Source: an uncultured Armatimonadetes bacterium
GTDB lineage: Bacteria; Armatimonadota; UBA5829; DTJY01
NCBI GenBank assembly: GCA_963717145.1
Contig: OY970325.1
Coordinates: 3,616,001-3,680,000 of the forward strand
Direction of reading: 5' to 3'
DNA length: 64,000 nucleotides
Shown: positions 1-64,000 of the stretch, piece by piece
Position numbering within the stretch: position 1 is the stretch's first letter
Layout of the letters: the number at the start of each line of letters is the position of its first letter
The notes under the pieces: generated by a model
Databases searched by the model: none
What the model was told of the DNA's origin: nothing
What the model saw: the letters and a program-made list of their open reading frames with translations, nothing else
Program-made: the position numbers and the translations under genes

Positions 1-45
1 TGCGCCGCAGACCGCGATCAAGATCAGTGTTGCCGTTCTCCTCAT
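1..45 (-). CDS. 5' end of a secreted protein running off the window (MRRTATLILIAVCGA...)
   Basis: ATG at 45 preceded by GGAGG; signal-peptide-like sequence; only 15 codons visible. Confidence 0.5.
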   Translation of the reverse strand, partial: MRRTATLILIAVCGA

Positions 46-146
46 GCGCTCTCATACCTCCTCGGGAAGGTGGCTCATTCTAACATACAACCCCGGCGGT
101 CGCAAGAACGAAAGTGAGACAGGATCGACATGCCCTCCTTGGCGAA

Positions 147-178
147 AGAGGGGGGCCGCAGGCTGCGGACCCCCTCTC
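147..178 (-). terminator. GC-rich hairpin, probable terminator of the amidase gene
   Basis: AGAGGGGGGCCGCA-GGC-TGCGGACCCCCTCT imperfect inverted repeat ~30 nt after stop at 211; short U-tract on minus strand. Confidence 0.55.
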
Positions 179-210
179 TGCTCTTCGAGCTTTACCTTGG
201 ACCTAATAGA

Positions 211-3200
211 CTAGTTGTACTCGATATTGTACTGAGTGAAGTCAGCGTAGCTCGAGAAGTTGCTCGTTCTGGTCACGAACTGCCTGACCCTCATCTCACC
301 CGTAGCCGAGATGTAGTTGAGCGGACTGGTCGTGTTCCAGGAGACCAGCACGTCGGTCGCGCCAACGGTCCTGCTGTCTATCTGCACCCATGCCGATGTG
401 GTGAAGTTGTACAGGTACAACACCTGGGTCAGCGAGGCAGACAGATGGCTGTCGAAGTTGATCGTCAGCTTGGTAACACTGGTCCGAGGCTCAGCGATCG
501 TCACCGAGCTGTACCAGTCGACCTGGCGAGCCGAACCCACCTTGACCGAGTTGATCCTCAGGTACGAGGCGTCATTGGCGCCGAGGTTCGTCACGCTCCC
601 CGAGCCAATCGATCCTCTGGTGATCGTGATGGCGGTCGGCGCGTAGTCCTTGGTCTGGGGCCCGCTCGGAGGAGTCGTGACCACGTCCGGGGCGCTCTGA
701 GCCGACTCGTTCAGGGCCGCATCATACGCGCTTACGGTGTAGCTGTAAGTGGTATTCGGCGAGCAGGTCGTGTCGGAGTAGCTGGCCGTTGGACTCGTTC
801 CGACCTGGGCGCTGTCCCGGAATACCTTGTAGCCGGTCACTCCGACGTTGTCGGTCGAGGCGGTCCAAGTCAGGTCGACGCGGGTGCCTGAGATCGCCGT
901 CGCGTTCAGGTTCGTCGGCACGGTGGGAGCCTCTGTATCCGGCCCACCGCTGACCTGGAAGAACCTGGCGGCATCGGCCATGACTACCAGACTCGCCTCA
1001 CCGGTGGCATTCCCGACCTTGAGGTAGCCCGCTGTACCCGTCAGGAACGACTTGTTGCTGACCAGTACATGCCATGCCCCGCCACCGGACTGCTGGTTCA
1101 TGTTGACCTGCTGACTTCCACCGTTCCAGTACACGATGTACGGAGCAGCAGTCGTGCGGTTTGCGCCCGCAGGATACCAGCAGGAGACGTCGTAGCCGCC
1201 GGCCTCCTCGATGTTCGGACGCCATATCGCTGTGCCGGTCTCAGAGACCTGGGTACCGATGAAGCGGTAGTCGGCACCGTACTTGTCGACCGACGAAGTA
1301 CCCGTCGACCATGAGCCGGTGAAGGTCGCCTGCGGGTTGTCGATGATGAAGTCGGTGATCGCGGGAGTCGTCGCCTGAACAGGGGCACACTGTGCGCTCT
1401 CGTTCAGGGCGGCGTCGTATGCGCTCACCGCGTAGCTGTAGGTGGTGTTCGACGCGCAGGTCGTATCGGAGTATGAGGTGTTCGTCGTCGAGTTCAGATA
1501 TCCACCATTGCGGAAGACCTTGTAGCCGGCGACGCCAAAGTTGTCGGTCGAGGCGGTCCAGCTCAGGTTGATCTGGTTCGGTGAGACGGGTGTTGCAGAC
1601 AGGTTCGTCGGTACGGTCGGAGCCTCGGTATCAGGCGCGCCGCCGACCTGGATGCTCTTGGTCACGGTTGCGCCGAACCAGGTTACGCCGTCACGGACCA
1701 TCTGCCAGTCGGTGATGTACGGCCCTTCCACGCTCGGAGCTGTCAGGTTGAATGTGAAGGTGTAAGTCCCGCCCGGGTTGACCTCGCCTGATATCGTGTG
1801 GCGGGTCGTACCCGTGAACGGATCGGAGTCGCCGACCGCGCCGAGTCTGAACGACTTGGCCTCATTCCAGAGAACGCCTCGGTCGCGCAGGGTAATGCTC
1901 ACCTGTCGGACCTCGCTGGGGGCCATCGTCGCCGGGATGGTGTCGCTGACGTACTCGGACGAGTAGAAGCCCCACGTCGGGGTCGTCCCGAAGTACGTGC
2001 AGATGCCTCTGTAGATCCCCCACATCGCGCCGGAGGTCCAGAAGTGGTCCTTCATCTTGACCGCATCCAGGTCGCAGCTATCGTGGAAGCCAAGCTCGAT
2101 CAGGATGGCGGCCCGGTCCGGGATTCGTATCTCGCCATATGCGCCGTTCGAGTCATGCCGACCCCGATCTACCCAACCCGAGTCTCCGACCTCGTTCCTG
2201 ATGGCATTGATGAGGCTTGGGTGGACGGCGTTGGCAAGGTCGGAGCTGACTGTACACCACGCATTGTGCTCGGCAACACAGTCATAGTACGTGTCAGTGC
2301 CTGTCGGGCAGCTTCCGCCGTAGCAGTTGCCGGCCGAGCCATTCGTGTGCAGCGAGATGTAGATGTTCGTGTTGTCGTAGTCGGATGCGAGCGGCCTCGC
2401 ACGAATGTCGTCGCTTGATTCGCTGGCGCCATCACCGAGCGAACAGCCGCTATAGCTGCCGTAGACTGAACACGGATAGCCGACATTCTGCAGCCAGTAC
2501 GGGGAAGCCATCTTCCACCAGTCAAAGCCCAGGTACTGGCCAAAACCCTTGTCATGGCAGCGGACCTTCTTGACCAGCATACCGTCCGCCTCGAGGAACG
2601 ATGTGAGGTAGAGGGCGTGGTCGAGGTTGTGCAGGTCCTCTTCGCTGAGGGGCGCGCAGTAGACCGGCCGCTGGGTATACCACCCGCTGCCGTTCCAGAA
2701 GATGCCGTGGCCCGGCGACAGCGTGATGCTGCGACCCGAGAGCGAATCCGTACCGATGAGTCCATCCTCCGCCTTCACTCCATGAGGCTCGATGAACGGT
2801 GTCGGCTTCAGGAAGGTGGCGAGCGGCTCTCCCTCGACCAGGATGCGCAGGTCGATCTCGATGCCATAGTAATACAGTGTCCACTTCACCTGATTGAAGA
2901 TCGCCTCGATCCGCATTTCGTCCAGGCCGGACGATGTCAGCCTTCCTGAGAAGTTGACGATGTAGGTGTTGCCCTCGAGGCTCGTGTCGAGGACTACCGT
3001 GCCCCTGGGCACGGCGGACGAAAGACCGAGTGTCGCAAGCAGGCGCGACGGGCCTCCTGCAAGGGCATTGAGCGCCGAAACGGCGTCGGTTACAGCCGGG
3101 TTGTCAATCACAGTGACCTTTCCGAACTGATCGAGGTAACCTACGGGACCGGCGTGAGCTACTGTGGCGAGGAGAAGCAGACCCAGTAGCAGAGGCGCGA

Positions 3201-3228
3201 GACGGGGCGAAAGACGTATGCCTTTCAT
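211..3228 (-). CDS. Secreted modular N-acetylmuramoyl-L-alanine amidase: GerMN + Amidase_3 + NBR1-Ig-like + FN3 + golvesin-C-like + FN3 + C-terminal beta domain
   Basis: Signal peptide; GerMN-like N-terminus; amidase motifs LSPGHG, EEDLHN, ISLHTN, LIELGF; two FN3 repeats (DTEAPTVPTNL...WTASTDNxGVxGYKVFR); IIDN...MADAARF domain. Confidence 0.85.
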   Translation of the reverse strand: MKGIRLSPRLAPLLLGLLLLATVAHAGPVGYLDQFGKVTVIDNPAVTDAVSALNALAGGPSRLLATLGLSSAVPRGTVVLDTSLEGNTYIVNFSGRLTSSGLDEMRIEAIFNQVKWTLYYYGIEIDLRILVEGEPLATFLKPTPFIEPHGVKAEDGLIGTDSLSGRSITLSPGHGIFWNGSGWYTQRPVYCAPLSEEDLHNLDHALYLTSFLEADGMLVKKVRCHDKGFGQYLGFDWWKMASPYWLQNVGYPCSVYGSYSGCSLGDGASESSDDIRARPLASDYDNTNIYISLHTNGSAGNCYGGSCPTGTDTYYDCVAEHNAWCTVSSDLANAVHPSLINAIRNEVGDSGWVDRGRHDSNGAYGEIRIPDRAAILIELGFHDSCDLDAVKMKDHFWTSGAMWGIYRGICTYFGTTPTWGFYSSEYVSDTIPATMAPSEVRQVSITLRDRGVLWNEAKSFRLGAVGDSDPFTGTTRHTISGEVNPGGTYTFTFNLTAPSVEGPYITDWQMVRDGVTWFGATVTKSIQVGGAPDTEAPTVPTNLSATPVSPNQINLSWTASTDNFGVAGYKVFRNGGYLNSTTNTSYSDTTCASNTTYSYAVSAYDAALNESAQCAPVQATTPAITDFIIDNPQATFTGSWSTGTSSVDKYGADYRFIGTQVSETGTAIWRPNIEEAGGYDVSCWYPAGANRTTAAPYIVYWNGGSQQVNMNQQSGGGAWHVLVSNKSFLTGTAGYLKVGNATGEASLVVMADAARFFQVSGGPDTEAPTVPTNLNATAISGTRVDLTWTASTDNVGVTGYKVFRDSAQVGTSPTASYSDTTCSPNTTYSYTVSAYDAALNESAQSAPDVVTTPPSGPQTKDYAPTAITITRGSIGSGSVTNLGANDASYLRINSVKVGSARQVDWYSSVTIAEPRTSVTKLTINFDSHLSASLTQVLYLYNFTTSAWVQIDSRTVGATDVLVSWNTTSPLNYISATGEMRVRQFVTRTSNFSSYADFTQYNIEYN

Positions 3229-3347
3229 AAAGAATCCCTCCCATGAGATTTATCCACGCGGGCTTCAGGTGATCGCTGGTGGCCTTGGGAGAGCAATCGC
3301 GCTTTTTTGGTGGGAAACGATCCGTCTGATAGAAGCCTAGTGGCGTT
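3229..3347 (-). ncRNA. Candidate structured cis-regulatory 5' leader, copy 1
   Basis: Lies between sigma70 promoter and start codon; core GAUCGU...UCCCAAGGCCACCAGCGAUC (3271-3322) shared with copy 2; outer stem GGCUUC/GAAGCC. Confidence 0.5.
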
Positions 3348-3353
3348 GCGTCG

Positions 3354-3382
3354 AGTATATCAGAGGCACAGGCATCTGTAAA
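3354..3382 (-). promoter_or_regulatory. sigma70-type promoter of amidase 1
   Basis: TTTACA-N17-TATACT with TGn extended -10. Confidence 0.7.
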
Positions 3383-3422
3383 GAAGAAATTTGGCGGTGT
3401 TACCTTCGGCGGTAGAAGAGTA

Positions 3423-3448
3423 AGGGCCGGCTGGGATCAGCCGGCCCT
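3423..3448 (-). terminator. Hairpin terminator downstream of amidase 2
   Basis: Perfect 11-bp stem AGGGCCGGCTG-GGAT-CAGCCGGCCCT followed by a pyrimidine-rich tail on minus strand. Confidence 0.6.
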
Positions 3449-3483
3449 CTATCAACTTGCCCTCTGGTTTGAGGTCTATCGTC

Positions 3484-3581
3484 GATGCATCGGCAGCCAA
3501 GCCTCACGAGGCCGCCGATGCATCACACGTGTCGCTTGCCGATGCTTCGGCAGCAGAGCCTCGCGGCGCTGCCGATGCATC
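3484..3581. repeat. Two 41-nt REP-like hairpins GATGCwTCGGC...GCCGATGCATC (third copy at 48319-48359)
   Basis: Hairpins at 3484-3524 and 3541-3581; same length and similar arms as 48319-48359. Confidence 0.7.
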
Positions 3582-3592
3582 ACAGGCCTCGC

Positions 3593-5574
3593 TTACGGCT
3601 TGTACCACCTGATGGCGTCGGCCATGACGTTCTTGCCGGTGGTGGTCCAGCAGGAGAGCTTGACCTGGTTGCTGCCGGCAAGCATGCTCTGGGTGGTGAG
3701 CAAGTTCCAGTGCCCACCGTTGGTCTGCTGATTCACGCTGACGGTCTGTGTACCGCCGTTGTAGTAGACGATGTACGGAGCAGTCAGGGACCGGTTCGAT
3801 CCCTGAGGCCACCATGCGTGGACCTGGTATGCCCCCGCGCTCGGCAGACTGACTGCCCATGTTGCCGAATCGCTTGTCGCGGCGGTGCTCCTGTACCGGT
3901 AGTTCGAGCCGTACTTGTCCGTCGACGAGGTGCCGGTGAGCCAACTCGCCGAAGCGGTGAAGCCGGCCTGGGCGTTGTCCAGGATGACCTCGACCGGCCC
4001 GGTTCCTCCGACGACGATGGGCTGCGAGACGCTCGCGCCGAACCACGTCACCCCATCACGGACCATCTGCCAGTCGGTAGTGTACGTGCCCGGGGTCGTC
4101 GGGGCGGTCAGGGTGAAGTTGAACGTGTACTGACCGCTCGGCTCGACCTCGCCGGAGATCGTATGGCGAGTCGTGCCGGTGAACGGATCGGAATCACCGA
4201 CCGCTCCGAGCCTGTACGACCTTGCCTCCGACCAGAGAACGCCTCTGTTCCTCATCGTGACGCTGACCGATCGGACCTCGCCCGCGTTCATCGTGGACGG
4301 AATGGTGTGGCTGACTACCTCGGACGAGTAGAAGCCCCATACCGGGCTGGTGCCGAAGTAGGTGCAGATACCGGTGTACATGCCGTACATCGCCACTGAC
4401 TTGAACCAGTTGTCGCGGAAGTAGACGGCATCCTTCTCGCAGGTGTCATGGAAGCCGAGTTCCATCAGGATAGCGGCTCTGTCGGGGATGCGGATCTCGC
4501 CGTATGCTCCGTTGGAGTTGTGCTTGCCGCGATCTGTCCAACTACCATCGTAGTTGTTCCGGATGGCGTTGATGACTGCGGGATGAACCGCATTCGCCAG
4601 GTTTGTGCTGACGGTGCACCAGGAAGCATGCTCCGTGCCGCAGTCATAGTAGGTGTCCGTGCCGGTCGGGCAGCCACCGCCGTAGCAGTCGCCTGAGAGG
4701 CCGTTGGTGTGCAGCGAGATGTAGATGTTCGTGTTGTTGTAGTCCGCAGCAAGGGGCCTGGAGCGGATGTCATCGTTGATCTCGCTTGCACCGCTGCCGA
4801 GGGTGCGCGCCGGTCGAGCTGCCATACACAGAGCTTGGATAGCCCTGGTTCTGAAGCCAGTAGCACGCAGCCATCTCCCACCAGGGGTGGCCGGTCGAGT
4901 GGTTGCCCTGATTGAGGTTAGTGCAGCGGACCATCTGGACGCTCGCCGAGTCAGCCAGAAGGTGCTTCTCCAGATAGCGGATCATCTGAAGGTTGTGCAT
5001 GTCCTCCTGGTTCAGAGGCGCGCAGTAGACAGGTCGCTGGGTATACCGAGCCGCTGCCGTTCCAGAACCAGCCGTGTCCGGGCGACAGGGTGATGCTTCT
5101 GCCGCTGAGACTCGAGATGCTGCCCCCGCCATCCTCCGTAGCGCTTTTCGGTACGACATTCGGAGTCGGCGGCAGGAAGTCGGATAGCGGAGTGCCGTCA
5201 ACCAGGATACTGATGTCCACTTCGATGCCGTAGTACCACAGAGTGTACTTGACCTGCTCGAAGATGGCCGAGACCCTGGCTTCATCCAGACCCGCCGTCA
5301 GGCGGCTGGTGAAGTTCACGATAGCGGTGTTGTCCTCTATCGCGAAGTCGATGACTTTGGTACCCCTCGGCACCGCCGAAGTCAGCCCCAACGCGGAAAG
5401 AGTCCGCTGCGGACCTCCGGCGAGAGCATTGAGCGCCGATAACGCGTCCGTCACTGCCGGATTGTCGATAACGACGCCCTTCCCGAACTGGTCCAGATAG
5501 ACCACGGGACCGGCGCAGGCTGCTGTGGCGATAAGCAAGCAGCCCAGGAGCACGAGCAGAAGAGTGCCTTTCAC
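3593..5574 (-). CDS. Second GerMN-amidase paralog (GerMN + Amidase_3 + NBR1-Ig-like + golvesin-C-like, no FN3); two apparent frameshifts (~5050, ~4810)
   Basis: ORFs 4951-5574, 4770-5285 and 3593-4825 join into a protein collinear with 211-3228 (GPVVYLDQFGK, YTQRPVYCAPL, ISLHTNG, LMELGFHD). Confidence 0.8.
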
Positions 5575-5701
5575 TTACATCCCTCCCATGTTTATTGTCG
5601 CTCGACGGCTTGGGGACGATCGCTGGTGGCCATGGGATTTCTCGGATGCAACCCGATTCGTTGTGGAAAACGATCTACTTTGGGCTCTGCGAGCAACTGC
5701 T
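5575..5701 (-). ncRNA. Candidate structured cis-regulatory 5' leader, copy 2
   Basis: Core GAUCGU...UCCCAUGGCCACCAGCGAUC (5618-5675); outer stem GUUGCUCG/CGAGCGAC; same position relative to promoter and RBS as copy 1. Confidence 0.5.
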
Positions 5702-5707
5702 GCGACG

Positions 5708-5736
5708 ATTCTATACCAGCGATTGCCCGCTGTCAA
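5708..5736 (-). promoter_or_regulatory. sigma70-type promoter of amidase 2
   Basis: TTGACA-N17-TAGAAT. Confidence 0.75.
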
Positions 5737-5759
5737 CAAGTTTTTTGGGAGCGGCTACT

Positions 5760-5829
5760 GTAGGGGCGAAGCATTGGCCACGCATATCCGAGCAACCTTG
5801 CGTCCGTTGGGCGAATGCTTCGCCCCTAC
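5760..5829. repeat. GTAG-type REP doublet
   Basis: 16-bp inverted repeat GTAGGGGCGAAGCATT...AATGCTTCGCCCCTAC; same arms at 46246-46362. Confidence 0.8.
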
Positions 5830-5912
5830 TCCGATGATGTTGGCGCCCAAAGGAAGGAACACGCCGTAACGGTATCAAATAAGATAGTAATGCGTTACTC
5901 GGAGGTGCCGGC

Positions 5913-7802
5913 GTGCGTTTACTTGTGATTCTGGCGGTATTGGCTGTCATAGCGTGCAGAGCCGATGCTGCGAAACTCGAGATCGTTGCTGACGGGAAGT
6001 CTGATTACTCGATCATCATCCCTTCGAATCCATCTCCCGCCGAGGAGTTGGCGGCGAGTGAGCTGTCGAAGTATCTGGAGCAGATGTCCGGGGCGAAGCT
6101 CCCCGTGTCGAAGCGATCGTCGAAGTTCCCCCCCAGGCATGCCATCGTTATCGGAAGTGTCGACTCCTTCCCCGAGGGACTGCCGCTGATCCGTGGCGGC
6201 AACAATGACAGCGACTGCTTCGGGATCGGCATCGGCGATGAGCGCCTGGATATCGTCGGCGTCCGGGACCGGGCCACTCTGAACGCGGTGTACGAATTCC
6301 TGCGGCTGCTCGGATGCCGTTGGCTCGCGCCGAAGTTCGATCACTACAAGGGCACAGCAGAGTTCGTCCCGTCGAAACCGACGATCGTGTATCAGGCCGA
6401 CGAAGACTACCTCCATGATCCGCAGTTCAAGATTCGCAAGCTCTACGTCGAGGAGGGCCACTCCCACAACGCCGAGAACCTGGCTCAGCTCGTCGAGTGG
6501 ATGCCCAAGGCGCGGTACAATATGCTGGTAATCCCGATGAACTATCAGGGCGGAGACCGCGTGAAGTGGGACAACTGGCGCGAGAAGGTCGCGCCCGAGC
6601 TTCAGAAGCGCGACATCACGATCGAGGTCGGCGGTCACGGCTACCAGAACTTCCTGAACGCCGAGATGGAGGATGGAAAGCTCTTCGACAAGCATCCCGA
6701 GTGGTTCGGCATGGATGACAAGGGCGAGCGGGTGAAGTCCCACGGCCGGGTGATCTGCACCTCCAACCCCGAGCCTGTGGCATATCTGACGGCCAACTTC
6801 ATCGGGTATCTGAAGGAACGGCCCGAGATCCAGGTCTTCGCTCTCTGGCCGCCGGATGGAGGAACCTGGTGCGAATGTGACAAGTGCCTCCCGATGGGCA
6901 CTCCGGCGAACCGTCAGTCGATCCTCCTATCGCAGGTGAAGGCCGAGGTGTCCAAGGTCCGGCCGGATGTGCGGCTCGAGACGATCGCCTACCACAGGAC
7001 GATCGCGCCGCCGGAGTCGTTCCCGATGGACAAGGACACTCTGATCGACATCTGCCCGATCGCTCAGTGCTTCGAGTACCAGATCTACGACGACCGTTCC
7101 GACGTGAACGCGGGATACGTCAGCAATATCAGAGCCTGGCGAAAGGCATTCGAGGGCGACATCAGCATCTATTCCTACTACCGCAAGTACGCATGGAAGT
7201 CGCTGCCGGTCGTCTTCCCACAGTACATTCAGAAGGACCTTATCTTCTACGACGACGAGGGAGTTCACGGCATTTCCTCCTACGCTGAGCCGGGCGACTG
7301 GTTCACCTACGAGTTGAACCACTACTGCCTCTCGCGCCTGGCGGAGGACCCGAAGCAGAACGTCAATCGGCTCATCGGCGAGTTCTGCGAGGCCCGATAC
7401 GGCGAATCGAGCGGTGTGATCGCCGGAGTCCTGCTCGATCTCGGCAACATCACACGGCGGTACTGCAGCATCCCGGGGACATCGCTGAAATCCGCGGTTG
7501 AGATCGCCGAACAGCAGGGGAAGGCCGCGCAGCTCGCGGAGTCGGTCAAGGCCGAGATCGGTCGGACGAAGGACGCGGACGCATCATTCAACCTGAACCG
7601 CCTGCTCCTGATGATCGAGTACGCGCAGAGGGACCTGGAGATCCAGCACAATCGCGCATCGAAGGCTCCGGTCGAAGAGACGAAGAAGCTGATCGCCGAT
7701 CTGTCCGCCTTCCTCGAGAAGCACAAGGACGACGGCGTGTTCGTCTTCCACGCCCGGACCGAGATACCACGCCTCGGAGCCGGCTACGGAATCAAAGAAT
7801 AG
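5913..7802 (+). CDS. Secreted DUF4838-family protein (putative glycoside hydrolase-like)
   Basis: Signal peptide; AASELSKYLEQMSGAKLP, GCRW, HPEWF, CxCxxC, YYRKY; GGAGG RBS; paralog at 46480. Confidence 0.75.
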   Translation: MRLLVILAVLAVIACRADAAKLEIVADGKSDYSIIIPSNPSPAEELAASELSKYLEQMSGAKLPVSKRSSKFPPRHAIVIGSVDSFPEGLPLIRGGNNDSDCFGIGIGDERLDIVGVRDRATLNAVYEFLRLLGCRWLAPKFDHYKGTAEFVPSKPTIVYQADEDYLHDPQFKIRKLYVEEGHSHNAENLAQLVEWMPKARYNMLVIPMNYQGGDRVKWDNWREKVAPELQKRDITIEVGGHGYQNFLNAEMEDGKLFDKHPEWFGMDDKGERVKSHGRVICTSNPEPVAYLTANFIGYLKERPEIQVFALWPPDGGTWCECDKCLPMGTPANRQSILLSQVKAEVSKVRPDVRLETIAYHRTIAPPESFPMDKDTLIDICPIAQCFEYQIYDDRSDVNAGYVSNIRAWRKAFEGDISIYSYYRKYAWKSLPVVFPQYIQKDLIFYDDEGVHGISSYAEPGDWFTYELNHYCLSRLAEDPKQNVNRLIGEFCEARYGESSGVIAGVLLDLGNITRRYCSIPGTSLKSAVEIAEQQGKAAQLAESVKAEIGRTKDADASFNLNRLLLMIEYAQRDLEIQHNRASKAPVEETKKLIADLSAFLEKHKDDGVFVFHARTEIPRLGAGYGIKE

Positions 7803-7994
7803 AACGCAGAGGCACGGAAGCAGAGGGAAAGCACAAAGAAGCACTGATCAGGAAACCAGGAATAGAGGAAGCCAGGAATCGGAGAAGGGAACGGCAGAAA
7901 TCCCGAATTCCCCCTCCCTTCCTGCCTTCCTGGCTTCCTAATAGAAATTCCGTATCCTTCTGTGTTTCCTCCGTCTTCTGTGTTTCTGTGTTCC
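7803..7994. repeat. Nested degenerate inverted short-repeat element
   Basis: Purine-rich arm (ACGCAGAGGCACGGAAG..., AGGAAACCAGGAA/AGGAAGCCAGGAA) mirrored by TTCCTGCCTTCCTGGCTTCCT and CTTCTGTGTTTC repeats. Confidence 0.6.
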
Positions 7995-8008
7995 AATGGA
8001 GGTTTCGC

Positions 8009-9142
8009 ATGGAAAGGCGTGAGTTCATGAAAACCGCAGGCCTGGGAGCGTTGGGAGTCATGCTGGCGGGGAACGGCGTACTGGCCGCCGATGAGAAGAA
8101 GATCCGGTGGGGGCTCGTAGGGACCGGCAAGCGGTGCGTTCAGCACATCAAGGTCATCCAGAAGATGCCCCAGTCCCGGATCGTCGCTCTGTGCGACATC
8201 CAGCAGGCCCGGCTCGACTCCGCCGCCGCCATGTGCAAGGCCGATCCGCCCACCGGCTACTCCGACTACAAGGAACTCCTGAAGCGCGACGACCTCGATG
8301 TCATCCTCGTCGCGACCCCGAACTACGTCCACCATGAGGTCGTGATCGCCGCCCTCAATAGCGGACGGCCCGTCCTCACCGAGAAGCCGATGGGCATCAC
8401 GGTCGCCGAGTGCAACGACATGATCGCGACGGCGAAGAAGTCCGGCAAGACGCTGCAGGTCGGCCTCCAGCTCAGGTACGCGCCCTTCTACCAGAAGGTC
8501 CACTCGCTCCTGCGCGACGGCACGATCGGCAAGCTGAAGTTCGTCTGGTTCAGCGAGTTCCGAGGCGACTGGGCGAAGCAGAGCACCGATCCGGAGATCG
8601 ACAACAAGATCAACTGGCGGTTCTATAACAAGCTCAGCGGCGGGACGCTCCTGGAGAAGAGCTGCCACTACTTCGACCTGTTCAACTGGTTCGTCGGCAC
8701 GAAGGCGCTCCGGGTGACCGGCATGGGCGGCATCAACTACTACTCGAACGGCCGGGAGACGCTCGATCACGCGAGCATCGTCATCGAGTACGAGGGCGAC
8801 TGTAAGGCGACCCACGGCCTCTCGATGTACAGCCCGCACGGCCAGGGATTCAGGCTGATCGGCGAGACCGGCGCGCTCGACCTCGACTGGGAGACCGGAG
8901 CGATCAACCTGCTGCGGCTGGGCAAGCAGCCGGAAGTCGTGAAGGCGGATGTCGCAAATCAGGACACCGGCGGGCACATCGGCACCTTCGAGATGCACCA
9001 GTCGTTCCTGGAGTGCCTCCGGACCGGCAAGCCGCCGCTCACCGACCCCGAGGTCGGCAAGGAGTCGATCCGAGTGGGCCTCGCGGCTGAACTTGCGGTC
9101 AAGGAGAAGCGCTGGGTCGAGATGAAGGAGATCGAGGCCTGA
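8009..9142 (+). CDS. Tat-exported Gfo/Idh/MocA family oxidoreductase
   Basis: MERREFMK twin-arginine signal; GLVGTG, TEKPM, GGTLLEKSCHYFD; ATG 8009 follows GGAGG. Confidence 0.9.
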   Translation: MERREFMKTAGLGALGVMLAGNGVLAADEKKIRWGLVGTGKRCVQHIKVIQKMPQSRIVALCDIQQARLDSAAAMCKADPPTGYSDYKELLKRDDLDVILVATPNYVHHEVVIAALNSGRPVLTEKPMGITVAECNDMIATAKKSGKTLQVGLQLRYAPFYQKVHSLLRDGTIGKLKFVWFSEFRGDWAKQSTDPEIDNKINWRFYNKLSGGTLLEKSCHYFDLFNWFVGTKALRVTGMGGINYYSNGRETLDHASIVIEYEGDCKATHGLSMYSPHGQGFRLIGETGALDLDWETGAINLLRLGKQPEVVKADVANQDTGGHIGTFEMHQSFLECLRTGKPPLTDPEVGKESIRVGLAAELAVKEKRWVEMKEIEA

Positions 9143-9191
9143 CCTCCCCTTCCTACTCATACTCCTAATCGTAATCGTACTCGCGATCGAG

Positions 9192-10586
9192 TCACGCCTG
9201 CTCGGACGACCGCGTGATCCGCCAATAGAACTCCCACACCGCCACCGCCATCACCGCCGACACGAATACCTTGAACGCACTGTCGATCGCAACCCTGAGC
9301 CACTCCACAGGCATCGGGGGAAACACCCTTGGATAACCGCTCGCGGCCAGTCCCCACGACAGGTTACCCACCGTAAGCACTGCACCCATGAAGCTGAGCC
9401 CCAGCGCGACGAACGATATCACGTCTCCCGAGCGCGCGAACCACTGGCGTGAACTCTCCTTGATCTCCTGCCAGGCGCCGGTGTCCCTGACAATCACAGC
9501 GAACGGGGCGAACATGGCCAGAATCTTCACTATGTCCAGGAGGTCCTGGATGATCCTCCCGACTGTGTTGGGCCAGCCGGCCCGGAAGTTGCTCCTCGTC
9601 AGGACCACCATACCGGGGATTCCCTCCCCCAGGAAGAATAGAAGGTAGAGGGCCGCCAGCAGCAGATAGACTCCGGCGACCGGCACGAGATATCGCACCA
9701 CGTCCTGCTGGAACGACTCGATATTGACCGGCTCGCCGCGTTTCATCCTGAGCAGAGAACCCCCGAGCCCAGCAACGAACGCTCCGCTGAAGAGCGTCCG
9801 CAGCACTATCCCGAGGCCGCTCGCCACCATTGACGTCACGAGGTATGCGGTACTCGGCCCGAACTCCGCCCCTGCGCGGGGAATACTCATGATCAGCTCC
9901 GTCAAGGGAAACGCGATGAACACTATGGATACCAGAGTCACGGGGAAGAGAGCCTTCCGCATCAGTACATACTGCGGCTCGTCAGGCAGAGACCTGAGTC
10001 GCCGGCTTAGCCATATCACGAGCGCCAACAGTATGACGGGCAGGAGTAACGCCGCGATCCCGTGTTCGCCGAGCCCCGAGGAAGGCAGGAATCTGCCCAT
10101 CGCCATGTTGACCGCCGACGACAGTTGCTTCGGCAGGACGAGTAGCCATTCCTCAACACTCCCGGGAAATCCAGGACTCCAACCGCTTGTAGTGAAATCG
10201 GAAAACTGGCGGAACCTTATGTACTCGAGCCACGTATTGATGCAGCCGGCAAGTACCGTCAACGCCAGCATTGCGCCGAACAGCCACAGGATCCATTTCT
10301 GCCGGAAGACCGTCTTGAGCGCATCGAGGTAGAGACGTGCAACGTCGTCCATAGTTGGGCGCTGGCTCCGCCCTGCCTCGTAGTACAAGGAAATCGGCAT
10401 CCGGAAGAAGCCGACCAGGAACACGATGCCAAGCGGTATGATCACCTGAAGAGCGCCGTACCAGTTGAAACCACGGCTCGGGTCCACGAAAGTACGGTGG
10501 TGTGGCCAAACCAGCCATATCCCAACCACCGCAAAAACCATCATCCAGATATTCACCCATGCGAATCTCTTGCTGTCCTCTGTCAT
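9192..10586 (-). CDS. Polytopic membrane protein, unknown function
   Basis: 464-aa ORF with ~10 hydrophobic segments; GGAGGG RBS. Confidence 0.7.
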   Translation of the reverse strand: MTEDSKRFAWVNIWMMVFAVVGIWLVWPHHRTFVDPSRGFNWYGALQVIIPLGIVFLVGFFRMPISLYYEAGRSQRPTMDDVARLYLDALKTVFRQKWILWLFGAMLALTVLAGCINTWLEYIRFRQFSDFTTSGWSPGFPGSVEEWLLVLPKQLSSAVNMAMGRFLPSSGLGEHGIAALLLPVILLALVIWLSRRLRSLPDEPQYVLMRKALFPVTLVSIVFIAFPLTELIMSIPRAGAEFGPSTAYLVTSMVASGLGIVLRTLFSGAFVAGLGGSLLRMKRGEPVNIESFQQDVVRYLVPVAGVYLLLAALYLLFFLGEGIPGMVVLTRSNFRAGWPNTVGRIIQDLLDIVKILAMFAPFAVIVRDTGAWQEIKESSRQWFARSGDVISFVALGLSFMGAVLTVGNLSWGLAASGYPRVFPPMPVEWLRVAIDSAFKVFVSAVMAVAVWEFYWRITRSSEQA

Positions 10587-10606
10587 ATCAGTTCACCCTC
10601 CGGTTC

Positions 10607-10632
10607 AGACACTCAAGCGGGCAATTGGTTGC
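10607..10632 (-). promoter_or_regulatory. ECF-type promoter
   Basis: GCAAC-N17-GTCT, 20 nt upstream of start 10586. Confidence 0.6.
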
Positions 10633-10903
10633 ACGGCATCATCACTATAGCGGAAAGATCGAGTGGTGTAAACAGAAAAGAGGCGGCAGTGAAGCAAGTC
10701 CACTGCCGCCGAGAGCATGAGGAAGGCAAGGGGCAACGACGGTTGCCCGATCGCGCATAAAGCGCACTGCATGGCACTTGTACCCCTGGAGTGGAAGTGC
10801 TCAAACATCCTCCAAGGAAATAGTTCCCGACACTACTTGGGCTGATGCATTCAGGCGACGGATGCTAGCTTGGTCAAAGGGATTAGAGGGCAAGGGATAG
10901 GCG

Positions 10904-11488
10904 TCAGTGGCCGAGAAGTGGCTCGATCTCACGCTCAAGGCGCTTCTGCATATCGGGGTAGAAGCCCACGATGGTCTTAACCGCATTCCCCTCCGTGTCG
11001 AGGATGACCAACGTGGGGAGACCGGTGACCTCGTACTTCGCGGCGACGGATCCATCCGCGTCGAGCAGAATCTCCGCCTTGAAGCTGTTCTGTTTGGCGA
11101 ATTTCTCCACAACTGACTGGCTCTCCCGTTCGTTGATGCCGATTACCGTTACATCACGGGACGCGTATTGCTTCTCGATCGCGCCGAGTATGGGGATCAA
11201 CTTCTTGCACTCGGCGCACCAGGTCGCCCAGAAGTCGAGGATGACCACCTGTCCCCTGAAATCAGCGAGCGAGACTCCCGTCCCATCGAGGGATTCGAGT
11301 GTGAAACCATGGGTAGCGTCGGAGACCGGACCGGTCGCCTTCGGGCTCGGCAGTCCTCACGTCCCGCCGGGCGACTCGCAGTCCTGATCCGGGTATGGGG
11401 CACTCGTGATCTGAATCATGTACACGAACAGCGCCAGCATCAACATTACGACGAATATGCCGAGATACAGCCTGGTTGACTTGTTCAA
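10904..11488 (-). CDS. Membrane-anchored TlpA/ResA-like thiol-disulfide oxidoreductase with in-frame TGA at codon 44 (candidate selenocysteine)
   Basis: GAGGTGG RBS, TTG start 11488, TM helix, DCESPGGT-TGA-GLP in frame with FTLESLDG...VILDFWATWCAEC...GLPTLV. Confidence 0.75.
11321..11339 (-). promoter_or_regulatory. SECIS-like stem-loop downstream of in-frame UGA
   Basis: GG-C-GACC-GGUCC-GGUC-U-CC beginning 17 nt after the UGA (11357-11359); G-initiated apical loop containing GGUC. Confidence 0.5.
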
Positions 11489-11528
11489 TTGAACCACCTC
11501 GTTCCGAGCGCGTAGCGTTCATTGCACA

Positions 11529-11554
11529 AGACGATATACCAGCAGGGGAGTTCC
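11529..11554 (-). promoter_or_regulatory. ECF-type promoter
   Basis: GGAAC-N17-GTCT, 40 nt upstream of TTG 11488. Confidence 0.6.
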
Positions 11555-11556
11555 CA

Positions 11557-11730
11557 GAAACACGAATGACACGAATGTTCGAGAAAACAGGGAAACGTGC
11601 GGTATTCGCATCCCATTCGTGTTCGGTCACCGGAGCAGAATGACCTTTCGCCCTCTATCCCCAAGTGCTCGCCCGCCGCAACGCTGGGTGCCTTTCCCCC
11701 ATATTCGTCCATTCGTGTTATTCGTGTTTC
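11557..11730. repeat. Inverted short tandem repeats (CACGAAT / ATTCGTG)
   Basis: AAACACGAATGACACGAATG versus ATTCGTCCATTCGTGTTATTCGTGTTT; overlaps the thuA stop. Confidence 0.6.
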
Positions 11731-12458
11731 CCCAGCACTTCGAGAGGCTGACGGTTGCCGAACGTCGGAACCGGCGTGCTGCCCGGTGCGGCCCAGCGGA
11801 CGGCGTTCTCGATCACCTTCAGGACGTTCGCATCCTTGTAGGTCGGGTAGCTCTCGTGGCCCGGCCGGAAGTAGAAGACCTTGCCCCGGCCCCGATGCCA
11901 GCAGCAGCCGCTCCGGAAGACCTCGCCGCCCTGGAACCAGCTGATCAGGACCAGCTCGTCCGGCTGCGGGATGTCGAACCGCTCGCCGTACATCTCCTCC
12001 CGGGGCAGCTCGAAGTACGCGCCGAGGCCCTCCGCGATCGGATGACCCGGATCGATGACCCACAGGCGCTCCTTCTCGTCGGCCTCGCGCCAGTTCAGGT
12101 TGCACGTCGTGCCCATCAGCCGCTGGAATATCTTCGAGAAGTGGCCGGAGTGCAGGACGATCAGGCCCATGCCCTCCAGCACCCTCTGCTGGACCTTGCC
12201 CACGATCTCGTCGGCGACCTCACCATGCGCCATGTGCCCCCACCAGGTCATGACATCGGTCTCGGCGAGGACTTTGTCGGTGAGGCCGTGCTCCGGCTCG
12301 TCGAGCGTGGCGGTCCGGACCTTCATGTCCGGCTGCTTCTTGAGGTATGAAGCGATCGCCTCGTGCATCCCCGTGGGATAGATCGTGCTCGCGGGATGGT
12401 CGTCATGCTTCTCATGCCGAAACTCGTTCCAGACGGTGACTCGGATTGTCTTGCTCAT
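11718..12458 (-). CDS. thuA: ThuA (trehalose utilisation) family protein
   Basis: [56 protein letters not shown]. Confidence 0.9.
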
Positions 12459-12498
12459 GGTTTGCCCTCTTTTCGCCGGTATTAGCCCGCATTATTCG

Positions 12499-12576
12499 TG
12501 TCATTCTGAGCTTGTCGAAGAATCTGGCGTTTGCAGTGCCTGGCCAGCCAGATTCTTCGACAAGCTCAGAATGACA
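12499..12576. repeat. Palindromic repeat, TGTCATTCTGA...GAAGAATC family
   Basis: Perfect 30-bp inverted repeat; related copy at 28975-29043. Confidence 0.85.
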
Positions 12577-12659
12577 GCCTGCGCCGACTTGAGCAGGTCA
12601 CGAATAGTGCGGGATTAGGGAATCTGTTCTGCCAGGAGCAGGACATATCCTGCTGAGCA

Positions 12660-13967
12660 CTACCTGTCCCACATCAGCACGATATCGCCCTTGCTGTCGA
12701 GTTGCACGTGGTCTCCCAGAGAGCGTCCGCCGTCATCCTTCATGTCCGGCCCGACGCTGTAGAGCATGAACCCCTTCATCTGCCGCTTGTAGATGAAGTC
12801 CTTCTCGCTGAACGGATCCACCGGCAGCTTCCATCCGAGCTTCGACTTCAACTCCCCCATCGTCGCCGGGTATCCGCCATACCGCGCCTTGTACGCCTGG
12901 AGCCCAAGGAAGACCTGGGTCCGTGCCAGCTTCTCCTCGGTGGTGTAGCGCATCAGTCCGGTGCTGCTGCCCCCGCCCATCTTGGACATCACAGCATAAA
13001 ACGGTACGTCCGGCTCATCGAACAGGCCGCTCTTCTTCGCCTGCCGGAAACCCAGTTGCACGCCATCAACCTGTCGGGCGAAAAGACCGAGATACACGGC
13101 CAGGTCACCACGAAGGAAGGTATTGGAGTAGAGCGATACAAGACCACCGGCAACCGGCTTGGGCACCGAACCGGTACCACCCGACATGGCCGACTGCGCG
13201 AAGCGCTCCGGGCTGTTCAAGTGGATGACGTAGACTCGCTCTCCCAGCCACGCCCGCTTGAATCCCTGGGCGACATCGATATCCCCTGCAGACTCGAACA
13301 GCCGGCGCGCCTGCTCCTCGGTCATGTTGCCGTATAGGAGAGCATCCTCGATAGCCTTGATAGCTATAAACATTACTCCAATCCGCACCAACTGGTGGAT
13401 GATGAACGGTTGACTCTCCATCGACTTCGCCATCCTGAACATGGTGTCTATGTCATCAACGGCCTGCGCCATGTCCCCATTCCGAGCGCTTATCCTCGCA
13501 CGGATGTGCTCCACACGGGCGAGATTCTTTATCTCCGTCACATAGCGGGGGAACAGTAAGGTATGATCATTCGACCAGTCGATCGCGAACCCGCATCTGG
13601 GCATGGACGCCGCCTGGTCGGTCAGTGCGAGCACCGTGCCACACTGTACGAGCGCCCGCTCGGCCTCACGCCACTTAGCCGGACCGGCGGTGCGCATGTC
13701 GAGGGTGAAGAGCACTTTCCTCTGGGATTCGATGGAGGGATCGTCGAGCGCGTTGAATGCCTGCTCGTAGACCACTGCGGCGTTCTCTGCATCGGGGATC
13801 GGCGGCCCCACGAGGTCCTGGGGAGTCACCGGCTCACCCCTCGACCTGATCGCGGCGATCTCGGCCTGGTAGCGACCGCCGAATACCGCCCCCGCGACGA
13901 TTGCGGCCCCGAGTACGAGGACCACCAGCGCGAGTGCGATTATGCCAACCCATGCGAGCTTCTTCAT
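12660..13967 (-). CDS. Array paralog A: N-terminal TM anchor, helical body, GspG/T2SS-G-like C-terminal domain
   Basis: MKKLAWVG + TM; ENAAVVY; C-terminal AYKARYGGYPATMGEL...LPVDPF...FIY...MLYSVGPDMKDDGG...GDI. Confidence 0.75.
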   Translation of the reverse strand: MKKLAWVGIIALALVVLVLGAAIVAGAVFGGRYQAEIAAIRSRGEPVTPQDLVGPPIPDAENAAVVYEQAFNALDDPSIESQRKVLFTLDMRTAGPAKWREAERALVQCGTVLALTDQAASMPRCGFAIDWSNDHTLLFPRYVTEIKNLARVEHIRARISARNGDMAQAVDDIDTMFRMAKSMESQPFIIHQLVRIGVMFIAIKAIEDALLYGNMTEEQARRLFESAGDIDVAQGFKRAWLGERVYVIHLNSPERFAQSAMSGGTGSVPKPVAGGLVSLYSNTFLRGDLAVYLGLFARQVDGVQLGFRQAKKSGLFDEPDVPFYAVMSKMGGGSSTGLMRYTTEEKLARTQVFLGLQAYKARYGGYPATMGELKSKLGWKLPVDPFSEKDFIYKRQMKGFMLYSVGPDMKDDGGRSLGDHVQLDSKGDIVLMWDR

Positions 13968-13978
13968 AGTTTCACCAA

Positions 13979-15279
13979 TCACTTGTCCCACATCAGAACT
14001 ATATCTCCCTTGCTGTCGAGTTCCACTGAGTTGCTCGAGAGCGCCCGACTGCCGCCGTCGTCCTTCATGTCCGGCCCGACGCTGTAGAGCATGAACCCCT
14101 TCGTCTGCTTCTTGTAGACGAAGTCCTTCTCGCTGAACGGATCCACCGGCAGCTTCCATCCGAGCTTCGACTTCAACTCCCGCATCGACGCCGGGTACCC
14201 GCCATACCGCGCCTTGTACGCCTGGACCGCGAGGAAGACCCGGGTCTGTGCAAGCCTTTCCTCGGCTCGGAAGCGCGTGAACGATACTCTTGCAAAAACA
14301 GGAGACAATATCTTCGAGATGATCGCATACATAGGGAAACTCGGAGCAGCGAGCAGGCCTTTCGCCTTGGCCCCACGGTAACTCAGCGGGATGCCGTCCA
14401 ATTGCGTGGCCATAAACCCCAGGTATTCCGCCCTGTCGCCCTTCAGAACCGTGTTCGCGTACAGGGTGTCGAAGGGCAGTGACGGAGAGATCCCCCGGGA
14501 GTCCCTCCCCCTGCTGTTCTCGGATCGACGCTCAGGAAATGGACTCTCTCGCCGAGCCACGATTGCCTGAACCCCTGCGCCAAATCGATGCTCCCCAGCG
14601 CGTCATAGAGTCGTCGTGCTTCGGGTTCCGAGAGGTCACCGTAGCGCGCCGTGTCCTTGAGCGATTCAGAGGCGATGTCAATCAGAGCCACTCGAACAAG
14701 CTGTGCGATCAATGAACTGCCCGACTCCATCTGATCGGCCATGCGAAACTGCATGGCAACGTCGTCTGCGGCGGCGGCCATGTCGCCCGATTGGGCATGA
14801 ACTATGGACCTTCCCCTGAGAAGGCGGCACATGCCCCTGATTGCCGAGAACTGCTTGAAATCCGTCTGACCTGTGGCCGGATCGGGGTAAATCTGGTGTC
14901 TTGGCTTTGATACGGCCTCTGCCGTGAGTTCGAGGAGCGGCCCCGCGTGTGCGACCGCCTTCGCCAGTTTCCCCTTTGTGGCGGCATCCATCGGCGCCCC
15001 GCGCAGGTGCACTACCTTGTCGACCGCCTCGTAGTCGCTCTTGTAGTTGCCCGTCGCTGTCCGGCGGCCTATCTCGTCATAGATGACGGCGGCGTTGTCC
15101 GAGGCAGGAATCGGGGGCCCGAGCAGCTCATTCCAGGTGAGCGGCTCTCCCTTCGCCTTGATGGCGGCGATCTCGGCATCATATCGGCTGCCGAAGATGG
15201 CCTTGGTGACGCCTGCGGCCCCGAGAACGAGAATGACCAACGCGAACACGACTATGCCGATCCATGCGAGTTTCTTCAC
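13979..15279 (-). CDS. Array paralog B, apparent frameshift near 14480-14530
   Basis: ORFs 14443-15279 and 13979-14560 join into a full paralog. Confidence 0.7.
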
Positions 15280-15305
15280 AGTTCACCGATCCCTTTCCAC
15301 ACCGA

Positions 15306-16607
15306 TCACCTATCCCACTTCAGCACGATATCGCCCTTGCTCTCAAGTTCGACCACGTTGCCCTGGATCGGCCGCCCGCCGTCATCCTTCATGTCCGGCC
15401 CGACACTGTAGAGCATGAACCCCTTGGCCTGCTTCTTGTAGATGAAGTCCTTCTCGTTGAACGGATCCACCGGCAGCTTCCACCCGAGCTTCGATTTCAA
15501 CTCTGCGATCGACGCCGGGTATCCGCCGAACCGCGCCTTGTGCGCCTGGAGCGCGAGGAACACGCGCGTCCGAGCCAGATTCTCCTCGGTACTATAACGC
15601 GCCGGTCCGATGATGGCTGCAACGCCGAAGAATACCGTATCCGGCGGGTCGAACAGGCCTCTGAGCTTCGCTTGCCGGAAACTCAGCCTGACGCCGTCCA
15701 CTTGCGGGTTCAGGATCCGTAGGTAGACGGCCAGGTCCCGGCACAGGAGGGTATGCGAGTAGAGCGACGCCATACCTACGGCCAATGGTCTGGGAACCGA
15801 GCCGGTGCCGGCCGAGGTAGCCATCTTCGGGAAGCTCTCGGGGCCGTACGTGCGCATCGCATGCACTCGCTCGCCACGCCACGCCCACCTGAACCCTTCG
15901 GCAATATCGATACTTCCGGCCACCCTGAACAGCCTTAGAGCCTGCTCCTCGGTGATGCCCCCGTACTGGAGACTGCCCTCGAGCGCCTTGGTAGCCGTGG
16001 ACAGCAGCAGGGCTCGGGTCAGTTGGGGGCGCATCATCGGCGAGTACTGCATCGACTTCACCATCCCAAAGAGGGCAACAATGTCGTCGACGGCTTCCGA
16101 GATGCTGCCGTCGTGAGCCTTCACCAGGGCGTCTTTGTACTCGATGCGCGCGAGACTGCGCATCCTTGACATGAACTTCGCCGCAGTCGCGTCCATGTCG
16201 TTCGACCAATCCAATTGGAAACGGCAGCGAGGCATCGCTGCTGCTCGGCGAGTGAGCGCAAGCACGCCATGAAGCTCGGACAGCTCCGTCTGTACTTCCC
16301 GCCACTTGGCAGCATTGTTCGGAGCGATTGAGGACATATTCAGCCCGTCCAACCGCCTGAAGTGCGGCATGACGCCGGGTCTTTCGAGTTCATCGATCGC
16401 CTGCTGGTATACCAGGGCGGCGTTCTCGGCATCGGGGATGGGTCTTCCCGCCAGTTCTGCCGGAGTGGTCGGCTCGCCCTTCGCCTTGATCGCGGCGATC
16501 TCGGCGTCGAACCGATTGCCGAAGATCGCCTTGGAGATGCCGAATGCACCGCCGACCAGCAGGATCAGGGCGAGCAGGATCAAACCGAGCCACATAAGCT
16601 TCTTCAA
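15306..16607 (-). CDS. Array paralog C
   Basis: 433-aa ORF collinear with A and B; AGGAGG RBS. Confidence 0.75.
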   Translation of the reverse strand: MKKLMWLGLILLALILLVGGAFGISKAIFGNRFDAEIAAIKAKGEPTTPAELAGRPIPDAENAALVYQQAIDELERPGVMPHFRRLDGLNMSSIAPNNAAKWREVQTELSELHGVLALTRRAAAMPRCRFQLDWSNDMDATAAKFMSRMRSLARIEYKDALVKAHDGSISEAVDDIVALFGMVKSMQYSPMMRPQLTRALLLSTATKALEGSLQYGGITEEQALRLFRVAGSIDIAEGFRWAWRGERVHAMRTYGPESFPKMATSAGTGSVPRPLAVGMASLYSHTLLCRDLAVYLRILNPQVDGVRLSFRQAKLRGLFDPPDTVFFGVAAIIGPARYSTEENLARTRVFLALQAHKARFGGYPASIAELKSKLGWKLPVDPFNEKDFIYKKQAKGFMLYSVGPDMKDDGGRPIQGNVVELESKGDIVLKWDR

Positions 16608-16644
16608 GGCGGGCCTCCTTTGCGGTGGATGGGTCCATTATAGT

Positions 16645-16670
16645 AGACACGGAGGGAAAGGGGAAGTTGC
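16645..16670 (-). promoter_or_regulatory. ECF-type promoter with adjacent TATAAT
   Basis: GCAAC-N17-GTCTACTATAAT; near-duplicate at 18059-18084. Confidence 0.6.
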
Positions 16671-16687
16671 TTCCCGGATGCCGACGA

Positions 16688-18018
16688 TCACCTGTTCCAT
16701 CTCAGGACGATGTCGCCCTTGCTCTCAAGCTCGACCAAGTTGCCCTGGATCGGCTGCCCGCCGTCGTCATTCATGTCCGGCCCGACGCTGTAGAGGATGA
16801 ATCCCTTCGTCTGCTTCTTGTAGATGAAGTCCTTCCCGGTGAACGGGTCCACCGGCAGCTTCCATCCGAGCTTAGACTTCAGTTCCTGGATCGACGACGG
16901 GTATCCGCCGAACCGCGCCTTGTACGCCAGGAGTGCGAGGAGTACCTGGTCGCAGGTTATCATCCGACTCTTTGCTTCGAAGCGGCGGAACTGCAGCGTG
17001 CCGAGGTGACTGCCACACATCTCCGACAACATCGCATAGACCGGCCAGGCGGAACGATTGTGGAAGAGCCCTCGCGATCGAGCTTCCTTGTAGCTCAATC
17101 TCACACCCTCGATCTGCGTGGCCATGAACCTCAGCCAGTCAGCCCGATCGCCCCTGGGACAGGCTTCGTCATACGCAAGGCCTGCCACTCTGCTCACTGC
17201 GGTACCGATGACATTGTCGGAAATACTCTTGGGTAGAGAGTCCTGAACCAGCGACCATCCCGGCATACTTGCCGCCTGCTCCAGCAGGATGATTCTCTCC
17301 CCTTGAAGGGCGATGATGTATTGGGCATCCATATCGATGTTGGCCAGCACGTCGAACACGCCCTTTGACTGCTGTTCAGAGACATTCACTTGCCTGAATG
17401 CATCGCGCATAGCACTTGAGGCGATCTGCAGAATTGCCTCCCGCACCAGAACATCCATGATGGTGGGCCGGTCCTTTCGGGAATCGGCGTGCATGAATCC
17501 GAGCCTTGCGTACCTGACAGCGTCATCGGTGCGTCCCTCCCGCTCACACAGCTTCGTAGTGGCAAGTATCAACCGTGCAATACTTCTGAGACGGGCGTTC
17601 TCCGGGGGCAGCGCGAAATCCGACGGATTCATCGGGAATCGGCACCTTGGACGAGATGCGGCTTCCTCCACCATGTCCAGAACCGGCCGTATTTGCGTGA
17701 ATGCCTGTCGAGCCTTCGTCAGCAACTGCGGGTCCGGTGAGCCCGAATAGGCGAATTCCTCCAAGGCTTTCTGCGGAGCATCGTACTTGCCGCTGTCCAT
17801 GAGAGTGAAGACCCTCTCGTAGACCACTGCGCCATTATCGGCGTCCGGGATCGGCTTGCCGATGAGGTCGGCGGGCGTGATCGGCTCGCCCTTCGCCTTG
17901 ATCGCAGTGATCTCGGCGTTATAGCGGCTGTTGAAGATGGCCTTGGCGCCCGTCCGATGCCGAGAACCAGGATCACCAACGCGAGCACTATCATGCCGTG
18001 CCATCGAAATCTCTTCAA
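16688..18018 (-). CDS. Array paralog D, apparent frameshift near 17950
   Basis: TTG start LKRFRWHGMIVLALVILV in one frame, AKAIFNSRYNAEI...LYSVGPDMNDDGG in the next. Confidence 0.7.
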
Positions 18019-18058
18019 TGTGCGCAATCTCCTTTGCGATGGATGACTCCATTATAGT

Positions 18059-18084
18059 AGACACCGTGGAAAAGGGGAAGTTGC
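18059..18084 (-). promoter_or_regulatory. ECF-type promoter with adjacent TATAAT
   Basis: GCAAC-N17-GTCTACTATAAT. Confidence 0.6.
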
Positions 18085-18097
18085 ACCAGGGGGTCGG

Positions 18098-20536
18098 TCA
18101 CTGTGCCGGGCGGAAGCGCCTCAGGCGGAGGGAGTTGCTGACGACCGAGACCGAGCTGAGCGCCATCGCACCCGCCGCCCACATCGGGTCGAGGAAGATC
18201 CCGAACAGCGGATAGAGCACTCCTGCCGCGACCGGGATGAGGATCACGTTGTAGAAAAACGCCCAGAAGAGGTTCTGGCGGATCGTGCGCATCGTCGCCC
18301 GGCTGAGCGCGATCGCCGTCACCACGGCGCGGAGGTCGCCGCTGATCAGGGTGACATCAGCCGTCTCCATCGCCACGTCCGTACCGGTCCCGATCGCGAT
18401 CCCGATGTCGGCCTGGGCGAGCGCCGGGGCGTCGTTGATCCCGTCGCCGACCATCGCGGTGACCTTGCCCTCGTCCTGGAGCGACTTCACCGCCTCGGCC
18501 TTCTGCTGAGGGAGCACCTCCGCCATCACCCGCTCGATGCCGACCTGATGCGCGACCGCCTCCGCCGTGCGCCGGTTGTCGCCGGTGATCATCACGACCT
18601 CGAGGCCCATGTCCCTGAGCGCCCGCACGGCCTCCGCCGAGTGCGCCTTGAGCGTGTCGGCGATGGCGATCACCCCGGCGGGTTTCCCATCGACCGCCAC
18701 GAAGACCGGCGTCTTCCCCTCCGCCGCATACGTCCCATCCGTCCCATCGGTCTCATCCGTCCCATGGGACTGATAGGACGGATGGGACATATGGGACATG
18801 AGACGCTGGCTACCCACCATCACCTGCCGGCCATCGACGGTGGCGCGGATGCCTTGCCCGGTCACCGACTCGAAGTCGGTCGGCGTGACCGTCTCGATCC
18901 CGCGCTCCTCGGCGGCGCGGACGATCGCCTCCCCGAGCGGGTGCTCCGAGACACGTTCGGCAGATGCGGCCAACCGAAGCAACTCATCCTCGGTCATGCC
19001 GACCGGGTCGATGTCCGTCACCACCGGCTTGCCCTCCGTAAGCGTGCCGGTCTTGTCGAGCACGATCGCCCTCAGCCGATGCGCCGTCTCCAGGGCCGCC
19101 CCGCTCTTAATCAGGACGCCGTTCTCCGCGCCCTTGCCTGTCCCGACCATGATCGCCGTCGGGGTCGCGAGTCCGAGCGCGCAGGGGCATGCGACGATCA
19201 GCACGGCGACGAAGCTCAACAGCGCGTAGTTGAACGCCGGCTGCGGACCGAACACGAGCCACACGATGAAGGTCAGTATCGCGATCACGATGACAATGGG
19301 AACGAAGTAGCTCGCGATCACATCCGCCAGCCGCTGGATCGGCGCTTTCGACCCCTGCGCCTGCTCGACCAGCTTGATGATCTGCGCGAGGGTCGTGTCC
19401 CTCCCGACGCGTGTCGCCCGGAATCGGAAGCTGCCGGTCTTGTTGATCGTCCCGCCGATGACCTCATCGCCCGCCTGCTTGGTGACCGGAATCGGCTCGC
19501 CGGAGATCATCGACTCATCGACCGCCGAGCGCCCGTCGACGACGATTCCATCGACTGGGATCTTCTCCCCGGGCCGGACGATGATGATGTCGCCGACCTG
19601 CACCTGCTCGACCGGGATGTCGGCCTCGATGCCGTCGCGGACGACTCGCGCGGTCTTGGCCCTCAGTCCGATCAGCCGCCGGATCGCCTCCGAAGTGTGC
19701 CCGCGCGCCCGGAGTTCCAGAAGCCGGCCGAAGAGTATGAGCGTGATGATGACCGCCGATGTGTCGAAATAGAGCGCCGCCTCGATGCCCGCCGCATGAG
19801 CGAAGAAGCCCGGGAAGAGGATCACCCCGACGCTGTAGAAGTACGCCGCCGAGCTTCCCACGGCGATCAGCGTGTTCATGTCGGTCGTGCGATGTCTCGC
19901 GGCGGCGATTGCGCCGGTGTAGAACTGCCGGCCGCCCCAGAACTGGACCGGAGTCGCCAGCAGCCACAGGAGCCATGGGAGGGCGAGGCTCCGTCCGAGC
20001 CACGGCGTCAGGCTGATAATGACGATCGGCACGGAGATAATCGCACACACGACGGTCTTCGTGAGCAGCGTCCGGTATGCCGCCTCGCGGGTGGCTCGCT
20101 CTCGGTCCGGGGCCTCGGCCACGACCTCAGGGACGACGTATCCGAGCCCTTCGATCAACCTCTTGAACTCCTCGGGCGAGACGATGGCGGGGATGTAGTC
20201 GATGGTGACGCGCTCGGTGGCGAGGTTCACGGCGGCTGAGGTCACACCATCGAGCTTGTTCAGGCCCTGCTCGACCCGCGCGGCACACGAGGCGCAGGTC
20301 ATCCCCTCGACCGGGAGCGTGATCTGCTCGGTCGCGACATCGTACCCGGTGTCGCGGATGGTCTGGATGATCCGGCCCGTGTCGACCACGCCGGGGTCGA
20401 AGGTGACCGTCGCCCGCTCGGTCGCGAAGTTGACCACGGCGGACTCGACCCCGCTCAACTCGCGGAGTCCCTTCTCGATCCGCGCGGCACAGTGCGCGCA
20501 CGTCATCCCGGTTATCGGCAGCTCGATCTTTCCCAT
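18098..20536 (-). CDS. copA: Cu(I)-translocating P1B-type ATPase with two HMA domains
   Basis: GMTCAHC and [37 protein letters not shown] and MALSS in TM helices. Confidence 0.95.
18728..18804. repeat. Inverted arrays of a 9-nt repeat (GTCCCATCC-like) in frame inside copA
   Basis: Encodes [24 protein letters not shown]; same repeat is intergenic at 54396-54430 and ~55470-55503. Confidence 0.8.
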
Positions 20537-20544
20537 GTGGGATA

Positions 20545-20574
20545 GTTATACCCCGTGATGAGGCGCCAAAGCAA
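20545..20574 (-). promoter_or_regulatory. Probable sigma70 promoter giving a near-leaderless copA mRNA
   Basis: TTGCTT-N18-TATAAC ending 8 nt before ATG; no Shine-Dalgarno visible. Confidence 0.45.
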
Positions 20575-20583
20575 CAGGAGGGA

Positions 20584-21120
20584 TCACCGTCTCTGCCGAG
20601 GGAGCGCTCGATCCAGCTCTGTGTACTCCTCGGGGGTGAGCGATGGCAGCTTCTCCAGGAATGCGACTATCGGCCACAGCTCCTCGTCCGATTGCGTGAT
20701 CCCCCAGGCGGGCATACCGGTTCGGCGGATGCCGTTCTTGGTGATCCAGAAAAGCTCGGCAGGCTTGAACTCCTCAGCAGCATCGGTAAGCTCAGGCGGA
20801 CCGGGTAGCAGACCTCTCGCGAGATCACCGTTCGGAACGCCGGGCGCTCCATGGCAGAAGGCACACCTGCCTCGGTATCCGACGAATCCCTGCCGGAACA
20901 TGGCCTCATCATCGAGCTTCGGCACCTGTATGCCCTTCGCCCTGCGACGGACGGAATACACCGCAGTCACATCCTCCAACCGGGCAACGAGCGCCGGCTC
21001 GGGGTTCACGGCAGAGACATTGTAGATGCCCAGATACACGAATCCGGCGGCCAATACCCCCATCAAGACGATCAATCCGACTATCCATGCGATCCAACGT
21101 GTAAGCCTTCGAGCTGCCAT
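20584..21120 (-). CDS. Membrane-anchored monoheme c-type cytochrome
   Basis: N-terminal TM; CAFCHG; ELFWITKNGIRRTGMPAWG; GGAGG RBS. Confidence 0.9.
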   Translation of the reverse strand: MAARRLTRWIAWIVGLIVLMGVLAAGFVYLGIYNVSAVNPEPALVARLEDVTAVYSVRRRAKGIQVPKLDDEAMFRQGFVGYRGRCAFCHGAPGVPNGDLARGLLPGPPELTDAAEEFKPAELFWITKNGIRRTGMPAWGITQSDEELWPIVAFLEKLPSLTPEEYTELDRALPRQRR

Positions 21121-21284
21121 AGTCCACCTCCATGGTTGAATGCCCGCTTGCCGTCCTCGTCAAACATGGATGAGCCCGTATCCGGGCGGTTACGAATCGG
21201 AACCGTAGGGGAGGCCTTCAACGGCCTCCCAGTGTCCGAAGGGACACTTCGTGCCCTTGTTGCCGTGACTTCAGTCGCCCGGAC

Positions 21285-22830
21285 CTAAGAAGGCGTCCAC
21301 GGCCGCGCCTTCCACGGCGGGTCGAGCGCGTCCGGCGGGAGTACCTCCGCCAACCTCGCGTGGACGTATGCTTGGAACACCTGCTGATCCTGCTTTCGTC
21401 CCGCATCAGGGGTGATGTCGATCAACGTCTTGCCATCCCGGCCTTTGACGAGCCGCTTGATCATGCTTACCGCATGCCTGGATCCGTGCACCTCATACCC
21501 GGCCACGTCTTGCCAGGCGACCGTCTTCGTCCAGAACATGAAGCGCTTGCGGATGCCGGACGAATCGGCCTCGATGGCATATGTGCCGGTGACGAGCCAG
21601 CCGATGGCAAGCAGTAGTGCCGGCGGTACAGCAGCGATAAGCCCCGCGTGCCGCTGATCGACCAGCCAGACAGCGAGGAAAAACCCGATCATTGTGGGCA
21701 GGAAGGCAATAGCCAGCTTCTCTGCCACCATGAATCGAAGGGTCACCCGCTCACCCGCGGGCAATGCGGGAGACTGCACATCGGCCGAGGAGATACTCCG
21801 CAGGATGGAAGGTATCGTGAGCACCTGAGGGTTCCCAGCGGTGCGAAGTCGGCGTATGACAGCCAGGATCAGCTTGTATGAATCTTCGCTGAACGGGACA
21901 TAGGGCACCGCAATCTCACGGTACGGCTGCCCTCCGCCAATCAGGATGTATACGGTATTGGTATTCGCATCCATTCTCCACCTGGCACACTTCACATCGG
22001 ACCACGAGATGCTCACAGCGCCGTGTCCGGTCCTGGCATCGATCCTCTCGTCCGTCAGCCGGGCCTCCCGAGCGTAGGGAACAGCTTCTCTGAGGATGCT
22101 CCGGCATCCCCAGAGCATACCCACCGCCAAGAGAGACATGAAAACGGTTCCTATGTACTGGCCCTGCGAGGCCGCGGCGAAAGCTCCCCAGAGTACGAAT
22201 CCCGCAAAGACTACAAGCAGCATAACCGTCGGCCATGTCCGCGACACCCGGGCGTTGACCCAATCCATCTCCCGGGGGAGTTCGTCCGGAATTCGGTCCC
22301 AGAACGTGAGTGCTAGCTCCGGCAACGTCAGATTGTCGGCTTTGCCAAGGCGGCGGAGGTGCTGCCATATCGACGCGCAGACGTTCAACGTCCGGTAGCT
22401 GCTGTGAGCGGGAACCCATATCCTATTGCTGCTGCTTGTCCTGAGAACAAAGCACTCCATTCCCAGGATGCTGCGCCGGGACGACGCTGCCTCGACATCA
22501 TGCCACGGCAAGAACCGTCTTCGGAGCAAAGAGCGCATCGTGATTCCGCCGGCGTCTGTGTGCCAGTGGAAATCACCCCCGAAGGAGGCGGGCAGCAAGC
22601 CAAATGCAGCCCAACACCATCACTCCGAGACCGACCGTTGCCGTAGATAGCAGTTCGATAAAGAACTGCCGGTAGCTCAAGTAGAAGTAGAGGTATCCAC
22701 CCGTTGCAGACAGTGCCAGTCCCATGGTAATGCCGATCGCAAGCAGCGCATTTCCGGGGCCCGCATCGGTGCATTCGAGCGCGGGCAGGTCCGGGAGCTG
22801 TTCGGCTATCGAGCGGTCATTGGTGGTCAT
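21285..22830 (-). CDS. Membrane protein with three bacterial PH-like modules, paralog 1; frameshift in a G5 run near 22578
   Basis: Collinear with 22879-24429 (MTTxDRSIAEQLPDLPALE, LTFWDRIPDELP); removing one G restores the frame. Confidence 0.7.
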
Positions 22831-22842
22831 GTCATAGTTATG

Positions 22843-22868
22843 AGACACGCGTCCGGTCATTCGGTTGC
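22843..22868 (-). promoter_or_regulatory. ECF-type promoter
   Basis: GCAAC-N17-GTCT, 12 nt upstream of ATG 22830. Confidence 0.6.
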
Positions 22869-22878
22869 ATCGGAGCGA

Positions 22879-24429
22879 TCAAGAAACCGTCCACGGTCGC
22901 GCCTTCCAGGGCTCGGCGGGTTTTGCCGACACCCAGGATTGCGTCAGCCTCGAATCGAGGATCGCCCAGAACCTGTCCCTTGCCTTCCTGTCGCCGAAGC
23001 TGACCCCGAACTCCATCAGCACCTTGCCATTCGAGTCCTTCACGACGCGGTGGTTGCGGACGGCCTTCTCAAACACCGGACAGATCGAGTACTCGGCGAT
23101 GTCATCCCAGCGGATCAGCCTGCCAAGTCCCAGGAACCGCTTCTGGATGCCATCGGAGTCGGCGCGGAGTACATAGGTACCGGATACAAGCCACACCAGT
23201 GCGAGCAACCCGATTGCGATCGGTACCGAGACGTAGGGCGACCGCATGCCTCCTTCCGGCGTGTTCCCGAGGAAGATGCCAATGCTCATAAGAAGCGGGA
23301 GCAACATGATGAGCACCCGCTCCCGGATCGTCAGCCTGACTTCGACCGGCTCGCCGTGAAAGGAGATCGAGTCAGAGGCCTGAGGTTCGATCCGGGCCGG
23401 GCCGACCTGTGCGCGCAGTTCCTCCGGGATCGAAAGCGCCTGAGGCATACCTGCAGTCCGAAGCCGCCGGATGATCGCCAGGATGAGCCTCCCGGAATCC
23501 TCATCCGAGAGGACATGCGGGATAGCAACCCGATCGGACCGATTCCGACCGGTGATCAGCAGGCCGTCGTATCCTTGGTCCCCACTCAGTGCCCACCGAA
23601 CACGTGTGACTTCGGCCCAAGGCAGGATGACCGCCCCGCGAGCGGTCTGCACTTCTATGTGGTCATCAGTAAGGGAGACGCTCCTGGCAGCCCTCAGGTT
23701 GTCACGAAGCACTGACCACGCGATGAACATGAAGCCGACGCCCATGATAGCCATGAACCCCTTCATGTACCAGTTCCCGCCCGCGACCAAGACCCATGTC
23801 ACGAACCCCGCCACTCCCAATATCGTAACAACGGGTAGCCAGAGCTTGGGCGGACGAGGGTTGGTCCAGTGGGCAGTGGTGGGAAGCTCATCGGGGATTC
23901 GATCCCAGAAGGTCAGTGCCGTCTCTGGTAGTTGCAGGTCCCCGGCCCTTCCGAGTCGCCGCAGGTGCTGCCGGATCGAGGCATAGAGAGCCGGCGAATC
24001 ATATTGAGACTCGACATTCACGTGGACAACGCCGCCGTTCGTACGCAAGCGGTAGTAGAGACCACCTGCGCCCTGCTCCGAGGTGGCATCCTCCACATCC
24101 TGCCAGGCGACGAGCCGTCTGTGGAGCGGGCCGCGCATCGTCAATCCATGGGCATCTGTCTTCCAGCAGAATACGCCGGACAGCAGCCTCAGAATCACCC
24201 ACAGCATGAGAAGCGCCAGTAGTGCAACTGCGAATGTGGCCTGAACGAACTGGTCTCCGAAGAACGGACGCGCCCTCCAGTAGAGGTATACCAATGGAGC
24301 CGCCATCAAGATGATCAGCAGAAAGGGTATCGCTATCACCATCAGCTTGGCCGATACTCCGACCTCGGCGGATTCGAGGGCGGGCAGGTCCGGAAGCTGT
24401 TCGGCTATCGAGCGGTCATGGGTGGTCAT
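22879..24429 (-). CDS. Membrane protein with three bacterial PH-like modules, paralog 2
   Basis: Three repeats of TM hairpin followed by D..GL/I...W.DV/I (VAWQDV, LPWAEV, IRWDDI). Confidence 0.7.
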   Translation of the reverse strand: MTTHDRSIAEQLPDLPALESAEVGVSAKLMVIAIPFLLIILMAAPLVYLYWRARPFFGDQFVQATFAVALLALLMLWVILRLLSGVFCWKTDAHGLTMRGPLHRRLVAWQDVEDATSEQGAGGLYYRLRTNGGVVHVNVESQYDSPALYASIRQHLRRLGRAGDLQLPETALTFWDRIPDELPTTAHWTNPRPPKLWLPVVTILGVAGFVTWVLVAGGNWYMKGFMAIMGVGFMFIAWSVLRDNLRAARSVSLTDDHIEVQTARGAVILPWAEVTRVRWALSGDQGYDGLLITGRNRSDRVAIPHVLSDEDSGRLILAIIRRLRTAGMPQALSIPEELRAQVGPARIEPQASDSISFHGEPVEVRLTIRERVLIMLLPLLMSIGIFLGNTPEGGMRSPYVSVPIAIGLLALVWLVSGTYVLRADSDGIQKRFLGLGRLIRWDDIAEYSICPVFEKAVRNHRVVKDSNGKVLMEFGVSFGDRKARDRFWAILDSRLTQSWVSAKPAEPWKARPWTVS

Positions 24430-24441
24430 GTCATAGGTATG

Positions 24442-24467
24442 AGACACACGACGCCTCATTCGGTTGC
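24442..24467 (-). promoter_or_regulatory. ECF-type promoter
   Basis: GCAAC-N17-GTCT, 12 nt upstream of ATG 24429. Confidence 0.6.
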
Positions 24468-24638
24468 ATGGGGAGGCTCCGAGCGGCGTGACTTGATGGC
24501 GGTTGCAAGTTCCTCGCGAGTGAATCCCCGGCGCTTGGCCTCCTCGCGCAGGTCGGCAGCGATCACGTCGAGCGGGCTCTGCTTCAGCCTCTTAACAGGA
24601 CTACGGCTCTCCGGTGTCTTATTCTTTCCGTCGGTCAT
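24456..24638 (-). CDS. Small 60-aa hypothetical protein
   Basis: GAGGTGG RBS then ATG just after the stop of the upstream gene; charged helical sequence (LREEAKRRGFTREELATAIK). Confidence 0.5.
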   Translation of the reverse strand: MTDGKNKTPESRSPVKRLKQSPLDVIAADLREEAKRRGFTREELATAIKSRRSEPPHATE

Positions 24639-24643
24639 GGCGA

Positions 24644-25336
24644 TCACCACCTCAGGTCTCGTATCCTTGACACATGCATGCATCTCACACTCCCATCCGC
24701 GAAGAGCACGTTGATGCCGGACGGATGCATGTCCTCCGGCGGGAGAAGCTCCGGGCCGCCGGATCTGTTCCGGCCCGGCGTGCACTCGAAGAGCAGAACC
24801 GTATCCTTGGGTAGGCCTTTCAGCCGAAGACCCCCCAAGCGGCCGTTCATCGCATAGGTAGGGAGACCACCTGGAGCACTCGGGCAGAAGTCCCGGAAGT
24901 TGCGCATCTTCTCTTTCAGGATCATCTCGTTCCAGCGATCAGGCGGCGGAAGCTTGCCGTCCCAGTCGTCGCAGTAGGCTTCCATGGCTACACCGATCAT
25001 CCTCATGCTCGCCGCGCAGGACGACTGTCTATCATGATCTCGCATGTAGGAGAGCAGGGGGAAGAGCACGGCAGCAAGTATCGCCATGATCGGAATAAAG
25101 AGGCAGAACTGCAACTCTCCTGGGAGGCGCAATCGGAGGCGCTCACAGGTCATGACAGCCACGACCATGCCGAACGCCAGTCCGAGAGCGAAGAGCCCCA
25201 GGCTCAACTGCCCGGCGATCCCGGTGGCGCCGAGTACCAGGCATCCGAGCGAGAGGATGCTCAGCACCCACTCCGCGCGGGTCGCTCTCCGTGTAGTCTG
25301 AGGCTCGCATTCATCCGGATTCGTCTGATCAGGCAA
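24644..25336 (-). CDS. Membrane protein with pilin-like DUF1559 / H-X9-DG C-terminal motif
   Basis: AILAAVLFP...SCAASMRMIG.AM..Y.DDWD..LP; YAMN; HPSGINVLFADGSV. Confidence 0.75.
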   Translation of the reverse strand: MPDQTNPDECEPQTTRRATRAEWVLSILSLGCLVLGATGIAGQLSLGLFALGLAFGMVVAVMTCERLRLRLPGELQFCLFIPIMAILAAVLFPLLSYMRDHDRQSSCAASMRMIGVAMEAYCDDWDGKLPPPDRWNEMILKEKMRNFRDFCPSAPGGLPTYAMNGRLGGLRLKGLPKDTVLLFECTPGRNRSGGPELLPPEDMHPSGINVLFADGSVRCMHVSRIRDLRW

Positions 25337-25386
25337 GAGGATTCACCCGTGCCAATATAGCCGAATATGGGACAGCCGCAAAGAAG

Positions 25387-28300
25387 CTAGGCTTGCTCGA
25401 CGGTGACGACCGACTTGCCGAGGACCTGCTCGATCTCGGAGATCAGCTTCGGGGAGGGCTCGACCCTCGCCTGCGCCGAGACCTTCGTGGTCTTCCCGTT
25501 CTGGGCCACGACGAAATACACGGGGCTCTCGCCGGAGTACTTGGAGAACACGCCTCTGAGGTGCTTCAGCTTCTCCCGGTCGGCGGTCACCAGCCGAATG
25601 GTCAGGCATTTCGGCCCGTCGCCATTCCCGTTCTTGCCGCCGTTCCCGTTCCCATTCGTCAGCACCTGGATCGACTCGCAGATGATCCCGATCTCGCAGT
25701 TCGTCTCGCCGTCCGAGCCGGGCCGCTCGCGATGGTTCGTCTTCCCGCGCACGATCACCACCGCATCCTGGGCGATCACGTCCTTGTAGTCGCGGTAGAC
25801 CGACGGGAACGCGGTGACATCCATCTGGCCGTTCAGGTCCTCGATCGTGAGGAACGCCATCGGCTCGTTCTTCTTCGTAATGATCTTGCGGAACCCGGCG
25901 ATGATCCCGGCGACGATGACGTCCTGCTTGTCGGCCATCTCCTTGATCTTCGCGCTCGTGGCGGTCACGAATGTGGCGAACTTCTCCTGGAACTGCGAGA
26001 GCGGATGCTCCGAAAAGTAGAGCCCGAGGAGGTCCTTCTCGACCGCAAGCTGTTCATCGCGCGGCATCGGCTCGACCTGCGGGAGCGTCTTCGGCTCGAG
26101 GTACTCTTCCGACTCCTCGACCGAGTCGCCGCCGAAGAGGGAGTGCTGCCCGGCCTTCTTGTCGCGCTGAGCACGAAGCGCCATGCTCGTCGCGTCATCG
26201 AGGATGAAGAGAAGCTGCGCCCGGTTCTTGTTGATCGAGTCGAACGCGCCGCACTTGATCAGGCTCTCGATCGCGCTCCGGCCGACGATCGTGTCGCAGA
26301 CCCGCCGGGCGAACTCGTGGAGCGACTTGAACTGACCGCCCTCTTTGCGCGCTTCGAGGACCGCATCTATCGCGCCTCGTCCCACGCCCTTGACGGCCGC
26401 CAGCCCGAAGCAGATCGCCCCGTCGCAGACCTCGAACTCGACGCCGCTGGAGTTCACATCCGGCGGGAGCATCTTGATCCCGAATCGCTTGCAGTCATCG
26501 ATGTACATCGCCAGCTTGTCCTTGTCGTCCATGTTGGCCGACAGCAGCGCTGCGTAGTACTCGACCGGGTAGTTCGCCTTCATGTAGGCCGTCCGATACG
26601 CGACGAATGCATAGCAGACGGCGTGGGCCTTGTTGAACGCGTAGCCCGCGAACGGCTCGATCTGCTCGTAGATCTTGGAGGCGATCTTCTCGGCCACGCC
26701 GTCGGCTCTTCGCGCCCTCGAGGAACTTCACGCGCTGCTGATCCATGACCGCGCGGTCCTTGACCGACATCGCCTTGCGCAGGACGTCCGCCTGGCCCGA
26801 GCGTGAATCCGGCGATCGCGCGGGCGATCCAGAGCACCTGGTCCTGGTAGCAGATGACGCCGTAGGTCTCCTCGAGGATCGGCTCCAGGTCGGGATGCAG
26901 ATACTCGATCGGCTCCTGGCCGAACTTCGACCGGACGAACTTCGGGATGAACGCCATCGGCCCGGGTCGGTAGAGCGCAACGATAGCCGCGAGTTCACGG
27001 ACGGAGTTCGGCTTCAGCTCGATGACGTTCCGGCGCATCCCGGCGCCTTCGAGCTGGAAGACGCCGTTCGTGTCGCCCCTGCCCAGCATCTCGAACGTCT
27101 TCTCGTCGTCGAGCGGGATGTTCAGGATGTCGATGTCGATGCCCTGGTGCTCCTTCACGTTCTTCACGGCGTCGGCGAGGATGGTCAGGTTTGCCAGGCC
27201 GAGGAAGTCCATCTTGAGCGAGCCCGATCTTGGCGATGTCCTTCTTCGCCAGCTGCGCGACGACCTCGCCCTTGCCGCCCTAGCTGGCACCGGCACGTGA
27301 TCCGTCAGCGGGTCGTCCGAGATCAGCACGCCCGCCGCATGGACGCCGACGTTGCGGTTCAGCCCTTCCAGGGTCCGCGCAGTGTCGATCAGGGTCCTGG
27401 CATCCGCGCTGCGGTTGTATGCCTCCTGCAGCTCGGGGTTGCTCTTCGATCGCCTGGTCGATGGTGATGCCGACCGGGAGGGTCGGGATCATCTTGGCAG
27501 ATGCGATCGACCTCCGCCGAGGTCCATGCCGAGCACCCGCCCGCAGTCACGGACCGCGGCCCGGGCCTTGAGGCTGCCGAACGTCGCGATCTGCCCGACC
27601 CGGTCGCGGCCATACTTCTCGCAGACGTACTGGATCAGCTCGTCGCGGCGGTCGTCCTGGATGTCGAGATCGACGTCAGGCATCTCGATCGCGCTCCGGG
27701 TTGAGGAATCGCTCGAACGCGAGGCCGTATTCGATCGGGTCGACATCGGTGATCCCCAGGCCGTAGCAGACGAGGCTGCCCGCCGCCGAACCTCGGACGC
27801 CGACGTAGATCCCCTGCCGCGCGCGAAGTCGGTGAAGTCGCGCACGATCAGCATGTAGGTGGCGAAGCCGCACTGTCGGATGATGCCGCACTCGTAGTCG
27901 AACTGCTTCTGGTAGTCCTCGGCGACTCGCCGCCCATCCGCGTCCGCGAGGCCTTTCCACGCCTCGGTCTCCATATGGTCGCTCGGGATCGACCTGTGCC
28001 GGGACGCCGGGTCGGGCAGCTTGGGTCGGCCGAAGTCGAACTTGATGTTGCACCGCTCGGCGATCTCGAGCGTGTTCGTCGAGCGCGCCGGGGATGTCGG
28101 CCGAAGAGCGCGTGCCATCTCCTCCGGGACTCTTGATGTAGAACTCCTGCGAGCCGAACCGCAGGCGCTTGGGATCGTCCAGCGTGTGAGCCGGTCTGGA
28201 TGCAGAGCAGGACGTCGTGCGCCTCGGCGTCTTTGCTGGAAGGTGTAGTGGATATCGTTCGACGCCACCAGCTTCAGGCCCGTCTGTCTCGAAAGGCGGA

Positions 28301-28878
28301 TCAGCGCCTCGTTGACGGGCTTCTGCTCGGGGATTCCGTTCTCCTGAAGCTCGAGGTAGAGGTTCTCCTTGCCGAAGATATCGATATACTCCGCCAGCGA
28401 CCTCTCCGCCTGATCCATGCCGCTCCTCAGCAGCAATCGCGGGACCTCGCCGCTGAGGCAGCCGGTCAGGGCGATCAGGTCTTCGCTGTATTGTGCAAGA
28501 AGCTCCTTGTCGACCCGGGGCTTGTAGTAGAATCCCTCGGAGAAGGCGATGCTGACGAGCTTGATGAGGTTCTTGTAGCCTTTTTCGGTCTTGGCGAGCA
28601 GCACGAGGTGATACTGCTCCTTGTCGAGCCTGGCGTCGCGCTGCGTGCGCGACCGTGGGGCGACGTAGACCTCGCATCCGAGGATCGGCTTCATGCCGGC
28701 TGACTTGCATCTCGCAGTAGAAGGAGATGTTGCCGTACATCACGCCGTGGTCGGTGATCGCCATCGCGGGCATCTCGAACTCGACCGCCTGCTTGACGAG
28801 ATCGTGGATGCGGCAGGCCCCGTCGAGGAGGCTGAACTCGGTGTGCGTGTGAAGATGTATGAACCCGGGCTTCGACAT
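25387..28878 (-). CDS. dnaE: DNA polymerase III alpha subunit, multiple apparent frameshifts
   Basis: [78 protein letters not shown] fold; spread over at least six ORF fragments. Confidence 0.95.
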
Positions 28879-28974
28879 CGGTGTACTTCCTGCGGAGAGA
28901 CTACACCATTGTTCGTCTTCGGGCCGCCGTTTCCTGCCAAAAGAGCCCCGGATTCTTGACAGTTACGCTGCGGC

Positions 28975-29043
28975 TGTCATTCTGAACGAAGTGAAGAATC
29001 CGGCCTTTGCGTGAACAGATTCTTCACTTCGTTCAGAATGACA
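28975..29043. repeat. Palindromic repeat, TGTCATTCTGA...GAAGAATC family
   Basis: Perfect 26-bp inverted repeat. Confidence 0.85.
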
Positions 29044-29121
29044 CTCCAATCGAAGGGCCGGATGGACAGGATGGATGGCAGATGTTATACTTGCGCATCG
29101 TTCGCGTTTGGAGGTCAGATC

Positions 29122-29984
29122 ATGCCTGAAGCAGATGGCGCAAAACAGAAAGATTTCTTCCTGGACATTCCCGTGAAGTCCGAGCCTTTCTTCCTGCGAG
29201 GATGCAACTCGCTCGACTGGGGGCTGAAGAACCGCTTGTCGAATATCTTCAACCCTGAGAGCGGCCGAACCGTCATGCTCGCGATCGACCACGGCTACTT
29301 CCAGGGGCCGACGACCGGCCTCGAGCGCGTGGACGTGAATATCGTGCCGCTCATCCCGTTCGCCGACACGCTGATGCTGACCAGAGGCATCCTGCGAACG
29401 ACCATCCCGCCGAGCTACACGCGGGGGATCGTGCTGCGGGCGAGCGGCGGGCCGAGCATCCTGAAAGAGCTTTCCAACGAGCACATCGCCCTCGATATCG
29501 AGGATGCGATTCGCCTTAACGCGGCGGCGTTGGCGGTCCAGGTATTCATCGGCGGCGAGTACGAGACTCAGTCGGTGCACAATCTGACGCGGCTGGTCGA
29601 CATGGGCAACCGCTACGGGATCGCGACTCTCGCGGTGACGGCGGTCGGCAAGGAGATGGTCCGCGATGCGAGGTACATGCGGCTGGCGACCCGGATCTGC
29701 GCCGAGCTTGGGGCGACTTACGTGAAGACCTACTATGTCGAGGAGGACTTCGATACGGTGGTGGCGTCGTGCCCCGTGCCGATTGTCATTGCCGGCGGGA
29801 AGAAGCTCCCCGAGCTGGATGCGCTCAGGATGGCTTCGAACGCCATTCAGGCGGGCGCTGCGGGGTCGATATGGGCAGGAACATCTTCCAGGCCGAGAAG
29901 CCGATCGCCATGATCCAGGCGGTGCGCCAGGTCGTCCATGAGGGCAAGACTCCCGAGGAAGCGTACGAGAACTACCTGAGGTAA
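29122..29984 (+). CDS. lsrF: LsrF-type thiolase (class I aldolase fold); frameshift near 29865
   Basis: [59 protein letters not shown] in shifted frame; GGAGG RBS. Confidence 0.88.
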
Positions 29985-30128
29985 ATTCGAAGCACGAAAT
30001 CCGAAATTCGAAACAAGCACCCAAAAGGCAAAAGGGCAAATCACAGACCCCACATTCCGAGCGTTTGCTTTTTTGCCGTTTGCCTGATTTGGATTTGTTT
30101 CGAATTTCGAGCTTCGAATTTCGAATTT
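29983..30128. repeat. Nested inverted heptamer repeats (CGAAATY / TTCGAAT; AAAGGCA / TTTGCCT)
   Basis: AAATTCGAAGCACGAAATCCGAAATTCGAAACAA mirrored by TTGTTTCGAATTTCGAGCTTCGAATTTCGAATTT. Confidence 0.75.
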
Positions 30129-30138
30129 GGCAGCCAAG

Positions 30139-30810
30139 ATGCTTACACCCATCGACAAGTTACGCGCCGCCGTGCCCACGCTCACCGTCGGGATACTGAC
30201 GGCCGATCTGCTGAACCTCGGGGCCGAGCTGAAGCTTCTCGAGCAGGCCGGGGTCAAGCTGGTGCACTTCGACGTCATGGACGGCTGTTTCGTCCCGATG
30301 ATGACGGTCGGCCCACCGCTGATCAAGGCGGTCAAGACGCCGCTCCTCAAGGACGTCCACCTGCTCATCCAGGACCCGATCGAGAAGATCGACGCTTACG
30401 TGGCCGCGGGCGCCGATATCATGACTCTTCATGTCGAGTCGGCGGATGATCTGCTGCCGGTCCTTCGCAAGCTCGACGGGCAGGTCGTCCGCGGGATTGC
30501 GATCAACCCTGGGACGGGCATCGAAGCCATCGAGCCGCTCCTGGACGAGGTGGAGATGATCGCCGTTGTGGCGGTCGTGCCGGGAGTCAGCTCGACGTTC
30601 GAGGAGTCCACGCCCGGGCGGCTGGCGAAGGTTCGGGAGATGATTGCCGGGCGGGACATTCTGCTGTGCATCGATGGCGGGATCAAGCGGGACAACATCG
30701 CCGAGGTCGCGAAGTTGGGGGCGGATATCATCGTCACCGGCAGCGCGGTGTTCGATGGCAAGGATCCGCTGGGCAATGCGCGATTCATGCTGGAAGCGGT
30801 GGAGCGATGA
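30139..30810 (+). CDS. rpe: Ribulose-phosphate 3-epimerase family protein
   Basis: HFDVMDGCFVP, DVHL, LHVE, IDGGI, GADIIVTGSAVF. Confidence 0.88.
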   Translation: MLTPIDKLRAAVPTLTVGILTADLLNLGAELKLLEQAGVKLVHFDVMDGCFVPMMTVGPPLIKAVKTPLLKDVHLLIQDPIEKIDAYVAAGADIMTLHVESADDLLPVLRKLDGQVVRGIAINPGTGIEAIEPLLDEVEMIAVVAVVPGVSSTFEESTPGRLAKVREMIAGRDILLCIDGGIKRDNIAEVAKLGADIIVTGSAVFDGKDPLGNARFMLEAVER

Positions 30811-31637
30811 TGCAGGAACCGACATGTACCTATGATCTCAAGAATCGAGTGGCAGTCGTCACCGGCGCGGCCGGAGCAATCGGCGCGGGCATCTGCTCTG
30901 GCCTGCTGAACGCCAACTGCCGGGTCGCGATCACCGATCTCCCCGGCCCGAACCTCGACGGCATGGTGGAGGAGTACAAGACCGCCCTCGGCGAGCGCGT
31001 GATCGGCGTGCCGATGGACGTCACCGACGCGGAGTCGGTTGCCCAGGGGATCGGCCGCGTCAGGGAAGCCTTCGCGCGCATCGACATCGCCGTCCTCAAC
31101 GCCGGGATCGCCCACGTCTCGCCGCTCCGGGACATGGACCTGGAGGCGTTCCGGCGGCTGGAGCGAGTGAACGTCGAGGGGACGCTCCTCGTCCTCGGGG
31201 AGATGGCCCGGCATTTCGAAGCCCAGGGCACGGGCGGCGACATCGTCCTCGTCTCGACGAAGAATGTCTTTGCGCCGGGAGCGAAGTTCGGCGCATACAG
31301 CGCCACTAAGGCCGCCGCTCATCAGCTTGCACGGATTGCGAGCCTCGAGCTGGCCGAGATCGGCGTGCGGGTGAATATGGTGTCGCCGGACGCGGTCTTC
31401 TCCGATGGCGCGCGGAAATCGGGTCTCTGGCAGGAAGTCGGCCCGGACCGGATGAAGGCGCGCGGCCTGGACGAGAAGGGCCTGGAGGAATACTACCAGA
31501 GCCGAAACCTCTTGAAGGCCCAAGTCACCGCCGATCACGTCGCCAACGCGGTGCTCTTCTTCGCGTCCCATCAGACCCCGACCACCGGCGCGACCATCCC
31601 GGTCGACGGCGGCCTCCCGGACGCGACCCCAAGGTAG
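30807..31637 (+). CDS. SDR family oxidoreductase, similar to the dehydrogenase half of bifunctional RhaD-type proteins
   Basis: TGAAGAIG, NAG, STKNVFAPG, YSATK, VNMVSPDAVF, YYQSRNLLK; ATGA overlap with rpe. Confidence 0.88.
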   Translation: MMQEPTCTYDLKNRVAVVTGAAGAIGAGICSGLLNANCRVAITDLPGPNLDGMVEEYKTALGERVIGVPMDVTDAESVAQGIGRVREAFARIDIAVLNAGIAHVSPLRDMDLEAFRRLERVNVEGTLLVLGEMARHFEAQGTGGDIVLVSTKNVFAPGAKFGAYSATKAAAHQLARIASLELAEIGVRVNMVSPDAVFSDGARKSGLWQEVGPDRMKARGLDEKGLEEYYQSRNLLKAQVTADHVANAVLFFASHQTPTTGATIPVDGGLPDATPR

Positions 31638-31643
31638 AAGGAC

Positions 31644-31753
31644 ACCGTCAGTCCTGAGTGCGCCGGTGAATGACGGCGTGTAACGAAGGACGGCCTAGTG
31701 CCACCGTCCTTCGTTACACGCCGTCATTCACCGGCGCACTCAGGACTGACGGT
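31644..31753. repeat. Long palindromic element (CCGTC..GTCCTGAG...CGAAGGACGG family), copy 1
   Basis: Perfect 50-bp inverted repeat with 10-nt spacer. Confidence 0.9.
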
Positions 31754-31778
31754 TTTGGTTTGCGATTGTGCACGGGCC

Positions 31779-31807
31779 TTTACAAATCAGTCCGGCGATA
31801 GTATAAT
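31779..31807 (+). promoter_or_regulatory. sigma70 promoter of tRNA-Val
   Basis: TTTACA-N17-TATAAT. Confidence 0.8.
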
Positions 31808-31822
31808 ACTGCGTACCCACGT

Positions 31823-31897
31823 GGGCGGTTAGTTCAGGGGGAGAACGCCTCGTTGACACCGAGGAGGTCAGTGGTTCAAATCCACTATCGCCCACCA
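31823..31897 (+). tRNA. tRNA-Val(GAC)
   Basis: Acceptor GGGCGGT/ATCGCCC, D arm GTTC/GAAC, anticodon arm CCTCG-TTGACAC-CGAGG, T loop TTCAAAT, encoded CCA. Confidence 0.95.
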
Positions 31898-33688
31898 TTC
31901 CCCATTCACGCATTCCGGCACAGTCGCGCATTTGTACTCCCGATCCTTCCCGAGGCAGGAAACCGCCCGCTCCCCGTTGAACACCTCTGCAAATGAAGAA
32001 CACCCTTTACTACGGGGATAACCTGGAGATCATGCGTGAGCATATCGCGGACGAGTCGGTCGATCTAGTCTACCTCGACCCGCCGTTCAACTCCTCGCGG
32101 GACTACAACGTCCTCTTCAAGCAGGCGAAGATGGAGGAGCACCAGGCACAGATCCTCGCGTTCACAGACACCTGGGAGTGGCACAAGCGCACCTACGATG
32201 ACTTTTTCGACGATCCCCGGAACGCCAAGTTCTTTGACCTGATGGACTCCCTCTTTCGTATGCTCGGCGGCTGCGAGATGATGGCCTACCTTATCATGAT
32301 GGCCCCACGTCTACACGAGCTTCACCGTGTCTTGAAGCCGACGGGTAGCCTCTACCTCCACTGTGACCCCGTCGCAAGTCATTATCTGAAGGTGGTGCTG
32401 GATGCAGTGTTCGGACCTGCGCGGTTTGTCAACGAGATCACCTGGAAGCGCACGAGTAGCCATAACGACAGTAAGAAGTGGATGGCAGTCGCGGACACGA
32501 TCTTCTACTATTCCAAGACCGCGGAGCGTGCCTGGAATCCGCAGTTCCTCGGACACGATCCCACGTATGTGGGTCAGTTCTACAATCGCGAGGACGAGCG
32601 TGGAGTCTTCCGCTTGGATCACATCATACGCTCAGCTACCATGGGCTTACGGCCGAATCTGACTTATGAGTACAAAGGTTTCACTCCGCCGTTTGGCTGG
32701 CGAGTAGTCCGCGAGAAACTCGAGAAGCTTGATGAAGAGGGAAGCATATCCTGGAGCAAGACGGGCCGTCCGTACCTGAAGAGGTATCTGGAGGAGCAGA
32801 AGGGCACTCCAATATCGACGCTCGTTACCGATATTCCACCGATCGGTGCGCAGGCCGCGGAACGCATGGGCTATCCCACTCAGAAGCCGCTTGCACTCCT
32901 GGAACGCATCATCAACGCCTCATCGAACGAAGGGGACATCGTGTTCGACCCCTTCTGCGGTTGCGGTACGGCGGTTGTCGCCGCAGAGAAACTCGGACGA
33001 AAGTGGATCGGCATAGACATCACATACCTCGCGCTCGATCTCATCATTAGCCGTCTTAAAAACGACTTCCAGCTCAAGCGCAATCGGGACTACGACGTTC
33101 ACGGTGATCCGAAGGACGTCTATGCGGCACGCAAGCTGTTCGGCGAGAGCCCGAAGCAGTTCGAGATATGGGCGGTAAGCCTGGTCGAAGGTGTTCCCCA
33201 GCCTGAGAAGAGCGGCGACAGGGGCATCGACGGCAAAGTCTACTTCGGCGACGAGAAGCGGGCGAACCGTTCTGCCGTCTGCCAGGTGAAGGGCGGGCAT
33301 CTTACCCCAAGCCTGATTCGCGACTTCGCGCACGTGATCGAGCGAGAGAAGGCTGCGCTGGGGTACTTCATATCCCTTGAAAAGCCTACTAAGGGCATGT
33401 ACCAGGAGGCCGAAGAACTCGGCGTCTTCAAGTCCCCCAGCGGACGGAAGATACAGAAGCTCCAAATCCTCACCATCAAGGAGCTTCTGGAGGGCAAGGA
33501 GTTCGACTTCCCCAAAGGCTGGTCGGTGCGCAGCGGAGGCAAGAGAATCCTCCGCAAAGGCGAGCAGAAGGACATCGACTTCTAATCCTCATCAACAGAC
33601 CCCCCTCGCCCGAGAGGGCGGTTACCCTTGTCGCGGGGGCCGGCTCATCTTTCTTCAGCCGCTCAACTCCACTATCGCCCACCATTCC
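31881..33688. mobile_element. Minimal tRNA-integrated islet bounded by 21-bp direct repeats (attL/attR-like)
   Basis: TCCACTATCGCCCACCATTCC at 31881-31901 and 33668-33688. Confidence 0.75.
31993..33585 (+). CDS. N6/N4 DNA methyltransferase (beta class) with C-terminal Mrr-like PD-(D/E)xK domain
   Basis: YLDPPFNS precedes YPTQKP and FDPFCGCGT; C-terminal DRGIDG...QVKGG. Confidence 0.9.
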   Translation: MKNTLYYGDNLEIMREHIADESVDLVYLDPPFNSSRDYNVLFKQAKMEEHQAQILAFTDTWEWHKRTYDDFFDDPRNAKFFDLMDSLFRMLGGCEMMAYLIMMAPRLHELHRVLKPTGSLYLHCDPVASHYLKVVLDAVFGPARFVNEITWKRTSSHNDSKKWMAVADTIFYYSKTAERAWNPQFLGHDPTYVGQFYNREDERGVFRLDHIIRSATMGLRPNLTYEYKGFTPPFGWRVVREKLEKLDEEGSISWSKTGRPYLKRYLEEQKGTPISTLVTDIPPIGAQAAERMGYPTQKPLALLERIINASSNEGDIVFDPFCGCGTAVVAAEKLGRKWIGIDITYLALDLIISRLKNDFQLKRNRDYDVHGDPKDVYAARKLFGESPKQFEIWAVSLVEGVPQPEKSGDRGIDGKVYFGDEKRANRSAVCQVKGGHLTPSLIRDFAHVIEREKAALGYFISLEKPTKGMYQEAEELGVFKSPSGRKIQKLQILTIKELLEGKEFDFPKGWSVRSGGKRILRKGEQKDIDF

Positions 33689-33798
33689 ATTACCCCACCA
33701 TTCCATTACCCCATCACTCCTGTAACATTCCCACAAGCGATTTCGTAATAACGGGTAAAGCAGTATCGGTAGTAGTCTGAACAAGGGAGGCATCGGCA

Positions 33799-35370
33799 GT
33801 GAACATCGGACTGGGATGGCTGGGTGTCGGAGTAGGACTTGCCGGTTGTTTGGCAACGTTTTTCATGGCGGCTGCGTCCATCGGACCTCGGGAGGCGCCA
33901 CGGCGCACCCGGCTCGCGATCGGGCTCACGCTTCTTCTCACTATTCTCCTCTGGGCAATCGCAATGAAGCGGCAGCCCCCGTTCTCCGAGGGACAGACGC
34001 TCGGCCTCGGCTTCCTGATCGGCGGCATAACCGGCGCGGCGGCCATCCTTCTATCGGACCGCCTGGCATCCGCTGAGGCCAGGGCGAAAGGCCTCGCCGG
34101 CCACTCGATTGCCTTCCTCGCGCTGTTCGGCGTCTCCCTCACCTACTCGATCTTCCACGGCAACCCGCAGGACGCGCTGATCGGCTTCTCGATCGGAGCA
34201 GCGATGGCGGCGATCCTCGGCAGCTACACCCAGGATTCGGACGCGGCGATCCATATCGAGGCATGGGCGCTCTTCGGGATAACGCTGGCGATCGGAGTCG
34301 TGCTGGCGGTCAGTCACTTCAACGAGTCGCCCGAGCGCACGTGGTGGTCGCTTCCGATTCTCCTCGCGACGACGGTCTGCATCGCGCGATTCGTCGGGAC
34401 GGAGCTGGCCGCCGGGAAGAGATCACCGCAACTGCTCTCGGCGCTGGTCACCGCCCTGATCGTCCTCGGCCTGAGCGCGATATACTCGTGGCGAATCGTC
34501 GCGAACTGGCAACTCCTGGAGGTGGTCGCGCTCGGCATCGGAGTCGCCGCGGTAGTCGCATGGCTGGGAAAGGAACCGCCAGGACGCCAGGGGACGTTAG
34601 GGGATGCGGCGGGGAGGCTGCAGGTGGCCTCATTGCTCATCCTGCTCGTGATGGCGTTCGTGGTCATCTCCTTCAAGCTCTGGTCCGGCCTCGGGATCGC
34701 CCTCGGCCTCATCGCGGCATGGTCAATCTTGGGAGTGGGAGAGTGGGGGAGTGGGAGAGTGGGCGATCCGGATTCACCCGCACTCCCAAACTCCCAAACT
34801 CCCACACTCCCACACTCCCTCTCCCCCCTTCTCTCCCTCGGCCTCGTCATACTTCTCTTCCGCCTGTTCATCGAGCAATACAGGTTCGATCTCCGGGGCG
34901 GCGACTTCCGCATCCACTACACGTTCGTCGGGGCGATGCTGGGAGTCGTGATCCCGTTCCTGTTCGCATCGTCGCTCATGAGGCTCAAGGGCTCGGAGGA
35001 TGACGCCGACCGGAGCGATGTCGGGCTGCTCGCGTCGGTCGGGCTGATCGGCCTGATCGCCGCCGCGACCCCGATCCTCCTGTTCCTGGTCTGGGATGTC
35101 AAGGTCGTGACGGGCTGGATGTTCGGGTCGACCGCCGCCATCGCGTTCTTCTTCATGATGCGCCTGGGGTCGGAGAAGGAGAACGGGCTGCCGGCATCCA
35201 TAGTGCTTCTCGTCGCCGGCGCTCAACTCGTGGCGATCAAGTTCATCCACCCGCTGTCCGAGATCGACCTCACCCGCTCGATCAGGATATGGACGCTGGC
35301 AGTGACAGTGGCGGTCGTCTTGATCGGCCTGGTGATCACCCAGTTCGTCTCCGCGCGCAGGGAAAGGTAG
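33799..35370 (+). CDS. Polytopic membrane protein, first gene of the A2M operon
   Basis: 523 aa, many TM segments, GGGAGG RBS. Confidence 0.75.
   Translation: MNIGLGWLGVGVGLAGCLATFFMAAASIGPREAPRRTRLAIGLTLLLTILLWAIAMKRQPPFSEGQTLGLGFLIGGITGAAAILLSDRLASAEARAKGLAGHSIAFLALFGVSLTYSIFHGNPQDALIGFSIGAAMAAILGSYTQDSDAAIHIEAWALFGITLAIGVVLAVSHFNESPERTWWSLPILLATTVCIARFVGTELAAGKRSPQLLSALVTALIVLGLSAIYSWRIVANWQLLEVVALGIGVAAVVAWLGKEPPGRQGTLGDAAGRLQVASLLILLVMAFVVISFKLWSGLGIALGLIAAWSILGVGEWGSGRVGDPDSPALPNSQTPTLPHSLSPLLSLGLVILLFRLFIEQYRFDLRGGDFRIHYTFVGAMLGVVIPFLFASSLMRLKGSEDDADRSDVGLLASVGLIGLIAAATPILLFLVWDVKVVTGWMFGSTAAIAFFFMMRLGSEKENGLPASIVLLVAGAQLVAIKFIHPLSEIDLTRSIRIWTLAVTVAVVLIGLVITQFVSARRER
34731..34819. repeat. 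Inverted arrays of 8-nt repeats (GGGAGTGG / ACTCCCAM) in frame inside the membrane protein gene
   Basis: Encodes GVGEWGSGRVGDPDSPALPNSQTPTLPHS. Confidence 0.75.
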
Positions 35371-35378
35371 GGACCACG

Positions 35379-38300
35379 ATGGCCGCAAGCCGATTGTTCA
35401 GACTCAATGCGGCGATCCTGGTCGCCGTCGTGTGCATCTTCGCCCTGCTGGCGATCGCGATCAGCCAGGAGACCTCCATCGGCGCGCTCAGGGGGAAGGT
35501 CATCATCCAGGAGAACGGCAACCCGATCTCAGTCCCTGTCCACCTGACCCCGCTGTTCCAGACGGACGGTGGCAGACCCCGTTACGAGACCACGTCCACG
35601 CGGGACGGCTCATTCAGCTTCCGAAACCTCCCCGTGGGCTACTACAAGCTGGAGATCACCGCCAAGGCGCACTATATCAGCCCGGTTGATATCGCCATAT
35701 CGGAGGGCAAGACGACGAACATCGAGGTCGAGCTTGCCCCCGAGCCGCCGAGCCTTGACCTCCTTGTCCACCAGCACATCTTCACGCCCGACGAGCGGCC
35801 ACAGATCACCTGCAAGGGATTCGTCCCCTCGGATGACCTCGCGGTTCGGATCTACCGGGTCGATCTCAACTCCTTCCTGGTGGAATCGAGCGGCGACCTT
35901 CAATCCCTGCTTGGAGGCAGGTCGTACTACGACGAATCCGGACCGCCGGTGATCCTCGACGGCAATCCGGCACTGACGCTGGCCAAGTCGCTCCTCGTGC
36001 CCATCAAGACTCGCGACCTGGAAGGGGTCTTCATCCAGCGCATCAACCTGCCGAGACTCGCGCCCGGCCTTTACGTCACCGAAGTAAACGTCGGCGGCCT
36101 CCAGCGCGTCGACCTGTCAGGGGACAAGGCCGACAACCTCCAGCGGCTCGGCTGGGTGATGGTGACATCGCTCGGCCTGATCACCAAGTCCGCCGGGTCC
36201 GATACCCTCGCGTATACCGTCGATCTCAAAACCGGCGCACCCGTGGCCTCCGCGGATGTCACTATGTACCAGGATTCAAAGGCGGTCGCATCCGGGAAGA
36301 CGGGCGCTGACGGACTGCTGACCCTGCGCCGGTTGGCGACGGCAGGGGGCGAATCCAAATCAACGACCGTGGCGCGAAGTGGGGGTTCCTTCGCTTTCGT
36401 ATCCTCCTGGTTGTACAGTGAGGAACAGGCTGACAAGCTCGTCTACGCCTACACCGACAGGCCGGTGTACAGGCCGGGACAGAAAGTCTTCTTCCGGGGG
36501 ATAGTCCGCCAGATCAAGCAGGACGGCTACAACACTCCGGCTTCGATGCCGGTGACGGTCGAAGTCCGAGACCCCGATGACACGCTGATCTACCGGGCCA
36601 CGAAGCGCACCGACAAGTTCGGCGCGTACTCGGGGGGCTTCCCTCTCAATCCCGAGACGTCGTCCGGATACTACACCCTGGTTTCCACGCCGGGCGGACA
36701 CGGGCAGGGAGAGCCGGTCGGGTTCCAGGTCATGTCGTACCGCAAGCCGGAGTTCAGCGTCAAGGTCGATTTCCCACGCAAGCAGTACGTCCGGGGCGAG
36801 ACGGTTCACGCGAAGGTCTCCGCCACCTACTACTTCGGCGCGCCCGTCGCCAATGCCAAGGTCGCCTGCACCATCCACCGTTCGCCCTACTGGCTCTTCG
36901 ATTCCGAAATGGCGGAGGAATACGAAGAGGACTATGAGGGAGGATACGAGGATTACGGCGGCTACGGCGAGATGGTCAAGGAAGTCGAAGCCCGCACGAA
37001 TTCGAACGGCGAGGCCGAGATCACCTTCCCGGCTGACTGGCCTCAACCCAAGGGCAACGACGCCTGGGACAGCGATCAGCAGTTCACTGTCGAGGCGACC
37101 GTGACAGACGTGAGCAACAGGGAGGCGACCGGAAACGGCTCCGTGGTCGCCACTCGGGGCGATTTCGCGATAGAGGTGCAGTCGGACCGATATGTCGTCG
37201 AACCCGGAGCGTCAGTCGGGGTGTCGATCAGGGCGGTGGACTATGACAAGCACCCGATGAAGAACCAGGACATCACGGTGCAGATCGGATACCAGAACTG
37301 GACCGACAAGGGCGAATCCAAGTTCGATGAGATACGCGAGGAACGGCTGACGACCGACAGCTCCGGCGTGACGCACATGAGCGTCAAGGCTGCGAAGCCC
37401 GGCGAGCTTCAGGTCATCGCCAAGTCGCGCGACCGGCGCGGGAACCACATCGTGTCCTCGGCCGGGGTCTGGGCATACAGCGGCGCATATGAATACGAAT
37501 ACGGAAGCGCCCGATTCCCCGATCTGCAGATCGTAACCGACAAGAAGACCTACGATCCGGGCGATACCGCGACGGTCCTCATCAATACGAAGACTCCGGG
37601 CGCAACCGCCCTGGTCACCATCGAAGGCAGCCGGGTGTACGACCGCATGACTGTGCGGCTCAAGGGCAAGACGACGATGGTCCGGATCCCTGTGAAGAGC
37701 GAGTACAAGCCGAACTTCTACATCGGCGTCTGCTTCGTCAAGAACAAGGGGTTCACCGAGCAGCAGGCGCGGGCGAAGGTCACCCTGAACGCTCAGTCGC
37801 TCAACATCAAGGTGCAGCCCGACAAGCCGAAGTATCGCCCAGGGGAGAAGGCCACGTACAAGATCAAGGTGACCGACGGGAGCGGCAAGCCGGTGGTGGC
37901 ACAGCTCTCGGTCGGCGTCGTCGACGAGGCGATCTATGCAATCGCGGAGGACAGGACCGACCCGATCCTCGACTTCTTCTATTCGCGCCGGTACAACCAG
38001 GTGCAGACCAGCTTCTCCTTCCCGGAGATCTACCTCAGCGATCCCGACAAGGCCGGCGCGCCCGCGGTGAGTAAGCCGGTACGCGTCCGTAAGCGGTTCG
38101 TCGATACGGCGTTCTGGACTGCGACTGTCGTGACCGATGCCGCTGGTGAGGCGACCGTGAGCTTCACGATGCCCGACAACCTGACGACGTGGCGCACGAC
38201 GGTTCGCGGGATCACCGCCGAGACGTCGTGCGGCCAGACGACCGGCAGCGTGCTCGCCCGCCAGGACTTCCTCGTGCGCCTTGAGATGCCGAGGTTCCTG

Positions 38301-40148
38301 GTGCAGAAGGACAGCTCGACGATCACCGCCGTCGTGCATAACTACACGGGCAGGGGTCAGCGCGCGGAGGTCGAGATAAAGGCTCCGGGCCTGCGCATCG
38401 ACGGAAGGGCGAAACAGAGTGTCCGCGTTCGGGACGGCGGCGTGGAGCGGCTCGACTGGCGGGTGAGCGCTCCGACACCCGGATCGTTCACCGTCACCGT
38501 GCGGGCGACCGGTGAGACTGCGGGCGATGCAATGCAGCTCGACATCCCGGTGTACCCACACGGCGTCGAGCACGTGATTGCGGAGACGGGATCGCTCACG
38601 GGCACGAAATCCGCCGGAATGAACGTGACCATCCGCAACGATTCGATCCCCGGGGTCACAAAGCTGAAGATCCGGCTCGCCCCGTCGCTCGCCGCCACGA
38701 TGCTCGGATCTCTCGACTACCTGGCTCAGTATCCATACGGCTGCACGGAGCAGACCACCAGCGCATTCATCCCCGACGTGGTACTCAGCCGCACGTTGAA
38801 GGAGCTTGGAATGCGCAATCCCAAGCTCGAGGCCAAGCTGCCCGACATGGTGGCGAAGGGGCTGTTCCGACTCTATCGGTTCCAGCTCGACGATGGCGGC
38901 TGGTCGTGGGGCGAGTACGGCAAGTCCGATCCGTGGATGACCGCCTACGTCTGCTACGGACTCGTCATGGCGCGTAATGCCGGCTTCCCGGTGAACGACG
39001 GAGTACTCGGACGCGGGTTCGAGACGCTTGCCCAGCAGGTTGCCGGGAAGAAGATCGACGCTGCTACAAGAACGTTCGGCCTCTACGTCCTCGCGCTCGC
39101 CGGTCAGGATGTCAGCAGCCAACTCACGGGCATCGCCGACAGAACGGATCTCGACAGCCGGTCGCTCGCCCTCGTCGCACTGGGCTTCTCGCGACTCGGT
39201 CGGCCCGAGGAGGCGAAGAGCGCTCTGCACAGGCTGTTCGCGCAGTCGGTCTCGGAGGCAGGAATGGTCCACTGGGGCCACGGTGACCAGTACTTCGGCG
39301 GCGGCGTCGAAACCACAGCGCTCGGCCTGAAGGCCGTTATGACGATCACCCCGAAGGACCCGCGCGCATTCAAGATCGTCCGCTGGCTGATGCACGAGAG
39401 GCGGGGAGACTGCTGGTACTCGACGAGGGATACCGCGATGGTCCTCTACGCGATGGCCGAATTCCTGAAGCAGACCAAAGAACTCAGCGCCGATTCCAAC
39501 ATCGTAGTCGTGCTGAACGGCAAGACAGTCGCCAGGACGCACTTCGGCAAGCAGTCGATCGGGGATCCCGAGTTCGAGGTGACGCTCACGAGCCGCGACC
39601 TCCGGAAGGGCAGGAACTCGCTGGAGATCAGAAAGACCGGCGTCGGAAACCTCTACTACACCACGCAGTTGACGCAGTGGGTCGCGAGAGACCATATTCC
39701 GGCCACAGTATCCGGCTCGGGTGTGTCGATCCGGAGGCAGTACTACAACCCATCGGCCCGCTACTATGAGAAGTACTCCGACAAGTATCTCGGCTCGCAG
39801 GTGGATCGGTGCAGGCCCGGCGACGTCATCCTGGTGCGGCTCATCGTCACCGCGAGCGCTCCCCTGGATCATCTGCTCATCGAGGACTTCATCCCCTCAG
39901 GCTGCGAGATCATCGACAAGGGGAGCGTGAACCCCTGGGAATGGAGCTACTGGTGGATCGGGCAGGACGTCAGAGATGAGAAGACGTCCTTCTATGTCCA
40001 TGAACTGCCCAAAGGGAAGCACGTGATCGGGTATCAGATGCGCGCCGGCTTCTCGGGCGATTTCCACGCGCTCCCGGCACAGGTGTTCGCCATGTACGAT
40101 CCCCAGGTGCGGGCGGCCAGCGAGGAAACGGAGTTCACGATCAGATGA
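35379..40148 (+). CDS. Bacterial alpha-2-macroglobulin family protein with N-terminal carboxypeptidase-regulatory-like domain
   Basis: YTDRPVYRPGQ, YRKPEF, VVDEAI, VRKRFVDTAFW, MPDNLTTW, thioester motif YPYGCTEQ, AMYDPQV. Confidence 0.93.
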   Translation: MAASRLFRLNAAILVAVVCIFALLAIAISQETSIGALRGKVIIQENGNPISVPVHLTPLFQTDGGRPRYETTSTRDGSFSFRNLPVGYYKLEITAKAHYISPVDIAISEGKTTNIEVELAPEPPSLDLLVHQHIFTPDERPQITCKGFVPSDDLAVRIYRVDLNSFLVESSGDLQSLLGGRSYYDESGPPVILDGNPALTLAKSLLVPIKTRDLEGVFIQRINLPRLAPGLYVTEVNVGGLQRVDLSGDKADNLQRLGWVMVTSLGLITKSAGSDTLAYTVDLKTGAPVASADVTMYQDSKAVASGKTGADGLLTLRRLATAGGESKSTTVARSGGSFAFVSSWLYSEEQADKLVYAYTDRPVYRPGQKVFFRGIVRQIKQDGYNTPASMPVTVEVRDPDDTLIYRATKRTDKFGAYSGGFPLNPETSSGYYTLVSTPGGHGQGEPVGFQVMSYRKPEFSVKVDFPRKQYVRGETVHAKVSATYYFGAPVANAKVACTIHRSPYWLFDSEMAEEYEEDYEGGYEDYGGYGEMVKEVEARTNSNGEAEITFPADWPQPKGNDAWDSDQQFTVEATVTDVSNREATGNGSVVATRGDFAIEVQSDRYVVEPGASVGVSIRAVDYDKHPMKNQDITVQIGYQNWTDKGESKFDEIREERLTTDSSGVTHMSVKAAKPGELQVIAKSRDRRGNHIVSSAGVWAYSGAYEYEYGSARFPDLQIVTDKKTYDPGDTATVLINTKTPGATALVTIEGSRVYDRMTVRLKGKTTMVRIPVKSEYKPNFYIGVCFVKNKGFTEQQARAKVTLNAQSLNIKVQPDKPKYRPGEKATYKIKVTDGSGKPVVAQLSVGVVDEAIYAIAEDRTDPILDFFYSRRYNQVQTSFSFPEIYLSDPDKAGAPAVSKPVRVRKRFVDTAFWTATVVTDAAGEATVSFTMPDNLTTWRTTVRGITAETSCGQTTGSVLARQDFLVRLEMPRFLVQKDSSTITAVVHNYTGRGQRAEVEIKAPGLRIDGRAKQSVRVRDGGVERLDWRVSAPTPGSFTVTVRATGETAGDAMQLDIPVYPHGVEHVIAETGSLTGTKSAGMNVTIRNDSIPGVTKLKIRLAPSLAATMLGSLDYLAQYPYGCTEQTTSAFIPDVVLSRTLKELGMRNPKLEAKLPDMVAKGLFRLYRFQLDDGGWSWGEYGKSDPWMTAYVCYGLVMARNAGFPVNDGVLGRGFETLAQQVAGKKIDAATRTFGLYVLALAGQDVSSQLTGIADRTDLDSRSLALVALGFSRLGRPEEAKSALHRLFAQSVSEAGMVHWGHGDQYFGGGVETTALGLKAVMTITPKDPRAFKIVRWLMHERRGDCWYSTRDTAMVLYAMAEFLKQTKELSADSNIVVVLNGKTVARTHFGKQSIGDPEFEVTLTSRDLRKGRNSLEIRKTGVGNLYYTTQLTQWVARDHIPATVSGSGVSIRRQYYNPSARYYEKYSDKYLGSQVDRCRPGDVILVRLIVTASAPLDHLLIEDFIPSGCEIIDKGSVNPWEWSYWWIGQDVRDEKTSFYVHELPKGKHVIGYQMRAGFSGDFHALPAQVFAMYDPQVRAASEETEFTIR

Positions 40149-40915
40149 AGACCCGCATGTGCGCCGTGGGAATCGGTATGGCCATGATCGTAGCGATGGG
40201 CGTCTGGGCCGCAGTCGCACCCGGCGGCGAGCGCGAGATCGCCTGCTACGTCACGTCCCTGCGGGGCCGGACTGACTCGCAGGTCTTCAACGCCGCCCTC
40301 GCGACAAAGAAGATCACGAATACGGTGATCGAACCCGGGCAGGTCTTCTCATTCCTCAAGACCGTCGGGCCGTGGACGGCCGACATGGGGTACGAGAAGG
40401 CCCCGGTGAGCTATGACGGCGAACTGGTCAGAAGCTGGGGCGGCGGCGTATGTCAGGTCTCCACCACGCTCTACAATGCGGCGCTGCTTGCCGGGCTGGA
40501 GATCGTCGAGCGGCACAATCATCACTGGCCCGCCAGATATGCGCCACTCGGACGAGACGCCGCCGTCGCCAATGGGGACATAGATTTGCGGTTCAGGAAC
40601 AATCTCCCCGCGCCGGTCCGGATCGTTGGCGAGATCGAGGGCGAGAACCTAGTGGTCCGCGTGATGTCGAGGTGCAAGCCGTCGTGCGAAGTCCGAATCG
40701 AGGCCGAGACGTGGTCGGTCACCGCGCCGAACGAGGTCATCCAGGATCGCACGACCGATCATACGGGCCGATGGAAGCTCGTGAATCGGGGACATCCCGG
40801 ATTCTATGTGGCAACCTACCGCAGGTTCATCTCGCCCGATGGAAGCCGAAGAGAGCTGCTCGCCGAGGATTCCTACCCCGCGATGAACCGCATCGTCCGC
40901 ATCACCGAGCGGTAG
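40145..40915 (+). CDS. VanW family protein
   Basis: PGQVFSFLKTVG, GGGVCQVSTTLYNAALLAGLEIVERHNH, GRDAAV, DLRFRN; ATGA overlap with A2M. Confidence 0.9.
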   Translation: MKTRMCAVGIGMAMIVAMGVWAAVAPGGEREIACYVTSLRGRTDSQVFNAALATKKITNTVIEPGQVFSFLKTVGPWTADMGYEKAPVSYDGELVRSWGGGVCQVSTTLYNAALLAGLEIVERHNHHWPARYAPLGRDAAVANGDIDLRFRNNLPAPVRIVGEIEGENLVVRVMSRCKPSCEVRIEAETWSVTAPNEVIQDRTTDHTGRWKLVNRGHPGFYVATYRRFISPDGSRRELLAEDSYPAMNRIVRITER

Positions 40916-40959
40916 TCGCAGACGTGCAGAGGAACAGCACACGTGTATTGGAGGGAGCA

Positions 40960-42438
40960 ATGAGAGCATACTGCGCCGCTTGGCATATACTCGGAAGACA
41001 GCACATCCACGGGCGGATCGGAGCGCGGAGGAAGACGCTGGCCGTCTTGGCCGTAATCGGGCTCTGCCGATCGAGTGACCCGGTGTCGGCCGCACAGGAG
41101 ATGGCGGATGTCAGGAAAGACAAGCCCGGCGTAGCCTACCACGTCAGCGCCGGCACCGGAAAAGACTCGAACGATGGCCTGTCACCTCAGTCGGCCTGGC
41201 AGACGATCGCGCGCGTGAACTCGGCGCATCTGAGACCGGGAGACTCCGTCCTGTTCAAGAGAAGCGATACGTGGCGGGGGCAGCTCGTGCCGATCAGTGG
41301 AGATGCGACCGGGCAGGTCACATACGGCGCTTATGGCAAGGGGGCGAAGCCTCGCATCTTTGGTTCCGTTCAGAGAAACAGCCGGACCGACTGGCATGAC
41401 CGGGGCGGCAACGTGTGGGAGACCGAGAGCATCCCGGTGGACGTGGGGAATATCATCCTTGACGAGGGGAAAGCCGTAGGCATCAAGGTCTGGAGCCGGA
41501 AGGATGTGGATCGGCCATACAGATTCTGCTATGACCGGGACAAGACCTCGGCCGTAATGTACTGCGAGGAGAACCCGGCGAAGCGGTACTCGAGTATCGA
41601 ATGCGCGCTTACCAGGAACGTTATCCACGAAGACCACAGGAGTTATGTTACCTACAGCGACCTCGACGTGCGTTATGGCGGGGCACATGGGATAGGAGGC
41701 GTCAGTACCAGCCATATCGTGGTGAGGGACTGCGATTTCTCCTTCATCGGAGGCGGACTTCTGCACACCACCGAGTCCGGGAAGCCTGTCAGGTATGGCA
41801 ACGGAGTCGAGTTCTGGGACGATGCCCACGACAACCTGGTCGAAAGATGCAGGCTATGGGAGATATATGACGCCGCGCTCACCAATCAGGGATTGGGCAC
41901 AAACACCCAGGCCAACATCTTCTACCGCAACAACGTCATCTGGAATTGTGAGTACTCCTTTGAATACTGGAACCGGCCGGGGGACTCGATTACGAGAAAC
42001 ATCCGCTTCGAGAACAACACCTGCGTCAATGCCGGACATGGATGGGGTCATAGCCAGAGACCGGATCCGAGCGGCAGACACCTGATGTTCTACGAGAACA
42101 GCGCCAAGACGACATCGTTCTTCGTACGCAACAACATCTTCTATCAGATGCCCAGGGACAAGGAATGCTGCCTGTACCTGGGGAATGACTGGTCGGCCGG
42201 ACTGGTCGTGGACCACAACTGCTGGTACCAGCCATCGGGGACCATGATACGCTGGGGGGCGGACTCCTACACGATGAACGAGCTGCCGGCCTATCAGGCG
42301 AAGACGGGTAAGGACATCAACTCGGTGGCCGCAGACCCGCGCCTTGTTGACATAGATCGCCTCGACTTCCGTCCCGCTCCGGACAGCCCGGTCCTCAGGC
42401 TCACTGCTGAGGGAAGCTACGCAGGCGCGCTGCCGTAG
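40960..42438 (+). CDS. Right-handed parallel beta-helix protein (polysaccharide lyase-like); start uncertain
   Basis: YHVSAGTGKDSNDGLSPQSAWQTI, PGDSVLFKR, RYGNGVEFW, repeated NN motifs; GGAGGGAG before ATG 40960. Confidence 0.75.
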   Translation: MRAYCAAWHILGRQHIHGRIGARRKTLAVLAVIGLCRSSDPVSAAQEMADVRKDKPGVAYHVSAGTGKDSNDGLSPQSAWQTIARVNSAHLRPGDSVLFKRSDTWRGQLVPISGDATGQVTYGAYGKGAKPRIFGSVQRNSRTDWHDRGGNVWETESIPVDVGNIILDEGKAVGIKVWSRKDVDRPYRFCYDRDKTSAVMYCEENPAKRYSSIECALTRNVIHEDHRSYVTYSDLDVRYGGAHGIGGVSTSHIVVRDCDFSFIGGGLLHTTESGKPVRYGNGVEFWDDAHDNLVERCRLWEIYDAALTNQGLGTNTQANIFYRNNVIWNCEYSFEYWNRPGDSITRNIRFENNTCVNAGHGWGHSQRPDPSGRHLMFYENSAKTTSFFVRNNIFYQMPRDKECCLYLGNDWSAGLVVDHNCWYQPSGTMIRWGADSYTMNELPAYQAKTGKDINSVAADPRLVDIDRLDFRPAPDSPVLRLTAEGSYAGALP

Positions 42439-42512
42439 GATGACGCTCTGCCTGACCCGCGACGAACTGCATCTTCCGTATCACTGAGCGTTGATGGTGC
42501 TCGCGAACGAGC

Positions 42513-42621
42513 ACCGTCTAGTCCTGAGTGCGCCTCTGGGCGTGTAACGAAGGACGGCCTTGTGGCACTCCGTAGACCGTCCTTCGTTACACGCCCAGAG
42601 GCGCACTCAGGACTAGACGGT
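42513..42621. repeat. Long palindromic element, copy 2
   Basis: Perfect 45-bp inverted repeat between convergent genes. Confidence 0.9.
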
Positions 42622-42629
42622 AGAGGCGA

Positions 42630-43842
42630 TCAAACTTCGCTGATCATCCCGGCGAGGACCTCATCCGCTATGGAGTCCCTCGCGAGCAGTGCCGCGCCGC
42701 GCGCGCCCATCAGGTCATCGCCCTCGAAGAAGCTGATCTCAGGCAGCATGTTTCCGACCCGGCTGATCTCCTCCACGACGCCATCGAGTATCCGGCGCTT
42801 GGTCTGCGCTGGGAACTTGTTGAACATCCCCTCGATCAGCACCGAGTCCGGGTTGTAGGCAACCACCGCGTTGCAGATCGTCTGAGTGAATGCGGGCACC
42901 GCCGTGCTGAGCCATTCGCGGACAACCGGATCGTTCGGCGAACCGAGGAGGTCCTGAAATGGCCGATCATCGCCGTTCCCGCGCGCCCATGCCAGGAGCG
43001 ACGAGCCCGTGCAAACGTCGCAGTAGCGCCTGCCATCCCCGTACGGAAGCAGCCCGAGGTCGCCGGCGTAGTGCGATGCGCCGGTATAGAGCCGGCCATC
43101 CCACACCAATGCCGCCGCGAGCCCGAACCGATTCAGGATGACCATCTCGATCCCGTCGCCTCGAGGGTTGTGCATCCTGTGATGGCCGGCCGTGAAGCAG
43201 TAGCTGTTACCGGCGGCGGTGATCGGCAGGCCGCACCTTGCCTGCACCGCCGGGACGAACTCGAGCGAGGCCTTCCCGAACTGGAAATCGGTCTGCACGC
43301 TCCCCCGAGCCACGTCGTTCACCGGCCCGGGCAGCCCGAGCCCGACGGCACAGACCGACGGTTCCTGCTCTGCGGTCTGTAGGGGCGTGCCTTGTGCCGC
43401 CCGGCATGCGCCTTGCGCCTGCACACCTGCGCTCACGGGCGGCACAAGGCACGCCCCTACAGACCCGGCAAGATGGCCGGCCACCTCCGCCACGGAGGAG
43501 ACGATCTCCTCGGGGCTCGCGGCGGGAGAGATCGGTCGCCGCAGCTCGGCGGTGACCTGGTTGGCAAAATCGAGGACCACGCCCCGGACGTGGGTCGCCT
43601 CGACATCGACGCCGACCGTCGAGCCGAGCGAGGATTGGAGAGCTATCACCTGCGACCACGGCCCGCGCTTGCCGGTCTGCTCCTGATGACCGCCGACGAT
43701 CAGCCCGGACTCCCTGAATCCTGCGACCAGTCGAAAGACGTTCGGGAGGCTCATCGCAAGGTCCTCCGAGGCGCCCTTGCAGGTCGCGCCGGGATGATCG
43801 AGCACGTATCGCAGGAGGTTGATATTCGTCCGCTCGGCCGAT
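42630..43842 (-). CDS. ROK family transcriptional regulator; start approximate
   Basis: N-terminal HTH (SEDLAMSLPNVFRLV), VGVDVE, VGLGLPG, GASHYAGDLG, GARGAA. Confidence 0.8.
43374..43465. repeat. GTAG-type REP doublet in frame inside the ROK gene
   Basis: Perfect 30-bp inverted repeat GGTCTGTAGGGGCGTGCCTTGTGCCGCCCG. Confidence 0.85.
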
Positions 43843-43863
43843 CTCTGCCTTCTTCCGGTGAAA

Positions 43864-44665
43864 CTAGCCGAGGTCGAAGAGCTTTCTCGCATTGTCATAG
43901 AGGAACTTCCGCTCTGAATCCGCGCCCCACCCCATGCCCCTGATCTTGGCGATCTGATCGGCAACCGTGTCGGCGAGTTCGGATGCGTGAACATCGGAGC
44001 CGAAAACGACCTTGTCCGGCGCGCCGGGCCAGAAGAGCATCTCCTGGAACCAACTGATCGGCTTGGCCTTCCGCCATCCGTCCATCCGGCCGGACATGTC
44101 GCAGTAGACGTTACCGTAGATCCGCGCGAGACCGGTCGCTTCCTCTGCCCATACACCGCCCATGTGCGCGAGGATGACCTTCAGGTCGGGCAGTTCGTTC
44201 GCGATCGCCTCCACGTGTATCGGGCGGGTCCCGCTCGGCGGAGACGCGCTCGCCCTTCATGGACGGGATGTAGAACAGCCCGGTGTGGAACAGGCACGGC
44301 ATGTCGAGTTCGAGCGCCGCCTGATAGATCGGCAGGTAGTCGTAATGGCCATAGTTCTCCCTGGGGATGTGGAACTTGACCCCCTTGAACCCGAGTTCGC
44401 CCCACTTGCGGACCTTCTCCGGGCCGTCAAACCCCGGCCGGACGTAGACGTAGCCGAAGAAGCGGTCGGGATGAGCCTCGACCGCCTTCAACACATCGGC
44501 TTCGTAGAGCGGGCCACAGCTTTCCCCCGCGACGAAGAGTGTCTCGAAGAGCGGGCCCATCGCGATCAGGCCCGTCATCTCGATTGAGAGAGCGTCCATC
44601 TGCCGAAGCAGCGCATCAGCATAGCCCGCCTCACAGACCAGGTGATGATGAACGTCGATTATCAT
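43864..44665 (-). CDS. Amidohydrolase_2 family protein; frameshift near 44225
   Basis: MIIDVHHH, GFKGVKFH, LFHTG, ILAHMGG, VYCDMSG, VFGSD, YDNARKLF. Confidence 0.85.
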
Positions 44666-44683
44666 GCATTTCCTCCCAGCCCT

Positions 44684-44749
44684 GTAGCCTAGCCCTTCAT
44701 GGGCGTTCGCAGTGCCGCCGTCAAGGACGCCCACAAGGGGCTAGGCTAC
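44684..44749. repeat. GTAG-type REP doublet
   Basis: GTAGCCTAGCCC...GGGCTAGGCTAC with inner TGGGCGT/ACGCCCA. Confidence 0.7.
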
Positions 44750-45504
44750 CTCAGCACAAGTGACAGTATCAGTGCGATCCCCGCCAGGAACAGGACGGTG
44801 TAGATCATCCGGCGGAAGAGCAGTTCGTCCATCCGGTGATGCGCCCAGTTGCCCATGACCATGCCGACGAGGTTGAACGGCATGCAGAAGGCGGTCAGGC
44901 GCAGGACCTCGTCCTTGGGCGCGGAACTGAGCGCCCACTGAGTGACCAGCATGCAGTTCAGCGTGAAGAAGACGAGGCACAGCGTCACTCGGAACAGGCT
45001 CTTGTTCGCAAGCACCTTCGTGGCGTAGATGACGATGAGCGGCCCGCCCGATCCGAATGCGCCGTGGATGAATCCGCCGATCGGAAGCAGTGTCGCGGAG
45101 AGCCACTTCATCCTGCGGCTGCCGTTTTCCTTGAGCGTCGGCCTCATGAAATAGCGGAACATCCCCTGGATGCCGATGAGCACCATGAAGGCGGCGAGCA
45201 CCCACTTCAATTCGGTCTCCGGCGTTCGCTCGCGCAGAAAGAGCCCAAACGGGAAGCCGAGGCCCGCGATGGCCAGGATGCGCCAGTACTCCTTCCAGAC
45301 GATGTCCTTCCTGGCGACCAGCACGATGTAGCCCGTGAGCACCCATGCCTGGAGGAAGAGCACCGGGACGGCGGTCTTCAGGCCGACGAGCAGCGCGATG
45401 AACGGGAGCGCAAGTACCGTGCACCCGAAGCCCGTGACCCCTTCCTGGAAATGCGTGAGGAAGATGATGATGGCGATGAGGGAATAACGCATCAGTTCAG
45501 ACAA
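44746..45504 (-). CDS. TauE/SafE family (sulfite exporter-like) membrane protein
   Basis: QEGVTGFG, GGFIHGAFGSGGP, ~8 TM segments. Confidence 0.85.
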   Translation of the reverse strand: MSELMRYSLIAIIIFLTHFQEGVTGFGCTVLALPFIALLVGLKTAVPVLFLQAWVLTGYIVLVARKDIVWKEYWRILAIAGLGFPFGLFLRERTPETELKWVLAAFMVLIGIQGMFRYFMRPTLKENGSRRMKWLSATLLPIGGFIHGAFGSGGPLIVIYATKVLANKSLFRVTLCLVFFTLNCMLVTQWALSSAPKDEVLRLTAFCMPFNLVGMVMGNWAHHRMDELLFRRMIYTVLFLAGIALILSLVLR

Positions 45505-45540
45505 TAACCTGCTCCATAATCGCTCCTAAGGAAGCCCACG

Positions 45541-45653
45541 CCGTCAGTCCTGAGTTCGCCGGTGAATGACGGCGAGTAACGAAGGACGGCCTAGCTGCAC
45601 CGAGCCGTCCTTCGTTACTCGCCGTCATTCACCGGCGAACTCAGGACTGACGG
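45541..45653. repeat. Long palindromic element, copy 3
   Basis: Perfect 50-bp inverted repeat, 13-nt spacer. Confidence 0.9.
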
Positions 45654-45718
45654 TGGTTTCTGACGGAACCAACTGCATACAGTGCAGTAACGTGCTCAGA
45701 ATGACAGCCTCGCGGTGT

Positions 45719-46219
45719 TCATTCCATCGTCTCGATCTCGCGGTCGCGAGCCTGAACGCCGCGCGCCGAGATCTCGTCGCGCGCCTCGGCCCAGAATGCG
45801 CGGACCTTCTCCGGGATCGCGGGCGCATCCTGGAACTTGGTCGTGAGGAAGGCTTCCGCGATCCGGCAGGCCGTGTCCGGCGCGACGATGCTCTCACCCA
45901 TGCAGAGGACGTTCGCATCGTTGACCTTGCGACCGAATTCCGCTGCAAGGGGCGACTCGCACGACACCGCGCATATCCCGGCGAACTTCCCGACCGCGAG
46001 CGCCATCCCCGTTCCGCTCCCACAGCAGAGGATGCCGAGGTCGGCATCGTCGTCCTGCAGGCACTTCGCCGCCCGCTCGGCGATCGAGGGGAACTTGGCG
46101 AACACCGATGTGTCGTAGCATCCCACATCGACCACCTCATGGCCGTTCTGCTCGAGGAACGCCCGCACGGCACTCTTGAGCGCGAAGCCCTTCACGACCG
46201 AACCGATGACTATTCTCAT
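45719..46219 (-). CDS. RpiB/LacA/LacB family sugar-phosphate isomerase
   Basis: MRIVIGS, GHEVVDVG, GILCCGSGTGM, NDANVLCMG. Confidence 0.85.
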   Translation of the reverse strand: MRIVIGSVVKGFALKSAVRAFLEQNGHEVVDVGCYDTSVFAKFPSIAERAAKCLQDDDADLGILCCGSGTGMALAVGKFAGICAVSCESPLAAEFGRKVNDANVLCMGESIVAPDTACRIAEAFLTTKFQDAPAIPEKVRAFWAEARDEISARGVQARDREIETME

Positions 46220-46245
46220 GATGAATCTCCAAACCACGGTACCTT

Positions 46246-46362
46246 GTAGGGGCGAAGCATTGGCCCATCTTGCCGTCACATTGGTAGAAGTTTCAGCGCC
46301 AATGCTTCGCCCCTACGCCTGGCACATCGGTGATGGTTTCAGCGCCATTGCTTCGCCCCTAC
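46246..46362. repeat. GTAG-type REP cluster (doublet plus extra arm)
   Basis: 19-bp inverted repeat GTAGGGGCGAAGCATTGGC; right arm repeated, ending 46362. Confidence 0.8.
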
Positions 46363-46479
46363 ACCAAAGGATAGCAGATCGGTGGGCGCTGTCGCAAGCG
46401 TGTCTTCGCCTCGATGAAGGTAACTGCCCTCTGCCGTCGAACAATCCGATAACACTCACTCCGAATTGGGGGCAGGAAT

Positions 46480-48285
46480 ATGCAGATAGGATACATCATC
46501 GTCATATGCGCCTTGGCAGGTCTGATCGCCGGCGCTCGGTCCGATGCCGCCGGCCTTCCGCTCGTCACCGACGGCAAGAGCGACTACACCATAGTGCTCT
46601 CCAGGGACGCTTCTCCGTCCGAGAAGCACGCCGCCGACGAGCTTCAGAGCTTCCTCCATCAGATCAGCGGCGCCAAGCTGCCGGTCGTCGTCGAAGGAGG
46701 CAAGGTTCCGGCCAAAATGATCGTTCTCGGCGACGGCGAGACCCGCCGTCTACGTGGCACACAGATCGATGTCGAGGCACTCGGCGACGAGGGTTACACG
46801 ATCCGCACGTTCGGGCCGGACCTCATCATCGTCGGCGGTAGACTCCGAGGCACGATGTATGGCGTCTACACGTTCCTGGAGAAGGTGCTCGGCTGCCGGT
46901 GGTACACTCCAACCGTCAGCTACATCCCGAAGAACCGCACCATTGTCCTGCCGAAGCTCGACATCACCGAGACGCCGAGCTACGAGAACCGCGAGCCCTT
47001 CTATACCGGCGCATGGGACCCCGACTGGGCCGCCAGAAACAAGGTCAACGGCAACAGCACGCGCCTCGATGACGCTCGAGGCGGGAAGGTCCAGTACGGC
47101 AAGTTCGTCCACACCTTCGCCGAACTCTTTCCGCCCGCCAAGTACTACAAGGACCATCCCGAGTACTTCTCGATGGTCGATGGCAAGCGCCATGACGGAT
47201 ACGCCCAGATCTGCATGACTAACCCGGAGGTCGTTAAGATTGCCACCGAAGGGGTGATGAAGTGGATCGAGGAGAACCCCAAGGCAACGATATTCTCCGT
47301 CTCCCAGAACGATTGCTATCTGAACTGCCAGTGCGAGGTCTGCAAGCCCGTCGATGCCGAGGAGGGCAGTCCCTCCGGCCTCATGCTCCGGTTCGTGAAC
47401 GCGATCGCGGACGAGGTCGCGAAGAAGCATCCGAACGTGTTGATCGACACACTCGCGTATCAGTGGACCGAGAAGCCGCCGAAGATCACCAAGCCGAGAC
47501 CGAACGTGCGCGTCCGCCTCTGCCCGATCTCCAACTGCCAGCACCACCCGTATGAGAGATGCGAGCAGGACGCCGGCTTCATGGACAACCTCCGGAACTG
47601 GAGCAAGGTCACGGATTGCCTCTACATCTGGCACTACAACACCGTCTTCCCCAACTACCTGCTCCCTCTGCCCGATCTCGATGAGCTGATCGCCGATGTC
47701 CCGATGTACAAGCGGTTCGGGGTCAAGGGCATGTTCATGCAGGGCACGTACAACGCCGGATGGGGACCCAACGGCGGCGCGGGATTCATGGACGACCTGA
47801 AGGCCTACCTGCTCGCCAAGACACTCTGGGATATAGACGCCCACGCGGATCTGATCACCGCCGATTTCCTGGTCGGCTTCTACGGCAAGGCCGCCGAGCC
47901 GATCCACGAGTGGCTCAAGGCGATGCACAAGAAGGTTCGCGACGAAAACATCCACGGCACCATATGGTCCGACGTGAATGCCGCGCACCTCTCGCCGGAC
48001 ATCATGGCGAAGGGCGAGGAGTCGTTCGATCGGGCCGAGAAGCTCGCCGAAAGCCCGGAGGTCCTCGCCCGGGTGAAGCACGCGCGCCTCTCGCTCGAAT
48101 ACGTCAAGGTGATCCGCGAGGCCAAGCGCGCAGGGGAGAAAGGCACGTCCGAGGAGAAGGCCGCCGCCCTCAAGTGGCTGACCGACTTTGCCGACCGGTG
48201 CAAGGCAGAGGGGATCACGAAGTGGAGCGAGTGGGGACCGATGACCGCGAGCTTCGATCAAATCGCCGCGCCGCTGAAGAAGTAG
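46480..48285 (+). CDS. Secreted DUF4838-family protein
   Basis: Signal peptide; RGTMYGVYTFLEKVLGCRWYTP, HPEYFS, SVSQND, CQCEVC, TLAY. Confidence 0.85.
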   Translation: MQIGYIIVICALAGLIAGARSDAAGLPLVTDGKSDYTIVLSRDASPSEKHAADELQSFLHQISGAKLPVVVEGGKVPAKMIVLGDGETRRLRGTQIDVEALGDEGYTIRTFGPDLIIVGGRLRGTMYGVYTFLEKVLGCRWYTPTVSYIPKNRTIVLPKLDITETPSYENREPFYTGAWDPDWAARNKVNGNSTRLDDARGGKVQYGKFVHTFAELFPPAKYYKDHPEYFSMVDGKRHDGYAQICMTNPEVVKIATEGVMKWIEENPKATIFSVSQNDCYLNCQCEVCKPVDAEEGSPSGLMLRFVNAIADEVAKKHPNVLIDTLAYQWTEKPPKITKPRPNVRVRLCPISNCQHHPYERCEQDAGFMDNLRNWSKVTDCLYIWHYNTVFPNYLLPLPDLDELIADVPMYKRFGVKGMFMQGTYNAGWGPNGGAGFMDDLKAYLLAKTLWDIDAHADLITADFLVGFYGKAAEPIHEWLKAMHKKVRDENIHGTIWSDVNAAHLSPDIMAKGEESFDRAEKLAESPEVLARVKHARLSLEYVKVIREAKRAGEKGTSEEKAAALKWLTDFADRCKAEGITKWSEWGPMTASFDQIAAPLKK

Positions 48286-48318
48286 TGTCGGAGCAGGGCG
48301 AACGCATCAAAACACGAC

Positions 48319-48359
48319 GATGCTTCGGCAGCGCCACTTCGCTCTGCTACCGAAGCGTC
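48319..48359. repeat. 41-nt REP-like hairpin (family of 3484-3581)
   Basis: GATGCTTCGGCAGC...GCTACCGAAGCGTC. Confidence 0.65.
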
Positions 48360-48383
48360 GTACACCAGGGAGCGTGGATAGAT

Positions 48384-51287
48384 ATGACGAGAATCGTGCT
48401 GTGTCTGGCAGTGATGATCTTTGCGTGCGCAGCGAGTGCTGCACAAACAGGAGGAAAAATGGGTGCTGTAGTCGAGAACGATTTGGCCCGCATCGAGGTC
48501 TCGTCGGATGGTCTGGGCCTTCGGTTCGTTGACAAGAAGTCGGGCGTGGACTACTCGCGTCCCGAGAAGTCGCCGTTTGCCAGGGTGAGGAAGGACGGCC
48601 GAGATTTCCCCGCCTCAGTGGTCACGAGCAGTCCCGGCGGTATTCGCGTTCGATTCGGTGATTCCGGCGTCGAAGCAGTCCTGAGGGCGACGCCGATGAA
48701 ACGCTACCTGGTGCTCGAAGTCGTCTCGCTCAGCGGCAACGGGGTCGAGCAGCTCACCTTCGCGGATGTGCCGCTCACGCTCAAAGGTCAGTCGGATGAG
48801 CCGTTTGCCGCGTGCGCGCTCGCCCTGAACCTGAAGACATACGTCTCCCTACTCCCCGGGCCGGCCAGCACCCTCAGCGCGAGTTGCATGCGGCGGGTAG
48901 GATTCGTGGGGGCAAAGGTGGCGCTGATCGGGTGTCCGCAGGCCGAACTTCGCGACGTGATGAAGGAAGTGGTCACCGCATCGGACGACTTGCCGCATTC
49001 CCCGGTCGGAGGCCCGTGGGCGCTCGATGGGCCGGACAACCGGCGGTCGTACCTCTTCAACTTCGACGGCATTACGGTGGACACGGCGGATGAGTGGATC
49101 CGACTCGCCAAGAGCCTGGGCTTCACCCAGATCGACTTCCACGGCGGGGGCTCGTTCCGGTTCGGCGACTGCCTCCCGAACCCCGCCCGGTACCCGAACG
49201 GCTTCGATGACCTGAAGGCCGCAATCGACAAGCTCCACGCCGCCGGGATCCAGGCCGGCCTGCACACCTACGCCGCCTTCATCGACAAGGGTACCCCATG
49301 GGTGACGCCGGTACCCGACCCGCGACTCGGCAAGGATGCCACGTTCACGCTGGCTGAGGACATGACTGCGGCCGACAACACCGTTCAGGTGCGCGAATCG
49401 ACGGAGAAGATGTCGGCGATCACGGGGTTCTTCGTCCGGAACAGCGTGACTCTGCAGATCGATGACGAGCTGATCACCTACACCGGGATCTCGAAGGAGC
49501 CGCCGTATGCCTTCACCGGGTGCTCGCGCGGCGCTTGTGGCACGCGCGTATCCGCGCACAAGACGGGCGCGAAGGTAGGCCACCTCAAGGAGGTCTTCGG
49601 CTACTTCCTGCCGGATCACAAGACTACCCTCTTCGCCGAGGTCGCCGCGAAGTCCGCCGAGGCCTTCAACCGCTGCGGGTTCGATATGATCTACCTCGAT
49701 GCGCTCGACGGGGAGGACATCTTCGACGGATGGGAGTACGGCTGGCACTACGGATCGAAGTTCGCCTTCGAGCTCTACAAGCGCCTCGAGAAACCCGCGC
49801 TGATGGAGATGAGCACCTTCCACCATCATCTCTGGTACGTTCGCTCGCGAATGGGCGCATGGGACCATCCTACCCGCAGCCACAAGAAGTTCATCGACAT
49901 TCACGTCGCCGCCAACGAGAACAACAAGCGAATGTTCATGCCCAGCCAGCTCGGCTGGTGGGCGATCAAGACGTGGGACGGAGCGCGGTCTGAGCCGACC
50001 TTCACCGACGACATCGAGTACCTATGCGCGAAGTGCCTTGGGAACGACAGCGGCCTCGCTCTCATGGGTATCACGCCGGCCGACCTCGGGAATCCTAACA
50101 TGATGCGGCTGGCGGAGATCATGGGCCGCTATGAGAACCTGCGGGCGGCGAACGTCGTACCGGAATCGATCAAAGCTCGTCTCCGGAAGCCGGGTAGCGA
50201 TTACATACTCAGGCAGGACGCGGATAGATGGACGTTCTCGCCGGCTAGGTACGACAAGCACCGCGTCGAGGGGGTGGACGGATGGAGCAACACGTGGACC
50301 GTCGCCAACGGCTTCGACCGCCAGCCCGCGCGTCTCCGCATCGAGGCGCTGATGTCCGCCGCGCCCTACGACTCGCCGGATGGAGTCACAGTCGCCGAGC
50401 TGAGCGATCCCTCGGCGATGCCTCGACGCTTCAGCCCGCCGGAGGTATCAGCGAGCCTGGAGGGCATTACGGACCCGGCCAAGCCCGAGATCGCCAGTGC
50501 CAGGTTCACCGCCGAGAGCAAGCTCCCCGTCAGGCAGGGCGCGTGGACCATGGTCGGCAGGAAGTGGGTCGCTCCGATCGACCTCTCGGCCAAACAGGCA
50601 CTCGGGGTCTGGATCAACGGCGATGGCAGCGATGCGATCCTGAACGTCCAACTTCGGAGCCCCTCGCACGTATCGGAGGCGGTCGGCGAACACTACGTAA
50701 AGCTCGATTTCACCGGCTGGCGGTACTTCGAGCTGATCGAGCCTGAGGGGGAGCGATTCGCGGACTACTCCTGGCCGTACAATCGGCCCGAAGCCGATTG
50801 GAACAACACCTGGAATGAGACCGAAGGCCAGCAGCCTCACTGGATATGGGGGGCCTACAACGTCTACCGCGAAAGCGTGAACTTCACCAAGGTGGAATCG
50901 CTCAGCGTGTGGTACAACAACCTACCCTCAGGCAAGGCCGTCACCACGTTCCTGAGCCCGATCAAGGCTCTCCCGCTCGTGAGCGGGAAGCTGGTGAACC
51001 CGGCGATCACGGTCGGAGGGAAGACGATCTCCTTCCCCGCCGAGATCGAGAGTGGGTGCTACCTGGAGTTCAACTCGATGACTGACTGCAAGCTCTACGG
51101 CCCGCAGGGTGCCCTGATCCGTGAGGTCAAGCCGGAGGGTGATGCGCCCGTCCTGGAGCGTGGAGATAACGCGGTCAGCTTCTCCTCAGGCGGCATTGAG
51201 GGAGTGAATCCTCGTGCCCGAGTTACGATCATCAGCGAGGGCGATTCCCTCGAGCCCGCCGTTTCCTGGAAAGGGCCTCAGGGATGA
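48384..51287 (+). CDS. Large secreted hypothetical protein, probable glycoside hydrolase TIM barrel
   Basis: Signal peptide MTRIVLCLAV; YPNGFDDLKAAIDKLHAAGIQAGLH and FDMIYLDALDG resemble clan GH-D-like barrels. Confidence 0.6.
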   Translation: MTRIVLCLAVMIFACAASAAQTGGKMGAVVENDLARIEVSSDGLGLRFVDKKSGVDYSRPEKSPFARVRKDGRDFPASVVTSSPGGIRVRFGDSGVEAVLRATPMKRYLVLEVVSLSGNGVEQLTFADVPLTLKGQSDEPFAACALALNLKTYVSLLPGPASTLSASCMRRVGFVGAKVALIGCPQAELRDVMKEVVTASDDLPHSPVGGPWALDGPDNRRSYLFNFDGITVDTADEWIRLAKSLGFTQIDFHGGGSFRFGDCLPNPARYPNGFDDLKAAIDKLHAAGIQAGLHTYAAFIDKGTPWVTPVPDPRLGKDATFTLAEDMTAADNTVQVRESTEKMSAITGFFVRNSVTLQIDDELITYTGISKEPPYAFTGCSRGACGTRVSAHKTGAKVGHLKEVFGYFLPDHKTTLFAEVAAKSAEAFNRCGFDMIYLDALDGEDIFDGWEYGWHYGSKFAFELYKRLEKPALMEMSTFHHHLWYVRSRMGAWDHPTRSHKKFIDIHVAANENNKRMFMPSQLGWWAIKTWDGARSEPTFTDDIEYLCAKCLGNDSGLALMGITPADLGNPNMMRLAEIMGRYENLRAANVVPESIKARLRKPGSDYILRQDADRWTFSPARYDKHRVEGVDGWSNTWTVANGFDRQPARLRIEALMSAAPYDSPDGVTVAELSDPSAMPRRFSPPEVSASLEGITDPAKPEIASARFTAESKLPVRQGAWTMVGRKWVAPIDLSAKQALGVWINGDGSDAILNVQLRSPSHVSEAVGEHYVKLDFTGWRYFELIEPEGERFADYSWPYNRPEADWNNTWNETEGQQPHWIWGAYNVYRESVNFTKVESLSVWYNNLPSGKAVTTFLSPIKALPLVSGKLVNPAITVGGKTISFPAEIESGCYLEFNSMTDCKLYGPQGALIREVKPEGDAPVLERGDNAVSFSSGGIEGVNPRARVTIISEGDSLEPAVSWKGPQG

Positions 51288-54200
51288 CACCAATCGCAGT
51301 CCGCGATGACATGATCGTCCTCCCGACCGCCGGGATCGGGTTCGATAACCCGAACACGCTCTTCATGCAGACCGGCGGATTCGCTCAGGACTGTACCTAT
51401 CCCTGCAACTTCCACAACCACTTCCTCCGCGAGGAGCTGGTTGACAAGGAGTACCGCCGGATCACCTTCGAGAACGAGTTCCTGATCGTCGAGTTCCTCC
51501 CCGAACTCGGCGGGCGCATCTGGCGGCTCTACGACAAGCTACACGGCGAGGAGGTCGTCCACAAGAACGACTGCGTCAAGCCCTACCCCGGCGGGTTCGG
51601 CGGCGCGTACACCGCCGGTGGGATCGAGTTGAACTACCCGTTCGCGCACTCCATCACCAACACATGGCCCCGGAAGACCAAGGTCCAGCAGAATGAACTC
51701 GGTTGGGCGACATACACCGTCAGCGAGTGGGAGCGGGTAGGGCGCACCCAGTGGGCGATGTCGTTCACCCTCCGGCCCGGTGAGGCACGGCTCAAGCAGC
51801 GGGTCATGATCTACAACCGGAGCAAGACGCCGTCGAGCTTCTGCTACTGGGGCAATGCCGGAGTCCCCGTGAACGACGACACCAGGTGGCTCTATCGGGA
51901 GTGCATGGCGAGCGAGCACGGATACACGACCGTCTACACCTGGCCCGAGTTCAAGGGGATCGACATGTCCCGCTGGACCGGCAATCCCGAGGTCGTCGGC
52001 CTGTACTTCCTCGAGCCGGACTACGACTTCTTCGGCTACGTGGATACGAAGAAGAAGTCCGGGCTGGTACACTACGCCGACCGTCATGAGGTCCCGGGAA
52101 GAAGCTCTGGACCTGGGGCCGCAACTTCTCCGGTGAGGCGACGAGATGGCACCTGTGCGTCGAGCCCCAGGATTACGGCGAGGTGCAGAGCGGCCGGATC
52201 ATCAACCAGGAGCACTTCGAGTGGCTGATGCCCGAGGAGTACCTCTCCTGGGAGGAGCAGTGGTCGCCGATCCACGGCCTGACCGACGTCACTGAAGCGA
52301 CTGAGGACTGCGCGTTCCAGATCGATGGCCGGAAGCTCCGCTACTACCCGTTCAGGGAGATCACGAACCAGAAGCTGGAGTTCATTGTCGATGGGCAGGT
52401 CGTTGGTGAGATGCCGTTCTCCGCGCAAGCGTGCAGGCTCGGCGAGATCGATCTCCCCGAGGGCGCTGATGTTCATGTGATCAACAGCGAAAAGACGAGC
52501 GTCATATCGCTCAAGGGCCGGTGCGAGCGGAAGCCCATACCGGAGGTGCGCGAGGACCCGATCTTCGACGTGCGCTCCTCGATGGCCTACTGCGTGAACG
52601 CCGAGTTCAGCCACAAGCTCCTCCGGCGGGAGAAAGCGATGGAGCAGTATCGGCAGGCGATCGAACTCGACCGCTACAACTACAAGGCGTACCACGGCCT
52701 CGGGCTGATGCTCTACTCCCACGGCGACTTCGCGGGTGCCAGGGAGGACTTCGAGAAGGCGATCGAGTGCTACAAGTGGGACGCGGAGTCCTACCTGATG
52801 CTCTCGCACATATCCCATCTCGACGGCGACCTCGATGCGGCGATGGAATACGCCCACAGCGCTCTCTACTACGGCGAGAAGTGTGGCGGCAACCTTAAGC
52901 TCTGTGAGCTCTCCGTCGCCAGGGGGCAGTACGGCACGGCGATAGACTTTGGCTACGGTGCTTCCCTCGAGGGTTACGGGTCAGTCAGAAGTGATGGGTT
53001 GTTGGCCATCGCCGACAGCAGATGGCGTGAGGATCCGGCTGGGGCATGGGGTTGGTTCGAGAACCTCTGGCATTACGAACTCAAGGACTTGACGTGGTAC
53101 TCCGAGGCGTTCTTCTCCACACACATCGACGAGGCCGAACTCCATCGGGAGCTGTTCGACGACGAGTGGCGGTTCCTCGAACTGGCGCTGAACTACGTGG
53201 ACCTCGCTCTCTACGAGGAGGCCGTGAAGCTCTGCGACATCGGCAGCTCGATCCACAGGGACGGCTGGCAGCCGGAGAAGCTCTACAACCCCGACCGCAT
53301 CTCGGGCATCTTCCGCAAGAGGGAAACGCCGTTCTTCCACCTCCTGAAGGGCTGGATCGCGCTGCAGACGGGCGACGAGGAAGCCGCGAAGAGGCACTTC
53401 GCGGACGGCGACTACTTCGAGTATTTCGTGAACATCAACCAGCCCGAGATGGTGCGCGTCCTCGAGAAGGCGATCGAATACGGGAACGTCGCCGCGTGCC
53501 ACTACCTCGGCAACTTCATGTATCACAGCTACCGGCCCGACGAGGCGCTGAAGTACTGGCAGATGGCGGAAGGAAAGCTTGATTGCTCCGTCAACACGCG
53601 CAATCTCGCGGTCCACGCGCAGTTCATCGAGCACGACCTGGAGAAGGCCAGGACGCTGCTGAGGAAGGCGCTCGGGATGAACTCCGTCGATCTCTTCCTG
53701 CGCCAGGAGTTGGTCGGCGTCGAGCGCGCGTGCGGCGCGTCCCCGGAGGACATCCTGCGCATTTATCTCGACGCCCCTGAGGTGCAGCGGACGACTTTCC
53801 TGCAGTATCCGCTTCTGACCGCCTATATGGATGCGAACCGATGGGAGGAGGCCGCCGAGTTCATGCGCACGGTCGATCGGCGGCATTCCGACACCGACAG
53901 CGGCTGGTACGACTTCTGCATCGGATACGCCGAGTTCCTGGTCGATCAGGACGCGCCACAGGAGGCGCTCGAATGGATCGGGAAAAGCAGTCCGACGCCC
54001 GAGAACCTCTCGTGCGCCGCGTACCTGGAGGTCTTCTACCGCCGCCACCGAGAGTTCCACATCGCCGGCCTGGCATACCGGATGCTCGGCGACGAATCTA
54101 AGGCGGCGGAGAGCTTTCGGAAGTCGACCGAGCAGCCGGCGACTCTCTACTACTTCAAGCCGTGGGAGGACATGATCACCTCCTGGCGGTTCTGGGTGGC

Positions 54201-54385
54201 GCTCTCGATGGCCGAGCTTGGCATGGACGCCGCTGGCCGAGGGGATGCTCTGCGGCATCAACAAGTATCGTGAGTCCGCCGCGCTCATCCAACTGAAGCT
54301 CGAACGCTCCGAGTTCAAGCGCTGGGCCGAGAAGGATCCGGACGCGGTCGTCACGGTCACCGAGCAAACGGGTCCGGAGATATAG
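51284..54385 (+). CDS. DUF5107 + TPR protein; frameshifts near 52100 and 54240
   Basis: FENEFLIVEFLPELGGRIW, AGGIELNYP, YWGNAGV, KKLWTWG and YGEVQSG in shifted frame; TPR-like helices. Confidence 0.8.
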
Positions 54386-54444
54386 CCGTTTACGTGTCCC
54401 ATCGGTCCCATATGTCCCATCCGTCCCATTCCGAAGGAAAACAC

Positions 54445-55473
54445 ATGTACAACGGAGTCATCGACGATTTCAGGACGGCGATCGCCCTGGGGACGCCCTC
54501 GCGCGTACCGGTAGTCGCCTGTGGCGAGGAGTTCGACGTCCACATCTGCGGCGGCGGGGTCACCTATAACGAGTACAACCGCGACCCGAAGATCATGGCC
54601 GCAACTCAGATCGCCGCTGTCGAGCGGTTCGGCTACGACTGGGCGTGGCTGCAGGTCGACGACTGCATCATGTTCGAGGTGCTCGGCGTCGGCGTCAAGG
54701 GCGAGGGCGACATTCTCCCCGCGACCTACGGCTACCTCCCCGCGACCCGTGAGACGCTCAATTCGCTGCCGACCCCCGATCCCGCCAAAGACGGCCGGAT
54801 GCCGGTGCTTTTGGAGGCGATCAAGCGCGTGAAGGACCACTTCGGCGACGAGGTGCTCGTCTGCGGCCGAACCGAGGCGCCGTTCTCGTCGGTCGCGCTC
54901 CTCTACGGCATCGAAGAGACGATGCTCCTGCCACTCCTTGACCCCGATCTGATGCGGGACACGCTCGATTTCTTCGTCGAGGCGCAGACCGCGTTCGGCC
55001 TGGCGCAAAGGGAAGCCGGCGCCGACGCCGTCTGGTTCGGCGACTGCAATGCATCGGGCCACCTGATGAGCGCTCAGTACTACGAGGATTTCGCGCTGCC
55101 CGGCGTCACTACGATGGCCAAGGAGTACGACAAGGCCGGACTCTGGAGCATCTACCATGCGAGCGAGGAGAAGGAAGGCCACCTCAAGCTGCAGGCGACT
55201 TCGGGAGTCAGCATCCTCAGCGTCGGCCCGGGACTCGACATGGCGAGGGCCAAGGAACTCGTCGGCGACAGGGTCTGTCTGATCGGCAACCTCGACCCGG
55301 TGAACGTGTTAATGAACGGCACACCGGAGCAGGTCGCGTCCGAGGCCGAGCGCATCATGACCGTAGGCAAGCGCGGCGGCGGATACATCTTCAATACCGG
55401 CGAGATGGTCCCCCGCGACACGCCGATCGAGAACATGGAGGCCATGCTTTCCGCCGCTCGGTCGGCCCGATAG
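54445..55473 (+). CDS. Uroporphyrinogen decarboxylase / MtaA-CmuA superfamily protein
   Basis: DGRMPVLLEAI, APFS, QREAGAD, LIGNLDP, GTPEQV, DTPIENMEA. Confidence 0.85.
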   Translation: MYNGVIDDFRTAIALGTPSRVPVVACGEEFDVHICGGGVTYNEYNRDPKIMAATQIAAVERFGYDWAWLQVDDCIMFEVLGVGVKGEGDILPATYGYLPATRETLNSLPTPDPAKDGRMPVLLEAIKRVKDHFGDEVLVCGRTEAPFSSVALLYGIEETMLLPLLDPDLMRDTLDFFVEAQTAFGLAQREAGADAVWFGDCNASGHLMSAQYYEDFALPGVTTMAKEYDKAGLWSIYHASEEKEGHLKLQATSGVSILSVGPGLDMARAKELVGDRVCLIGNLDPVNVLMNGTPEQVASEAERIMTVGKRGGGYIFNTGEMVPRDTPIENMEAMLSAARSAR

Positions 55474-55518
55474 GACGGATGTGACCGATAGGACTGATAG
55501 GACACAGAAAGGCTTAGC

Positions 55519-57312
55519 ATGAGAATACTTACTATCTGCATCATGATCTTCATCCTGGCGGGGGCATGCCTCGCACAGACGCCCGGCGCGCTCAATGTGC
55601 GGGACTTCGGCGCTAAGGGTGACGGAGTCACCGACGACACATCAGCCTTCCAGAAGGCGCTCGACCAATGTGCCAAGCAGGACGGCGGGATCGTCGAGGT
55701 CCCGGCCGGTCAGTACATGATCAAGACGCACCTCGCCATCCCGGAGGCAGTCACCCTTGAAGGCACGTGGCGCGCTCCTGCGAGTGTCAACGGCTACCAC
55801 AAAGTCCCGGGCAAGCCGGAATCCGGTCCGCTGCTCAAGGGGAGCGTCCTGCTCGCGGTCGAGGGAGCGGGCAGCGAAACCGGCACGCCGTTCATCACTC
55901 TCGACCGCACCTCGACATTGAAGGGCGTCACCGTCTTCTATCCCGAGCAGACGAAGACCAATCCGCCGAAGGCCTACCCATGGTGCGTGGCGACCGTCGG
56001 CGCGGACAACTGCTCGATCATCGACTGCCTGCTCGTCAACCCCTACCAGGCCGTCGACTTCGGCAGCCGCGTGTCGGGCCGACACTATATCAGCAACCTC
56101 TACGCTCAGCCGCTCCGTCGAGGCGTGTGGATCGACTACTGCATCGACATCGGCCGGATCGAGAACGTCCACCTCTGGCCGTTCTGGACCGCCGGCGACC
56201 CCGACAGCCCGGTCGGCAAGTTCTCGATGGAGCAAGGGGAGGCGTTCATCTTCGGCCGGAGCGACTGGCAGTACGTCACCAACTGCTTCTGTATCAGCTA
56301 CAAGGTCGGCATGAAGTTCATCCGCGGCAGTGGGACGGGACCCTACGAAGGCGCGGGCAACTACCTGCTCACTCAGAGCGGCGCGGACAACTGCGATATC
56401 GCCGTTCTCGTCGAGGAGACCCAGGGCCACAGCGGGGTCAGCTTCTCGAACTCGCAACTCTTCGGCGACATCATCGTCAAGGACACGAACAACGGCATGG
56501 TCCGCTTCACCGGCTGCGGACTCTTCGGAAGCACCATGTCGAAGAACAACGTCGGGGTCGCCGACATCTCCGGGCGCGGGCGCATCTCCTTCGACAACTG
56601 CCACTTCTACTGCATCGACCGGCGCATCAAAGCCGATGACATGATCCGCGTGCGTCAGGGTCGCGTGAACATCAGCAACTGCGTGTTCCTCAACATGTAT
56701 GATGCGCCGTTCAACGAGAAGCCGATCGTCCTCGATCCAGCGGTCCGTGCGGCGGTCATCACCGGCAATGAGTTCTACGGTCCCGGCACGATCGTCAACA
56801 ACGCGGTCGGCGAGGTCGTCATCAGGGACAACATCGCCGAGACGGACACCAAGCCGTTCCCCAGGTGGAAGCCCGTTCGTCCGAAGGAGGAGGCAGGCTC
56901 GATCGTGCTCGACGATGCCGACCCCGGCGTGTCCTTCACGGGCGAATGGACGCTCGTGGAGAACACGTTCGATCTGAATATCGGCTACAATAAGGGCACT
57001 CGCTGGGCATGGAAGGGCGACGGAAGCGCGAGAGCGACCTTCACGCCGAACCTCCCGAAGGCCGGGACGTATACACTATATGCATACTTCGGCTTCGATC
57101 CGGCGGGCGATCATGCGACGAACGCGCCGATCGAGATCAAGTCGACGGACGGTATGAAGAAGACGACCGTGAATCTGCGAACCGCCAAGGGCGAATGGAT
57201 CGAGATCGGCACATATCGCTTCGACAAGGGCCGAAGCGGCACTATCACACTCACCAACGACGCGGACGGCAACGTCCTCGCCGATGCGGTGAAGCTAGTA
57301 CCGGCCAACTAG
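55519..57312 (+). CDS. Secreted Pectate_lyase_3-type beta-helix protein with golvesin-C-like domain
   Basis: NVRDFGAKGDGVTDDTSAFQKA, IGRIENVH; C-terminal VLDD...VLADAVKL. Confidence 0.82.
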   Translation: MRILTICIMIFILAGACLAQTPGALNVRDFGAKGDGVTDDTSAFQKALDQCAKQDGGIVEVPAGQYMIKTHLAIPEAVTLEGTWRAPASVNGYHKVPGKPESGPLLKGSVLLAVEGAGSETGTPFITLDRTSTLKGVTVFYPEQTKTNPPKAYPWCVATVGADNCSIIDCLLVNPYQAVDFGSRVSGRHYISNLYAQPLRRGVWIDYCIDIGRIENVHLWPFWTAGDPDSPVGKFSMEQGEAFIFGRSDWQYVTNCFCISYKVGMKFIRGSGTGPYEGAGNYLLTQSGADNCDIAVLVEETQGHSGVSFSNSQLFGDIIVKDTNNGMVRFTGCGLFGSTMSKNNVGVADISGRGRISFDNCHFYCIDRRIKADDMIRVRQGRVNISNCVFLNMYDAPFNEKPIVLDPAVRAAVITGNEFYGPGTIVNNAVGEVVIRDNIAETDTKPFPRWKPVRPKEEAGSIVLDDADPGVSFTGEWTLVENTFDLNIGYNKGTRWAWKGDGSARATFTPNLPKAGTYTLYAYFGFDPAGDHATNAPIEIKSTDGMKKTTVNLRTAKGEWIEIGTYRFDKGRSGTITLTNDADGNVLADAVKLVPAN

Positions 57313-57327
57313 GAATGGGAGCTGACC

Positions 57328-57567
57328 ATGACCTGCAGAGATGAGATCCTCGCCGCCATCAGCCATCTGGTGAGCAACACTGGGCATAGGACATTCAGCG
57401 TAGCGGACATCGTGAGGCATATGCATGCGGAGAACACCAGATACGAGGAATCGACCATTCGCACGCATATCTCCTCGCGGATGTGTGCCAATACTCCTGA
57501 TCATCATGCGAGGACGTACCCGGATCTGCGCAGAATCGGACCAGGGCTCTATGAGTTGAATGACTAG
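57328..57567 (+). CDS. Small winged-helix-like hypothetical protein
   Basis: GGGAG RBS; TCRDEILAA...FSVADIV...YEESTIRTHISSRMC...GPGLYEL. Confidence 0.7.
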   Translation: MTCRDEILAAISHLVSNTGHRTFSVADIVRHMHAENTRYEESTIRTHISSRMCANTPDHHARTYPDLRRIGPGLYELND

Positions 57568-57582
57568 TCCAAAGGAGAAACA

Positions 57583-59478
57583 ATGACCATCAAGATTGCA
57601 CTGATACTCGCGCTGATACCGATCCTCGCATCGGCGGCGGAGAACCTGCCGATCATCAGCGGGAACTTCAGCGTGGGATGGATCCAACACTCGCCGGTCG
57701 GAGCGTTCCCCGACCCGAGCTTCAGAGAGCCGGTCCCGGACGCAGCCAACTGGGCGGCACAGCATGCCTCGGGCCTGAAGGCCTACGAGGACTACGTCGC
57801 ATGGGGCGCGGTCGAGACCGAGCCCGGCAAGTGGGACTGGAGTCGGCAGATCGAGGTCGCGACGAACCAGCGCGCGGGCGGCCTGGAGTACGACGCCTAC
57901 CTCTGGCTGATGAACCCGCCCTTGTGGATGCGCGAGGGGAAGCTCCCCGCGAACGACCCCGATGCGCCCGATCATTTCACCATGATGCGCTGCCTCGAGC
58001 ACGGCGAGGAGACGTACACCCTCTCGATCTGGGATCCGGCGACCGCGAAGTGGTTCGGCCGCTACTACAAGCACATGGCTCAGGCGCTCGGCGAGAAGCT
58101 CGGGCGGACATACATCGGCCTCCCCGGCCCATACGGCGAGGGGAACTACCCGCTCCCAGTGCCCGACTGGGTGAAGGTCGGCCATATCCACGAGGGCTAC
58201 TGGTGCGGCGATACGTATGCCCGCAAGGCGTTCAGCGCCGCATTCCGCAAGCAGTACAAGTCGCTCCCGGCGCTCAACCAGGCTTGGGGGACGCATTTCG
58301 TCCGGTGGAGCGAGGTCGATTTCCCACCCGAGATACATGACGGCAAGCTCCTCAAGGCCGAGGAACGAACCGACGTGAAAGCCCGCCGCCGATGGATCGA
58401 TTTCATGAAGTGGTATCACCAGTCGATCATCGACTTCTCGGTCGATGTGACCAACGAGGCCAAGCGCTACATCCCGATCGACAAGCTGAAGATGAAGCCC
58501 GGCGGATCGGCCGGCGGCGTCAATCCGATCGCCTGGGGCACGTACTGTCCCGGGTATGCCAAGGCGGTTTCGAAGTGGAAGATGCGCCTTCAGCCCGCCA
58601 ACTGCCACGGACGCCCGTTCGGCGACCGATGGTACGGCACGGCATACCGGTTCTACGGCATCCCGTTCACCACCGAGCCCGCGGGCGGCATGGACAAGCG
58701 GACCTTCGTGCGCCGGGTCTTCATGGATGCGTCGAACGGCACGTCCGAGATGTTCAGCTACGAGTGGGACAAGCACAAGGAGGACGGCCTGAAGTGGATC
58801 CACCTCTACCGGGGCGTGCCGTCGATCACCGATGTGGCGGTCTACTGCCCGACGACCTGGTATCGCATGAACGGCGATATCTGGCCGGTGATTCATGCGG
58901 CTGATTCGCTCCGGGACATCACCGACTTCGAGGTGGCGGACGAGTTGCTGATCGAGGACGACTATCTCAGCAAGAGCAAGACCCGCGTCCTGATCTGGCT
59001 CGGCGGCCCGGTGACGGAGCGGGTGGTGCTGGAGAAAGTCCTCAAGTGGGTCGAGGCCGGCGGCATCCTTGTCTGGGGATCTGCGGACAGGCCCACCGAT
59101 GTCGAAGGCCGGACCGATATCAGCAGCAAGCTGTCTCCTATCATGGGCAACGACGAGTGGGGCTCTCCGATGAGGGGCAGAGTGGGTCGCGGACTCATCG
59201 TAGCAAGGATTGAGTTGCCTGACGTCAAAGACACGCTTGCCGACACGGTGCGCTGGGCCGTATACCATCCTGACCCGTCGTTCACAGGCGCTCCCGAGTT
59301 CGACAGCCTGGCGGACAATGTCTGGACCGCCGTCTTCCCGGACATGATCCTGCTCTACAACAACGGAGACAAGCCCGCCAACGTCGAGCGCACATGGGGT
59401 GGCCAGACCTACAAGACCCACATCGAACCGGGCGAACTGGTGGAGGTGAGACTGCCGTCCGGCGAGATCAAACGTTGA
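57583..59478 (+). CDS. Secreted GH42/GH14-like glycoside hydrolase
   Basis: YVAWGAVETEPGKWDW, GPYGEGNYP, YKSLPALNQAWGT, WIDFMKWY. Confidence 0.7.
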   Translation: MTIKIALILALIPILASAAENLPIISGNFSVGWIQHSPVGAFPDPSFREPVPDAANWAAQHASGLKAYEDYVAWGAVETEPGKWDWSRQIEVATNQRAGGLEYDAYLWLMNPPLWMREGKLPANDPDAPDHFTMMRCLEHGEETYTLSIWDPATAKWFGRYYKHMAQALGEKLGRTYIGLPGPYGEGNYPLPVPDWVKVGHIHEGYWCGDTYARKAFSAAFRKQYKSLPALNQAWGTHFVRWSEVDFPPEIHDGKLLKAEERTDVKARRRWIDFMKWYHQSIIDFSVDVTNEAKRYIPIDKLKMKPGGSAGGVNPIAWGTYCPGYAKAVSKWKMRLQPANCHGRPFGDRWYGTAYRFYGIPFTTEPAGGMDKRTFVRRVFMDASNGTSEMFSYEWDKHKEDGLKWIHLYRGVPSITDVAVYCPTTWYRMNGDIWPVIHAADSLRDITDFEVADELLIEDDYLSKSKTRVLIWLGGPVTERVVLEKVLKWVEAGGILVWGSADRPTDVEGRTDISSKLSPIMGNDEWGSPMRGRVGRGLIVARIELPDVKDTLADTVRWAVYHPDPSFTGAPEFDSLADNVWTAVFPDMILLYNNGDKPANVERTWGGQTYKTHIEPGELVEVRLPSGEIKR

Positions 59479-59513
59479 CAAATTACATCACCGTGGTATA
59501 ATCGTGATGTAAT
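59475..59513 (+). promoter_or_regulatory. sigma70 promoter with overlapping operator palindrome of the TA operon
   Basis: TTGACA-N16-TATAAT; ATTACATCAC-N12-GTGATGTAAT flanks the -10 box. Confidence 0.8.
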
Positions 59514-59522
59514 GGAAGGAGG

Positions 59523-59807
59523 ATGAGTGACTTGGCCACAACGAAGAGAAGACCAAAGATGGGTCGGACACAGGTAAGTCTAGCGCCAAAGCACCAAGAG
59601 ATCGCTCGCCGATTTGCGGAAGAACAACAAGTCAGCGTATCCCAGGTAGTACGAGAAGCCCTCGAGTATATTGATGAGCAGCGTAAAGCCGATCGTCTTG
59701 AGGGTCTGAAGAGCATGCAAAGCATATTCGGCATCGTCAAGGGAGCCGATCCCAACGCTTCGCTTGATCACGATCGTATACTATACGAGCGCGGGGATGA
59801 GCAGTGA
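59523..59807 (+). CDS. Ribbon-helix-helix (CopG-like) antitoxin
   Basis: RTQVSL...AEEQQVSVSQVVREAL; C-terminal DASLDHD-like ILY motif; overlaps PIN gene. Confidence 0.8.
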   Translation: MSDLATTKRRPKMGRTQVSLAPKHQEIARRFAEEQQVSVSQVVREALEYIDEQRKADRLEGLKSMQSIFGIVKGADPNASLDHDRILYERGDEQ

Positions 59808-60268
59808 CACACGTGTTCGTGGATGCCGGTGTGTTCATCGCACTTCTGTCCGAACGTGACCGTTACCATGACAGAGCGGGGGTAAGATACGCTGAACTTA
59901 ATGCAGGCGATTTCCGCATGGTTACGACCAACCTTGTCGTGGCAGAAACCGCAAACTGGCTCATGCGGGAGAAATCGGCCGGCCATCGCGCAACCGTCCA
60001 GTTCGGGAATTTCACGCGGAACTGGGCGCGCGTCACGGTCGATGAGCTTGGTCGTGTTACGGTGCCCACGAAGCGACTGATTCTTCATAGCACCCCTGAC
60101 ATCGAGAAAGCCGCATGGGATATCCTGGAACGGTATGACACTGCGGGCTTCAGCTTCACCGACTGCGTGAGTTTCGCTGTGATGCAAGCTCTCAGCATCA
60201 CCAAGGCATTCACCTTCGATTCACACTTCGACGTTCTTGGGTTCGAGCGCCTGCAACCCGACACATGA
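59804..60268 (+). CDS. vapC: PIN-domain (VapC-like) toxin
   Basis: VFVDAG, DRYH, TTNLVVAE, FSFTDCVSFAVM, AFTFDSHF. Confidence 0.88.
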   Translation: MTHVFVDAGVFIALLSERDRYHDRAGVRYAELNAGDFRMVTTNLVVAETANWLMREKSAGHRATVQFGNFTRNWARVTVDELGRVTVPTKRLILHSTPDIEKAAWDILERYDTAGFSFTDCVSFAVMQALSITKAFTFDSHFDVLGFERLQPDT

Positions 60269-63228
60269 GCATACACAACGCTATCCTGATCGGAGGTCTG
60301 ATGCTTGCCGGAGTGCTTTCCTGCTGTGCGGCCGATGTGCCGCGTGGTGTGGCTTCGTGGCCGGACGGTCTGGGCGACCACCGGGCCGTGGTGCGCGTCG
60401 CGGAGAAGTCGGATGCCGTGCTTGCGCGCATACCCTGGCGGCTCAAGCTAGGGCTCGCCGTGAAGGGCATCATCGTCACCGATGCCGCCGGGACTCGCCT
60501 GCGGAACATGTATTGGGCACGAACAAGCCCGGATTCAGGCGAAGTCGTCTTCCAGGCCGATCAGGCCGGCGACTACTGCATCTACTACATGCCGTTCTCC
60601 AGCAACCCTGTGCCCTGGGACTACTCGGTGACCTACGCACCCGACTCCAACCGCGCCGATCCCGCCTGGCTCCAGCGCCACAACCTCAACGACAGCGTCC
60701 CCCACCCCGAGGCCTGGGAGAGCCTGCCGCTCGCGGAGGTCATCGAGATCCAGGCGCGCGGCGAGTTCGACCGTTTCGATCCCATGGAGGTGACCTCCAC
60801 CTGGAACGAGATGACGGCGCTCATCCCGGAGCACCGAGGCCCGTACTGGGTCTTTCCGGAGGACCGCGAGCATCCGATCCGCATGACTCGCGACCTTCCG
60901 CGCCGATGGACTCAGGCCGGTCCGAAGGACGAGTTCCAGGGCGAGACATGCCGCGGGGAGTTCTACGTGTTCCAACTCGGCATCTATCCCGGGGGCGGGA
61001 AACTAGAAAACCTGGATGTCGCATTCACCAGTCTGCGCTCGGAGGACGGGAAGGTGATCCCCTCCTCGGCGCTGAGATGCTTCAACCTCGGCGGCACGGA
61101 CTGGCTCGGGCGGACGATGAAGAATGCTCCGAACCTGGACCTCAACGTCATTGCTCTCTGGTTCGGCGTCCAGGTCCCGAAGGAGACATCCCCTGGGCGC
61201 TATGCCGGCTGGATCACCCTGAAACCGACGAACGCAAGGGAGTCGAACATCCATCTCGTGCTGGACGTCAACGATAAGGTGCTGGACGATGCCGGGGACA
61301 GCGATCTTTGGCGGCTCTCGCGGCTGAGATGGCTCGACTCGACCATCGGGCTCGATGACGAGGTCACTGCTCCCTACACGCCGATGAAGGTACACGGCCG
61401 CACGGTGAGCTGTCTCGGTCGGGAGGTCAAGCTCGCGGATATCGGACTTCCCGCGAGCATCAAGAGCGGCGGACGGGAGATACTCGCGCGTCCGATGACC
61501 TTCGTGGTGGAGTCGGACACGGGAGTCGTGAAGTTCAAGGGCGGCAAGCCGAAGCCGTCCAACGCCGGGCCGGGCGGCGTGACCTGGGAGGCCGAGAGTA
61601 CCGGCGGCGACCTGACGCTCCTCTGCCGTGCCAGGATGGAGTTCGACGGCTACACCGACTTCCGGGTCTCAGTGAAGTCTCAGGGTTGGATCAACGCGAA
61701 GGACATCCGGCTCGAGATCCCCATCAAGCGCGAGGTGGCGACGTACATGATGGGCCTCGGTCGCAAGGGCGGGTTCCGCCCGGAGAAGTGGAAGTGGGCC
61801 TGGGATATCGACCGCGCAACAACACGGTCTGGATCGGCGACGTCGATGCCGGCCTGCAGTGCAAGCTCAAGGGCCCGGAGGACACCTGGGACATCTACAA
61901 CCTTCGTTCCGCCGGAATCCCCGAGTCGTGGGGCAACGACGGCAAGGGCGGCTGCAACGTCACCGAGGACGGAGACGCCGTGGTCGTGCGCGCGTACATC
62001 GGGGAAGCGCACCCTGCAGTTGTGGCGAGCGGATCGAGTTCCGCTTCGGCCTGCTGATCACGCCCGTCAAGCCGCTCGACCCGGCGCACTGGGACCAGCG
62101 CTACTACCACGCCTACGTTCCGCCGGAGACCGCAGTCGCCTCCGGCGCGAACATCATCAACATCCACCACGGCAACGAACTCAACCCCTACATCAACTAT
62201 CCGTTCCTGACGACGGACAAGCTCTCGGCCTACGTGAAGGACGCCCACGACAAGGGAGTCAAGGTCAAGATCTACTACACCGTGCGCGAGCTGAGCACCA
62301 GCCTCGCCGAGATGTGGGCGCTGCGAAGTCTGGGATACGAGGTGTTCACCGACGGCCCCGGCGGCGGGAGTTCGTGGCTGCGCGAGCACCTCGTCGACCA
62401 CTACGCCCCGGCCTGGCACCACGCCTTTCCCGACGGCTCGGTCGACGCCGCCATCGCCACCACGGGCCTCTCGCGCTGGCACAACTACTACCTCGAAGGG
62501 CTCGGCTGGCTGCGTCAGAGAACGTCGGGATCGACGGCCTGTATCTCGACGGCATCGGCTACGACCGCGAGATCATGAAGCGGGTCCGCAAGGTGATGGA
62601 CCGCGCGCGGCCCGGCTGCCTGATCGACTTCCACTCGGGCAACGAGTTCCCGTTCAACGACCTGCGGATCAGCCCGGCGAACAAGTACATGGAGCACTTC
62701 CCGTACATCAACAGCCTGTGGTTCGGCGAGGGCTATGACTACAACAACGAGTCGCCCGACTACTGGCTGGTGGAGGTCTCCGGCATTCCGTTCGGGCTCT
62801 ACGGCGAGATGCTCCAGGACAACGGCAACCCCTGGCGCGGGATGGTCTACGGCATGACGGCGCGTTACTACTGCGGCGCGGACCCGAAGCACATCTGGAA
62901 GCTCTGGGACGACTTCGGCATCAAGGACGCGAAGATGATCGGCTACTGGTCGCCGAAGTGCCCGGTGACGACCGACAACAAGGACGTCCTCGCGACGGTC
63001 TACCGCAAGAAAGGCAAGACGCTGATCTCGCTGGCGAGTTGGGCGAAGGAGCCGGCGCGTGTCCGGCTCGCGATCGACTGGAAGGCGCTGGGAATCGATC
63101 CCACGAAGGCGCGGCTCACCGCACCGGCGATCCCCGGCTTCCAGGACGCGGCATCGTTCGGGCCCTCCGATGAGATCCCCGTCCAGCCGGGCCGTGGATG
63201 GCTCCTCATACTGGACAGCCCGCCGTAG
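60265..63228 (+). CDS. Secreted DUF6067 / GH123-like glycoside hydrolase; compensating frameshifts between ~61815 and ~62520
   Basis: LGDHRAVVRV, GEFYVFQLG, SRLRWLDS; NIHHGNELNPYINYPF and KVKIYYTVREL in another frame; IDGLYLD, SLWFGEG. Confidence 0.75.
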   Translation: MSIHNAILIGGLMLAGVLSCCAADVPRGVASWPDGLGDHRAVVRVAEKSDAVLARIPWRLKLGLAVKGIIVTDAAGTRLRNMYWARTSPDSGEVVFQADQAGDYCIYYMPFSSNPVPWDYSVTYAPDSNRADPAWLQRHNLNDSVPHPEAWESLPLAEVIEIQARGEFDRFDPMEVTSTWNEMTALIPEHRGPYWVFPEDREHPIRMTRDLPRRWTQAGPKDEFQGETCRGEFYVFQLGIYPGGGKLENLDVAFTSLRSEDGKVIPSSALRCFNLGGTDWLGRTMKNAPNLDLNVIALWFGVQVPKETSPGRYAGWITLKPTNARESNIHLVLDVNDKVLDDAGDSDLWRLSRLRWLDSTIGLDDEVTAPYTPMKVHGRTVSCLGREVKLADIGLPASIKSGGREILARPMTFVVESDTGVVKFKGGKPKPSNAGPGGVTWEAESTGGDLTLLCRARMEFDGYTDFRVSVKSQGWINAKDIRLEIPIKREVATYMMGLGRKGGFRPEKWKWAWDIDRATTRSGSATSMPACSASSRARRTPGTSTTFVPPESPSRGATTARAAATSPRTETPWSCARTSGKRTLQLWRADRVPLRPADHARQAARPGALGPALLPRLRSAGDRSRLRREHHQHPPRQRTQPLHQLSVPDDGQALGLREGRPRQGSQGQDLLHRARAEHQPRRDVGAAKSGIRGVHRRPRRREFVAARAPRRPLRPGLAPRLSRRLGRRRHRHHGPLALAQLLPRRARLAASENVGIDGLYLDGIGYDREIMKRVRKVMDRARPGCLIDFHSGNEFPFNDLRISPANKYMEHFPYINSLWFGEGYDYNNESPDYWLVEVSGIPFGLYGEMLQDNGNPWRGMVYGMTARYYCGADPKHIWKLWDDFGIKDAKMIGYWSPKCPVTTDNKDVLATVYRKKGKTLISLASWAKEPARVRLAIDWKALGIDPTKARLTAPAIPGFQDAASFGPSDEIPVQPGRGWLLILDSPP

Positions 63229-63327
63229 CGCTCACGCCACCCGTTTGACCTCCCGGCGCTGTTCACCCTATACTATGAGAGAATCAGGCGGTCGAATGCG
63301 CCTGATGGAACTTGGAGTAAAGGTAGC

Positions 63328-64000
63328 ATGGCACAGAGGTTTTCGAGGGTCGCCGCCCTGGCGATCCTTTTTCTCACCGCGATTGTCCCGCAAGTAGCCC
63401 ACTCCGATCAGCCTGCGGAGTTCGCCAGAGGCATCGTCTTCAATGACATCAACCGAAATGGACTGCGCGATTCGGGCGAAGGTGGTCTGCCCGGCATAAG
63501 CGTCTCCAATGGCAGCCTGATCGTTCAGACAGGCCCGAACGGCGACTACCAGCTGCCGGTCGACGACGACACGACCATCTTCGTGACGAAGCCCAGGGGA
63601 TGGATGACCCCTGTGGATGCGAACAACCTCTCCAGGTTCTATTACGTCCACAAGCCGAAGGGCTCTCCGCCTCAGAAGTACAAAGGCGTCGCGCCCACCG
63701 GTCCGCTGCCCGACTCGATCGACTTCCCGCTCTATCGGCAGGACGAGCCTGACCGGTTCAACGTGGTTTTCCTCGGCGACACTCAGCCCTGGAGCAAGGA
63801 TATGGTCGCGTACCTGGGCCACGACATCGTCGAGGAACTCGTGGGAGTCGAAGCGGCATTCGGTGTGACGCTCGGTGACGTTGTCAGTAATACCCTCTCG
63901 CTCTTTGAGGACGTGGTCGCGGCGCAGGGACTTGCGGGCGTTCCCTGGCGATACGTCAAAGGCAACCACGATACGAACTTCGACGGGCAGCCCGATCACA
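63328..64000 (+). CDS. Secreted calcineurin-like metallophosphoesterase, runs off the window
   Basis: Not in ORF track (no stop in window): signal peptide, GIVFNDINRNGLRD, VSNG, FLGDTQP, LGDVV, GNHD; TTGACC-N18-TATACT at 63245-63274. Confidence 0.85.
   Translation, partial: MAQRFSRVAALAILFLTAIVPQVAHSDQPAEFARGIVFNDINRNGLRDSGEGGLPGISVSNGSLIVQTGPNGDYQLPVDDDTTIFVTKPRGWMTPVDANNLSRFYYVHKPKGSPPQKYKGVAPTGPLPDSIDFPLYRQDEPDRFNVVFLGDTQPWSKDMVAYLGHDIVEELVGVEAAFGVTLGDVVSNTLSLFEDVVAAQGLAGVPWRYVKGNHDTNFDGQPDH

Follow-up and report, generated by a model that had tools for sequence, protein, structure and literature searches.

The 5′ leaders of one subfamily of secreted GerMN-Amidase_3 amidases are, in a reading held with moderate confidence, a previously undescribed and lineage-restricted cis-regulatory RNA, which would occupy the whole leader and toggle between a hairpin and a fold in which the Shine-Dalgarno (SD) sequence is hidden. 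The leader RNA probably controls access of the ribosome to the start site. A search for an intrinsic-terminator attenuator gave no terminator-like site in either of the two leaders described first below, where an A-rich linker follows helix P1. Because the leader has no terminator, control would act on translation.

The two leaders belong to amidase genes on the minus strand of the window, that is, the whole 64-kb stretch of DNA that was analysed. The genes and their predicted promoters are as follows.

211-3228, minus strand: amidase 1, an intact 1005-aa secreted GerMN-Amidase_3-Ig-Golvesin_C-fn3 protein (domains Germane, Amidase_3, Golvesin_C and fn3)
3354-3382, minus strand: promoter of amidase 1, -35 TTTACA (3382-3377), 17-nt spacer, -10 TATACT (3359-3354), 10 of 12 consensus matches
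3593-5574, minus strand: amidase 2, a GerMN-Amidase_3-Golvesin_C paralog of amidase 1
5708-5736, minus strand: promoter of amidase 2, -35 TTGACA (5736-5731), 17-nt spacer, -10 TAGAAT (5713-5708), 11 of 12 consensus matches

Compared with an intact 663-aa ortholog in another genome (G001), amidase 2 is split by two frameshifts into three reading frames; amidase 2, own3 and own5 are the disrupted three of the five leader-bearing genes of the window's genome, either as pseudogenes or through assembly indels. The original prediction gave each paralog its own sigma70 promoter, and both -35/-10 pairs are indeed present where it had placed them, the region containing two promoter-like sites versus 0.8 expected from shuffles. 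A -35/-10 pair is also predicted a few bases upstream of the motif in every one of the 18 distinct copies collected below. These constant promoter positions fit with a transcription start upstream of the motif, which, at about 105-135 nt depending on the copy, would make up the entire 5′ leader between promoter and start codon.

Within the window, the parts of the two leaders are located as follows, the bit scores referring to covariance model R2.

3229-3350, minus strand: leader 1, whole motif (R2 match, 85.7 bits)
CCAC 3343-3340 / GUGG 3257-3254, minus strand: leader 1, helix P1a
GGCUUC 3337-3332 / GAAGCC 3266-3261, minus strand: leader 1, helix P1b
GAUCGUU 3322-3316 / AGCGAUC 3277-3271, minus strand: leader 1, helix P2
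3293-3286, minus strand: leader 1, predicted anti-SD CUCUCCCA
3284-3277, minus strand: leader 1, invariant GGCCACCA
3243-3236, minus strand: leader 1, SD UGGGAGGG
3228-3226, minus strand: leader 1, start codon ATG
5575-5702, minus strand: leader 2, whole motif (R2 match, 95.8 bits)
GUUGCUCG 5697-5690 / CGAGCGAC 5604-5597, minus strand: leader 2, helix P1a
GAUCGUU 5675-5669 / AGCGAUC 5624-5618, minus strand: leader 2, helix P2
UCGGGU 5656-5651 / AUCCGA 5647-5642, minus strand: leader 2, helix P3
GCAUCC 5649-5644 and UCCCAUG 5637-5631, minus strand: leader 2, predicted anti-SD
5631-5624, minus strand: leader 2, invariant GGCCACCA
5590-5577, minus strand: leader 2, SD region CAUGGGAGGGAUGU
5574-5572, minus strand: leader 2, start codon GTG

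The fold is a long irregular hairpin composed of P1a, a variable P1b, a near-invariant P2 (GAUCGUU/AGCGAUC), an optional P3 and a large apical loop. Across the 18 copies, GGCCACC in this loop is invariant and the next A nearly so, together forming the element GGCCACCA. The core that the two leaders had been said to share is borne out by the count of the pattern GATCGTTTYCCAC-N(10-40)-TCCCAWGGCCACCAGCGATC, which occurs exactly twice in the window (3271-3322 and 5618-5675) and in none of 100 shuffles. The inner hairpins, the A-rich linker and the ribosome-binding region CAUGGGAGGGAU were likewise found in both leader sequences. The proposed outer stems, GGCUUC/GAAGCC in leader 1 and GUUGCUCG/CGAGCGAC in leader 2, are present too; what had been taken for a single outer stem is better described in two parts, P1a and the variable P1b.

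By means of covariance models, 18 distinct copies were gathered: five in the window's genome, nine in three genomes of the same family and four on metagenome contigs. Model R1 gave 14 matches in 4 of 151 related genomes, with none in 42 other genomes of the class and none in 98 further genomes of the phylum; strong matches are confined to 4 of the 11 genomes of one Armatimonadota family. Model R2 recovers all 18 copies at 73.9-101.2 bits and, over 151 genomes spread evenly across the phylum, returned only one degenerate copy and one false match outside the window's genome. The false match, of 25.2 bits in G067, lies inside a 344-aa ORF and was rejected, as were weak R2 matches in G003, G004 and G007 that cover the SD region only. 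A pattern scan of the whole genome-contig collection yielded seven stretches, of which L029 alone (on the same contig as G001) scores with the model, the other six being chance matches in unrelated phyla. The corresponding scan of metagenomes yielded nine stretches, seven of them true matches, four of which brought in distinct leaders not seen before; L039 repeats the G001 copy exactly, and L044 and L038 share one leader. L036 and L037, with no model score, and L040, with 13.1 bits only, were set aside. Since the scan pattern demanded an SD, copies with another expression platform were not findable in this way. At all 20 loci examined, the match runs up to the start codon of an ORF that begins MK and continues with a signal peptide and a GerMN N-terminus, and all 18 copies stand directly 5′ of a GerMN-Amidase_3 paralog. 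Conservation of the leader, which the original prediction had seen in a duplicated pair, extends with these copies past that pair.

The fold was assessed on two alignments, A6, produced with MAFFT and fitted to no structure, and A7, produced with Infernal. In A6, 86.0% of the cells are paired, compared with 32.8-47.8% after shifting the partners by 1-3 columns. Both-sided changes occur at nine pairs versus 3.9 in shuffles, and the covariation score is reached by none of 500 shuffles, a significance that such controls overstate because the sequences are not independent, all copies preceding paralogs or orthologs of one gene family and perhaps going back to the duplication of a single promoter-leader-gene unit. 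The picture is similar in A7, the two alignments ranging over 84-86% of cells paired and 9-13 pairs with both-sided changes, so that the covariation by which the prediction could be judged is present on both. In P1, both-sided changes are found at six of seven pairs, for instance G-C to A-U at pair 10/108. Changes in P2 are of the G-U/A-U wobble type only (pair 35/85, U-G 11 times and U-A five times; pair 31/89, A-U 13 times and G-U five times), with zero double compensatory changes on the unfitted alignment A6, and what is conserved in P2 may be the sequence, not the pairing. The motif thereby shows the covarying stems and conserved unpaired nucleotides expected of a structured domain of the riboswitch type.

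On the opposite strand, the wobble changes of P2 would fail to pair, which assigns the structure to the mRNA strand. This bears on a different kind of explanation, in which the conserved feature would be a DNA operator at the inverted repeat GATCGTT...AGCGATC, or else a short leader peptide translated from the AUG within CCCAUGGCC. Both must be considered highly improbable. GATCG/CGATC is also an inverted repeat in DNA, but the repeat arms lie 41-58 nt apart at variable spacing, the G-U wobbles keep RNA pairing yet are mismatched in DNA and on the other strand, and P1 covaries. As for a peptide, the AUG of leader 2 opens a 13-codon frame that ends just before the SD; an upstream ORF was nevertheless rejected, the AUG being found in 9 of the 18 copies only (AAG, ACG or GAG in the others), with differing frames and lengths.

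Comparison of two congeneric genomes, G005 and G010, gives a measure of selection. Four ortholog pairs share 443 of 453 leader positions (97.8%), compared with 366 of 403 positions (90.8%) in the 100 nt upstream and an identity of 86-91% at third codon positions. Leader conservation equals that of first and second codon positions and, as judged from these identities, the leader is under purifying selection. Genes with the leader are separated by deep paralog splits in the amidase tree (branch lengths 0.2-0.66). In G006, the amidase 1 ortholog is without the motif and that of amidase 2 retains a decayed form of it, at 23.7 bits and lacking GGCCACCA, which indicates that the element is dispensable.

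This pattern of descent might also be expected of a constitutive structural leader, devoid of any switch, whose hairpin would shield the 5′ end of the mRNA or fix a low level of translation and which would have been inherited through gene duplications. All copies precede one gene family and form a grade on the gene tree, consistent with vertical inheritance and losses; the hairpin begins only a few nucleotides from the predicted start site, as in 5′ stabiliser hairpins, and a fixed low translation would be sensible for potentially lytic enzymes. However, a stabiliser needs no invariant 8-nt loop, no near-invariant P2 and no conserved unusual SD, and conservation at the level of first and second codon positions also argues against it. 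Adding the compensatory changes between loop and SD and the similar energies of the two folds described below, a leader of this kind appears quite unlikely.

The SD region itself has a particular sequence. The string GGGAGGGAT is found only 50 times in the 5.37-Mb genome, four of these occurrences being the leaders. A pyrimidine-rich part of the loop is predicted to pair with this unusual ribosome-binding site, GGGAGGG, and the RNAalifold consensus of the first six copies corresponds to the loop:SD helix. A complementarity UCCCA/UGGGA had been noticed in both leaders at the outset. It is present in both, and in leader 2 (-20.3 kcal/mol; 0.7% of shuffles do as well) it exceeds the shuffles, whereas in leader 1 (CUCUCCCA/UGGGAGGG, -14.5 kcal/mol; 12% of composition-matched shuffles do as well) it does not. 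More generally, the loop:SD pairing is matched by at most 5% of composition shuffles in 12 of the 18 copies; in the other six, leader 1 included, more than 5% of shuffles equal the loop in pairing with the SD, a point in favor of a constitutive leader. Among the five copies of the window's genome, the pairing stands above shuffles in one only and not in the other four. Compensatory changes in the loop:SD helix are CCCA/UGGG to CCCG/CGGG in two copies and U-A to A-U in four. In eight copies, all 13 loop:SD pairs could be forced, and in six of these the P1+P2 fold lies within 3.5 kcal/mol of the loop:SD fold. Judging from the rarity of GGGAGGGAT in the genome, the unusual SD is part of the motif.

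In the favored reading, that of a regulatory leader with two alternative folds, the P1a/P1b/P2/P3 hairpin (fold A) would be able to form as soon as it is transcribed. Its loop would carry the pyrimidine-rich 5′ side and the invariant GGCCACCA, while the A/U-rich linker and the long SD UGGGAGGGAU would be free or weakly paired. In fold B, the 3′ half of the loop (GCAUCC...UCCCAUG or CUCUCCCA) would pair with the SD region, and binding of the ribosome would be blocked; this fold would be sterically incompatible with P1. We infer switching, its direction and an effector: a trans-acting factor (small molecule, protein or RNA) would recognise the invariant loop and P2, shift the balance between the folds and set the translation of the amidase.

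Neither helix, and neither of the two folds, accounts for the invariant GGCCACCA. Pairing partners for it (GGUGG-like, in the 3′ flank, the 5′ end or the early codons) were seen by eye in copies own3, own4 and meta38, not consistently, and were not retained. As regards an antisense sRNA, the genome contains four non-leader near-matches to GGCCACCAGCGATC versus about two expected by our own estimate. It may be tentatively proposed, as one possibility among several, that the leader combines aptamer and expression platform and belongs to a new class of riboswitch, one that senses a small molecule linked to cell-wall turnover or envelope state. The ligand would be lodged in a pocket formed by the GGCCACCA loop and P2, and its binding would decide on the loop:SD pairing; muropeptide or amino-sugar derivatives, precursors of peptidoglycan and nucleotides acting as second messengers could be considered as candidates.

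Alternatively, an RNA-binding protein would block or open the ribosome-binding site, candidates being CsrA at two GGA motifs of the SD region and a protein reading P2 and GGCCACCA. This mechanism is rather doubtful. It would agree with the conservation of P2 and GGCCACCA as sequence, beyond mere pairing, which is typical of protein operators on RNA. CsrA sites have a consensus based on GGA motifs. The SD region UGGGAGGGAU holds two of them, in fold A in or beside a small hairpin loop (AUCUC-AUGGGA-GGGAU), and constrained folding is predicted to put AUGGGA in a small hairpin loop in several copies. CsrA is encoded in the window's genome (80.8 bits); of the 11 family genomes, nine have a gene for it. 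The leaders show what a CsrA-controlled leader should have, namely at least two GGA motifs, one of them over the SD, in an organism encoding CsrA, all of which are non-specific features. Against CsrA, its occurrence in 9 of the 11 family genomes, versus strong motif matches in four, shows no specific co-occurrence, any strong SD inherently has GGA motifs, and neither GGCCACCA nor P1 would be explained. Nor is any candidate binding protein encoded beside the copies.

Comparison with known RNA families supports the novelty of the regulatory leader. At the gathering score, the 4227 covariance models of Rfam 15 give no match to a leader in the window, the only match being a tRNA at 31823-31894; at E<=10 over 3150-5950, six weak matches appear, none of them in 3229-3350 or 5575-5702. 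The original remark that the motif was not recognised as a known family is in line with these scans. The ydaO model (RF00379) has no match in the leader region at either threshold. Literature searches on riboswitches or noncoding RNA of Armatimonadota and on amidase riboswitch candidates did not find such a motif. In their main text, supplements aside, the 26-genome and 50-genome discovery papers (PMC8632094, PMC11109978) do not contain the words "amidase", "Armatimonad", "Fimbriimonas" or "Chthonomonas". On the three counts checked, namely membership of a known family, conservation and covariation, nothing was found to overturn the prediction.

Peptidoglycan amidases need tight control because they are able to lyse their own cell and, to our knowledge, very little is known about this control outside a few model phyla. 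Armatimonadota have almost no experimental genetics, and a cis-regulatory RNA specific to this phylum would be described here for the first time. At about 110 nt, it is compact and open to direct tests, offering a defined hairpin, a loop of eight invariant nucleotides and a segment predicted to act as anti-SD. A small-molecule ligand would point to a signal reporting the state of the cell wall; a protein partner could be fished out with the leader as bait. Its general importance is limited by a narrow distribution, one Armatimonadota family so far.

Several known systems resemble the amidase leader in part. Translational riboswitches, too, have a 5′ leader in which covarying stems, unpaired nucleotides of high conservation and a variable, optional hairpin are combined with a loop segment that pairs with a downstream SD. 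In riboswitches of the SAM-II, SAM-V and preQ1-II/III types, the SD is hidden by pairing with an aptamer loop. Unlike these, the amidase leader matches no Rfam family. In contrast to a single ligand-locked pseudoknot, its long P1-P2 stem and the loop:SD helix probably cannot coexist and would be alternatives. Validated riboswitch classes are usually broader in distribution, whereas the amidase leader is limited to one bacterial family and one gene family. The c-di-AMP riboswitch (ydaO/yuaA, RF00379) is often found before genes of cell-wall hydrolases, namely amidases, NlpC/P60 and Rpf proteins. It shares this gene association with the present motif but has a large pseudo-two-fold structure and other conserved sequences. 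CsrA-repressed leaders are similar in that GGA motifs overlap the SD, one of them presentable in a hairpin loop, and in the presence of a CsrA gene; they differ in having no conserved P1, P2 and GGCCACCA, and CsrA is far wider in the family than the motif. Finally, the orphan riboswitch candidates of Weinberg and Breaker differ from the amidase leader motif in that the latter is absent from Rfam 15, and resemble it in being intergenic motifs with covariation and a consistent gene association, each a candidate ligand-binder.

The 5′ leaders of two minus-strand amidase paralogs (leader 1, 3229-3350; leader 2, 5575-5702) carry a common motif that, as judged from fold predictions and comparison of copies, probably functions in cis on translation initiation. 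The genes and promoters concerned are the following.

211-3228, minus strand: amidase 1, intact, 1005 aa, with Germane (GerMN), Amidase_3, Ig-like, Golvesin_C and fn3 domains
3593-5574, minus strand: amidase 2, N-terminal architecture as in amidase 1, read in three frames
3382-3354, minus strand: amidase 1 promoter, TTTACA-17-TATACT
5736-5708, minus strand: amidase 2 promoter, TTGACA-17-TAGAAT

A consensus scan returned precisely the two sigma70 promoters that the original prediction had assigned, one to each paralog (2 sites versus 0.8 expected), and about 120-128 nt separate each promoter from its start codon, in agreement with the leaders of about 120 nt described there. The core said to be common to both leaders occurs twice in the 64-kb window and in none of 100 shuffles, and every claimed stem and hairpin, the A-rich linker and the ribosome-binding region CAUGGGAGGGAU are present in the sequence. 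A terminator-like hairpin at 3425-3442 (minus strand; GGCCGGCTG...CAGCCGGCC), located downstream of amidase 2 and ahead of the amidase 1 promoter, would fit separate transcription units for the two genes.

Repeats are also found nearby. Between the amidase 2 end and the amidase 1 promoter, two tandem 57-nt units (3474-3587; 77% identical), each a hairpin with 13-15-nt arms built on GATGCATCGGCAGC, resemble a local repeat element of palindromic type. At 5760-5829, shortly before the amidase 2 promoter, lies a palindrome that starts with GTAG and has arms of 20 nt (GTAGGGGCGAAGCATTGGCC / GGCGAATGCTTCGCCCCTAC). The divergent neighbour of amidase 2 is a DUF4838 / GH67N-like gene (5913-7802, plus strand); G006, another genome of the same family, has this neighbour as well, and its two amidase orthologs are likewise in tandem, amidase 2 first (L045, G006:C78). 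As compared to the intact 663-aa ortholog of G001, also of this family, amidase 2 requires two frameshifts. Disruption affects several of the amidase genes that have the leader (amidase 2, own3, own5 and G010d; loci besides amidase 2: G000:1146627-1149219, G000:1140205 onwards and G010:C29). The own3 gene is spread across two frames, that of own5 has a stop after 9 codons, and that of G010d is split, its G005 ortholog being open. Either the leaders are intact and the genes behind them true pseudogenes, or the disruptions are assembly indels.

The motif is conserved beyond the duplicated pair, with 18 distinct copies in four genomes and in metagenomes. A third exact-pattern occurrence is found in the window's genome (G000, a single 5.37-Mb contig), and three more genomes, which belong to the same family but to different genera, have the exact pattern too. 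Six copies were used to build a covariance model, R1, which gave 14 copies in 4 of 151 related genomes. Besides the window's genome, R1 matched 3 of 10 in the family, and none of 42 others from the class or of 98 more from the phylum. Pattern matching against metagenomes contributed 4 more distinct copies; against 185,579 species genomes, it yielded the already known contig and chance matches, nothing else. A model built from all 18 distinct copies (R2) recovers 18/18 (73.9-101.2 bits) with only two more matches: a decayed copy upstream of the amidase 2 ortholog in G006 (23.7 bits), where GGCCACCA is lost, and a match in G067, inside an ORF, rejected as false. So far, the motif is restricted to a single Armatimonadota family and to one subfamily of genes.

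In 20/20 loci examined, the motif match ends at the start codon, followed by an ORF with an MK... start, a signal peptide, then a GerMN N-terminus. A -35 box (by our reading of the output, TTGAC in 17 copies and TTTAC in leader 1) and a -10-like hexamer end a few bases before the motif in all 18 distinct copies. Therefore, the motif represents the entire predicted leader. The ribosome-binding site (SD) is part of it; genes of the window's genome do not generally use UGGGAGGGAU as ribosome-binding site, and GGGAGGGAT has just 50 occurrences in 5.37 Mb, 4 of them in motif leaders.

In four ortholog pairs of the congeneric genomes G005 and G010, leader identity is 443/453 (97.8%), to be compared with 97-99.7% at first and second codon positions, 86-91% at third positions and 366/403 (90.8%) in the 100 nt upstream of the leader. 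Leader evolution is about as slow as that of non-synonymous positions. Among 30 amidase loci of the family, 11 have a strong motif match, 1 a weak one and 18 none, two of the latter being not judgeable (L059, contig edge; L079, partial match). A maximum-likelihood tree was built from 34 N-terminal regions (L017, whose match was too short, was left out). In it, a single supported clade (98/94) unites 13 genes lacking the motif, and the leader-bearing genes form a deep grade with a few losses. Thus, compared with the paralog splits, the leader is old; it can also be lost, as exemplified by the G006 ortholog of amidase 1, with its short leader and plain GGAGG site. Three further amidase paralogs in the window's genome have unrelated leaders with no motif. 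These motif-less paralogs (G000:1947865(-), 3987112(-), 5000650(+)) carry, 15-35 nt upstream of the -35 box, an AT-rich palindrome, CTGG(T/C)AAT(A/T)ATACC(A/T)G, which also precedes TTGAC boxes at other loci (about 20 other sites). A global transcription factor likely uses it as operator; regulation would then differ between the two paralog groups.

Joint reading of the 18 copies defines the following parts.

P1a: consensus (U/C)GCUCG / CGAGC(G/A), beginning 5-8 nt from the predicted 5′ end
P1b: variable extension, different in each lineage; GGCUUC/GAAGCC in leader 1, GUACC/GGUAC, CGGCA/UGCCG and UCCAC/GUGGA in other copies
P2: GAUCGUU / AGCGAUC, nearly invariant
Apical loop: 5′ pyrimidine run, optional variable hairpin P3, 3′ end (GCAUCC)...UCCCAWGGCCACCA

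Covariation is present in P1 on both alignments. In the MAFFT alignment, made without fitting to any structure, 86.0% of cells are paired versus 33-48% with partners slid by 1-3 columns, and both sides change at 9 pairs versus 3.9 in shuffles; the covariation score is reached by 0/500 shuffles. In the Infernal alignment, 84.4% are paired and both sides change at 13 pairs versus 6.1. Because the copies are related, all of these controls overstate independence. The double changes are in P1. P2 shows wobble-compatible single changes alone (U-G/U-A and A-U/G-U) and, in the unfitted alignment, no double compensatory change. These changes keep pairing on the mRNA strand and give mismatches in DNA or on the other strand. 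Such wobble pairs, together with variable spacing, make it unlikely that the conserved segment is a DNA operator; a leader peptide is likewise unlikely because an AUG occurs in just 9/18 copies.

In the RNAalifold consensus of the first six copies, the apical loop (GCAUCC, UCCCAUG) forms with CAUGGGA.GGAUGC a two-part helix, the loop:SD helix, which crosses P1 and P2 and shows compensatory changes (A-U to G-C in 2 copies, U-A to A-U in 4). The proposed UCCCA/SD complementarity holds beyond shuffles in 12 of 18 copies, where at most 5% of mononucleotide loop shuffles pair equally well with the SD region, but not in leader 1 (12%), own3 (5.7%), own4, own5, G001 and the metagenome copy meta41. 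All 13 loop:SD pairs can be forced in 8 copies, in 6 of which the hairpin fold and the sequestered fold (loop:SD helix formed) are within 3.5 kcal/mol. The minimum-free-energy fold is sequestered in leader 2; in leader 1, it combines the hairpin with a small local hairpin at the SD. Since a stem of some 20 base pairs has its foot only about 10 nt before the SD, we infer that the loop:SD helix and P1 are mutually exclusive. P2 and the loop:SD helix could coexist as an H-type pseudoknot. In a sub-lineage (L026/L027, the copies G010d and G005d, and L041, from a metagenome), the 5′ end (UUUGGUAUC, AUUGGUA) is complementary to the SD-AUG spacer (GGAUGCCAA, UGCCGAU). The copies differ from one another on both sides of this pairing, which appears to be a second means of closing the start region.

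The best-supported reading is an element that controls translation in cis and has two competing folds. The original prediction of a translational switch is supported in part: the hairpin and sequestered folds have similar predicted energies in 6 of the 8 comparable copies, and loop:SD pairing is not clearly above shuffles in 6/18 copies. A fixed stabiliser or attenuating hairpin, involving no switching, is quite improbable. Returning to the control element, neither fold needs the strictly invariant GGCCACCA or the near-invariant P2 sequence, so that something else would recognise both. A small molecule, making the leader a riboswitch, may be proposed only tentatively. A protein effector is rather unlikely; CsrA, the candidate, is encoded in the window's genome, but its distribution in the family is too wide to be informative.

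As anticipated, the motif is not a known family: at gathering thresholds, an Rfam 15 cmscan of the whole window gave tRNA alone, and permissive filters (E<=10, 3150-5950) matched neither leader. A full-text literature search found nothing on such a leader motif; the main texts of two recent discovery papers (PMC8632094 and PMC11109978) contain none of the amidase and Armatimonadota-related terms looked up. The leader RNA resembles SD-sequestering translational riboswitches in its predicted mode of action and the c-di-AMP (ydaO) riboswitch in its gene association. It belongs to neither, because no model matches, and constitutes a new family within a known kind of RNA.
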